Source of the DNA: Lama glama
Taxonomy: Eukaryota
Assembly: GCA_028534125.1 (NCBI GenBank)
Contig: CM052816.1
Span: 22,074,001-22,138,000, forward strand
Length of the DNA: 64,000 bases
Direction of reading: 5' to 3'
Position 1 is the first letter of the stretch. Each line of letters opens with the position of its first letter. Positions 1 through 64,000 of this stretch are shown here, one piece after another. The translations under genes and the position numbers were made by a program. Below the pieces are notes generated by a model, which was not told the DNA's origin, did no database searches, and saw only the letters and a list, made by a program, of their open reading frames with translations.

Positions 1-108
1 AACAGTTGTGTCATTAATGGTTGTTTGCTTAAAATCAGAACTGTTGACTGTCATTATATTTTTTAAAGTACATTTGAAAAATAATCTAAAATATTTTCTA
101 TTCTACAG

Positions 109-179
109 GATTTAAATACTATTTATTCTTATCTTCATGGAATGGAAATATTATCAAATCTCAGGGAACATCAGCTTAG
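109..179 (+). CDS. RAPGEF6: RAPGEF6 internal coding exon (exon 2, 71 nt): DLNTIYSYLHGMEILSNLREHQLR
   Basis: Acceptor ttctattctacAG ends at 108 and donor GTAAGT starts at 180. Translation matches the recalled RAPGEF6 N-terminus; phase 0 to 2. Confidence 0.96.
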
Positions 180-299
180 GTAAGTGTGATGCTGTGTTTA
201 AGAGCATATGCTAAGGAGTTCCTCAAATGAGTTTTGATAGATACTTGCAGGGGCCAGATGATTTGGGGGTTTTTGTAGGCTAAGCATAGAAATTGGCAT

Positions 300-460
300 T
301 TTCTCTCCCAGTTTTTCTTGGCCATGGGACCTTGAGCAAGTCTTAACATCTAAGCTGCAGTTTTGTCTTCTTTGGGAATAATAAGATTACCTTTGTTATA
401 GCATTTTGAGGATTAAATGAGAAAATCTAAAGCAAGGCACAGTGCTCAGTATGTGCTAGC
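300..460 (+). mobile_element. MIR SINE fragment
   Basis: gaccttgagcaagtcttaac...gaggattaaatgagaaaat core motifs. Confidence 0.65.
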
Positions 461-1311
461 CAGTGAAAACAAAACTGTATTTTTTGTAGTTCCTATCGAT
501 ATTTATTATGTCAGATACTTAAGATGCACATGGCATACTATAGTGTTGTATTAAAGTGGAAGGAGCAGCACTCTTGATTTGGTATAAGCTCCCATGAACA
601 AGACCCATAAACTTTCTGCACCTCATTTTTCTATTCTGTAAGATGAGTTTTTTCTCCTGCTACTTTATATTGTTGTGGTTATAGTTGTAAAAACTCTTTT
701 GAGTGCTGCAAAGCACTGTTGTAAGTTTTCATAATATTTTAATTAAAATGTGTTTTTCTTCCATGACCACTTTTTCTGACTGTTCTTAAAGTTTCTAATT
801 ACGGACCAGATTACTAAAATATAATTGTTGGGATTTATTATTTTCTGTTTTCTGTATAATTGAGATGTTAGTATATGTTAAATAAGCATATCAAGAGGAA
901 GAAAACTGAAAATTAGAGCAGTAGTAATAATAAAAATATTTTTTAAATGCACGCAAATTTGTATCTATTCAACAGATTTTTGTGTCTTTGTGTGTATGCC
1001 CTGGCCTGTAACTGTTCTTTACCATAAGGATTCATTAGTGAATCAGACACATATATATTCTTCTATAACAAAAAAGAACATTATTTAGTGTGAATTGACA
1101 GGTTATAGAACGTATATAAGAGTATTATACTTGTTGCCCCTTAATATTCACTGCTACTTTTGAAAATAATTACTGCATTTAGTGTGTATATTTTTAAACT
1201 CTAGGGAAAAATTTAGTGGTAGATCTGATCATTTTCTGTGGTGATTATAGCAATTTTGAAATAATTTAAGGTAAAATCTTTAAATTTTTTATTTTTTAAA
1301 AAATGTGTTAG

Positions 1312-1368
1312 ATTAATGTCTGCAAGAGCACGCTATGAGAGATACAGCGGCAATCAAGTTCTTTTTTG
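1312..1368 (+). CDS. RAPGEF6: RAPGEF6 exon 3 (57 nt): LMSARARYERYSGNQVLFC
   Basis: AG at 1310-1311 and GTAAGT at 1369; phase 2 to 2; continues the reading frame of the previous exon. Confidence 0.96.
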
Positions 1369-1449
1369 GTAAGTATTTCTATAATTTGCTTAATAATGTT
1401 TAAATTTGGATTTTAAGCATTGAAATTCATTTGATTCTGGAATAGTTTC

Positions 1450-2400
1450 TGTAGAGGAGATTGAAATACAGTCATAAACTGTGAAATATACATAGAGCTC
1501 ACAAAAGATGTACAGTGTAACAGGTTTCATAAATATATACACCTGTATAACTACTACCCAGTGAATATGTAGAACATTTCATCTCTTCAGAAGGCTCTTG
1601 TCACCTCTCTTGGAAGGGTAATCTAGTTCTAATGTCTATCACCATAGATTGGTTTTGCTTCTTTTTGAATTTCATATAGACAAAAATCTTTTGGTCAGGC
1701 TTTTTTCACTTCACAAATGTCTGAGATTCTTCTATGTTTTTGTATTCATTCTTTTTCATTGCTTTATAGTATGCAGTTACATGAAAGTAACATAATTTGT
1801 TTATCCTTTGCTCTATTAATTGATATTTGGGTTGTTGCCAGTTTTTTCCTATCATAAATAGTAAGTTTCTGAACATTTTGTTCATGTCTTTTTGTGTCCT
1901 TTGATTCATTCCTCTTAGGAATATTCCTAGGAATGAAAGGATTGAAAATGCATGTGCTCAAATTTAAGAGATTCTAACATTAATAGAATCTAACATACGT
2001 ATTTCATTTTATTATCTCATTGTGATTTAATTTTTGTTTCCATGCTTACTAATGATAATAAATGATTTTCATGTTTCTATAGGTTATTTGGATAGCTCCT
2101 TTATGAAATCCTGATTCAAATTTTTGACCATATTTTAGTTGAGTTGTCTTATTTCTATTGTTTTGTAGAAATTTATGAATTTGAATCCAAGTCCTATGTT
2201 GGATACATAAGTTGCAAATACTTTGTCCCACTGTGTGGCTTGCTTTTTCATTCTATTAATGGTGTGTTTTGAAGAAGAGAAATTTCTGATTTTCTCAGTT
2301 TTTCCCCTTGTGAACAAGGTTCTTGTGTTTAAAATATTTTTGCCCTCTTCAAGATTATGAGGATATTCTTCTCTGTTTTTTCTTTCAGAAGTTTTGTCAG
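1450..2400 (-). mobile_element. Old L1 (L1MC/ME-like) 3' region
   Basis: Degenerate L1 ORF2-end and 3'UTR motifs (agaacatttc, gatatttgggttgttgccagtttt, gcaaatactttgtccca). Confidence 0.7.
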
Positions 2401-2699
2401 CAGTGATCTCTTATTATATAGATTCAGCTGGTATAGAGGAATGGTGTTGACTTTAATGTTTCATTATGCATTGCATTTATCATTATATCTACAGTATTTA
2501 CTGGATTCATATGGTTAATAGCTATATATGTTTATTTGTTGATTCATTCACTAATTGCCTGCTATATGTCATACTTAGCCTGTTTATAGAATGGTGGGAA
2601 ATCACAGGATATATCCTTATGACCTTGTGTAGTAGGGGAGAGAAAGTTAATTAAAATTGCTACACAAATGAAGTGCTATCAAAGAAATACATACATTTA

Positions 2700-3860
2700 T
2701 AGATAATTGGAACAGAATTTAGAGTCCAAATATAAACCCTTAGGTTTATAAACAGTTTCTGGAATTTTTTAAAAAATGGTTTTGTAGCTAAGATCTGCAC
2801 ACAATGTGGGTATAACACAACTGAAGATTAAAAAGGAGCCACCAGTGAACAGTTTATTTTTGATGAAGGTGCTAAAGCATTTCATTGGGAAAACATAGTT
2901 TTTTCAACAAATGGTGCTGGGTTAATTGTGTATTTACATGTAAAAATGTTCATTTAGATCCTTATCTTACACACACACACACACATAAACTAATGAACTG
3001 TCAGTTTATACCAATTAGAATAGCTGCAGTTGTGGGGATGTGAAATGGGTAAAGGGGATGGATCACCTGTATGGTGATGGATGGAAACTGTATTTTTGAT
3101 AGCACACTATTGGGTATACAGAAGCAGAAATATAACATTGTACATGTGAAACTTATGTAGTATGAACCAGTGTTACCTCAGTAAAAAAATAAAAGAATGC
3201 TGCAGTCAAAAAGGTAGCCAATAACAAGTGTTCATGAGGATATGATGACATTTGGAATCCTAATATATTTGTGGTACAGATGCTAAATGGTATATATATT
3301 TAGCCACCTTAGGAAACAGTTTGGCAATTTCTTAAAATTTTACCATATGAGCCAGTAATTTTACTTTTACAAATTTACCCAGGGGAAATGAAAACCTATG
3401 TGCATACAGAGACTGTACACAAATGTTCATAGTAGCGCTATTCATACTAGCCTAAAACTGGAAAAAGTTTAAATGTCCTGTGAATGGATAGAGAAAATGC
3501 CCTATATTTGCATAGTGGAATACTATTTGGCGGTAAAAAGGAATAAAGTACTGATACACACTACAGCATGGACAAACCTTAAAAAATTAGGCTAAGTGGA
3601 AGAAGCAAGATAGAAACACAACATATTATATGATTGTATTTAAATGAACTGTCCAGGAAAAACAAATCTGTAGAGACAGAGCAGATTGTTGGGGGTAGGG
3701 ATTGACTGCAAACAAGGCGTAATAGGTCTCTTTGTGTTAATAGAAATGTTCTAAAACAGGATTGTGGTGATATTTGCACAGTTCTTTTCATAAATTTCAT
3801 AAAAGTCATTGAATTGTGCACTTAAAATGGGTGAATTTATGGTATGTAATTACACCTCAA
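2700..3860 (+). mobile_element. Old L1 3' end, interrupted at ~3031-3193 by a short younger L1 3' tail
   Basis: ttttcaacaaatggtgctgg, aatgttcatagtagcgcta and ggatTGTGGTGAT motifs. The inner insert ends in poly(A) and is flanked by AGAAT(A)GCTGCAGT at 3017-3030 and 3194-3206. Confidence 0.75.
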
Positions 3861-5448
3861 TGAAGTTGTTGAAAAATTAGTGTTAAAGAGTTGTATAGAT
3901 TTGTATCTGGCTAATCATAAACAAAAGAATTTTTAAAAATGAATGTGGAAGTTAATTAAAGAGTTTAAATTCAGGGATTGGTGGATTATTCTTAGATTAT
4001 TTGCTTACAGAGAGAAGGGAGATAGCATGGCCCCACATTAGAAGACTTTCACTTTCCTTGTGTACTTATCAGAGGCATTGCTCTGAGAGTGGAATTCTTT
4101 GCAAGATCTGAACAGTTTCTGATTCATGAGTGGGCATAGTTCTCTTGGTAGGAGTGAACTTTAGGGTTTTTCTTGCATTAATAGGAGAATTTGACAACTT
4201 CATGACTGCTTTAGCCTAGTGAGATTAAAAATTGGAGGCTTGTGATAGCATCCAGTCATAGCTTTCTTCTGTGTTAATTTTGGACAAAATTTCCCTTCAT
4301 TGATTTTATTCCTTCATAAATTTATAAAAGTCCTGTTTTGAAAGAATAAGAAAGTGAAATTTCTAAACAAAGAACCTTAAGTAGGAGATTTGTAGCCATT
4401 TGTATCTTCTCTCAGTGAATATGGACAGCATGTGGATATAAAGAACTTTGAAGTACGCAGTAGAAAGTTGGTAATAATTTTTCCTTCTCATCATAAGCAA
4501 TAGGATTTACCCAGAAAACTCACCCTTGCTTGCTCTGTAGAATGGTATGCAGGCTTAGATTTCTGGATGGAAAATGATACTATTCATTGAGAACAGAGAA
4601 TACTAGAAAAACAATCAAACTTAAAGGAAATGATAATGATGTAGATTGTGAACACGTTGAGGTTGAGTTGTCTGTTACATACACAAGCTGACATGTCAAA
4701 TACATAACCAGATACACAGTTCTTCAGTTCAGAGGAAACATTTGTTTTATAAATATTAGAATTATCTACATATTGGAATTAATTGAATTTGTAGGCATAG
4801 TAAATAAAGATATTTAAGAGAAAGATGGAAAAGATTATATTATAAACACATCTAACAAGATTCTGGGTTTCTATTGGAGATTTAACTGAACTAAAGATGC
4901 TGGTGGACTTATGGACTTAAGTCATCTGATATTCTTTTATTGCTTAAATACATACAAAATGAAAGATTGGATAGGCATTTTATTTATTTCTGTCAGAGTA
5001 AAATTTAAGAGAAATAAATAGATCATTATGATCCAAATTATAGTTGAAAGCGAAGACAGAACATTGATAAACTTGTAAATTCCAAACAGTATTGTCTTTA
5101 ATATATATTGAAGTTATCAGAAATAGAATTTTTTAATATTCACATGTAGTACAATATTTAAGTTAAACTTCATCAGATATGGTGATCTGGAAATGAGGAC
5201 TGTGTAGTTAATGATATAAATTAATAAGATAGAGCTAATAAACATATATTGCTGAACCCTGTGTCTTAAGATAGTGATTATATAAGATGTGAACATGATC
5301 TGTATGAAACCTTTGGAAACAGGCAGAACTTCCAAGGAGTGTTAGTTAATTTTTAGTTTATCATATTATAGGATATTTTTCATGTTTTGTATTTTGTGTT
5401 GAATCTATATACATGTAAATGTGTGTATTTATTTACTCATTTAAACAG

Positions 5449-5532
5449 TTCAGAAACTATTGCCAGATGTTGGTATATCCTGCTTTCTGGATCTGTGCTT
5501 ATGAAAGACTCCATGGTCTTGCCTCCTTGCAG
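5449..5532 (+). CDS. RAPGEF6: RAPGEF6 exon 4 (84 nt): SETIARCWYILLSGSVLMKDSMVLPPCS, part of a degenerate N-terminal cNMP-binding-like fold
   Basis: ttaaacAG acceptor and GTATGT donor at 5533; WYILLSGSV motif; phase 2 to 2. Confidence 0.96.
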
Positions 5533-5819
5533 GTATGTTTACATTTGCTGCTTTGTGCATGTGTAATTACAACTATTAATTTTATTTATTTCTTATGTTA
5601 AAACTATTTTATGTAGGTTGTGTGTTTTCTCTTGGTAGGTAATACATTTTATAAATGTCTTTGCTTTTTGGTACTATTGGAAATACTTGGCAGGAATCAA
5701 CTGATACTCCATATTTCTGGGGGTATAATCTATAGTGTACACCATGATGCATTACTGCTATTTGATCTTTAGTTGTATGTGAGATTTGATCTCATTTATC
5801 TGATGGGTTCATTGCTATG

Positions 5820-6250
5820 TTTTAGAGAGGTAATATATCTTAATAGTTAAGAAATTGGTTTTTGAAAGAGTAAGGCAGATGAGGGTAGATCCTGATTTTA
5901 TCACTTACTAGTTTTATGACTTTGGACAAATTTTAGTCTTCTTGTGTGTAAAATGAGGATAATAAGAGTACCTACTTCAGTGTCTTTATGAGGTTTTAAC
6001 AAGCTACTTACGCAGAGTTCTCAGTAGCAATTACAGAGTTGACACTCCTAGATCCAAACTGCATGAGTTCACGTCAGAAGTAGTTCTACTGCTTCTGGGG
6101 CAAGTTACTTAATCCCCTTGTATTTCGGTTTCCTCATTTGTAAAATAGGGGCAATAATAGAATCCATTCCATAAGACAGTTTTGATAAATAAATAAGCTT
6201 ATGTATATAAAGCTGTTAGATCAGTGCCTGGCTGTTATAAGTAATTGTCA
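5820..6250 (+). mobile_element. Two tandem MIR SINEs
   Basis: gactttggacaaatt...gtaaaatgaggataata and gggcaagttacttaatccc...tttcctcatttgtaaaatagggg cores. Confidence 0.75.
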
Positions 6251-7464
6251 ATTATCACCATTAAGATAATTAGGTACAAAAAGAGAATAGTGGTTGAAAA
6301 GATGGTGAGATACCATATTCTTAGAGATTTTGATCTATTAGCAATTCTTAAGATTTTCTGCCTTCAAATTATAATTTGCTGACATAACAATGTAATTTTT
6401 TAGTGACTCTTTTCCAATAATGTTGAGAAGAGGTTTTTAGGCTTTTAAAACAAGACTTCCTATTGCAGCTGAATTAATTTAGTTGCAAAATGATTAAATT
6501 TGAGTACCAAGTTACAGTCTGCTCGATAGATGGTATGGGGCACCTCAGTTTTGATGCCATTTTTAAAGCCATATCTTGAGCCTTGAAACTTTCCATCATC
6601 AGCTTTGGTTAAATGAAATCTGTGCTTCATGACTACAGAATAAAACATGTTATTGGCTGTTTTTACAAATAAAGTATATAATTCTTGGTTATTGAAGCAT
6701 TTTGGCTATTGTCCCTTTCTCCTGTGTTTCTGAAACTCACTTTAATGATTTGTAATGAGTTAGTAGTTTACTCATTACAGAGAGACAGAATAACCTGGGT
6801 TGATAATGGTTACAGTTATGTTTTAGGAATCTTAGTATTCTTTGGAATATTTTCTGTTTTCTGCTGTTATGAACAGTCATGAATTTGTTGTAAGGACTTT
6901 ATGTAGCTACTAACCAGCCATGATAATTCACCATTAGTTTGTGATCAAGACAATGAAGTTTATCTTTTAAATAATTGAAATGAATGAAAATTTTTTTAAA
7001 CATCAGTCATGGTATGCTTTAATGTAACCGTCATGAACTTCACAGCAAACATGGTTATTAAAGAAGTTTATTTGTTATTTAATGAACAATTCTAGGATAT
7101 TTGTATTTTGTGTTTGAGTGATACTTGTAATAGGTTGTTGTAGGGTGATTGTTAGGATTAAAATGAGTCAATAGCAATAAACTACCTAGAATAATAGTTA
7201 GCATATATTAAACATCAAGTTTAATTTTGTTCATTTTGTCATGTTTAAAAGTTTAACATGTTTAATTTTGAAGTTCATTTTGTCATGCCCCAAATAATTT
7301 TTGGCTTCCGTTAATATTATTATTATAGCATAATAGCATTAGGATATGATTATTACAATCAACAGAATATGAGTACTATGTATTATAGGAGAAGGAGCAC
7401 TAATAGTGTTCCAGTTTATAAAAATAGAGCTTATTTCTGTAGATTTTAAGGTAATTATTACTCC

Positions 7465-10190
7465 CCATATCAGTGAGTCGAGAGAAACCACATAATAATT
7501 TGAACAGGGACAGTTTTAAGAATTATTAACTATTTCAAGGAATTAGGTACTTAAAAGGATAAAAGAGCTAAGGGAGAATACCCAAGGAAGGAACAAACTT
7601 GGAAGAGGAACCCTCTCCTTAAAACTGAAATTCAGACCCTGTTGGAGAATAGTCCAATAGATAATGGAGAAGTTCACTTGGTTGCCCTGAACCAGAACTG
7701 TCCACAGTCATTAGGTCAAGGCTGTCAGGAAGAGAACCTCTGACCAGGACTGATAAGCAGTAGAATTCCCCTACCTCGTGCTAGGGTGTAGCTGGGCCCT
7801 GAATCTGGAGATAGGACCTCCCTTTGCCTTAAACACACACACCCTGCAGAGCAAAGAACACTTTTCTACTGCAGTGTCCTTCTACTAGTACCCTTTACTG
7901 ATAAAGCTTTAACATTTCCAGCTGAGCAAAGGAGAGTCTTGACTAAATCCAGATCCTTTATTACAAAGTATATTTGAAACTGAGAAATAATGCATTTGGA
8001 TTTGAGCAGCACTAAATAACTGGTACTCCCTTGGTTACTTGGCTTCCATATGAATGAGTTGATGTCTCTAGCTTCCTTTTTTCACTACTCATTCAGTAGT
8101 TCTGCCCTCAGCTAGAATTTCAGCTGTTCTGGGTTCTTCACCTGATGGTAGACGCAAAACCTTTATTTCTGAAGGGTCTTTACTTGTCTTACCGCCTCCC
8201 CCTTTTATTGCTGTAGTTTTCCATTAACCTTTAACAGTGGACCGTGGAAGTGTTGTAAGGGGCTTAAGAGAATCCCTGGTGCATCAGATGTAGTCCTCCT
8301 GGTCGCCATTGTATGCAGCAACTTAGTTTCTTCTTGGTGATTGGGAGTAATCTCTCAGACTAGTAGGATAACCCCTTTTCTTGCCTTTTGATTCAGTGGC
8401 CAGATGGAAGTCTCTAATTCAGTGGAACTGTTGTGTTTCCTGGTAGAAGCAATCTTTTGGGCACTAAGACTCAAAACCAGCAGAGCTCAAAGTTTTAGGG
8501 AGGGGGAGCAAAAATTCTGTGAATGAGTTATTAGGTTTAACAATGAGAGGAGCCACTCTTATTTCCATACCTTGAATACCAGACTGATGTGTTCTGGTTA
8601 TTGGGAGAGACAGAAACCTTTGCTGTAAAATGAATTCCTTGGTCAAAAATGATACTGTCTAGAATAGAGGCCATAGATAAGGTAGTTTGTGAGCCTGTGG
8701 ATAGTGGTGCTGGCAGAAGCATTATGTACAGGAAAGGCAGATTATTTCCAGAATGTGTCTATTCCAGTAAGAACAAGTATCTGCCTCCTCCATGATAGAA
8801 AAAGTCCAATGTAAATAATCTGCTTCCAGGTGACTCAGTGGTTCCCTTGAGGAATGGTGCCGTATCAGAGATTCAGTATTGGTCTCTGCTTTTGGCAGTT
8901 TAGGTACCCAGCAGTAACATTAGCAGTTGAGCCCCTGCATATTTTCCATCTCTGCCGCCATGGGCATTTCATTCATACGCCCATTGAACAAGCACTGGAG
9001 TGGCTGGGGAAGGAGTTTGATTGACATCTGTAGAGCATGTCATTTTGTTTACCTCTGCAATGGATGCCCCTTGGTCATTCACACGGGACACAGATTATCT
9101 TCAAAGACTGTCCCATTCCACATACCTTTTCTCAGGCTTCCTTGTCACCAGTCTTCCAATCCTGTTCCTTACAAGTCTCTGGCCATTGAACCAAACCATT
9201 AGTAACTGCCCATGAATCTGTTTAGATCAGTATTCTGGCCACCTCTCAATCCAGATAAAATGGACAGCCAAATGTACTACTTGAAGTTCTATTCTCTAGG
9301 AGGATTTTTCCTTCACCGCCTTCCTTCGGGGTCACTTTTGAGTGGGGCTGTCTACCTTTGGGTAATACCAGCATGTTGTGCCAACTCAACTGTGAAACAG
9401 GCTCAGGTTTCTTCTTCCTTAGTCCACTTGGTCATAAGGAACTTCCCAGGTGGGCATAGGCACAAGCACAGATTGAGGTAGAGGGGGCAGTGCGTAGACA
9501 ACTGATGTTGAAGCAGTCTGAGCTACCTGCTCATGCAGTTCATTCTGGACCTGGGTAAACTCAGTCTCCTATACACTATATTTATTTGATAATAGATTAC
9601 TACTGCTCATGCCCAACCCTTAAGGCTAGGAATGTAGTTCATGGTGGGAAGTTCAGGCTACATAATCACCTGAGGTCCCATGGTCAGGCATTCAGCAAGG
9701 ACCAGTAGCAAGCCAGAAGTTGTTTCTCAAAAGTAGAATAGTTACTTGCAGAAGAGGGCATAGGTACTTCAGAAATCCTAGAGGTTTGCACTGTAATTCT
9801 CATGTTAATGCTTTTGAGATTCCTTAGAGCATATCTGTTTGACATGAACACTAAATAATCAATCCATTGTTGAATATGCTGGATCATAAAGCCCAAGTGG
9901 TACAGTGCTTATACTGCACCCTGAACTTACTGGCAGCCTTGCAGGCAACTCTGAAATTGGGTCACTCAGTATGAGTTACCTCTAGGATGCCAAACAACTA
10001 ACCAAGAGTTGTGCCTCTCTTTTTGTGCTAGATGTTGTGAGGTGCCTTGTATTTCACCTCCTAGGGGATATTTTGTCATGCCCCAAATCATGGAACTCCC
10101 AGAAATTTGACTGAGGGGGCAGGTCTTTGAGTTTTTATGAGGTTTATCTCCCAAACTCTAGTTTTGTATACATTATAATAAAGCATCTAA
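7465..10190 (-). mobile_element. ERVL-class LTR retrotransposon remnant: probable LTR ~7465-8025 plus decayed pol-region internal sequence ~8030-10190
   Basis: Minus-strand fragments PMPSSASNYSTFEKQLLACYWSL (ERVL RT/RNase H-like motif) and VAPLIVKPNNSFTEFLLPLPKTLSSAG (resembles HERVL post-integrase region). Many stops and frameshifts. LTR family not determined. Confidence 0.8.
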
Positions 10191-10779
10191 AGTACAACCT
10201 CTTATCTCTTAATGAAATTTTACATGTCATTTAAACTAGTAAAATATATTTTACAGTTTACTATGAACAAGGGAGATAGGGAATAAATCAAATCTGAAAT
10301 GTAATTGTCTTTATTTTGAAATGAATCTGATTTTTTTTCCCTAGAATTCAGTTCTTTCTACTTGTCACAGTAAATTTTCACTGTAGCTCAAGAAAGCATA
10401 GACATCATTACATGTGATTTTTAAATAAAATTATTGCTTGTATTCATTGAAACAATCATTTATGTAACAAATAAGCATAGATTGTCATCTCCATGACTGA
10501 ATTACCTTGGATTGGGATGACTGCTTTTGGGCTCTTACTGTGTGACGTGGAAAGAAAACTTCCGGGGAGGAAGTTGTGGAAATAGATTCTACAGATAAGC
10601 AGGATTAGCTAGGCAGAGGAGGAGAGAATAAGCATTTCAGTCAGAATATTTCAAGCACTGAGGCATTAATTCATTTAGAACACATTTATTGAGTGCCTGC
10701 ATGTGTCAGGCACTCTGCTAGTCAGTGAGGTTGGGAATGGTTACAACCTTTCACTAGCATCAGAAGTAATACCCTTTTT

Positions 10780-13700
10780 TTAAAAGATATAATTTTAAAA
10801 ATAATTTTTGACTAAGTAATTAATTTGTACTATTTGGAAGTCAAAGTAATACAAGTTATACTTTAAGAAATATTTCCACTTTTATTATTATCCACACTAT
10901 TCAGCTCATCTGCATAAAAAGCTAATGACTTCTGTTAATGCCTTGCATATCTTCCTAATATTTTAAATACATATGTAGACAAAAACAAATACTTATTTTT
11001 CCTATTTCTGACCCAAATAGGAACTTTTTTCTGTGACTTAAATGGGAAAAGTGCAGGTAACCTACATGTACATGTTAACAAGTTAATAATAAATTGAACA
11101 TTTGACTAATCGCTGCTCAGATCAAGAAATTGACACTTGCCAGCACACTGGAAGCAGCCTGCTTGTCTTTTCTCATATCAACTCTCTTTCCCCTAGAGAT
11201 CACATTTTCCTAAATTTTAATCAGTTTAGCCTGAGGATATGCACAACTGAATGCTGTAGTTTGGTTTTTTACTTTTGAGCTTAATATGAATGTAATCTTA
11301 CAGTATTCTTATATATATGGCTTCTGTGGCTCAATGTTATGTTTATGAGATGTGTCTGTGTTGTTGCATATAGTTAGTTTGTCCTCATTAATGAGTATTT
11401 ATTTTGCTGTTTGCATAGTTGAGGGCTATTATAAGTAAATTGGCTGTGAACATCCTTGTACATTAGATGCACTTGTTAACATTTCTGTAGGTGTACCTAG
11501 CAGAATATTGTTAGTTTACAGCATGTGCCTATTTTCAGCTTTAATTGTTCATTGCAAGTTGTATTCCAAAGCAATGTATGAGAACTCCTATTGTTCCATA
11601 TTCTTACCGCCACTTAGTATTGTCATTTTCTTTTTGACTGCTTGATTTCGTTTATTCTACTGAGTATATGTATATCTCACTATAATTTTGATTTGAAAAT
11701 TACTGATTGCTGATTAATGAGTACATTTTCATTTGAATAACCTTTTTTGTAAAGTGCTTCTTCAGTCTGTTCCTCATTTTTTTTTTAATGCATTGTGTTT
11801 CTGTTAATGAGATGTGGCCATTCTTTGTGTATTCTGAATAAGAATTCTTGCTTGGTTATTTTTGTCGTGAGTATCTTTTCCCCCACTCTGCCTTGTATTA
11901 TTTATTCTCTTAGTAGTATCTTTGGATGAACACAAGTTCTTAACTGTAATGTAGAGTAATTCAGTCTTTTCTTTTTGTTGTTTCTGTTCCTTTGCCTAAG
12001 AAATATTTCTGTATTTTCCCTTATTACTTTCTAGAAATTGTCTTGTTTTCCTTTCAATTGACTTTTGAGTATGCTATAGTATAGTATGATTTTTCCATAT
12101 AGATTCCTTTATGTTCTCCCGTTTTCATTTAGTTCTTTAATTCAGTGCCACCTTTTGCATAAATCAAATACCCACAGATATGTGTGCCTGTTTCTGGGCT
12201 CCAAATCTATTCCATTAGATTTTGTGTATGCTTGAATAAATATGACATTGTTGTAATTACTGTAGCTTTATAATGTGTCTTGAAGTTTTATAAACTATGT
12301 GTGAGAAACTGCTGATCTGTATTCCAGTAGTTGTTCCATTTTAAACTCCCACCAGCAATGGGTAAAAGTTCTGTTCCAGTTTCTACATAATCACCAACAT
12401 GTGGTGTCATCAGTCTTAGCTTAGCTGCTCTAGTCACTGTGAAGTGGTTTTAATTTTCATTTTCCTGCTGATTAATGATATTGAGCACTTTTCCTTGTGC
12501 TTTTTGGCCATTGCTTCCTCTGTACTCTTTTGTGAAGTCTCTAAGTTTTGTGTGTGTGTGTATGCACCTGTTTGAAGGTTGAGTTGTTTGTGTTTATTGT
12601 AAGAATGATGTAGGTTGACAGGTATTGGACCACATTTTATCTCATTATTTGGTTTGCATTTTCACTTTCTCAATTATGTCTTTTTTAACAACTTTATTAA
12701 GGTGTAATTGACAAACTAAACTGCACGTATTTATATTATACGGTTTAATAAGTTTGGCATATGTATACACCCATAAAACTACCAGTAAAGGTAATGAACG
12801 TGTTCATCACCCCCCCCCAACAATTTCCTCATGCCTCTTTGTAAACGTTCTGTCATCCTTCCTTGCTCTCTCCCCTGGTCCCCAGGAATCACTGATTTTT
12901 TTTTCTTGCCACTATAGATTAGTTTGCATTTTCTAGAATTTTATATAAGGTGAACCACATAGTGTATACTCTTTTCTTACTTAGTTTCTCACACTCAGTA
13001 AAATTATGTTGAGGTTTATCCATGTTATTTGTGCCAATATTTAATTTTTTATTGTAGTATTATTTGCTTGGATATACCACTATTTGCTTAGCATTCAACT
13101 ACTGATGGACATTTAAGTCTCCTATTTTTGAATACTGTTGCTATGAACATTTGTGGACTGTGGACATACACTTTTATTTCTCGAGTAAATATTTACAAAT
13201 GGAATAGCTAAATTATTAATCTTCATGTGGGCACATACTTTCATTTATTTGGGGTATATACCTAGTAATGGCTAGGTTAATGTAGTAAGTGGATGTTTAA
13301 CCTTTCAGGAAAATGCCATACTCTTGTCCAAAGTTGTTGTGCCATTTTATATTCCCACCAGCAGTGAATGAGAGTTCTGTTTGTTCTGCATCATATCATT
13401 ACTAACACTTGGTAAGGTCAGTCTTTTTAAGTTGACTTATCTGATTGGTATGATACCTGATTGTGGTTTAAATTTGCATTTTCCTAAAGGCTAATGAGGG
13501 TGAGTATCTTTTCATGTTCTTGTCAGTGGTATATCTTTTGTAAAGTGTATTTTTGAATTTTTTGCTCATTTGGGGGAGGAGAGTTTTGGGGAGGTGGGTG
13601 GCAGAGATGTGTAATTTCTTATTTTTGAGTTTTAGAAGTTCTTTATATATGCTGTATATAGGTCCTTTAAGAGTTGGGTAACTTGCAGATATCGCCCACT

Positions 13701-16700
13701 CTATGGATTATGTTTTCCATCTGTTAATTGTTTTTTGAAGAGCTGAAGAACTTAATTTGATGAAGTTCAGTTTATCAGGTTTTTTTCCTTTAATGAACTG
13801 TTTTTCTTGTATATAAGAAATATTTGATTAGCACAAGATCACAAAATTATTTTCTGTAATTTCTTCTGGAAGCTCTATAGTTTTAGATTTTACTATGATA
13901 TATTTAGGTCTGTGATCTATTTTGAGTTTTTTTTTACATGGTATGTGATATGGGTCTAATTTCAGCTTTTTACTTATCGGTATTCAATATTCCAATAGCA
14001 TTTGTTGACAAAACTATCCTTTGTCTATCCTTTGCATATTTGTTCAAATTTAATTGGTATATTTTTCTACCTGGTGCCCTTACAACATTATCCTGATGAC
14101 TGTAGCTTTATAATAAATCACAAAATAAGGTAGTATGGGTCTTCCAACTTTGCCAAATTGTTATTATAGATTCTTTATAATTCCTTATGAATTTTGGAGT
14201 CAGTTTGTTAATTAGGTAAAAAAAAAAAAAGCCTAGGATTTTGACTGGGAAAACACTGAATCTATAGACCAGTTTGGGAGGTACTGACATTTTAACAGTT
14301 GACTCTTTTGAACCATAAACAAAGTGATCATTCTTAATTTAAGTCTTCTTAAATTTCTCACAGCAGTATTTTGTTTTTAGTGTTCAAGTGTTGTATATGT
14401 TAATCTTACATTTTGCATTCTTACTAAATTCATGTATTAGTTCCAGTAGCTGTTTTATAGATTCTTAAGATGTTCTAAATGATCTTGTCATCTGCGAATA
14501 GATAATTTTACTTCTTTTTTTTCCTAATGTGAATGCTCCCCCCGTTTTTTTGCCTTATTGTGCTGGGAAGAAACTACAGTATAGTGTTGAAGAGATGAAG
14601 TAAGAGTAGACTTCTTTTACTTGTTTTCATTCCAAAAGGGGAGTTGGTGATTGGAAGGTGGAAGCATTCAGTTTTTCACCAAGTGTAATTATAACTCTAA
14701 ATTTCTCCTTTCTTGGACCCTCATCACCAGGCAACCACTGTTGTGCTTTCTGACATATAGATCAGTTTACATTTCCTACTGTTTTATCAAATGGAATCAT
14801 GTACAGCTTTTTATGTCTAAGATTTTTCACTTAGCATAATGTTTTGGAGATTCTCTGATGTTGCTGTGTGTAGCAGTGGCTCATTTTGTAAATTTGCTCA
14901 CTAGCATTGCATTATTTGAATATTCCATGCTGTATTTATCCATTCATCTGTTGAAAGACATTAAGGTTGTTTCTAATTTTTGACTATTACAAAAAAGCTC
15001 CTATGAACAATTACGTAGAAATATTTGTATGTGTTTTTGTTTCTCCTAAGTGGATACCTTCGAGTACAGTGGCTGAGTTGTGTGATGTGTTTAACTTAAA
15101 AAAAAAAATGCCAGAATGTTTTGTTGAGTGGTTTTACCATTTACATACATTCCCACCTCCAGTTAATGAGAATTCTATTTGTTCAACATCCTCTTCAACA
15201 CTTGATATGATTCCTCTTTTAATTTTAGCTATTCTGGTATCCTTGTAATGAGATCTCACTGTGGTATTTTCATTTCCATGATAACTAATCATATTTAACA
15301 TTTTTGCTTGTAGTTGATGACCACTCATGTGCCTTTTGTGGAAAGCTGATTCAATTCTTTTGAGGTTATCTATTTATTTTTGAATTGTATTAGTTATATA
15401 TCTTTGTGAGATGTATGTATTATAGATATTTTTCTCAGACTGTGTCTTGCCTTTTTATTTTTTGTGGTGACTACTTTAAATGTGAAGTCCAAAGGAGACT
15501 TTTTTCCAACTGATCTTTACCTACTCCAAGTTTGTAAAGATTTTCTTTTGTGTATTCTTAGACAATTTTCTTAAAATAGCTTTATTGGTGTATAATTTAC
15601 ATACCATAAAATTGACCCATCTCACGCTTACAGTACAGTAATATATAGTAAACGAATACATTGGCACGTCACAGTTTTAGAAGACTTACATTACCTGAAA
15701 AAGTTTCTCATGCCTTTTACAGTTAATACGATAGATAATATCTACCTTCTGCAAATATTTTAGATAAGTCTTCTGTTTTGATTTCTTTCACTTAACATAA
15801 TGTTTTTGAGATTCATCCCAGTTTTTGCACATATCACTCATAGCACATTCTTTTTTAAAAATTGTTAAGTTGTATTTCATTCTATGAAGATTTCACATTT
15901 TTTTCTAGCCATTCATGAGAAGGTGAAAAGTTTGAAAATTTTTATTGTTTTAGTTTAGGGGTTTTTGTGAATAACGCCGCTATCAAGGATTCACACATAT
16001 CTTCATATAGTCTGTGCACTTAAATTTCTTTTGTAGATGTCCATTAGTGAAATTGCCGTGTTGTATGTTTAATTTTTGAGGAAAGGCCAAATTGTTTAAA
16101 AGATGACTATTGTTTTACATTCTCACCAGCAACATGGATCTAGTTTCTCCACATCCTCTCTATCACTTGGTATTGGTAGTGTTTTTTGATTATAACCACT
16201 GTAGTATGTGTTTATAGTTATCTCAGTGTAATTTTAATTTGGATTTCAGTAGTGACTAGTACTGTTGAGAATTTCTTCATATGCTTATTAGGCATTCCTG
16301 TGCCTTCTATGTTGAGATGTATGTTCAGAGCTTTTCACTATTTTTCATTTATATTTGTCTTATCAAGTTGTGAGAATTTATATGTTTTGGATACAAATTT
16401 TTATGAGATATGTGATTTTCAATTGTGTTCTATCAAGTTGTAAGAACTTATGTTTTGGACACAAGTTCTTTATCAGATATATGATTTGCATATAAATTTT
16501 ATTTTTTCGGTGGCTTATCTTTTTCTTTTCTTCATAGTATCTTTGCATAACCTAACCTAACAATTACCTTCTCTTTGGATTTTTTTCTAGATCATTTTCA
16601 GATTTAGCTATTAAATTTTTGCCTATTTCCATTATGAGTTAATTTTTAGTTTTGTTTTTGTTACTTTTTATTTTTTGCTTAAGGATAGCCAGGTGACCCA

Positions 16701-17030
16701 GTGTCATATGATGAAAAGGCATTGAAATGCGTTGTTACTTTTGTTGAAAGTCAGTTGATTGTATGATGTTTGTCTGTTTGTTCTGAACTAATATTTATTG
16801 TTTCATGTAACTTTTTCTATCTTGGTACCAATACTACTGTCTTAATTGTTGTGACTTTATTGTAAGGTTTCAGATCAGTATTATAAGTCTCACAACTTTG
16901 TTGATTTTTAGAATTGTTTTGATTATTTTAGGTCCTTTGTTTTTCCATATATATGTGAGGATCTGTTTGTCGATTTATAAAGTCTGATGGGATTTTTAGA
17001 AGAAATGATATATCATTTATTTCAAAATAG
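10780..17030 (-). mobile_element. Cluster of nested old L1 fragments (L1MB/MC/ME-like), antisense to the gene
   Basis: Repeated L1 3'UTR and ORF2 motifs (cccaccagca, tgatggacattt, ttgcatttcc, tgattactgtagcttt); new 3' ends begin near 12680, 14700 and 15570. Confidence 0.75.
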
Positions 17031-18344
17031 ACCATATTTTTTTTACAGCAATTTTAGGTTTATAGCATGGAGCTGAAAATACAGAGATTTTTCATAAATT
17101 TTCTGCCCCTACTCTTGAATAGCTTCCACCATTACCAACTTCCCTCACCAGAGTGGTATATATGTTACAGTTGTTGAACCTGCATTGCCATATCATTATC
17201 ACACAAAGTACATAGTTTATGTTAGGGTTCACTCTTGGTGTTGTACATTCTATGTGCTTGAACAAATATATAAAGATACATATCTGCCATTAGAGTATCA
17301 TACAGAGTAGTTTTCCAACCCTGAGATTCCTCTGAATTCCACCTATTAATTCCTCCCTTCCTCCAACCCCTGGCAACCACTACCTTTTATTGTCTTCATA
17401 GTTGTGCATTTTCCAAGTGGCATATAGTTGAAATCATACAATATGTGTTGTATTCAGATTGGATTCTTTCACTTAGAAATATACTTCTAAGTTTCTTCTG
17501 TGTCTTTTCATGGCTTAACAGCTCATTTCTTTTAGCACTGAATACTAGTGTGTAATCTGAACGTATTACAGTTTATTTTATCCATTCACATTCTGAAGCA
17601 CATCTGGGTTGCTTCCAAGTTTTGGCAATTAATGAATTAAGCTGCTGTAAACATTCAAGTGCAAATTTTTCTGTGGACATGAATTTTTAACTCCTTTGGG
17701 TAAATACCATGAAACATAATTACTGAAGTATATGGCAAGAATATTTTTAGTTTTGTAAGAAATTGCCAAACTGTCTTCCAAAGTGGCTGTACCATTTTGC
17801 ACTCTTAGCAGCAGTGAATGAGAGTTCCTGTTGCTCCACATTCTTGCCAACATTTGGTGTTGTCAGTGTTATGGATTTTGGCCATACTAATATGGCCAAA
17901 TGAATGGTATCTCATTGCTTTCATTTGCATTTCCCTAATGACATATGATGTGGAGCATCTTTCCATGTGCTTACTTGCCATGTGTATATCTTCTTTGGTG
18001 GGTTTCTGTTAAGGTCTGTGGCCCATTTTTTAATCATGTTACCTGTTTTCTTACTGTTTTAAGAGTTATTTGTGTATTTTAGATAACAATCTCTTATCGA
18101 ATTACCTTTTCAGATATTTTCTCTCAGTCTGTGACTTGTCTAATTCTCTTAACTATGTCTTTTGTAGAGCGGTTCTTAATTTTGATGAAGTGCAGCTTAT
18201 CACACTTATGTTGAGCTTATCAAAGCTTATGATACTTTAATGTATCATGCCTTTGGTGTTGTAGCTAAAAATGTTGTTGCCACACCCAGAGTCTAGGTCT
18301 TCTCCTGTATTATTATCTTCTAGGGGTTTTTTTTCCTTTCTTCT

Positions 18345-18443
18345 TTCTTTCTTTTTTTTTTAATGGTGGTATTGGGAATTGAACTCAGGACCTTGTGCGT
18401 GTTAAGTATATACTCTACTGCTGAGCTATTACCCTTCCCCCAC
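18345..18443 (-). mobile_element. Vic-1-type tRNA-derived SINE (camelid)
   Basis: Reverse complement reads GGGGAAGGGTAATAGCTCAGCAGTAGAG...GGTCCTGAGTTCAATTCCCAATACCACC plus an A-rich tail, with Pol III A and B boxes. Confidence 0.8.
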
Positions 18444-19017
18444 CTTTTAGAGTTCTATAGTTTTGCATTTTACATTTAGATCTGTGGTCCATCTTGAGTT
18501 AATTTTTGTCAAGGATGTAAAGTGTCTGTCTAGGTTATTTTTTTCACATGTGGGTGTCCAGTTGTCCAACACCATTTGTTACAAAGACTAACTTTACTCC
18601 ATTGTGCTGCATTGTCAAAGATTAGGTGACTGTATTAGTGGAGGTTTATTTCTGGCCTCTCTATTCTGTTCCACTGATCTGTTTATCTATTCTTTCACCA
18701 GTACCAGAGTGTCTTGATTACTATAGCTTTGTGGTAAATCTTGAAGTCAGATAATGTTAGCCCTTTGATTTTGTTCTTTCCTTTCAATGTTATGTTTGTT
18801 ATTTATCCACAAAATAACTTGCTTAAATTTTGATTGGGATTGCATTGTTTATAAATCAAGTGAGAAGAACTGACATCTTGACAACAGTAAGTCTTCTTGC
18901 CAATGAACATGGAATATCTCTGTATTTATTTAGTTCTTCTTTGATACTTTTCATCAAAGTTTTATAATTTTCCTCATACAGATTTTGTATGGATTTTGTT
19001 AGATTTTTACCTTAAGG

Positions 19018-19236
19018 CAGTTGACCCTTGAAGAACACTGGTTTGAACTGCACAGGTCCACTTATATGTGGATATTTTTCATTAAACTGTATAGTTCTAC
19101 AGGAATTGTAGTTGGGTGGACTTCTGGGTTTGAAACTGCAGATTTGGAGGGTTGACTGTAAAATTATACTCCAATTTTTGACTGAAGAGGGTTTGGCGCC
19201 CCCTAACTAACCCCCGTGTTGTTCAAGGAGCAACTG
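19018..19236. mobile_element. Tigger2-family MITE (Tc1/mariner-pogo non-autonomous DNA transposon)
   Basis: TIRs CAGTTGACCCTTGAAGAACAC ... GTGTTGTTCAAGGAGCAACTG, followed by TA. Confidence 0.85.
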
Positions 19237-22200
19237 TATTTCATTTTTTGGAATACTGATGTAAATGACATTGTGTTTTTTGCTTAAATTCCATGTGTTC
19301 TTGCTATTGTATGGGAAAGCAGTTTTGTATATTCACCTGTAATTGCTTACTAGTTTTCAGGAGTTTTCTTCGTTAATTATTTCAAGATTTCTGCATAGAC
19401 AATCATGTCATGTACAAACAAGGATAGTTTTATGTCTTCTCAATCTGTATACCTTTTATTTACTTTTTTTTATTATATTAGGTAAGGCTTCCAGTATGAT
19501 CTTGAAAAGCCTTGGTGGAGAGTGAACATCATTCCTTAGTTCTTAATCTAGGTAGAGCATTGAGTTTCTCATCAGTAAGTGTGATATTAGCTGTTGATGT
19601 TTTATGGATAGTCTTTATCAAGTTGAGAAAGTCCCTCTCTCCCTAGTTTACTGAGTTTTTATTGTGAATAGGTGTTACATTTTGTCAGATGTTTTTCTGC
19701 ATCTGTTAATACGATTATATGATATTTCTTCTTTAGCCTGTTGATGTGATGGATTACTTTGATCGATTTTTGAATGTTGAACCAACCTTGCATATCTGAG
19801 TTAAATCCCACTTGGTCATTGTGTGTAATTATTTTTATACATCCCTACCACATCTGAGTCTGGTTCTTGTGCTTGCTCTGTCTTTTCCAGCTGTATTTTA
19901 TACCCTTTAGAATGCCTTATAACTTTTTCTTGCTAGCCAGACACGATGTCCTGGGTAAAAAGAATTGCTGTAAATAGACCTTTAGTAATACGATACTAAG
20001 GTGTTGGGGTAGAAAGTGTATTTTATAGTTCTTTAATTAGGTTTCATTCTTTTAGTGAGCCTTTGCCTTTGGGTTGTGAATTTCACATGTTTCTTAGGTT
20101 TTTTTTTCCCTCCCTGTAGGTTTGACAGGATTGCTGCTTTCTCCAAATAGGAGGCTAGAGCCAACTTGACTTAGGTATTTCCCTTTCTGCAGGTTTGTTA
20201 GGCTCTGATGGAGTAGTTTCTCCTCAGGGCAGACGTTCTTAAGAAGAATGTGGTGGCATGCTTCAGAGTGGTTCCTTTTCATTCCTGCTGCCAGAAGCAG
20301 AAGGGGCTTTGTTAGTCACTGTTAGAACCTGGTAGAGATTTCAGGAAGTAAACTCAAAAAAGAGTTGAGGTCTCTACAATGCCTGTGTCTTCCTAGAGTT
20401 TTTAACTCATAGTAGTCCATGCTGAGCTTCTAGCAGTTTGTCAGTTATGCTCCGATTTTTCCCTACCCTGGGACTAGTTTCCTCTGAGATTGCTGCTCTA
20501 AGTTTTAATTTTCTGTATTTGTTATTCTTTCCAATCTGGGGACAATGATTTGCCCTTGTTACCACACTCCTCTTATGGATCTAAGAAAAGTTACTGATTT
20601 TTCAGTTTGTTCAACTTTTTACTTATTAGAACAGAGTGGTAATTTCCAAATTTCTTGAATGCCTAATCAGAAACTGGAAGCCTAGGAATATTTGGAATCT
20701 GTAGATTAATTTGGGGAGACTTGCAGCCTTAACAGTACTGCATTTTCTGGTCCATAAACATGGATTGTTTCTACATATATTTATATCATCTTTAATTTCA
20801 CTCAGTAATATTTTGTGTTTTTATTGTATAAGTCTTAGACTTTTGTTAAATTGCTTCTGAATTTTTTTCTTTTTGATGCTTTCCTAAATGGCATTGTTTT
20901 CTTAATTTCATTTTTATTTTATTGATTGCAAGTATAGACAAATACAATTGGTTTTTATATATTGATGTTATATCCTGTGACCTTGATATACTCTTAAGTT
21001 ATAGTAGTTAAGTTGGTAGGTACTTATAGTTTTCTCCATACAGGATTAGTCATCTTTGGTAGAGACAGTTTTATTCTTCCCTTAAAATTCTGTGTGCCTT
21101 TGATTTCTTTTCTTGCCTAATTACCCTAAGTAGAATCTCTAGTACAGTATTGGTTGAAAGTGGTGAGAGTGGACAGCTTTGTCTTACTCATGATCCATAT
21201 TGTAGTCTATAGTTAAATCATTAAAAATATAACAAAAGACAGCTTTTATAAATCATCCAAGGAATTAAAATGGTACACTAAAAATATTTGTTAAACAGAA
21301 ATGATGGCAATGAAGGAGAAAAAGGAATAAAATACTTGAGACATTTACAAAATAAATAGGAAAATGGCAGACAACATTTTGCAGTCACATCAGTAATTTC
21401 ATTACATGTGCATGGTTTAGACATACCCATCAAAGACAGATGATCAGATCCATAACAATCAAAGATCCAGTTGTATGCTGTCTACAGGAGATATTTTAGC
21501 TTCACAGCACAAATACACTGAAAGTAAAGGGATATAAGGGGACATACTAGGCAAATTGTATTTATAACAGAACAGGAATGATCATATCAGTATCCATGGA
21601 AATAGACTGTAAGACAGGAAATATTACTAGAGGGATCAATACATTACAAACACAACAGTTTTACTCTATGTACATTTAAATATAGAGTTCCAAAGTACAA
21701 GAGATAAAAACTGACAATAAAAAGGATCAATAGAAATTTAACAGTTATGGCTGGAGATTTCAAAATTCTACTCTCAATAATCAGTAGAACCACTAGACTG
21801 AAAAATTGCTTAAGACTAAGCTTTAAAAGTACTGTTATATCACTAATTATCAGAGAAACACAAATGAGAACTACTATGAGGTATCACCTCACACCAGTCA
21901 GAATGGCCATCATTCAAAAGTCCATGAATGGTAAACACTGGAGCGAATGTGGAGAAAAGGGAACCCTTCTACACTGCTGGTTGGATTGTAATTTGGTGCA
22001 GCCATTATGAAAAACAGTATGGATATTCCTCAAAAACCGAAAAACACACCTACCATATGATCCAGCAATCTCACTTCTGGGTATATATCCGGAGGGAACT
22101 CTTAATTTGAAAAGATACATGCACCCCAGTGTTCATAGCAGTACTATATACAATAGCCAAGACATAGAAACAACCTAAATGTCCATTGACAGATGACTGG

Positions 22201-23470
22201 ATAAAGAAGTTGTAGTGTATTTGTACAATGGAATACTACTCGCCCATAAAAAGAATAAAATAATGCCATTTACAGCAGCATGGGTGGACCTGGAGATCAT
22301 CATTCTTTTTTTTTTTTTTAATTTTTTATTGATTTATAATAATTTTACAATGTTGTGTTAAATTCCAGTGTTCAGCACAATTTTTCAGCCATTCATGGAC
22401 ATATACACACTCATTGTCACATTTTTTTCTCTGTGAGTTATCATAACATTTTGTGTATATTTCCCTGTGCTATACAGTGTAATCTTGTTTATCTATTCTA
22501 CAATTTTGAAATCCCAGTCAATCCCTTCCCACCCTCCACCCCCCTGGTAACCACAAGTCTGTATTCTCTGTCTGTGAGTCTATTTCTGTCCTGTATTTAT
22601 GCTTTGTTTTTGTTTGTTTGTTTTTGTTTTTTAGATTCCACATATGAGCGATCTCATATGGTATTTTTCTTTCTCTTTCTGGCTTACTTCACTTAGAATG
22701 ACATTCTCCAGGAGCATCCATGTTGCTTCAAATGGCATTATGTTGTCATCTTTTATGGCTGAGTAGTATTCCATTGTATAAATATACCACATCTTCTTTA
22801 TCCAGTCACCTGTTGTTGGACACCAGTTTATTTCTTAATGTTGTTGTTTGTGTAAAAGTCAATGAGCAACAATTAAAGCTGTGATGAAAAGTCAAATAAG
22901 TACTTAAAATAGTTGTTTTAATAAAATATATTAATTTAATTAAAACTATGTAGATAATAACTGTCAGGCTTAAAACAACATGAAGCTTCATTTCTAACTC
23001 ACTAAAAAAAAATAGGATATGGGACATGGTTGTTACTTAGCAGCAGTTCTCCATTGTATATTTTACTGCACCTTGCAAATTTCAGTTGTGGATTAGCTAC
23101 TGGCTATTTTGGTAAATCAATTTTGTTTTATTGCTGTTGTAGAAGTCTTTTTTTATTTTTCTGCCTTAGTCCCTGAAAATTGCTGTAGTACTTAATATCA
23201 ATGAAACATTGACACTATATGCCTATGCAAGATGAAAAGGAAAAGTTCACTGAATTAGATTCAGTGATAAGTCTGGAATGGAAGAGACCTTACTCTCTGT
23301 ACTTAAAAAGTAAACAAATTTACAGCACAATGGTACTTAAGAATTGAGAAAATGAAATTACTCAGCGTACTAAAGATCAAAAACTTATATAGCAGTCAGA
23401 TGTCCAGGGTTTAGTTTTTCTAGTTTGAAAACTCCTTTTTGAATCTTGTTTTTGTGTCTCTCATACCCCG

Positions 23471-23970
23471 NNNNNNNNNNNNNNNNNNNNNNNNNNNNNN
23501 NNNNNNNNNNNNNNNNNNNNNNNNNNNNNNNNNNNNNNNNNNNNNNNNNNNNNNNNNNNNNNNNNNNNNNNNNNNNNNNNNNNNNNNNNNNNNNNNNNNN
23601 NNNNNNNNNNNNNNNNNNNNNNNNNNNNNNNNNNNNNNNNNNNNNNNNNNNNNNNNNNNNNNNNNNNNNNNNNNNNNNNNNNNNNNNNNNNNNNNNNNNN
23701 NNNNNNNNNNNNNNNNNNNNNNNNNNNNNNNNNNNNNNNNNNNNNNNNNNNNNNNNNNNNNNNNNNNNNNNNNNNNNNNNNNNNNNNNNNNNNNNNNNNN
23801 NNNNNNNNNNNNNNNNNNNNNNNNNNNNNNNNNNNNNNNNNNNNNNNNNNNNNNNNNNNNNNNNNNNNNNNNNNNNNNNNNNNNNNNNNNNNNNNNNNNN
23901 NNNNNNNNNNNNNNNNNNNNNNNNNNNNNNNNNNNNNNNNNNNNNNNNNNNNNNNNNNNNNNNNNNNNNN
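23471..23970. other. Assembly gap (500 N)
   Basis: Run of N; the round length suggests a nominal size. Confidence 1.
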
Positions 23971-25147
23971 AGAGGCCCTCCATTGGCACCCTCTTCTGTG
24001 CTGCTCCCAGCACCTGTCGGCAAGCAGATCGCGCCTCCTCCTAACACTGGGTCAGGTGCAGCTCTCCTCTGCTGTGGGCGGGCGGGTCACTGCCCCTCCG
24101 GATGCCGCAGTCAGATGTTGCAGACTGGCCAGGCAGGAGGGCGGGTCGTGCCCCTTCCCAGCACCTCGGTCAGGGGTTGTGTTCCTGCCCGACAGGCGGG
24201 GGGCCGCTCTCCCCCTGCCTGCGCCGCCGGTAGCTCCGCTGCTCTGTGCGGCTGCGCGCTCCGCCCTGGTTGGCGCTCCGCAGGTGGGCTCGGGGAGGAC
24301 TAAAGGACAGCCTTGTCCCTGCTCGGGCCAAAGCTCAGCTCCTTGTTTTTCTTTGTGGAGCAAGTTCTCTGAGGGACCAGGATGGAAGGATCCTATCTGC
24401 CCCGGGCTGTAGGCCAGTCTCAGTCTAGCCTTTGAGGCTCCTAAGCCCTTTGGTGCGGATGCAGGTTTCGCCCCCGCCCCCGCCTGGGTGCTAAGCACCG
24501 GAGGATATGGCGGCTTTGCCTGAGCCCCGCCTCTCTTCCCCCCGAAAAGTTTCCGCGGGTTTTCAGAGTTGGGGGTATGCACCCTTCCCCCGAGAGCACA
24601 TCAACCTTACTGTTTTATGGAGGGCCCAGATTGTTCAGCCCTGTGCACCCACAGCCACGGCGCGCAGCCCCTCGTGTTACCCCTGGGCTGCCTCCCTGCC
24701 GCTGCCCCCGTCCTCCGCCCGGCTTGTGCAGCCTGGCCCTGCCCGCTGCTGCCGGCCCGCGTCTCAGGCTGGGTGTCGGGGGGACCCTCTGTGCCCGTTT
24801 AACTTAGTTCTGTCAGTCAAGGGATGCTCCGAATAGATCCGAGCCTCGGAGGCTCCCCCTCCGTCCCGCTGGCCTCTCAGTTGGAGAGGGGAGACCTGGC
24901 GAGCGAGCGACAGTCCTCCTTTGCTGCTCTCTCCCCCGGGTCCTGCGCTGCTGTGACTTTTGTTGTTTCTTTTTTCCTTTTCTCCTACCAGATTTTGGGC
25001 GTCTTTATCTTTTGAAGAGGGCGATGTTCTGTAGGAGTTACACAGGTGCTGCGGTTGGCTGAGTGGGTCTGTGGATGTGGGTCTTGGTGTATTTGTGGGA
25101 GAGGGTGAGCTGCGAGCGCCCTTCTACTCCGCCATCTTCTCCTGTCC
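23971..25147 (-). promoter_or_regulatory. CpG-rich L1 5'UTR internal promoter with a YY1-type motif
   Basis: Most CpG-dense segment of the window; AAGATGGCGG at ~25129-25138 on the minus strand; GC-box-like CCCCGCCC motifs near 24472 and 24525. Confidence 0.75.
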
Positions 25148-27094
25148 GATCATCATTCTACGTAACCCAGAAAGAGAGAAAAATAGCATATGGTACCACT
25201 CATGTGTGGAATCTCAAAATTTTTATAGAGAACTCTATGACTTCGCCTACAAAACAGAAACAGATCCGCAGACATAGTAAACAATCTTACGGTTACGGGG
25301 AAAGGAGGTGGGAAGGAATAAATCTGGGAGTTTCAGATTTACAGATGTTAGCCACTGTATATAAAAACAGATTTAAAAAAAGTTTCCTCTGTGTAGCACA
25401 GGGAACTCTGTTCAATATCTTGTAGTAACCTTTAGTGAAAAAATGAAAATGAATATATGTATGTATATGCATGACTGGGACATTATGCTGTGCAACAGAA
25501 ATTGACAGATTATAATTGACTGTACTTAAAAAAAAAGTACCATCAACTGCTTTGATCTGATACATAATGTTTTTCAGATTTAAAACATTGTTCTCCAAGG
25601 TAGAGCATATTCTAGGCCATAAAACAACTCTCAACAAATTAAAAAGGGCTGAGGTCATACACAGTTTGTCCTCTGAGGATATTGGAATTGAAGTATAAAT
25701 ACTAGAGCAAAATGTGGGAATTTAAACAATACTTTTGTAAGTGACCTGTAGATCAAGGAAGAGTCACAACAGAAATTAGAAAATATTTTGCACATTATAA
25801 CTGTACATCAATAAAAAAATAAAAAAAATTCTGTAATTAATGAAAATGAACATACATCATAATGATGGGATTCAACTGAAGGACCTTAGAGGGAAATTTA
25901 TAGCACATTTTTGAGAAAAGAATGACCTCAATTCATTCATATTAAATTTCCATCTGAAGAATAATCATAACAAAGTAAACCAAAGCAAACAAAATTTGAG
26001 TGGAAATCCATGAAATAAAAAACAGAAAAACAATAGAGGAAAATCAGTGAAATGAAAAGTTCTTTGAAAAGATCAACAAAATTGTTAAACCTTGAGTTAG
26101 AATGACCACTTATAAAAGAGAAGACAGAAAGTATCAAAATCAGGCATGAAAGAGAGGGTGTAACTATCCTAAAAGTATAAATAGAGAATTTTATAAGGCA
26201 GTTTTTAACAAAAATTGGACAAGTCTTAAAAAGACATACATAACTGTAAATACACTCAAAAAGAAATAGAAACTTTAAACAGACTTATAAAAAGTAAATA
26301 ATAATTATATGTATTTCCCCAAAGAAATGCCTAGGCCCAGATGGCCTTACTGCGAAATGTTTAAATTTAATGAAGCATTACTACATATCCTATGTAAACT
26401 CTTCTGGAAAACATAAGAGGGAATATTTTCATCCTCTTTTATGAGTATAGTATTACTCTGGTAATCTAGTATTATTACACAGACAAAAACATCACAGTAA
26501 GACTACAGATTGTTATCTCGTGAACTTACGTGCAAAAATTATTAAGAAAATAACAGCAAACCAAACTCAGGAGTATATTAACAGTATTAGACATGTGAGC
26601 AAGTTGGGGTTATCATAGGAAAGCAAAGAGGTTTACCATCCATAAGTTGGTTAATGGAGTATATTGTATTAGTAAGAGAAAGGGCAAAAAACACATGGTC
26701 CTTTCAGTAAACACAGAGAAAAATGTTGACAAAAATGCAAAACCTGTTCATGAAAAAAATTTAAAAATACTAGATATATGGAAGGAAACTTCCTAACCCT
26801 TATCTAGGACATGTATAATAATTCTGTTGCTGTGAGAATTTTATTTTCTTTTTTTAATTTGTATCTCTGATCCATTTTGAATTAATTTTTGTTCATGGTG
26901 TTACACTAAGATCTTACTTTCTTTTCCTGTATGGATACCTGGTTGTTTCATAAGTATATAGAAAAGAATATCTGCCCCCCCCCCAAATTCCCTGGGCACT
27001 TTTGTCAAAAATCAGTTGAACATATTTGTATGGGTCAGATTTTGTTCTGTGTCCTGTTTCATTGATCTGTAAGTTAATCTCATGCCATACTGTC

Positions 27095-28366
27095 TTTTTT
27101 TTTAATTGAAGTATAGTCAGTTTACAATATTCTGTCAATTTCTAGACTACAGCATAATAGTTCAGTCATACATATACATACATATATTCATTTTCATATT
27201 CTTTTTTTATTATAGATTATTACAAGATATTGAATATAGTTCCCTGTGCTATACAGTATAAACTTGTTTATCTATTTTATATATATATAGTATTATCTGC
27301 AAATCTCGAATTCCCAGTTTATCTATACTTACCCCTTCCCCCTCCCTCAGTAACCGTAAGTTTGTTTTCCATGTCTATGAGTCTGTTTCTGTTTTGTAAA
27401 TAAGTTCATTTGTCTTTTTTTTTTTAGATTCCACATATAAGCAATATCGTATATTTCTTTCTCTTTCTGGCTTACTTCACTTTGAGTGGTAATCTCTGGG
27501 TCCATCCATGTTGCTGCCAATGTCATTATTTTATTATTTTTTATGACTGAGTAGTAGTCCATTGTATAAATATACCACAACTTCTTTATCCAGTCATCTG
27601 TCAATGGACATTTAGGTTGTTTCCATGTCTTGCTATTGAAAATAGTGTTGCTATGAACATTGGGGTGCATTTGTCTTTTCAAATTAGAGTTCCCTCTGGA
27701 TATATGCCCAGGTGTGGGATTGCTGGATCATATGGTAAGTCTATTTTTAGTCTTTGGAGGAATCTCCATACTGTTTTCCATAATGGCTGCACCAAACTAC
27801 ATTCCCACCAGCAGTGTAGGAGAGTTCCCTTTTCTCTACTTCCTCTCCAGCATTTATTATTTGTGGACTTTTGAATGATGGCCATTCTGACTGGTGTGAG
27901 ATGATACTTCATTGTAGTTTTGATTTGCATTTCTCTTATAATTAGTGATATTCAGCATTTTTTCATGCGCCTGTTGGCCATTTGTAGTCTTTTTTGGAGA
28001 ATTTCTTGTTTAGGTCTTCTGCCCATTTTTCGATTTTGAGTTTATTTTTCTGTATGGTGTGAGGGAGTATTCTAACTTCATTGTTTTACATGCAGCTGTC
28101 CAGTTTTTCCAATACCATTTTCTAAAGAGAGTGTTTTTTCTCCATTGTATATTCTTGCCTCCTTTGTTGAAGATTAATTGACCATAGGTGTGTAGGTTTA
28201 TTTCTGGGCTCTCTATTCTGTTCCATTGGTCCATATGTCTGTTTTTGTACCAATACCATGCTGTTTTGATTACTGTAGCTCTGTAGTAGTCTCTGAAGTC
28301 TGGGAGGATAATTCCTCCAGCTTCATTCTTTTTTCTTCAGTATTGCTTTGGCAGTCTGGGTCTTTG
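27095..28366 (-). mobile_element. 5'-truncated camelid L1 (3'UTR plus ORF2 3' part) with an internal deletion
   Basis: Poly(T) at ~27095; ORF fragments [41 protein letters not shown] and [15 protein letters not shown]. Confidence 0.88.
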
Positions 28367-31300
28367 TTTTTTTTGTTTTTGTTTTTTTTTTTAACATTTT
28401 TTATTGAGTAATAATGATCTTACAATGTTGCATCAAATTCAAGTGTAGAGCACAATTTTTCAGTCATACATGAACATACATATATTCATTGTCACATTTT
28501 TTTTTCTCTGTGAGCTACCACAAGATCTTGTATATATATCCCTGTGCTATACAGTATAATCTTGTTTATCTATTCTAGATTTTAAAATCCCAATCTGTCT
28601 CTTTCCACCCTCCGCTCCCTTGGCAACCACAAGTTTGTATTCTATGTCTATGAGTCTGTTTCTGTTTTGTATTTATGTTCTTTTTTTGTTTTTTTGTTTT
28701 TTTTTTAGATTCCACATATGAGTGATCTTGTATGATATTTTTCTTTCTCTTGCTGGCTTACTTCATTTAGAATGACATTCTCCAGGAACATCCACGTTGC
28801 TGCAAATGGCGTTATGTTGTCGGTTTCTGTGGTTGAATAGTATTCCATAGTATAAATATTCCACTTCTTTATCTAGTCATCTATCGATGGACATTTAGGC
28901 TGTTTCCATGTCTTGGCTATTGTAAATAGTGCTGCTGTGAACATTGGGGGTGCAGGTGTCATTTTGTAGTAGGGTTCCTTCTGGGTATATGCCCAGGAGC
29001 GGGATTCCTGGGTCACATGGTAAGTCTGTTCCTACTCTTGAGGAATCTCCATACTGTTTTCCACAGTGGCTTTCCTTGCTTCCCTCTCCAACTCTTTAAT
29101 GATTTAGATGTCTTCTTTTACAGTTTTGTGTTTATTCTATTTGGAATTCATGGTAGTTATCACCTTTACAGTTATGATTTCTCATTTTTGTAGCATCCTG
29201 CTTCTTTTCTATTTAGAGTAGACCTGTCAATATTTCTTCTAGCATAGGTGTAGTGTTGCTAAACTCTTAGTTTTTGCTTGTCTGTGAAATTCTTTATCTC
29301 TCCTTCTATTCTAAAGGATAGCCTTGCTGGATAGAGTATCCTAGGCTGCATATTTTTTTCATTCAGGACTTTGAATATATCTTGCCACTCCCTTCTGGCC
29401 TGTAATGTTTGTGTAGAGAAATCAGCTGAGAGCCTTATGGGGATTCCCTTGTAACTCACTCTTTGCTTTTCTCTTGCTGCCTCTAGGATCATTTCTTTCT
29501 CCTTAATGGTGGCCATCCTGATTATAATATGTCTTGGTGTGGGTCTGTTTGGGTTCTTCCTATGTTTGGATATCTGATTCCTTCTTTAAGTTTGGGAAGT
29601 TTTCAGTCATGATTTCTTCAAATACCTTTTCAATCCCCTTTATTTTTTCTTCCCCTTCTGGAACTCCTATTATGCATAGATTGGCATGCTTTATATTATC
29701 CCATAGGTCCCTTATATTGTTTTCATTGTTTTTTATTTGTTTAACTCTCGGCTGTTCTGATTGGGTGCTTTGTGCTGTCCTGTCTCCTAGGTCACTTATT
29801 CATTCCTCTGCACTTTCTAACTTGGTTTGTACAGCCTTTAGGTCAGCTCTCATCTCAGCAAATGAGTTTTCCAATTTTAATTGGCTCCTCTTTGTAGCTT
29901 AAATTTTGTTTTTGACATCTGTCTCTAAACAGAATCTCTTTTAGTTCCTTCAGTACTTTTATCACTCCTTTTTTGAAATCTTGATCTAGTAGACTATTAA
30001 TGTCTGTTTCATTGATCGTTCTTTCAGGGGATTTCTCTTGTTCTTTACTTGGGAGTGGTTCCTCTGCTTCTTCATCTTGCACATATCTCTCTGGCACTGT
30101 GTCTTATGGAATATCAGTTATCTACTGTGGTTCTTAAGGAGTTTATTTGTTTATCTATGTAAAGTGTAGTGGAAATAAAACTAAAAAAAAGAGAGAATTT
30201 TAAATTAGAGAAAAAAAGATTTGAAAACAGAGTATAATCAGTAACAGAAGAACAAGTTGAAGCAAAATAAAAGTCAAGTTTAGATTTATTTTAATAACCT
30301 TAAAAGAGGAAAAAAGAAAGAAAAATATTTGAAAACTGAGTATAATCAATAAGAGGAGAACAACCAAGACAAATAAAAATGAAATTGAGGTGAATTTTAA
30401 AAAATAATGAAAATATCTTAAAAGGAAAATTTTAAAGGGATTAAACATAGAGACATGTAGAATTGTTTAAAAAGTAAAAATTTTAAAAAGTAAAAGAAAA
30501 TAGAACAGAGAAAAAAATGAAGAAAAAAAGTGAATGTGCTCCTGTGGAGACTCTACACTCTTAATGATTTTCTCAAGAGGTCTTTCTTAACTATGGCTGG
30601 TTGTCACGTCTTATTTTACTTTGATTAGGAGTGTGGCCATTGACCTGATAGTCAGAGCCTGCCCTTGTTATTGAATGGGACCTCCTTTTTGTTTTGTGGT
30701 TGTCGCGGCTCCTGTCCTTTCCCTGCTGCGTGAACTTAGCTTGCTGCTTCCAGAGGCCCTCCGGTGGCACCCTTTGTCTTTGCTGCTCCCAATGCCGGTT
30801 GGCAAGCAGATGGTGCCCCCTTCCAACACTGCAGTCAGGTGCTGCACTCCTGCTTGGTAGGCGGGCAGGCCAGTCCCCCTCCTGGCGCTGGTTGCTCCCC
30901 TCCTCTGTGCAGCTCCTTGCTGCACCTAGGGTCTGTGCTCCATAGGCGGGCTCGAGGAAAATGGCGGAACAGCTCCTGCCTGTGCCAGAACTCAGCTCCT
31001 TGTTCCTTTGTCTTAGAAGCACAAGTTCTCAGAGGCACCAGGGCAGAACGAACCTGTCTGTCTGGGGCTGTAAACAAGTCTCTCCTTTGAGGCTGCTAAG
31101 CCCCTAGGTACGGGTTCCGGTTTTTGCCCAGCCCCCACCTGGATGCTAAGCACTGGTGGATATGGTGGCTATGGCTGAGCCCCGCCTCCCTTCTGAGAAC
31201 TTTTTTCTGGGGGTTTCTTGAGATAGATGCAATGGCACCCTTCCTCTCAGGGCACACCAGCCCTGTTGCCTTTTTTTTTTCCCTTTCTCCATATTTTATG

Positions 31301-31565
31301 GAGGACCCAGGTTGTTCTGTTCTGTATGCCCTCCCAGCCATGGCGCACAGCACCCTGCATTCCCCTGGGGTTGCCTCTTTGCAGCCTGCCCCAGTCCTCC
31401 ACCCTCGGGCAGCGTGTCTTGTCCCACTCCTGCTGCTTTGCCTCTAGGGCTGGAAATTGCGGAGACCCTCTGTGCCCATTTTACTTAGTTCTGTTGGTCA
31501 AGGGCTATTCTGTACAGATCCGAGCCTTTCAGTTTCCCTCTCCATTGGAGAGGGGGAGACCCCCA
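28367..31565 (-). mobile_element. L1 derivative: 5'UTR + ORF1 fused directly to the ORF2 tail and 3'UTR, with almost all of ORF2 missing
   Basis: The 5'UTR (30600-31560) is homologous to 23971-24900. ORF1p fragments ILEAAREKQRVSYKGIPIRLSADFSTQTLQARREWQDIFKVL. Junction at 29069/29070; poly(A) ~28367-28392; candidate TSD CT(G/A)GGTCTTT. Confidence 0.85.
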
Positions 31566-31796
31566 CTAGGTCTTTATTTTTTTTTAATAGCTTCTGTTTC
31601 TCTATTGTGTTCATATTTATCTCTACTTTCTTGAACATACAGAGCATGGCTGTTTCTGTGTTCATCTGTTGATTCCTTTACTGTTGACAGTTCTCAGTCT
31701 GTTCCTATTCATTGGTTTTTCCCTTGGTTCTGGATCATTATTTAGCTTTTTGCATACTTGTTTTTTGGTTTTGTTTTACTGGACATTGGACATGGA

Positions 31797-32425
31797 ATAT
31801 TTATTTATTTATTTATTTATTTATATATCTCTGTTTAGTTTTTTGGTTTTTTGTTTGGTTTGGTTTTTTAGTAAATTATAGTCAGTTATAACATGTCAGT
31901 TTCTGGTATACAACATAATGTTGCAGTCAGACATATATATACCTATAGTTGTTTTCATGTTCTTTTTCATTAGAGGTTATTACAAGATACTGAATATAGT
32001 TCTGTATACTATACAGAAGAAATTTTTTTAATCTATTTTTGTGTATAGTAGTTAATATTTACAAATCTCATTCTCCCAGATTTATATCTTCCCATCCCGT
32101 TTCCTCCGGTAACTAAGATTGTTCACTGTGTCTCCTAATCTTTTTCTCTTTTGTACACAAGTTCATTAGTGTATTCTTTTTTCTTTTTTACATTCCACAT
32201 ATGAATGATATCATATGGTAGTTTTCTTTCTGTTTATGGTTTACTTCATTTACAGTGACATTCTCCACATCCATTTGTGTTGCTGCAAATGATTTTTTAT
32301 GGCTGAATAGTATTCCATTATATAAATATACTATAGCTTCTTTATCCAGTCACTTGTTGATGGACATTTAGGTTGCTTCCATGTCTTGGCTATTGTATGT
32401 GATGCTTCTGTGTACATTGGGGTTC
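31797..32425 (-). mobile_element. Camelid L1 3' fragment
   Basis: 3'UTR similar to the 27095 copy; tail degenerated to (ATTT)n and T-rich repeats; candidate TSD GACATG(G/C)AA. Confidence 0.8.
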
Positions 32426-34319
32426 AAGACATGCAACTTTTATGTTGCTGGGATCCAGCTTTTGTTGTATGTCTTTAGTGTACTCTTAGGCTTTCTTCTG
32501 ACATGCATATTAGCTAATTGGAATCTGTTTATTCACTTGAGTTTTTATTATTTGTTTAAGCAAGTCCAGCACTTCCTTAGTGTAGGGCTAATTTATCACA
32601 TTACAAATGAAGTATGTATCTGAAAATCCCTCCCAGTGTTCTGTGTCTAACATGGTCTTTCCACTCTGGCTTGTAGTTGGTTTTTTCTCTTGTGTTCATA
32701 GTGTTCACCCGAAGATCACCAGAGCACATATGTGTACTCATGCATGCACTCTCACGCACATTCCTGTTTCTCTGTCTCTCTTCCTCTCTCTCTGCTGCTC
32801 CCTTCTTTCACATAACCTGCCCTGTAAGTTTTAAAGATCTCTCCCCCATCACCCATACCCCAAAACTTCTGATTCTTCAGTTGTGATTGGCCAGGTCTCT
32901 TAGGCTTCTATTTTCTTGCATTGTGGCTTACAGATTGCCTGTAGGTAATAAAATAGAGATATCGTAGTGATCATCTTAGTTTTTTGGTTCCACCTCTTAG
33001 GGATCACATCCCTGTGTTGCTTGCTTTCCAGTGTCTTGAAACTGCTGTTTAATATGTTTTGTGTGATTTTTCAGTTCTTTCAAGTAGGAGACTAAATCTA
33101 GTCCTTGTTATTTCATCTTGAGTGAAAGCAAACTTTCACAAGTTTCCTTTTAATTGTTCTATGTATTAGAAGAGGTAAGAATTTCTTTAGAGAAGTAAAA
33201 CCAAAAAATAGTCTCCTGATTAAGAAAAAATGGAAGTGATTTTTTTGTTACTTTCAGAAGTAATTTTGTTGGATTCTGAGTAGGATTTTACTATAACCTT
33301 ATACTTTATAGATAATTGACTTTTTTATAATATTGAGCTTTTTCATGAAAGTGTGTGCTATGTTGCTTCTTTTATAAAGAACCCGTCAGTAAAATTGTAT
33401 TGTTGTCTTTTATAAATGAGTTTCTTATTCTTTATTTAGTTTATTTTTTGGTATTTTACATTTTGCTTGCAATATTGGTGTTTTTATATTTGATTATTTT
33501 TGTAATAATACTTTATTTGTGTATTTTATAATTGGCCATGGTACTTAATTTTCATTTTGTAACATTTTAGATTGCATTCATAATTTTTCTTGTGCATTGT
33601 GCATATTAAGTATGTTAATCTTTTGTCTCTAATATAATTCAATATTTTTCTGTTCCCCCACCTTTTTAAAAATCCATTTTATCTTTCAAAATGAAAACAT
33701 CAGTGTTTTCCTACATGAAAAAGTGCTTTCTTTTTTGATTTGCTCAGAGATCTTTCTCCTGGATGACATAAAAATGTTCAAATTTTCCTTTGGTACTGCT
33801 GCAGTTTTAGTTTTTTCCAAAGAGCTAGTGAATGGCTCCAGCACTATTTTTACAAAACAAATCACTTCTGTATTTTACTGCAGTTTAAAAATATATTCAA
33901 ATGTAAATATTTTTTAAGTTTTAAAAATACCTGTTATCTAATACCACTTTCAGAATATTTACTTTTATAAAATATTCCATAATTGTGGCTTCACTCTTTA
34001 TTAGGTGTGATTTTACTTTAATTCAACACATATTGATAGATGTTCAAAATTTGAGGTTGGGCAGATATCTTTTATAATCAATTTTAGAGACTGGTTAAAG
34101 GCAGAATTTGAAAAATAATTGTCATACAGCTGTATTGAAACCACTTATATCTGGGCAAGTAAAAGGAAAATTGTTGTTTTAAGAATATCTTATTAATGTA
34201 AGTGATAGGATCAGAATTTCTTGGTTAACGTCTAGATTTTGGGGGTTCATTTTTTTTTCCTACGTTGATGTATTTTATTTATAACCTGTGCTAAAGAAAT
34301 TATTTTTCTGTTTTTATAG

Positions 34320-34389
34320 TTTTGGTAAGCAGTTTGGAGGAAAAAGAGGATGTGATTGTCTTGTATTAGAGCCTTCAGAAATGATTGTG
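34320..34389 (+). CDS. RAPGEF6: RAPGEF6 exon 5 (70 nt): FGKQFGGKRGCDCLVLEPSEMIV
   Basis: ttttctgtttttatAG acceptor and GTAAGA donor at 34390; phase 2 to 0, in frame with exon 4 across a 28.8 kb intron. Confidence 0.96.
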
Positions 34390-35561
34390 GTAAGAACTTT
34401 AAAGAATGCTGAATTGTTTTTTGATATGCTTTAGTTTCAACTTTAAACTTAGCAAGCTTTTAAACATTCAAGGAGGTTCCATTACTATGACTTTTTAAGT
34501 ACTTAACTAAGTAGCATCAAACCGTATATCAAGTTTGATGTATTTTCTTCTACTTTAAATTTTTTTCTGATGCTCTAGAGAATTTGAAACACGACGTAGT
34601 TAAATATAAAATGTTGCAAATTTAGTAATTTCTTTTACTGTTTCTACCAGAAATTTTAAATAAGAATTTTGAAAGAAAACTCTGATTTTCCTATTCAAAT
34701 TAGTTAATAATCTTTGAGCATTCATATTCCATGCCCTGTACTTGAGGGAGAGAAATGAACAAAAGAGACACAGTATATCCAACTAAGAAATGATTTAGTT
34801 CTGAATAATTTTACTTTAAGAGTATGTTTAAGGAATAATTCTTTACTTATTTCTAAGAAAGCTAGGTAGTTGATATAACTTTAGAAAATCGGACTTTTTT
34901 TTTTCCATAGCATCAGAAGAATCCAGAACACACTCCCTTTTTACCTTGGTCTCAAATGACCGTACTTAAAAATACCGGATACTCAATGGATTCTTTGTCC
35001 TGATAGCATCTCATGTATGATTAGATTTAAACTGTTGAGAAGTAAGATGAAATTCTTAATGAAGCATTTTAATATCGGGACTTAAAACAACCACTTCTCC
35101 TTGCATGATGTCAAAGTCAGGTTGACATCTTCTTTGGGCAGGAAAAAAAAAAGTACTTACTGTTTTCTTTTCCCCGAACTGGGTCATGTATGTTATCATG
35201 AACTCTGTATCCTAAATTTCATGTAAACAAGTGGATTTTAAGCTCCTAAAAGGCAAAGATTATGTCTTACTCTATTTGTGTCTTCTGTAATATTACATAG
35301 TGCTCCCTGCATAGTAAGTATTTGGTAAATGTTGCTTGAATTCAAGTTTGTTCAGTGTTTGCATTGTTTTATCATTAAGTGTTGGTACACATGGCATATC
35401 TCTTCAGGCCTCAGAACGCATTTTTAAATAAATGCATTGAGGGACATGGCAAGAAAACTGTCTCAGGCAATACTGTTTTCTCATTTATTTATTAGTTGAA
35501 GTATTTTATATTTCTCATACTTTATGGGCAAAGAATAGTGCTTTTACTGCAGTGTTCTCAT

Positions 35562-35732
35562 ATACCCTTGAACAACATAGGTTTGAACTGCTTAGTCCAC
35601 TTATATGCAGATATTTTTCAGTAGCAAATACTACAGTACTACACAGTCTGTGGTTGGTTGAACCATGGATGCGAGGGGTGGACTATAAGTTATATGTGGA
35701 TTAAGCTCTGACCTTCTTCGAGGGTCAGATAT
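35562..35732. mobile_element. Second, more decayed Tigger2-family MITE
   Basis: acccttgaacaacataggtttgaactgc...tccacttatatgcagatatttttc...cttcgagggtcaga aligns by eye with 19018-19236. Confidence 0.8.
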
Positions 35733-35899
35733 ACGTTGTTTTTTTTGTTTGTTTGTTTTGTTATATTGTAGTAAAATACACTTAGGTTGATATTTACTAT
35801 ATTAGCCATGTTTTAAATGTACAATTTGTTGATATTTTATAAATGTATGCTCCTTGTAACATACCTCTGTATCAAAATATAAAACATTTCCATCACTCA

Positions 35900-36810
35900 C
35901 CTTAAAAAGTAAGGAAATATTCAGAGAATTATAGGGACCTTGCAGAGGGACAGAGGAGCCAGGTCGAAGAGACTCCCATTGGCCAAATCTGGGACAATTT
36001 AAGACTCCAAATAAAAATGTTTAGGAACTGATGACACCCCTCCTGTATAAGATAAGAATTTATAAGTCCTAGTAATATGAATGAATGAAAAGGGAAAGTT
36101 CTTCCTGACAGCCACATGTCAACTCTGAAGTCCAGAAGGAGTGATTAAGTTAGAAGATAAATAATGAATGCTAAAACTTGTGACTAATGTTTACTGAGAA
36201 ACAGAATGCTTGCATAGTCCCATGGTATCTCCCCACAAATCACTTATGAAGGGAAAAATTACCAAATTTCTGATGGGAAACATAGTGGATACGACTGTAA
36301 CAAAAATCATGGGTACCACCGTCAATATAGGCACAAACTGATATCATAGTACTCCAGATATGATGTACTGAGGAGCACAAAACATCATCTCTGAGATATA
36401 TTCCTGCCAGAAATGAATGCCTGAAACTAATCATTAAGAAATGACAAGCCAAATAGAAGACATTCTACACATTGACTGGCCTATACTCTTTAGATATCCC
36501 AAAGTCAAGAGACATCACAGAAACACTGTGGAACTGTTCCATATTACAGGAGAAAAACAGTTATAACTAAATAGAGTGCTTGATATTGCATTAAATTTTG
36601 GAGGCAGGAGAAGAGCATAGCTGTAAAGACGTTGGCATAATTGATAAAATTTGAACATAGACTATGGATTAGCTAATACTGAAATTTCTGATTTTGATCA
36701 TTGTACTGGTATTTATGTAAGACAAAGTCTTTGTCTTTCGGAAGTACATGTTGGCATATTTTAGAGTCAAGAATTGTCTCTTCAGTTTATACCCAGATGT
36801 TTCAAAAAGG
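35900..36810 (+). mobile_element. Ancient L1MC4/ME-type 3'UTR
   Basis: cccattggccaaatctgggacaattt, gatatattcctgccagaaatg and ttttgatcattgtactgg motifs. Confidence 0.7.
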
Positions 36811-37739
36811 AGAATATGTGTATATAAAAAATTTTAAGTCACACACAAAAAATCCACGTCAAGTATGTGTATTTATGATTGGTAATCTTTTAATTCCAAA
36901 ACTATTGTATTGATGATCAGCATAGTTAAAAATGCTTTATGAGTTACAGGAGAAAATAATCCAAATAACTTTAAGATTTTTACTTGAAATTTCTGAAGGA
37001 TTTTATTTTCATTCCACCATATTGATGATTCTTAATTTTTTTTTGTAGTTTTTATTACTACTGTATCCTTTGAACTACAAAATTGTACTGAACATTTTTG
37101 TATCAGTACAGAGCTTGGATACCTCAGTGTATTTTTTAGGTAAAATAATTTAGAATTCATAAAAGTGCTTGATCAAAGTATACTTGTATTTACAAGTAAC
37201 ATGTTTACTATTTTGGTAAGTTCTGTCAATTGGTTTTACTTTGTATGTATTTATACAAATTTGAGTAACTGCACTGGTGATTGGGAATGCCTGTTTCTGA
37301 ATACCTTCCTGATAACCAGTTAGGTTAATCATCTTACTCTGACATGTTTTAAGGAAATCTTGTTTTAACTTGTGCATATACTCATATGCTTTATGAGGAA
37401 TTTATTTTTCTTCTTATGATTTATATCTCTTGCCAATTTTCCTGCTTAGATTATTCTTTATTTGTTCATTAGAACTTATTACTAGATAAATGAGCCCTTT
37501 TGTTCATAAGAAGCTGTTTATTATTTTTTCATTTTATATGTAAAGTGAATTTTGTGTCAGTAATAATTTTTTTTAATCTATTGTTTTTTTTTTTCCTCTT
37601 AGAATGTTTTGGTTTGGGGACATGCTTATTAGAAACACCTTCCGCATGACAAGATTATTGAACTTTTAAAACCTGTATAACTTAATACAGTTTTATAAGT
37701 TCATTGTTTAATTAAACTTTTTAATCTCACTTTTTCTGG

Positions 37740-39670
37740 GTAGCTGGAGACAACGATAACCATTTAACTATCTGTCTCCCAATCTTGCCCCTAAAAACAG
37801 TGCAAAACTACAAAGAGAGTATATGAAATCTATACACAAACTATGCTCGCAGCATAACTTGAAGACAGTGGATGCTCAAACTTGAAAATAATTGTAAATA
37901 AAAAGAAAGAAACCAGTTCCCAGCATGTTCTCTCTCATACGCCATCTCTACTCCCAGCCTTCAGCAAGGTTTTGTGGTGACCAAAGGCCAACCAAACAGA
38001 TCCATAGAAAATATAGAAGAAAGCCAGCAAATAGACCTAAGGTTGACCTGCACTGCCAGAAAGACTAACTTCACACTAAGTTTAAAATTAAATATGTGTG
38101 TCTGTGTATGTATGGTAGATCAGAACAGGGACTACAGAGAAGTTATTTAAAATTATGAGCTATTTGCAGAAGTAGTCTTCCAAAGACATAGCTTCAGGGT
38201 TAAGACAAAAGTTAAAAAAGAAACAATCTCCTTTTGGCCTTTAAGTCGTGAAGAAGAAGCACACGGTTAAGTTTTAGTTTCCTGAAAGACAAAATGAACA
38301 CAGAATCAGAGTCTTAAAACCCCTTCTCCCACTAGCAAAACAAAAAAAAGTATTCTAAAGTATCTGGACTTCAAAGTATTCGACAAAAGAAGTGCTGTAA
38401 ACTGGGAATCTTGTAAGACATCCTAATACCACAAAATGGTAAAAAGGGAAGCTTGATAAATCCATATATAGCTATTATAAAATATAAGAAAATGAGAATT
38501 ATTACATGTCAACTGATTCCTCCTCACCCTAGAAAAACAACCATGTAGATGAAAACTGTGGTCACATCCAGACTGAATTAAACATACTCAATCAAGCAAT
38601 TGAAGATAATAAAAAAGGAAAGTGTAGAAGCAGAAATTCAAAAACCCAAGAAAAGAAAATGATAAAAAAAAGGAGTAAAAAGAGTATGAGCTTAGTAAAG
38701 AAGTGGAAAAACAAAAAAATTATTTAGAAACAAATTATAAGGTGCCCTAGGGAGAATAGACTCAAATGAAAATTTAATAAGATGCATTGAAGAGAGGCAG
38801 GAGAAGAATCAAGTGAATGAAAATGACACAAATAATGAAGTAAAAGCCTCAGAGATTCTGTGTTACTTATTTGAAAGTTGCTAAGAGAGGAGGTCTTAAA
38901 CCTTTTCACTACAAAAAAATGAGGTGATAATTATTGTGATGTGAAGGAGGTGTTAGCTAAAGTTGTGGGTGGTAATCATTTTGTAATATGTAAATATATC
39001 AATACTGTGGTACACTTTAAACTTACACAGTGTTGTATATCAGTCTCAAAGCTGGAAAAAAGTGTCAGAGAAAATAGTGGAAATTAAAGACAGGTAACGG
39101 AGAAATTGTATTCATAATTCTAGGGTCCCAAGAAAGAAAAATCAGTGAAAAAGAACTAATATTTAAAGCTATATTCGAAGAAAGTTCTTCAGAAATTGTA
39201 AATGATTTGCATCTGCACATTAAAAGACTCCACTGAATCCTGGCGAAATTAGCCCAGAAAGATCATCTCTAAGACATTTCCTAGAAAAACTGTAAGATTT
39301 CAAAGACAGAAAAGCCTCATGCTTCCAAGTGAAAACATCACATAACTTCCAAAGGTGAAAGAATTGCACTGGTTCAAACATTTGAAAATGCACTGAGACA
39401 ACCAAAGCAAGGCAACAGTGGAGCAGCACTTAAAAAAAAAAAAAAGAAAAGAAAACTCAAAGAAAGAAAGTATGAACCAAGGATTTTATATTCAGCCATA
39501 CTCTTTCATATCACAATTGTGGAGAAAGAGTTTTCAGTGTATAAGAATTTAGGGATTTATATATATACCCTTGAGCTATTTTTTTAAGATATCTACTAGA
39601 GGATATTTTATCCATTTGAGCAATGACTGAGAAAACCTCAGTAAAAGAAATTATAATGAGCATTTAAAAT
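37740..39670 (+). mobile_element. Ancient L1/HAL1-like 5' and ORF1 remnant with an L1MA-type 3' end inserted at ~38860-39061
   Basis: A-rich ORF1-like decay (gaaccaaggattttatattcagcca). The insert tttgaaagttgctaagag...gtggtaatcattttgtaatatg...ctcaaagctggaaaaa is flanked by tcagaga repeats. Confidence 0.6.
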
Positions 39671-40446
39671 ATATGGATGTAAAATAGAGTTACCATATAT
39701 TCCAGCAATTCCACTCTTGGGCATACATCTGAAGACGAAAACTCTAGTTCAAGGAGATACATACCCCCTAGTGTTCATAGCAGCACTGTTTACAATAGCC
39801 AAGACATAGAAACAGCCTAAATACTCATTTACAGAAGAATGGATAAAGAAGATGTGGTATGTGTACACACACTTGTGCATGTGCACGTGTGTGTGCGCGC
39901 ACACACACACAATGGAATCATTATAAAAATGAGAATATATTTTGAACTGAATGAAGATGACATACCGAAATGTGTGAAATTCACCTTAAACCTTTCTTAC
40001 TGAGCAATTTAAGCCTTAATGTTGTAAAGATGAAAGGCTGTAAGCAGGCCTGCTCTTTTTCTGGTAGGAAACATGACTTCATCCTTCAAGATTGCTTGCT
40101 ATAAACACAGCTCTGAGAAATGACCCAGTTAATGAGTGGTTAGGACTTCGCCTTCTTGACAAACCCAGCAAAATATGTAGAAGCACAAGAGGCCCAAGGA
40201 AGTTTGTCTTTTCCCAACAGATAGTAAAAGGGAAATAATAAGATAGATGGACAGTAATAGTATGGCAAGGGTGTAGAGAAAGTAAAGTCCTCATACATTG
40301 CTGGAGGTATATAAAATGATGCAGCCATTTTGGAGAACTGTTTGACAGTTGTTCAAACAGTTAAAAATATAATTACCATATGACCCATCAGTTCCACTCC
40401 TAAGTATATATTCAGGAGAATTGAAAATTGTTGCCCATATAAAATC

Positions 40447-41955
40447 TTTTTTTTAAGTGTACATATGTGTACTGTCATTGTTTCTAAGAACAGATTAGAG
40501 CTTTAGCTTTTTAAACTTACATAGTTATCAAAGGAATAAAACCAACCACAAAATGGGAATCAACAGAATGCGGTAATCCAATCATAAAGGACAGTCAGTT
40601 GTGCTTACATACCTTCAAGAAATCAGTCATCTAAGTTATAAATAATAAGTAGTTCATTTGTGTCCTTATTTTTTTAATTTAATTTAATTTTTTAGATTCC
40701 ACATATAAGTGATGTCATACGGCATTTTTCTTTCTCTATCCGAGAATACTACACTTAGAATGATGATCTTCAGGGTCATCCATGTTGCTGCAAATGGCAT
40801 TATTTTATTCTTTTTTATGACTTGGTAGTGTTCCATTGTAAATATGTACCACATCTTCTTTATCCAGTCATCTGTTGATGAACATTTGGGTTGTTTCCCT
40901 TTCTTGGCTACTGTAAATAGTGCTGCTATGAACATTGGGGTGCATGTGTCTTTTTGAATTTTATTTTTACTCTGGGTTTAGGCCCAGGAGTGGAATTGAT
41001 GGGTCACATGTTAAGTCTACTTTCAGTTTTTTAAGGAACCTCCATGCTGTCTTCCATAGTGGCTGCACCAATCTACACTCTTACCAACAGTGTAGAAGAG
41101 TTCCCTTTTCTCCACACTCTTTCCAGCATCTATCATTTGTAGGTTTTTCAGTGATGGCCATCCTGGCTGGTGTGGGGTGATGTCTCATTGTAGTTTTGAT
41201 CTGCATTTCTCTGACAATTAGCAGTGCTAAACATTTTTTCATGTGCCTATTGACCATTTGTGTGTCTTCATTGGAGAATTGCTTGTTTAGGTCTTCTGCC
41301 CATTTTTGGATTGGATTGCTTGTGTGTTTGATATTAAGGTGTATGAGCTGTTTGTATATTTTGGAAATAATCCCTTTTCAGCTGCATCATTTGCAAATAT
41401 TTTCCTCCCATTTTGTAGGTTGTCTTTTCATTTTGTTGATGGTATCCTTAGCTGTGCAAAAGCTTTTAAGTTTAATTAGATCCCATTTGTTTATTTTTGC
41501 TTTTATTTCCATTACTCCAGTAGTTGGTTTAAAATATATATTGCTGTGATTTGTGTCTGCGAGTGTTCTGCCTATATCTTCCTCTAGGAGTTTTATAGTA
41601 TCTGGTTTTACATTTAAGTCTTTAATCCACTTTGAGTTTATTTTTATACATGGTATTTGAGAATGTTCTGATTTCATTCTTTTACATACAGCTGTCCAGT
41701 TTTTTCCAGCACCACTTATTGAAGAGACTATCTTTTCTCCATTGTATATTCTTGCCTCCTTAGTCATAGATTAATTGACCATAAGTGCGTGAGATTATTT
41801 CTGGATTTTCTATCCTGTTCTGTTGATCTCTGTGTTTGTTGTTGTGCCAACACCATACTGTTTTGATTACTGTAGCTTTGTAGTATAGTCTGAAGTCAGG
41901 GAGTATGATTCCCCCAGCTATGTTCTTCTTTTTCAAGTCTGTTCTGGCTGTTCGG
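40447..41955 (-). mobile_element. L1 ORF2 3' fragment with an atypical ~200-nt tail
   Basis: ORF fragments [43 protein letters not shown] and KQPKCSSTDDWIKKMWYI. Confidence 0.85.
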
Positions 41956-42204
41956 GCCAGCTCTTCTGACAAGTCTACTTAAAAATAACTGAAGTTAATA
42001 AGTAACAAAGCTTATAAAAGTTTAATACTGTTGACTGTATCCAAATGTAATTGCTGTTGTCCAGTATTTTAGTTCTACTTTTTTATCCCACAAATTTTGC
42101 CTTATTGTATTGTTTTATGCAATCATTATTTGTGGAGATTCAACTATGTATTTAGCATTTCTTTGCTTTTAATTCTTTTTATTGAAGGGGGAGGAGGGCA
42201 TCAG

Positions 42205-42309
42205 GTTTATTTTATGTATTTATTTACTTTTAGAGGCAATATTGAGGATGGAACCCAAGACCTTAGGCATACTAAGCATGTACTCTACCACTTGAGCTAT
42301 ACTCTCCCT
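42205..42309 (-). mobile_element. Vic-1-type tRNA-derived SINE (camelid)
   Basis: Reverse complement GGGAGAGTATAGCTCAAGTGGTAGAGTACATGCTTAGTATGCCTAAGGTCTTGGGTTCCATCCTCAATATTGCCTCT plus an A-rich tail. Confidence 0.8.
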
Positions 42310-42596
42310 GCTTCTAATTCTTTCTTACATTGAGACCTTAGTTACAGGAACATTTGTGTTAAATGTGAGGCATACCCTTTAAAACATTCTTTAATAAAGG
42401 GGTTTTGTTGGTAAACATTTAAGCTGGATGTCTTGTTTATTTCGGTTTTTTTTTTCCTGAAAATAACTTTATTTCACTTTATTCTTAAGGATTGTTTTTC
42501 TGTGAATGCAATTTTAGGAGAAAAATCGTTCCCCCACCTCCCCCCCAGCAGTCAGTACATTCTGTTTTCTGGCATGCAGTTTTTGAGAAGTCATTT

Positions 42597-42749
42597 TTTT
42601 TAAATTGAAGTATAGTTAATTACAGTGTGTCAATTTCTGGTGTACAGCACAACATTCCAGTTATGCATATACATACATATATTTGTTTTCATATTCTTTT
42701 CATTAAAGGTTATTACAAGATACTGAATATATAGTTCCCTGTGCTATAC
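42597..42749 (-). mobile_element. Short L1 3'-end insertion
   Basis: Perfect TSD AGAAGTCATTT at 42586-42596 and 42750-42760; matches the L1 terminal 3'UTR seen elsewhere in the window. Confidence 0.88.
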
Positions 42750-45399
42750 AGAAGTCATTTATTTAGTTGCTCTTCCTTTATTAGCTAATCTATATTTTCC
42801 TTCTGGCTGCATTGAAAGTCTTATGTTTTGTTTTCTGTGTAAATTTGTAGTTGCGGTTTTTAATTATCCTGCTTTGGATTTGTTGGCTTTTTTTTTTTAA
42901 ATAAAAAATTCTCAGTCATTTTCTCTCTGGACGTTATCTTTGTTCTTCTTTCTACTGCTGTCACCATCTTGAGCTTAGTTTAAGTAGATGTTCAGTATTT
43001 TCAGCCTATTCTCTGTATTCCTTAAGATTTCTTATTTTTCATCTCATCCTCACTTTGTGCTGCTTACTATATTATTTTTTGACTCTGTCTTCCCAGTTCA
43101 CTAATTTTATTTTTAGTTACATCTTCATATACCATTTAATTCCTTCATTTTTCTTTTTTTACTCTTTGCTCTCATTTTGGATAATTTCTGTTGGCCTATG
43201 TTTAAGCTCATTGATTCTTAAATCAGTTGAATGAAGTCTACTGATGAGCTTATCAAAGGCATTCTTCATCATCAGTACCATGTGTTTGTTTCTAACATTT
43301 TCATTTTACTCTAATGTTTTCCTTGTGTTTGCTTAAACTCTCTGTCTATTCATATTGTCCACTTTTTCCACTGATCCTTTACCATATTAATTACAGTTAA
43401 TTTACATTCTCTGATATTTCCAGCATCTGGATCATCTCTTAGTTTTCAGTGGCTGCTGTGTTGATTCCTTTGTCTCTTGGCAGTGTTTTTTTTTCTTTTA
43501 ACCTTTTAAAATTTTTATGTGAATCATTATTTTGGATTTAATGCTAGATACTCTGTGTAGGGCAAAGGGTAGATAGCGTTTAGGCCTGGAGATGAACACA
43601 CCTCTTCTTCTGCTAGAGTTGAGCGAGGTTTGGATTTTTTTGTTATGGTTACCTTCATTGCACCAGGGGGGTTTCAAATTCCTCTAGTGTTACTTTGTAG
43701 TTTGGGGTCGGACTGTTTTGGGGGAAGATTTTTCTAAGTGTTCCTGCTCTGCTCTCAGTTTTAGTCCTTCTTTCTGCCCTTGTGTTTTAGACAGGATATA
43801 TCTCCCATGTTCTTATCCCTCTTCGAAATACAGATTGTTATTTCTTGTTACTCATTGCTTGCTAGTCTGTCAGTGAGGAGGGATTGCACTTGAGGGGGAT
43901 TTTTATTTTGGATACTTGTCAGTTCTTAACCTGTTTGGTTGCATTTATAATCTCTGGCTCATTTTCAAGTTTCTTTTAAATTTTTTATTACAGCTTTATA
44001 TTTTCTGATATTTCGAATATATTGAAATATTTGCAGATACAATTCTGCTGTCTTTTTTGTCCATTATTGCTCATCATGTCTTATTTGTGCTTGTGATTGG
44101 GTTTTGTTATTGTTGGGGTTTTTTGGTTTTTGTTTTGGGGTTTTTGGGGGGGATTTTTTTGTACGTAAGTTCATGTGTCTTGAACTTTAGGTGTGGAAAT
44201 TCTTTAGACGTTTGGTTTAAAGTTGCGTTCTTGCAACAAGGTTTTAGAGGCTTATGCACTTAAGATATTATGAATTAAAATTACAGACTTGAATAAAAGA
44301 TAATTTCTCAGGGGAAAAGCTTTTTTCTTCCGTTGCTCCCTCCTCCCCACCTCCTCCGTGTATACCCCATACTCCCAAAATTCTCTCAGTGCTAAGCAGT
44401 TTTTCTTGCTGTCTTCTGCTGGATGAGTTTAAACCTTGCTCACAATCCTTACAGTGAGGGTATAGGTTTTTAGGATGAGTTAAGTCTCCTATCGGTTCCC
44501 CATCTCTGGTGGATTTTCTGTTTTATTCTCTTTCTCTCTTATCCTACAGCCATCAAAATGGAAGATCTTTTCTCTAAAGTTAAGAAATCATCGATGAATT
44601 AGGGGTTTTGTTGCTAGCCTACCTCCTAGTATTCTTGCCTTCACTTTATTCTTTGCATTTGGATTCCTTACTTTGTGCCATTTCACTATGTGTTTACAAG
44701 GTGTTTTTTTTTTTTTTTCCTTCATGTTTGAGTTTTATTCAGAGGGAGCTTTGTTAAGGGCACTTAATCCTTTATACATTGTTTACTTTTTGTTGTTGTT
44801 GTTGTTCATTTAGTAGTTTTTCCCAAATGTTTGGGCTTAGAAACTCCTTTCCTAAATTTAATTTACTACTATTTATATTTTGAAAATCCTTTATTGTTTA
44901 AATCACTGCTTCTGCTCAATAAATGGTATCTATTATAAGCTCTGAGAATCATATAATACTGGAATTTCACCTACAGTAGATAATCTGGTTCACCTGTGGT
45001 ATAGGGCAGTATAAAGTAGATGAACTTTTTAGTCACACTTTGAATCCTTACTCACCCACTTGTTTGAGTTATTTCAATTTTGTGAGACTGTACCATCTAT
45101 TGAAGACTAGCAATATAATAGGGTCATTCTGAGCCTTAAAGGATGTAACTTAGAGTTTCTGGTACTTGGTCTAGTGTAGTGATTTAGTAAATACAGTGGT
45201 TCTCCCATCACTTTTTAGAAGAAGAAATTGAATCTCAAGGAGGAAACATGTATTTGCTACCTACACAAAATTCTGTAGTTGTTGAGTCAGAAATTAATCC
45301 CCTGTCTCTTCTGGGTTTTGCCTTTCATAACAGTAATACTCAATAACTTATTCTGCCTGCTTGTATTTCCAAAGTTTAACATACCTGGGGAGAAAGAAT

Positions 45400-46500
45400 T
45401 TAATGTAATGCCCACTTTGGTAAACTTTTTGAATAAGTGAACAAAGATGAATATGAGTATAATGCAGTTCCTGTCCTAAGGAGTTTATAGTGAGGTAAGC
45501 TTATCTAATAATTATGACCAATATGCTTAGTGCTATAAAAGAAGTAGTTTCTTCCTAGGGCAGAGGTGGGGTTGTTTGAACTGGGTCATGAGGTTTGTGT
45601 AGCATGCCAGGATGTTAGCAAAGGAAGAATGGGCTTTTAGGGAGAGTAATGCAAATGTATGCAAAGGCCTGAAGGCAGTCTAGGTTGCCTACACGTAATA
45701 AACCAGTTGCAAGGAATGTCTCTTGTGATTATGAAAGAGGTGACTATTGAGATGTGTCTTAAATGATTGGTAGTGTTTTAGCATGTGAAGATAGAATAGA
45801 TAGGGTAACAGATACTGAGGAAATAAGTAAAGTTACTTAGCAGAATATAAGTTACTAATGTATAGGCACCTATGAGTAGTCACACTGATTTAGCTGCTAC
45901 TTACCCTTGAGTTCTCACACCTGAAAAAGAACATCTTAGACATAGACTCTTTCTGAGAAGTCATCAGGAAGTTTTGCATATCTCACTAGAGCTTGTAGAT
46001 GAGAGAGTTTTTTGTGGGGAGGAGGATAAGGGAGCAGTTTTTCCAAGCTTCCACGTATAAGATAAAGCAATAAAAATATTTTGGGGATAGAGTGTATGTG
46101 GCTTTGAATATCAAATGTAATAGCTTAAAATTTGTTTGGTAACCATTAGCAGCCCATTGTAGCATTTTGAACAGGAGACCTGACGTAATGATGATTTATC
46201 TAGGTGATTTGTCTGACCATGTAGAATAGAGTTAGGAACATATCTGAAGCAGCAGGCTCAGGATTAAGTAAATAAGACTTGAAAAAGGGCTGGTGGTAAT
46301 GGGAATGAAAGAAAAGGCACTGTGAGAGGGATTTCTAAAAAAGATTTGACAAATTCTAAGAAATGACTGAAGATAAGATTTAGAAGACAAGCAGGGGAGT
46401 TGGAAATGTTGAAATTTCATACTTGGGTGACTAGGAAATTTCTGATATTAGCGAGAGATGTGACATTAGCAAAAAAAGTAGTTCAGGGAGAAAACTGAAA
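45400..46500 (+). mobile_element. L2 LINE fragments
   Basis: gttcctgtcctaaggagtttatagt, tgcaaaggcctgaaggca and agcccattgtagcattttgaacagg motifs. Confidence 0.55.
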
Positions 46501-46600
46501 CCTGGTTTAAAGAAAACTTCAGACCATGTCAATATTCCTTTGTAAAAGTAATTTTTAAAAATTATGGTGTAGTCTGTAGTTAAATAGGCAGTGTAGTCTT

Positions 46601-47248
46601 TTTTCCCTTCCAGCTTTATTGAGGTATAATTAACATACAGGACTGTTCTAAGTTTAAGGCATACTGATTTGACTTACTGTGATAATCACATCAAGATATA
46701 TGTAAGTTTTGTGAACATCTGTCATCTCATATAGATAGAAAATTAAAGAAATAGGAAAAATTACTTTTCTTGTGATGAGAACTCTTAGGATTTACTCTCT
46801 TAACTTACAACATACAACAGTTCCTATATATAACATTTAACAGTGTTAATTATATTTATCATGCTGTACATTACTTCTCTTGTGACTGAAAGTTTGTACC
46901 TTTTGACTGCCTTCATCCAGTTCCCCCTCCTCCTAAACCCCTCCTCTGGGAACCACAAATTTTGCCTCTTTTTCTGTGAGTTTGTTTGTTTTTGAAGTAT
47001 AATTGACCTACAGCACTGTGTTAGTTCCTGTTAGCGAAAATAGTGATTTGGTATTTCTCTACATTTCAAAATGATCACCACGATGAGTCTAGTGACCATC
47101 TGTCACCATACAGAAATATTACATAGTTATTGACTGTGTTCCCCTCACTGTACATTTCATACTCGCGACTCCTTTATTTTGCGGCTGGAAGTTTGTACCT
47201 TTTAATCACCCTCTCCTGTTTCTTTCCTTCCCTCCAGCCCTCTCCCCT
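46601..47248 (-). mobile_element. L1MA9-like 3'UTR with an internally duplicated unit, inserted into a MIR
   Basis: TSD GGCAGTGTA(G/A)TCTT at 46587-46600 and 47249-47262; two related units start at ~46615 and ~46990; the MIR resumes at 47263-47480. Confidence 0.8.
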
Positions 47249-47976
47249 GGCAGTGTAATCTTGTATCAGTAACATAAGCTTTGGAGACAGGCCTGTATTC
47301 CGGGTCACCTTTAAAGGTATCACTGTTATGAGACTGGAAAGTCACTGATCTCTTTGGGTTTGACATTGCTCATCTGTAAACTAGAAATAGCAATACCTGA
47401 TTACAAGGCTGTTGTGGAAACTAAATAATGTAATATATATGCGTGCTGGCCTATTTTAAGCCCTTGATAAATGTTAGTTTTCCCTTCTTGCTTAGAAGAT
47501 GCCAGCCTTTTGTATTTTTGGCTTTTTTCACACATTAAGATGGACACCAAAGGATAATACATGGAGCATTTTTGTTTCACTGTTTAGCAATTCACTGAAA
47601 TCATAACCATGATTGTTTGCTAAAATGTGTGTGTAATCTGGCAGCTTGTAATTAGACTCAAAAGTTGTAATTGTTGAAAGTGTAGGTGTAGTTAACAGCC
47701 ATCATTTCTGGTAAGTGACGTTACTTAGAGGATATATGTTTATGTGAGCAAGAGAGACTGTTTCCTGGAAGGAAACTGTGGTCTCGAGATCTTTATAATA
47801 TTATCACCTTTAATCTTTCTGAACTCAAGAGCATTGTTCTATACAGACTGTTTTCTTTGAGGCAGTTTCTTGCACGAAGTAAATGAAGCCCCCTTATGAG
47901 TCTATTAAGACTCCATAGACTGTCAGTAATATGGAAAAATTGGATGTTTAATCAAGAATGTGAACATGTGTTTCAG

Positions 47977-48120
47977 GTAGAGAATTCCAAAGATAATGAA
48001 GATAGTATTTTACAAAGAGAAATTCCTGCTAGACAGTCTCGAAGAAGGTTTCGGAAAATTAACTATAAAGGAGAACGCCAAACCATTACTGATGATGTGG
48101 ATATTAACAGCTATCTTTCT
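47977..48120 (+). CDS. RAPGEF6: RAPGEF6 exon 6 (144 nt): VENSKDNEDSILQREIPARQSRRRFRKINYKGERQTITDDVDINSYLS
   Basis: tgtttcAG acceptor and GTAAGT donor at 48121; phase 0 to 0; the peptide matches recalled RAPGEF6. Confidence 0.97.
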
Positions 48121-48696
48121 GTAAGTATATTTGGGGACATTTCATGGATCTTCCTTAATGTTCATACGCAGTATCTTTAATTTACGTGTATTTTTGGTAA
48201 TAACAACACATGGAGCTCTACATATAAAAGTTTGGGTCAGGTAAATATATTTAGGTAATTTTTTTAAATGCTTCTACTGTGTTGAGTTGGGTAGAAATAC
48301 TCTTACAGGTGGGTTTTTTGTTTTTGTTTATACGATGCAATTTTTTCTTAATGTATCTTTTTAGAAATATTTGTGGATTTTCTTGCTTTTGTTGCCTGAA
48401 TGGAATATAGATTAGAGTCCTCAGAACTCCGGATATAGACTCATTGGGAGCTTTTTTCTGTTACGCAGTAACAGAAGTAAAAATGTCAATTCTTCCATTA
48501 AGGTGGAGGGAAATTATACTTACCGTGTGTTGTGTTTTCACATGCAAATATTGAAAAAGAGGCAGATGAAAAAATAACTTTTGTAATACCAGAAGAAACA
48601 TAAACTGTTTATTCAGAAGTCTTTAATTTGGTAGTGGTAGGTGCTTCTTTTTAGACTGAAAAGTAGTTAAATCAAGAAGTGAGGATTAAAAAAAAA

Positions 48697-49790
48697 CCAA
48701 AGGAAACCATAAACAAAACAAAAATGACAACCTATGGAATGGGAGAAAATTTTTGCAAAAGATGAAACTGACAAAGGCTTGATCTCCAGAATATATAAGC
48801 AGCTTATACGACTTTATAAGAAAAAAACAAACAACCCAATCCAAAAATGGGCAGAAGACCTAAACAAGCAATTCTCCAAGGAAGAAATACAAATGATCAA
48901 TAGACACATGAAAAAATGCTCAATATTGTTAATTATCAGGGAAATACAAATCAAAACTACAATGAGATATCACCTCACACCAGTCAGAATGGCCATCATT
49001 CAAAAGTCCACAAATGACAAATGCTGGAGAGGCTGTGGAGAAAAGGGAACCCTCCTACACTGCTGGTGGGAATGCAGGTTGGTGCAGCCGCTGTGGAAAA
49101 CAGTATGGAGAGTCCTCAAAAGACTAGGAATAGACTTACCATATGACCCAATCAGCCTGCTCCTGGGCATATATCCAGAAGGAACCCTACTTCAAAAAGA
49201 CACCTGCACCCCAATGTTCATAGCAGCACTATTTCCAATAGTCAAGACATGGGAAGAGCCTAAGTGTCCATCAAAAGATGACTGGATAAAGAAGAAATGG
49301 TATATTTATACAATGGAATACTATTCAGCCATAAAAACTGACAACATAACACTATTTGCAGCAACATGGATGCTCCTGGAGAATGTCATTCTAAGTGAAG
49401 TAAGCCAGAAAGAGAAAGAAAAATACCATATGAGATTGCTTATATGTGGAATCTAAAAAGAAAAACAAACAAACAAAATATAAATACAAAACAGAAACAG
49501 ACTCATAGACATAGAATACAAACTTGTGGTTGCCAAGGGGGTGGATGGTGGGAAGGGACAGACTAGGAGTTCAAAATTTGTAGATATTGACAGGCATATG
49601 CAGAATAGATAAACAAGATTATACTATATAGCACAGGGAAATATATACAAATCTGGTGGTAGTTCACAGTGGAAAAAATGTGATAATGAATATATGTATG
49701 TTCATGTATAACTGAAAAATTGTGCTTTACACTGGAAATTGACACAACATTGTAAACTGACTATAACTGAATAAAAAATGTTAAAAAAAA
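48697..49790 (+). mobile_element. Young 5'-truncated camelid L1, sense to the gene, with an uninterrupted 240-codon ORF2 C-terminal frame (48734-49456)
   Basis: [18 protein letters not shown] zinc-knuckle motif, complete 3'UTR, AATAAA at ~49770, poly(A). Confidence 0.92.
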
Positions 49791-51317
49791 TAATTGTTTT
49801 TCAAAAAGAAGAATTCGGGATAGTCCAAGAAAGAATAAATCCAAGTGTATTTATTATAAGCTTTCAATGGAGTCATGTTCCCCCCACATATAAAAACAGT
49901 GTAGAGATTGATGGCAGCAAAATTCCCAAGGATATGTTTAGTTCTTTTGGTTGTCAGAAACACAAATTTACCTGTTCCATGTTAGGAATAAGGAGGATGA
50001 TTTAGGGAGTTGTTTGTAGTAGAATAAATATTAAAGTTAAGGCAGCTCTAAGGATTTAGTTACATTTGCCTAATTTCATTAATTGAGTACTCTATTTCTG
50101 ACAACAAACTGTAACATATGAAATAGTCTTCAAATTTTTTTATTTCATAAGGTTCATTTCCTGATATTATTTAATAATTTCCTTTTGTTTTTATACAATA
50201 AATTTCCCTGTCACTAATTAATTTAAGTTTTGCATTATTATACAAGTGATATGTCTGTTTTTTAAAACTTTAAAGTTGATTAGTCACACCAACCAATTAT
50301 GTAATTTTTGGTGACATTTTATATATTCTTGGGTAAAGCTTTTTTCAACATATAGAGAGATAGGTAGGCTCTTTGGGTAACTTTGTAAAACAAATACTTG
50401 ATCTGTTTTTTAACTTTAAAAAACAAATATATAATCTGAACATCTTTGAATATTATTAATTTTTTAACGTTATTCTTAGTAGTGTTGTACTTCATTTTAA
50501 TAATTGCCATGATTTACTTATTCAGTTCCCTATATTTTATCATTTGAATTTTACTAGTTTTGTTACTGTTGTTTTAAAATAAGGTGCTAAGTGATTTTGT
50601 AGTTATATATGCCCATATCTTGATTTCTTTAGAAAAAATTCCAAGAAGAATAATTGCCTGAAGTTTGTTCAGTTGCACTGTTTGGTTCTCCTTGTATGAA
50701 GAAGAATGCATTGTTTGTGTGTTTTGATTACTTACTTATTCTAGTCTCACCTGTAGTATGTTCTTTTCCCATATAGTTTTGGTGTCATGTAATAAAATCT
50801 AGACAGATTGTATATTTTCCCTTGGTAGCTGTGGCTTGTGCTCATGAGTCATTTACTTTTAGTCCTCATATGTGCCCGGAGCTGTTCTCTTTAGGATATG
50901 CTGGTTTCCTGATTGGACCAGAAAGCAGTAGGCACACTGCTTGGGATTCTGTCCATAAACTCAAAGTAAAGTGTGGCATTTTTACATGTAAAGGCTTGTT
51001 CAGCTAGTTTTAGGTAGTTATCCTGTTGAGCTGTCAGCAGTTTGACAGCTCATGGAAGGGAGAGGACTAAGTTGATTCAACTTAGACAAGACATATTATT
51101 AACCATTAGACTGAGTTAGAGAATGATTTGGTCACGTTACTTGCATGTGCTATCTCTTGAAGTAATAGGAGTCTTTTCTCAAAGGGATATTTTTCAGGCA
51201 TCTTAGAAAATACAGTGTTAAAGAGGTTTTAATTTACTTTTAAATAAAACCTATGCATCTGGCCAAATTCTTCTGTATTGGTAGTTACTCTTGATAAGGA
51301 TGCTTTGTAGCAACAAT

Positions 51318-54191
51318 TTTTTTTTTCTTTTCATTGTTCATTTCCAGGGTATAGCAAAGTGATTCAGTTATTTTTTTTCAGATTATATTCCATTATAGGT
51401 TATTATAAGATACTGAATATAATTTCCTGTGCTGTACACTAAATCCTTGTTGCTTATCTATTTTATGTATAGTAGTTGTATCTGTTAATCCCATTTTCCT
51501 AATTTGTCCCCCCTCCTCTCTCTCCCCTTTGATAACCATAATTTTGTTTTCTATGTCTGTGAGTCTGTCTGTTTTGTATATAGATTCATTTGTATCATTT
51601 TTAGGTTACATGTATAAGTGATACCATGTAATATTTGTCTTTGGCTTAACTCACTAAGTATAATATTCTATAGGTCCATCTGTGTTGCTGCAAATGGCAG
51701 TATTTCCTTTTTATGGCTGAGTAATATTCCTTTCCATACATATACCACATCTTAAGCAAATCATCTGTGGAGGGACCTTGGGTTATTTCCATGTCATGGC
51801 TGTTATAAATAGTGCTGCTATGAACATAGGGGTGCATGTATCTTTTTGCATTGGAATTTTGTCCTTTTTGGATGTATGCCCAAGGGTGGGATTGTTGGAT
51901 CATATGGTAGCTCTATTTTGAGTTTTTTAAGGAACCTCCATGTTGCTTTCCATAGTTGCTGTACCAGTTTATATTCCCACCAACAGTGTAGGAGGGTTCC
52001 CTTTTCTCTGCACCTTCTTGGGCATTTATTGCTTGTAGACTTTGTGATGATAGCCATGAACAGTGTGAGGTGATACCTCATTGTGGTTTTGATTTGCATT
52101 TCTCTAATAATTAGCGATGCTGAGCATCTTTTCATGTGCCTGGTTTTTTTTTAACATTTTTTATTGATTTATAATCATTTTACAATGTTGTGTCAAATTC
52201 CAGTGTTCAGCACAATTTTTCAGTCATACATGGACATATACACACTCATGTGCCTGTTAATATTCTGAATGTCTTCTTTAGAGAAATGTCTATTTAGATC
52301 TTTTGCCCATTTCAGTTGGGTTGTTTGTGCTTTTTGATATTGAACTGTTTGTATATTTTGGAAATTAAGCACTTTTTGGTCATGTCATTTGCCAATATTT
52401 TCTCCCAGTCTGTAGGTTGTCTTTTCACTTTGTTTATGATTTTCCTTAGCTGTGCAAATGCTTGTAGTATTATTAGGTCCCATTTGTTTATTCTTGTTTT
52501 TCCCTCTTTCCTTAGGAGACTGACCTAAGAAATATTACTGTAATGTATGTCTGCGAATGTTTTGCCTATGCTCTGTTTTAGGAAGTTTATAGTGTCATGT
52601 CTTATATTTAAGTCTATCAGCCATTTATTTTTGTGTATGGTATGAGGGAGTGTTCCACTTCATTGATTTACATGCAGTTGGTTATTCAGCTTTCCCAACA
52701 TCAGTTGCTGAAGAGACTGGTTTTTCTCAGTTGTGAATTCTTCCCTCCTTTGTCAAAGATTAATGGACTGTAAATGTGTAGGTTTATTTCTGGACTCTTT
52801 ATTCTGCTTCGTTGATCTATATGTCTGCATGTGTGCCAGTACCACACTGCTTTGATTATTGTAGCTTTGTAGTATTGTCTGAAGTCTCAGAGGGATATGA
52901 CTCCAGCTTTGTTCTTTTTCCTCATAATTGCTTTGGCAATTTGGGTCTTTTGTCATTCCATATAAATTTTAGAAATTTTCTAGTTCTGTTGAGAATGTCA
53001 TAGGTGTTTTGATAGGGATTGCATTAAATCTGTAGATTGCTATGGGTAATATAGCCCCTTTAAAAATATTAATTCCAATTCAGTAGCATGGGATATCTTT
53101 GCCTTTCTTTGAATCATCTTCCAATTTCATTTATCAGTGTTTTTTACAGTTTTCACTGTGTAGGTCTTTCACCTCCTTGGTTAAGTTTATTCCTAGGTGG
53201 GTTTTTTTTTTAATGCAATTTTAAGGGATTTTTTTTAACTTTCTCTGATATTTCATTATTGTAAAGAAATGCAACAGATTTCTGTATATTAATCTTGTAT
53301 TCTGCTATCTTGCTGAATTCACTTATCAGTTCTCATGGTTTTTGTATGGAGAGTTTCGGGTACTCTATATAGAGTATCATGTCATATGCAAATAGTGACA
53401 GTTTTAGCTTTTCCTTTCCAATTTGGACACCTTTTATTTCTTTTTTTTGTTTGAGTGCTGTGGCTAGGACTTCCAATACTATGTTAAAATAGAAGTGGTG
53501 AGTGGGTTTCCTTGCCTTGTTCCTGAATTTAGCAGGAAAGCTTTCAGCCTTTCACTGTTAATTATGATGTTGGCTGTGAGTTTGTCATAAATGACTTTTA
53601 CTGGATACATTCCCTCTATACCTACTTTGGTGAGAGTTTTTTCATGAATGGATGTTGAATTTTTGTCAAATTCAAGAGCTCTTAATATTGCTTAGACAAA
53701 AGTGACTCTGTTTATCATTGTCATAGAAGTCTGTGACCTCTCTCAGAACTCAGAGTGGAAAACACAAGTTTGGAAGAAAATTACCAGTTCTCGAAGCCAA
53801 CTTTAGTTTCTTAAGACACTTACATTTGTTTTGCTGAAAAATCGAAATAGTTTTTTCTGTGCCAGTTGAGATAGTCATGTGGTTTTTGTCTTTCCTTTTG
53901 TTGATGTGGTGTATGATTTGCATGTGTTGAACCATCCTTGGAACCCTGGAATAAGTCTGACTTGCCATAGTGTATGATCCTTTTTATGCATTTTTGAATT
54001 TGGGTTGCTAATATTTTGTTTAGGATTTTTACATCTGTATTCATCAGAGATACTGGCCTGTAATTTTTTTTTTTTTTGTAGTGTCTTTGTCTGGTTTTGG
54101 TATCCATGTGATGGTGGCTTCATAGGATGAATTTGGGAGCGTTCCTTCCTCTTCAATTTTGGAATAGTTTGTGAATGATAAGTATAAGCTC
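51318..54191 (-). mobile_element. 5'-truncated L1 (RT to 3'UTR) carrying two internal inserts
   Basis: TSD TTGTAGCAA(C/A)AAT at 51305-51317 and 54192-54204; NYRPVSLMNTDVKILNKILA RT-proximal motif. Confidence 0.88.
52143..52245 (-). mobile_element. ~100-bp young L1 3'-end insertion
   Basis: Perfect TSD TCATGTGCCTG at 52132-52142 and 52246-52256; nearly identical to 22311-22415. Confidence 0.9.
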
Positions 54192-55540
54192 TTGTAGCAA
54201 AAATCTAAATTAGTATTTGTGAAAGCATCCTGTAGATAACTGATTTTATAGCTATCATTAGGAGCTTTATTTCTTTTGTTCCACTGTCAGCAGTTCAGAG
54301 AGGGAGATCGGGAGGAATCATTCTTTAGATAATAGGAAATTTGATAATTTTCTCATCTGTAAACCATCTTCAACTTATTCTTGCTGGAGTGCTGAAGGTC
54401 AAAAATTCTTAAAAATGTAAAGAATATTTTGTTAACTGTTGTTTTCTTTATCTTAATTATGTTCAAACCAACACATCAAGCTTTTGTGAACATTAAAGAG
54501 TTTGCATGTGTTTTAAAATTACTTTCTAAATGCTTGGAATTGTTGAAAAAAACGATTTGTTCTTATGAAATATTTTCATAGTTTTGTCATACACATTGCT
54601 TCATGTAATGATGAGAACCATAATCTTAATGTGAAAGGTTTTTTTTAATGTTAAAAAGAGCCCTTCTGTAACTGTAATGATGTTTTTGAAACTCCTTTGG
54701 GTATTACTCTTAGAGCTTGCGACACTATTAAATGTCTTCGAATATTCTCAGTAATTTCAGAGCTTTTATCTTTGAGGAGGATGTATTTGATATTTAGAAA
54801 CAGCATGAAGGTGATTGGGTGCAATATTCAGTGAGTAGGATGGATAATTAAGCCAAGTAGAAGTAGTCTAGTATTTAGATGAGCCATCTGTCTTGAATTC
54901 TTCCTTCCCTAACTGTATGAGAGGGGACATTTTATCTGAACTCTTCATGCTTTGGTTGCTTTACTTCTAAAGATAAGGATGGTAGTAACTGGTCGGCCTG
55001 TCTTAACGTGGTTGCTGATTTACTTAGAACATGTGTGCATAGTCAAGGTCTAGTCAGTCAATGATATAGATGTCAAGATAGATTCTTCCTCTCAAGTGTT
55101 TGTGCCCTCCTCTCATATTACCCATGTCATTGCCTTAGTGTTCACTGCCATTCTTTCTCGAAGTGTTGTAATAACATGTCCCACGCTCCCCTAGGCAACT
55201 TTCACTGTAAAAGCAGTATTATTTCATTTTAAGAGATGTGAAGAATTTTTTAAGAATTGAAAAGTGTTGTATAATCTCTGTGTTAAGATATCTGCTTCAT
55301 CATTTTGTTTATTTGATTTTAAGATTTATTTTTTCTCTTTCTGGTTTCCCTACTCCTAGCATTATTCCTTAAATCTTCTCCTATCCCCTGCCACCTACTA
55401 GTATATTCATTTTTTTTTCAGTCCTAAAAGAATGTTTTAACAGTATTATTTCTATTAAACTCTGAACTCTTTTCATGGCCTACCACTATCTATCAGAAAT
55501 TTGAGTGATCTAGCCTTTAAGGATCTAGCGTATAGTCTAG

Positions 55541-55718
55541 ACCAGTTCTGTCTATTAGAACTTTCAGCAATGATGGAAATGTTTTATATCTCTCCTTTCG
55601 AAATTGATAGTATCTAGCCACACGTGGCTACACATTAAGCCACACTTATTAAAGTGTTGCTGCTATGACTAAGGACTTTAATTTTAAATTTAAAATTTTA
55701 ATTCTAATTTAAATAATT
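55541..55718. mobile_element. MER3/MER33-like hAT-Charlie MITE fragment
   Basis: cagttctgtctattagaactttcagcaatgatggaaatgttttatatct...tagccacacgtggcta...aattttaaatt. Confidence 0.7.
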
Positions 55719-57658
55719 TATATCATCTTATGGGAGGAGTCCATGATATTTTCTTGGGAGGGTTAGGTACATATCTCTGCATTCCTGTAATATTCCATGC
55801 ATATACCAGTGACCATTCATTACACCACCTTGTAATTATTCAGATGTCTGTCTCTCCTGTCTGAGTATATATGCCTTGAAAATGTGAACCATAATCATAT
55901 CCTTAGAGCATATTGCCTGTCAAAGAAAATAGAGTCCTTGGTTTTATATCAGCTTGTTTAGGTTCCCTTGTAACATTGGGCAAGTTATGTCACCTTTCTA
56001 AGTCTGTTTTTATATATAACCTATAGATGAGTGAAAGAATTAAGTAAGATAATATATATAAAGGGCTCTGCCTAATGTTTGATGCTCTAAAAAATCAAGC
56101 AGTAATGTCAGCAGCTTCTAGTTCTGTTGTTATTGAAAATACTCAAAAATATCTTTGTTCCTATTGCTAACAAAGTAACTTTATTTATCTATTATTGGAT
56201 ATAAAACATGTTTACCAAAATATGTAAATATATTAAGACAACTAAAAAAGGAGGCTGAAGAATCAAAGAGAGAATACAGATAAGAAAAATGGAAGCAGAA
56301 GTTAGAACAGATAAGAAAAATAGAATCAAAAGTTAGAACAACCAACAATCAACCAACTATGCCCTTCCCAATTTTCTTGTAGCCTAGACTCAAAATTGCT
56401 CAGTTTAAACAAAGCAATTTCTTTGTTTAACCTTACAAGATAAAGTAGTTACAAAGTGTATGGGAAACTCACTGAATGAGTTGCTTTATTAAATACAATG
56501 AATGACTAGAAGCCAATTAAATGATGACAGGAAAGATCTGCCAGAAACTGATGACTGGTTTGGAATTACTGACTTGAAGTTCTTTTTTCTGTTAGTAGTT
56601 ACGCAAGGTCAGTAGTTTAGCCTAAGTGTCTTAAAATGTAGTTTGCGAAATGGTTCTCGGGACATGGGAAGAAATAGTACAGTTTATATTTACATGTACT
56701 GTTATCCTCTTATATTTTTTGTATTTTTGTGTATATTTCATAATGAACACAAAACACTTTTGCTGGCAATACATGTATTAATTTATGAATAAATTACATA
56801 TGTTAGAAATGTAGCTCAGAAATACTTAATTTTTAAAGTACCGAGATTATATGATATCTCAATCCTTCTTCATTTGGCCCCTGTCTACCTTTTCAGCCTT
56901 CTAGCCCCATTATTTTGTTGGACATCCCTTCCTTTGGTTCTTCTTTCTCCCTGAAAGGTTCCTACAGGCATCTTTGTGTGATGTAATTCTGTCCTTTGAT
57001 AATTCAGCTTGAATCTTAACTCATTGTATCCAGAATAGCCTCCTGCCATATCCCCCTGTCATAAGTGTTGCTCAGCTCCCAAGACCCCATTCATCAGTGA
57101 ACTCTTTGAAGAAGTCTTTGGTCACATTTCTTGTTGTTAGAGCACACATTTACCCTCACTGGTCCCATAAGATGTTACACACACTTACATGCATTACGCT
57201 TATGTAATTATGCTCTATTCTGAAGATAACAGAAAACAAAATTAACAATTTTAGAATTTTTTAAATGTCTATTTTTATGTAAAGTTGTTGAATGTGTTTT
57301 ATTTTTTAAAGTATTTTTATTGAAGTATAGTCAATTTACAATGCTATGTCAATTTCTGGTGTACAGTACAATGCTTCAGTCATACAGTAGTACTTTGTTT
57401 TGCTCACCCTTTACATATTTTTGTTCTACCTAGTTCATTCTTCTGGCATAGTATGTTTGATTTTAGGCTCAGAAGTAACTAACGCAACAAGCATCTCTTT
57501 CTCATTTGCTCATTTTGTGCTTGCACCTTATGTTCCCAGTTCTCCTGTAGTGCTCCACGTTTTGTTTGCATTCAGAACATATAGAGAGAGATTGACATGT
57601 TTGTCAGTGCAGTTGAATGAGAGTCCAAGGCTGATTGCCAGCCCCACCTCATGGAGTG

Positions 57659-58019
57659 GGTCTTAGTCCGCTTAGGTTGTTATAATGAAATACCACAGAC
57701 TGAGTAGCTTAAAAACAACAGAAATTTATTTCTCAAATATCTGGAGGCTGGAAGTTCGAGATCAGGGTGCCAGCATGTTCAGATTCTCTTAAAGGCCTGC
57801 TTCTGCAATGTAGACTATTTACCTCTTGTTGTCTGTTCACATGGTGGAAAGGGCTGGGAACTCTGTGGGGCCTCTTTTATAAGGGCACTAATCCCAGTCA
57901 TGAGGGCTATTTGCTCATAACCTAATCACTTTCCACAAGCCCCACCTCCAAATATATCACCTTAAGGAATAGAACTTCAACATGAATTCTAGGGAGACAC
58001 AGACCTTCAGACCATTACA
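57659..58019 (-). mobile_element. MLT1A-like MaLR solo LTR
   Basis: tcttagtccgcttagg...aacaacagaaatttatttctca...ggaggctggaagttcgagatcagg...gggagacacagaccttcagaccattaca. Confidence 0.85.
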
Positions 58020-58206
58020 GCATCCCAGCATTTGTCTCAGGACTATCAATTTGTACTTCCAAAGAAACTAGGAGAGAGTAAGTTTAATCCTTGATATGGG
58101 TAGGTTTTTAAGAGCCAGATCCCTTAATTTGATGTAACAGAAAGACATTAAACTAGGAATCAGATTGTATGCATTCCTTTTCTATCTCAAGCACCAATTT
58201 GTAATG

Positions 58207-60430
58207 TTAACACATTGATCACCATGTCAGCAAAATATGGGTGACAGTTGTGTTTCCTCAGGGACCACATCACCCAGATATGGGTGACGCTTTCCTTCAT
58301 CCAGTTACACAGGTTTTTACAAGTAATTTACAGCAGCTTTCATTTGTAATACAGGTATTTAGTAGTAACAACATATATATGCAGATAGATAAAATATTAC
58401 CCATATTTTATATAATACAGAATTATATTATGTTACTTTCTGTGATATTTGCTGAAACAATTTATACAAAGCTGTGGTGTTCTACGACAACTAGGACAAT
58501 ATGTTCCTGTCTTTTTTACATTTTTTCTAGCTTCTTGTCTTTCAAAAGTTTACCTGCTTTTCTGGTAACAGAGGACGCACATTCTTCTGATTGTTTTGCT
58601 TTGTGGATTTTTTCTAATTTGTAAATTGTGAATCACTTCTCCTTTATCCCTGTGTATATTATTGGACCTATTATTTGGAGAATATAACCATTCCTTAACT
58701 AAAAGTTCCCTAAATTCTGGTATTTTAATTTTTTTTGTTTGGCTTTGCCTGGTGTACAATATGTGCATTTAACAACAGAAATCCCAATAAGTTGATGTAG
58801 TGCTAATTTCCAGTACCATTTGATACTTTTTTTTTGTAATGTCATTGCATTTGAAACCATCTGGTCAGTCTACTGATGCCACTATCCTTTATTATAATCA
58901 AGTATGGCTAGTGGCTTCATTTTTATAAGATATGGTAACGAGCAGGTGAATTTAAATTGGACATCATAATGGGTGCGTCTTCTGTTGAAAGTATTCTTAT
59001 GTTCCTAGCATCTTTCCATTTCAGAATGACAATTCCATTATCTCCTTGCCACACCATTTCATCTGTTTTTAGTGGATGGGACGTAACATCTTTTGGCATG
59101 AGCTTTTTATTATGCCAGATAGTCCCAACAACATGAGTTTTCACACTCAGAAATTTTAGGGCCAGTTTGTAGCTGGTGCAGAAGTTATCTACGTATGAGG
59201 TATGTCCTTCATTTAATAATTTTTCTGCAGGCTCACTGCAAACGTTTTGAGCTAATCTGATTTGCCTGACTCGGCTAGTCTCTCGTCCAGAATATATTTT
59301 TATCAACCATGCATAACTTTTTCGGTTGAACATAACTTAAATAATTTTATTCCATATTTTTGTGTCTTATTTGGTATATATTGTCTAAACATAAGCCTTC
59401 TCCTCCAGGGAACCATTATCTCATCGATTATGATATCTGGACACAGTGAAAAAAATTTTTTAGTAACTTTAGTCAAAGCATTAATCTATGGTAGTATTTT
59501 TCCAAGCCTATCACCTCTTTAAATCGTTTCATTATTTGCAGAGTGCAAATCTGGTAATAATTCAAAATGATTACAAGACATTATGGTACACAGCAATGTG
59601 GAATTTTAAAGGGGATCTTTTGACCAATATTTAGTCATAGATATTGGTTTCACTAGACCCATCCAAATTAGAAGAGCAAGGAATTTTTTAATTTCTTCAG
59701 AAATATGTTTCCATTTCTTTATTTGACTATATTTTGTATTTAGATGTTGAAGTAGTTTTTGTTCCACATATCTGTTTAACTCCTTTACTGGAAGGTTTAT
59801 TTCTTTGTCTAAAAATAGTGAGAGAACTTCACCCGGACTAATATCATGAGGTAATTCTGTCAGAAGTCCACTTTTTCCTGTGAATATAAACGACTTTTGT
59901 CTGCCAGTGAACTCTTTCCACTGAGTACTGTCCAGTGCGCCATCATCATCATCATCTGTTTCTTCCTCTTCTTCTACAACTGATTGTTCTAAAACCTCCT
60001 CAGTTTTTTCAACTTAAGTATCATCTTTCTCCTCGTTCTCTGAGCTTGAACTTGAGAACATTTATGTATCTTCTGACATGGATCACTTCATCATCACTAC
60101 TAGTGTTACTTTGAACTGTATTTTTACATTGCCTGATAACATGATAAGGATATGAAAAGTCACAGAGCGATACTTGAAAGATGTGTAGACTTTGAAACAC
60201 AGAATAAAACTGCCAAGCTGTCGAACAGAGCACACAAATGAAAAGAGTACCATTCTAAACAACTGCTTATCTATTGGTTCTAATCGGGTCATATATCACT
60301 CTTGAGCTAACACATATCAAAGTAACGCCACAGCTTTCCAGACTATTCCATTACTTGAATTTATTCTGTGTAGAATAATGACATTCCAAGGAGAAATAAA
60401 GCTCTGAAGAGGCTGAAAAGTTTAAAGAAT
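58207..60430 (-). mobile_element. piggyBac-superfamily DNA transposon fossil (Looper-like); right boundary uncertain
   Basis: TTAA at 58207-58210 followed by CACATTGA and two palindromic subterminal repeats; contains a decayed transposase frame. Confidence 0.85.
58433..60142 (-). pseudogene. Decayed piggyBac (DDE_Tnp_1_7 / PGBD4-like) transposase, ~570 codons
   Basis: Collinear motifs across frameshifts: acidic N-terminus (EEEEETDDDDD), EEIKKFLALLIWMGLVK, IIDEIMVPWRRRLMFRQYIPNKTQKYGIKLFKLC, GHTSYVDNFCTS, LKWKD, KPLAILDYNK..DQM, KWYWKL, and a C-terminal CVLC..YCPSC..LCINCFSKYH Cys-rich domain. Confidence 0.9.
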
Positions 60431-60624
60431 TTTTTTTTAAAACAATTCCTGTTATGTTGGGAGAACAAATAGGTTAATTATAAGCACATATATTGTTAGT
60501 GCGTCACACTGTGGTGAAGTGTGAATTTGGGCCCCGCAAGAAACCCAGTTCACAGTGGACAGTCTTAAGACCCTCAGTCCCTGCGTCATGTGTGGGAAGT
60601 GAACTAGCTACTAAGTCCCTTTTA

Positions 60625-60835
60625 ACTACAAACTGCCAACTTCTTTTGCTGTGTCCACATGGTGGAACAGGGCTAGGAAGCTCTCTGGGGCATTTTTGTG
60701 AGGGCCCTAATCCCAATCCCAGAGCCCTCGTGGCCTAATCACCTCCCAAATGCATTACCTCATAATACCATCGTTTTGGAAATCAGTATCTCAGCATAGG
60801 AATTTGGGAGGGACACAGACATTCAGAACATAACA
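60625..60835 (-). mobile_element. Partial MLT1A-like LTR
   Basis: ctgtgtccacatggtggaa...ctaatcacctcccaaa...gggacacagacattcagaacataaca aligns with the right half of 57659-58019. Confidence 0.8.
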
Positions 60836-63141
60836 GCACCAGTGAGCAAATAATTTAAACATTCAAGTCAAAATGGAGGAAGTATAAACACTCTTGTTGC
60901 ATATATTATCAGAATTTCAAGGTCTGACTGCTAAAGTCATAGTCACTGATTAAGTCACTGTCAGCAATTTGAACTTTATTTTATTTGTGGACTTGATGGA
61001 TTCTGATTGTGATTATATTTTGTGTTTGGTAAATACTTGTAGAATGAAAGGATGAGTGAATAAACAGTTTTCTATCACTTTTAAAGTAAGGGAGATTATG
61101 TAGCTGGAGGCTTTGCCAGTCTTAATTGTGTATGACAGTGAGTGCTGATCAGAATGCTACTGAGAAATTTGGAGCCGAACCTCTGAGAATCTGCAGCTTT
61201 TCAGTGTTGGTTGGTTGTCCTCTCACACTACTGCAAGCCAGACTGTTCTCTTCAGTTCTATTCTTTATAGTGTTTTGTACCTTAAAAACTGAAGAGGACT
61301 CTTCTTTTTTTATTCATGAGTATCTAGCATCTCCTAGGAGAATTCTGCTTCTCATTTCTCTTCTGGGAAATAATGTAGAATTCTCAGTAGAAAGTCTTGT
61401 ACCTAGTTACAGGGCCATGAGTCCACAAATGGACAGAGACAAATCAAAGGAGTGATACTGTGATCAAACTAAGTAGGACAAATGCCTGCCTAGAGTAGAT
61501 TTTTAAAAAATTTTTTGTGGAAAAAAATGCTAACTGTAGAAATGTAGAAAAATATAGAAGAATATTAAGGAAATAAATTTCCTATAATCCTCAAAACCAG
61601 AGATAACTAGTGTGGCTATTGATTTTTAAATGCATGTGTCTTGATTAAATCATTGAGATCTTAACTAATTTAGATAATGATGAATATTTAGTTATTTATC
61701 CTTCCTTTGTACTTCTTATGCAATTAAGTTTTCCCCTAAACATTATTTTAGTACTAATATTATGAGTATAACAAAGTATTCTCATGCGGCTTCCAGTTTT
61801 TCTTCTGTTACAACTTGTATGAATAAATCTGTATGTGACTGTGATGTTTTTCCTTAGGATTGATCCATAGGGTTTGAAAATTGATAGATAAATATTATAG
61901 TACTAGAAAATGCACTTATTTAAATTAGAGAAGTGATATGAAGATACTTTCTAATGTAATCCATGAATTTACAGATGGAGACCGTATTCTCAACAGTTTA
62001 ATTTTTTAAATTAAAGATTTCTTTTTTCAATCATGTTTACATATCTAGATACAGATATGTATTTTATTGAGCAAATCTTGATTTTTTGGTAAAAAATAAT
62101 ACATTATTTTAAAACTTTACAGTAGGTTTGCATATAGTGTGTAGCATACTTGACTGATTATTGTATATTCAGAGTTTATTTTTTTGTTTGTATGTGAGTT
62201 AGTGAAAAATGCCTGATACAACTGCACAATGTAGGGAGAAGTAGAAGCATGGTGGTGCCTTTTTATTGTTCCTTCGGTTTCACTTGTTCTAATTATAGAA
62301 GCTTACATCACCTTAGTTGATGAGGAAGGCTTCCCTCTCCCTCTTTGCCTTTTCTTCCTCCATCAGTCCCTAAGGATAGATCATATTTCATACTGCATAT
62401 GTGTCCTGCTGGTGGCTCTGACAGGATTTTCAACAGCGTGGTGCTGATCATTTAGTGGACATAGATGACAGTGTACTTCAGCACACTGTTTCTTACAGAA
62501 TAGGAAGAGAGTGTTAGTACTCTGGCTTCCCTTTCTTCAGAAAGGATGAGGAATACATTGGATGCAGTTTGAAAGCAGAAATTCCAGAGGGGCACCAGTA
62601 ATTAGAGTTAACCATGTCTGATAACTACAAGGATGCATTTCAGATGTTCAAGTTAAGCAAGGGGTTGGGGGAGGAATAGAAAAGCTTGCTATGATCCTTT
62701 AAAAGGGATTGTATGTTACCTCTGACATGGTAGAGTGTCATTTATTTGTTCATTTTCCAAAACAGTTAAAAGTATTTTTCCTACGTAAATCAGTACATTT
62801 AACAGTTTATATTTCAGAGATTAAATGCTTACAACTAAAATGCAGAAATTAATGGACTGCTTGTTTTATTTTGTAAAACTACATAATTTTCCTTTTGTTC
62901 CTCACCTTCTTTTGAGTTTGGCTTCTTTAAATTATGATTATATTATTTCTCTGTGCAAATGGGGAATAAACTGTATGACTCTGCCTGAGATTATTACAAA
63001 CCAGGTTTTTATTAATATTGGGGGTTTTTTTTGCTTTTCATAATGTCTGGAATGTAAATCTTCTGATATCTTACCTTAATCTATGATGATTTTTTTTCGT
63101 CTTTCAGTGATGTTACTTAATGAAAAAAGATACATTTATAG

Positions 63142-63169
63142 ATTATAAATCAATAAAAAAATTAAAAAA
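63142..63169 (+). mobile_element. Ultra-short L1 terminal insertion
   Basis: attataaatcaataaaaaaattaaaaaa matches the L1 3' terminus at 22311-22340 (reverse strand); TSD ATACATTTATAG at 63130-63141 and 63170-63181. Confidence 0.75.
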
Positions 63170-64000
63170 ATACATTTATAGTTTACTAACTGTTAAAACC
63201 TCATTGGCTTTCTATACAAGATGATTTCAGATGTTCTGCTTTGTCTTTTTGTTTAGAAATAATTTATAGTTATATTTTATATTAGTTTATATAATTTATA
63301 AAATAAATATATAAAATAATTCAATTATTTATATAGCATTTACATTTTTATAAAAATGTATAATGGTTTGAAGCTTTACAAAGCCAGCATACATTGATTG
63401 CTTTATTTGTTAGTAGTTTGAAAGACCTTTTTAAACCTAAAGATTTCATCGGTATGCCTTAGCATCACAGTATTTCATATTCAGAGGAAATGCATTCTTA
63501 AATGACTGTCCTTTGGTGTAGATTCCTAGTAATGTGTTGATCAGGGCATTCCCCTTTGTTGCAGTTACTTCATTTGAATTGGTGAGAATATGAAATGGAG
63601 ATCACAAGAAAATTTTTAAAGTACTGGAAGTGAAAAATCATTTATTCACATAATCATGTATTTTAGTTATTTGATAAATTACTGACTTCAAAATATGTTT
63701 GTTTTTTTTTTGTTCAGTAAGTAAGAGAGTAGTCATTATTTCTGAAGACACAATGTGGTATAGTGTATCATCAGAGTGGTGGTGGGTTCACCTGCTCAAT
63801 ATAGAATTTGGCCTGTTTGTTTGTTTCATGGTATTGTTGCACGGAGAGATTTTGCATGCTAGGCTTACCATACAATTCGCTAGAACGGCAGATTCTATGA
63901 GATGATTGGTAGAACAAGGAAAAGGATGAGGTCATCTTCACTTACAGGCCAATCTAAAGGAAAAGAGAGTTTGTTCTTTTGTGGTGGTGTTTGCTACAGT

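What the first reader, a model, noticed from the sequence alone, without database searches (positions are those of the whole stretch)
58433..60142. Apparently full-length piggyBac transposase fossil in a RAPGEF6 intron
Seen: joining minus-strand frames recovers every part of a piggyBac transposase in order. These are an acidic N-terminus, the first catalytic Asp motif (IIDE, ~59423), the second (VDNF, ~59187), a damaged third-Asp region before DQM (~58860) and a complete Cys/His C-terminal domain ending in TAA at 58433, about 570 codons in all. The ORF track shows only fragments of it. Established: piggyBac elements are scarce in non-bat mammals and mostly survive as short pieces (Looper, MER75, MER85) or domesticated PGBD genes. 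Inference: this is an unusually complete copy of an ancient autonomous element and could help reconstruct the ancestral transposase. Multiple stops and frameshifts show it is no longer coding.
Basis: partly seen in the sequence, partly recalled or inferred. Interest (0 to 1): 0.72.

Follow-up and report, generated by a model that had tools for sequence, protein, structure and literature searches.

The report
Insect-type piggyBac family in camelid genome
This intron holds a dead but complete piggyBac jumping gene, one of several long and many short copies in a genome that best matches alpaca; its closest relatives are in bees and wasps, so it likely entered the camel lineage by horizontal transfer tens of millions of years ago.

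Summary
Window 58207-60568 (minus strand) is a whole 2354-bp piggyBac between two TTAA sites. It has a nearly intact right terminal repeat, a damaged left one, and a transposase pseudogene matching 562 of 566 residues of a bee transposase at 56% identity, with 5 stops and 8 frameshifts. It lies antisense in a RAPGEF6 intron. The five exons match alpaca at 141 of 141 residues, the only exact match among 17 proteins compared. Contigs from four genomes show a family: roughly 5-10 other long copies and about 200 ends, including internally deleted derivatives. Copies differ by about 13%, or 7% each from their ancestor, against 27-31% for old repeat pairs in the window. Its transposase is sister to a hymenopteran clade, which suggests horizontal transfer. 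No other ungulate genome and no Dfam/Repbase library could be checked, so lineage restriction and novelty are inferred. Nine literature searches found no description.

The parts
58207..58210 (.). TTAA target-site duplication, right (3') end
   Evidence: Sequence; 17-22 contigs per run stop matching at 58207 with unrelated flanks, agreement about 0.4 (table 7)
58211..58223 (-). Right terminal inverted repeat, 13 bp, begins CAC; differs from the family's left repeat at two CpG-type positions
   Evidence: compared with the left-end consensus printed, table 7
58221..58290 (-). Two subterminal direct repeats; the inner one is an imperfect palindrome (18 of 24 self-complementary)
   Evidence: Family D16. 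The aberrant C-terminal tail of Habropoda protein P0195 matches this stretch best of 127,852 six-frame positions in the window (score 51, next 27)
58433..60142 (-). piggyBac transposase pseudogene, about 570 codons; stops at 60016, 59608, 59521, 59488, 58552; frameshifts near 60139, 60056, 59320, 58940, 58884, 58868, 58770, 58736
58442..58585 (-). C-terminal cysteine-rich domain, C-x2-C ... C-x2-C-x6-C-x2-C-x3-H; six Cys and the His kept, one stop inside
   Evidence: Alignment to Osmia and Polistes proteins; no Pfam hit at cut-off
60143..60544 (-). 5' untranslated and subterminal region of the element
   Evidence: Covered by paralogous contigs; deletion joints 58303>60495, 58316>60421, 58324>60358 and 58631>60280 end here
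60545..60564 (-). Left terminus, damaged in this copy (about 9 bp shorter than in other copies; most of the terminal repeat lost)
   Evidence: 10-11 contigs per run leave the window sequence at 60544 and agree on one 30-nt continuation that ends in the inverted repeat (table 7); manual comparison
60565..60568 (.). TTAA target-site duplication, left (5') end
   Evidence: Sequence; lies where the family's left end should finish
47977..48120 (+). Last RAPGEF6 exon in the window; the element lies antisense in the intron that follows (context)

Best explanation
This is a dead, full-length copy of a cut-and-paste piggyBac transposon whose family left several long and many short copies in this genome, and it likely reached the ancestor of camelids by horizontal transfer from an arthropod-associated source roughly 30-55 million years ago. 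Shown: the TTAA-flanked 2354-bp element, the broken 570-codon transposase, the multi-copy family with internal-deletion derivatives, about 7% decay per copy, and nearest homologues in Hymenoptera. Inferred from piggyBac biology: the transposase bound the CAC-starting terminal repeats and the palindromic subterminal repeats through its cysteine-rich domain, cut with the DDD core, and pasted copies into TTAA sites; short derivatives rode on the same enzyme and outnumbered it until the family died. Inferred from divergence: a single burst after camelids split from other even-toed ungulates. This copy has decayed neutrally and, being antisense to RAPGEF6, cannot act as a CSB-PGBD3-style exon trap.
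For: Identity: Pfam DDE_Tnp_1_7; 56% over residues 4-565 of an Osmia transposase. Ends: TTAA on both sides; sharp boundary at 58207 and shared left terminus in paralogous contigs. Family: 245-287 contigs laid per run in 4 of 4 runs; body depth about 7.6 times that of the locus's own contigs in X1; 41-48 contigs at position 58237 with about 170-240 times that depth; joints that skip 1648-2191 bp. Age: 11 paralogous pieces differ by 10-15%, pooled 12.9%, 7.1% per copy after correction; simulation gives 5.2 stops at 7% against 5 seen, and 9.9-12 at 15-20%; four old repeat pairs in the window differ by 27-31%. Host: 141/141 residues identical only to Vicugna pacos among 17 proteins; all six bat proteins differ; 20 runs of six organism labels in 10 studies hold 76-87% of its words. 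Origin: all named relatives are arthropod; sister to an 11-row clade with 10 named hymenopteran rows, SH-aLRT 99; a bee element shares the right subterminal repeats; piggyBat scores 83 bits against 232 for Osmia.
Against: No other ungulate or mammal genome could be searched, so absence from pig, cow, whale or horse is untested. The 80% likeness floor hides older copies and biases the age young. Only 11 paralog rows were visible (1150 rows not shown) and some are the same locus in different runs. The tool warns that contig depth is not copy number. No close donor was found: the branch to the window is 0.58 long, of which about 0.15-0.2 is decay. The tree is a quick one without mammalian piggyBac or PGBD rows, and 14 residues of the window row were read in the wrong frame. 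The host call rests on single-residue differences. Camelid neutral rates were not measured here. Four piggyBac-class MITE families per camelid genome are already listed, unnamed, in PMC8605555 Table 8.
Confidence: 0.62

Rival explanations
1. The family entered earlier, in the ancestor of all even-toed ungulates or of several laurasiatherian orders, and looks young only because camelid DNA changes slowly and older copies were filtered out.
For: Camels split from other artiodactyls 55-60 Mya (PMC3514880); at a rate near 1.3e-9 per site per year (assumed, not measured) 7.1% gives about 55 My. The 80% floor censors old copies. An unnamed Logan protein, P0187, is a decayed copy of the same family from an unknown organism.
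Against: Paralog differences cluster at 10-15% and do not pile up at the 20% floor; the stop count independently fits 7%; old repeats in the same window are about 2.4-2.8 times more diverged. No such ungulate-wide piggyBac appeared.
Confidence: 0.22
2. It is a well-preserved copy of an already catalogued eutherian-wide piggyBac such as Looper, inherited vertically from the placental ancestor.
For: Looper, MER75 and MER85 are the catalogued human piggyBacs (PMC5753468); Looper has 531 annotated human copies and none intact (PMC4625184). No Looper sequence could be obtained, so a direct comparison was not made.
Against: Divergence among copies is less than half that of old repeats here. MER75 and MER85 derive from PGBD4 and PGBD3, which are primate-restricted (PMC2268245, PMC5381638). 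No mammalian PGBD protein was among the 43 hits or the 120 listed.
Confidence: 0.1
3. The copy was kept by selection, as a domesticated gene or regulatory element of RAPGEF6.
For: It is full length and retains two of three catalytic Asp and the whole Cys/His pattern.
Against: 5 stops and 8 frameshifts, the number of stops expected under neutral decay; antisense to the host gene; no Rfam match in 55000-64000.
Confidence: 0.04
4. It is insect DNA misassembled into a mammalian contig.
For: Nearest homologues are insect proteins.
Against: It is decayed rather than intact, is bounded by TTAA sites, has diverged paralogues in the same runs, and is held near-identically by 20 runs from 10 studies.
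Confidence: 0.01

Closest known systems
Hymenopteran piggyBac-like elements annotated 'PGBD4-like' (Osmia bicornis XP_029054531.2, Athalia rosae XP_048508002.1, Polistes canadensis XP_014614752.1, Habropoda laboriosa XP_017795068.1, Anthophora, Dinoponera)
   Same: Same domain order and length (about 566-570 aa), 49-57% identity even after decay, same Cys/His spacing, sister group in the tree, shared right subterminal repeats with the Habropoda element. CAC-starting terminal repeats are common in bee elements (PMC10140906).
   Different: It sits in a mammal, is dead, and lies outside the sampled hymenopteran clade, so none of these is the donor.
piggyBac-like elements of structural group SG4 (Bouallegue et al. 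2017, PMC5381638)
   Same: TTAA duplication, 13-bp terminal repeats starting with C, palindromic subterminal repeats that serve as both direct and inverted repeats.
   Different: The left subterminal repeats are degenerate in this copy, so the group assignment rests on the right end.
piggyBat (piggyBac1_ML), piggyBac2_ML/piggyBac2_Mm and piggyBac1_Mm of vesper bats and mouse lemur
   Same: Lineage-restricted mammalian piggyBac invasions with few autonomous copies and many short derivatives, attributed to horizontal transfer (PMC2997546, PMC10162687).
   Different: Different host order; only a distant match to piggyBat (83 bits over the N-terminal half); older and dead; far fewer copies than the lemur derivatives (943-3,780). 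Sequences of the ML2 and Mm elements were not available for comparison.
Looper, MER75, MER85, PGBD1-5 (human piggyBac relics and genes)
   Same: Same superfamily; TTAA sites; intronic location recalls PGBD3 in CSB.
   Different: Much less diverged among copies than old repeats here; antisense to the host gene; not coding; no mammalian PGBD among the listed homologues. Looper itself was not compared.

Membership tests
piggyBac superfamily (autonomous element) | DDE_Tnp_1_7 transposase of about 550-600 aa | tested here: met
piggyBac superfamily (autonomous element) | TTAA target-site duplication at both ends | tested here: met
   58207-58210 and 60565-60568; boundary at 58207 confirmed by paralog flanks
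piggyBac superfamily (autonomous element) | 12-19 bp terminal inverted repeats starting with C | tested here: met
   Right repeat in the window matches the left-end consensus of paralogous contigs at 11 of 13; the left repeat of this copy is damaged
piggyBac superfamily (autonomous element) | Catalytic DDD triad | tested here: inconclusive
   First and second Asp and the fourth conserved Asp present; third altered in this copy though present in the homologues
piggyBac superfamily (autonomous element) | C-terminal cysteine-rich domain | tested here: met
   Six Cys and His align with Osmia and Polistes; Pfam zinc-finger model not hit at cut-off
piggyBac superfamily (autonomous element) | Dispersed copies showing past transposition | tested here: met
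   17-22 contigs per run with unrelated flanks at the right boundary; deletion derivatives
Looper (eutherian piggyBac) | End-to-end DNA match to the Looper consensus | not testable with these tools
   No Dfam/Repbase library; the supplement of PMC12324416 gave 873 characters and no sequence
Looper (eutherian piggyBac) | Divergence like other old eutherian repeats | tested here: not met
   12.9% between copies against 27-31% for four old pairs in the window; censored at 20%
Domesticated PGBD genes | Single copy with intact frame under purifying selection | tested here: not met
   Multi-copy, 5 stops, 8 frameshifts
piggyBat / piggyBac1_ML | Near-identical transposase | tested here: not met
   Only a distant match to PDB 9c0f (E 2.1e-22, 83 bits)
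Horizontally transferred transposon | Absent from related lineages and from the orthologous site | not testable with these tools
   No eukaryote genomes held
Horizontally transferred transposon | Closest relatives in a distant host group | tested here: met
   limited to proteins, so dead copies in other mammals would not show

The most novel reading that the evidence does not exclude
An uncatalogued piggyBac family jumped from an insect-associated source into the stem lineage of camels and llamas in the Eocene, multiplied to a couple of hundred copies including very short (about 83 bp) derivatives, and died. It would be an independent piggyBac invasion of a plant-eating ungulate lineage, outside the bats, lemurs and tenrecs where such invasions are recorded, and its insertions would be camelid-specific markers.
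Probability: 0.45. Interest if true: 0.62.

Novelty: new member of a known kind. Interest (0 to 1): 0.48.

Why it matters
Zoonomia counted over 200 horizontally transferred DNA transposons in bats but only 11 in other placental lineages (bioRxiv 2023.03.09.531574) and linked recent DNA-transposon gain to carnivory (bioRxiv 2022.12.28.522108). That curation focused on repeats under 4% divergence, so a 7% family confined to camelids could have been missed. If confirmed, this adds a piggyBac invasion in a herbivorous ungulate line with an insect-type transposase, gives a full-length anchor copy with both ends for defining the family, and offers presence/absence markers for early camelid history. 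The mechanism itself is ordinary piggyBac biology and this copy has no sign of function.

Tried and rejected
The genome search on the own genome: none held. A scan of metagenome contigs for TTAA plus the 13-bp terminal repeat gave 50 loci; 0 of 50 had a transposase match or extended similarity, so all are treated as chance. The repeat finder did not report the terminal inverted repeat among the 25 longest of 290 pairs, because the left end is damaged. Looper sequence sought in PMC12324416's supplement: no usable text. Camelid repeat libraries of PMC8605555 could not be read; they may already hold the short derivatives. Earlier findings of this scan: nothing by sequence, words or place. Exon 47977-48120 alone did not identify the host (identical in many laurasiatherians); five exons together did better. 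An Atlas look-up of an L1 fragment gave no host information. No tRNA genes and no tRNA-type SINE box pair by a crude pattern; weak support for a camelid host, not relied on. In one search the two flanking bins had no contig cover while the element did; the tool drops human-like contigs silently, so this could hint that flanks are shared with human and the element is not, but a hole proves nothing and it is not used as evidence. The careful tree did not finish; the quick tree is reported. No structure prediction was run, since sequence evidence settled the identity.

Full report
Observation. Four frame segments were scanned against Pfam with stops read as X: two hit DDE_Tnp_1_7 above the curated cut-off (profile positions 2-167, E 6.7e-27; 167-279, E 3.2e-12) and two had no significant hit. 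A protein search with the N-terminal segment returned 43 relatives among 1239 candidates, all DDE_Tnp_1_7 proteins, led by Osmia, Athalia, Habropoda, Polistes and Dufourea 'PGBD4-like' proteins at 52-59% identity. A frameshift-aware alignment to the Osmia protein covers residues 4-565 of 566 with 311 of 552 identical, 5 stops and 7 frameshifts; Polistes and Dufourea proteins give the same 5 stops and 7 frameshifts. The homologues start MF-x-R, and the window has five bases between ATG and that Arg codon, an eighth frameshift. The first two catalytic Asp, the Asp of DQM and the whole Cys/His pattern survive; the third catalytic Asp is altered.

Ends. Downstream, at 58207-58223, lie TTAA and a 13-bp repeat starting CAC, then two subterminal repeats, one an imperfect palindrome. 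Contigs of four public DNA runs were laid on 58050-60630 at 80% likeness. In every run 17-22 contigs stop at 58207 with unrelated flanks, which fixes the right boundary. In every run 10-11 contigs leave the window at 60544 and agree on a 30-base continuation that ends in the inverted copy of the right repeat. The window has a shortened version of that continuation followed by TTAA at 60565-60568. The element therefore spans 2354 bp between two TTAA sites, with the left terminus damaged in this copy. This fits the structure described for piggyBac-like elements with palindromic subterminal repeats (PMC5381638, passages).

Family. laid 245-287 contigs per run; in X1, 32 were at 99% or more, 39 at 95-99, 64 at 90-95 and 136 under 90. 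The locus's own contigs have depth about 14.6 in X1, the 22 internal bins average 111 (about 7.6-fold), and position 58237 carries 2888 over 48 contigs (about 200-fold; 170-240-fold in the other runs). The tool warns that depth is not copy number, so 'several long copies, about 200 ends' is rough. Joints skipping 1648-2191 bp appear in all four runs and mark internally deleted copies. In 5-8 contigs per run the right end up to 58263 runs straight into the left terminus, implying a derivative of about 83 bp.

Age. Eleven paralogous rows of table 8 (of 32 shown, 1150 not shown; I dropped the near-identical rows of the locus itself and exact repeats across runs, and some kept rows overlap) differ from the window by 10.2-15.4%, pooled 12.9%, or 7.1% per copy after Jukes-Cantor correction. 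Independently, simulated neutral decay of a 570-codon frame gives 5.2 stops at 7%, 6.9 at 10% and 9.9-12 at 15-20%; five are seen. Five repeat pairs in the window were aligned: four old pairs, including the two LTR-like copies flanking the element, differ by 27-31%, and one younger L1 pair by 17%; such pairs may belong to different subfamilies, which would inflate them. At the general mammalian rate of 2.2e-9 (bioRxiv 2022.12.28.522108, section 11) 7.1% is 32 My; a slower camelid rate, which I assume and did not measure, would stretch it to about 55 My. Camels split from other artiodactyls 55-60 Mya (PMC3514880, abstract and passages). The 80% floor biases the estimate young.

Host. Five RAPGEF6 exons lie on the + strand between 106 and 48120, so the element is antisense in the following intron. 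Over 141 residues only Vicugna pacos matches fully among 17 proteins compared; Camelus, peccary, a dolphin and one Hipposideros species each differ by one residue, and all six bat proteins differ. Twenty runs of about 2.0-2.15 Gb, with six organism labels in ten studies, hold 76-87% of the element's words. A South American camelid is the best reading; it rests on few residues. The L1 3' ends also look camelid to me, from recall only.

Origin. Named hits are all arthropod; many hits are unnamed. A quick IQ-TREE of 39 rows (38 chosen homologues of those fetched, plus the window read through with X) puts the window sister to an 11-row clade of Osmia, Athalia, Polistes, Dinoponera, Anthophora, Habropoda, Mischocyttarus and one unnamed row, SH-aLRT 99. 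The tree has no mammalian rows, no bootstrap, and 14 window residues were in the wrong frame. The end branch is 0.58, so no close donor is sampled. With about 15% of residues changed by decay the living ancestor would have been about 63-66% identical to the Osmia protein, which is hard to reconcile with vertical descent since the insect-vertebrate split (inference). A Habropoda gene model that runs into its element's 3' end matches the window's right subterminal repeats better than any other of 127,852 positions, so the DNA ends are related too. piggyBat and T. ni piggyBac are distant (83 and 27 bits). The search of 1.84 billion representatives found nothing above 63%; the 63% hit P0187 matches in several frames and is a decayed copy of the same family from an unnamed source.

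Mechanism. Shown: anatomy, family, decay. Inferred from piggyBac biology: binding of terminal and subterminal repeats, excision and insertion at TTAA, and mobilisation of short derivatives in trans. Inferred from divergence and kinship: one horizontal entry near the base of camelids. This copy is dead and antisense, so the exon-trap route of PGBD3 (PMC2268245, passages) is closed; Rfam found nothing in 55000-64000.

What is known. Lineage-restricted mammalian piggyBacs are described from bats, mouse lemur and, partly, tenrec (PMC2997546, parts 2-3 of 5; PMC10162687, passages and section 7). Human relics are Looper, MER75 and MER85 (PMC5753468, PMC4625184, PMC12324416; passages). A camelid repeat survey lists four piggyBac-class MITE families per genome without names or ages (PMC8605555, passages); its supplementary libraries could not be read and may hold this family. 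Bee elements often start CAC (PMC10140906, passages). Zoonomia reports 11 transfers outside bats (bioRxiv 2023.03.09.531574, passages; its table S4 was not seen) and curated mainly repeats under 4%. Nine searches (listings only unless named above) showed no paper describing a camelid piggyBac. The library lacks most subscription papers, and Dfam and Repbase were not searchable.

Verdict. A real, complete piggyBac fossil and the anchor of a modest family, most likely a camelid-lineage horizontal invasion of an insect-type element (0.62). New member of a known kind; interest 0.48, rising to about 0.62 if the orthologous sites are empty in other ungulates and no library holds it.

Noticed in passing
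window 58207-58263 joined to the family's left terminus (table 7): 5-8 contigs per run imply a very short non-autonomous derivative of about 83 bp, keeping 53 bp of the right end and 30 bp of the left end; it may mark the minimal sequence needed for mobilisation.
   Followed up: partly
protein P0195 (Habropoda laboriosa XP_017795068.1), last 24 residues: The annotated C-terminus appears to be a translation of the element's 3' subterminal repeats rather than real protein; it matches window 58301-58230.
   Followed up: partly
protein P0187 (unnamed, Logan): A called 'protein' that is a frameshifted copy of this same family, matching three frames of the window; organism unknown, so it could extend the family's host range.
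   Followed up: partly
window 57660-58030 and 60630-60842: Two LTR-like repeats (MLT1/MaLR type by recall) flank the element in the same orientation, 27% different over 208 columns; the upstream one is cut short about 60 bp before the element. They could be mistaken for the element's own ends.
   Followed up: partly
window 23471-23970: A 500-N assembly gap inside a GC-rich stretch that looks like an L1 5' region.
   Followed up: no
window 21800-52950: Many L1 3' fragments in both orientations, 65-86% alike, and no tRNA-type SINE found by a crude pattern; a 242-codon L1 ORF2-like open frame at 48728-49456.
   Followed up: partly
P0001, P0002 (Osmia bicornis, Athalia rosae): A bee and a sawfly carry transposases 87% identical, which suggests this piggyBac clade also moves horizontally among Hymenoptera.
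   Followed up: no
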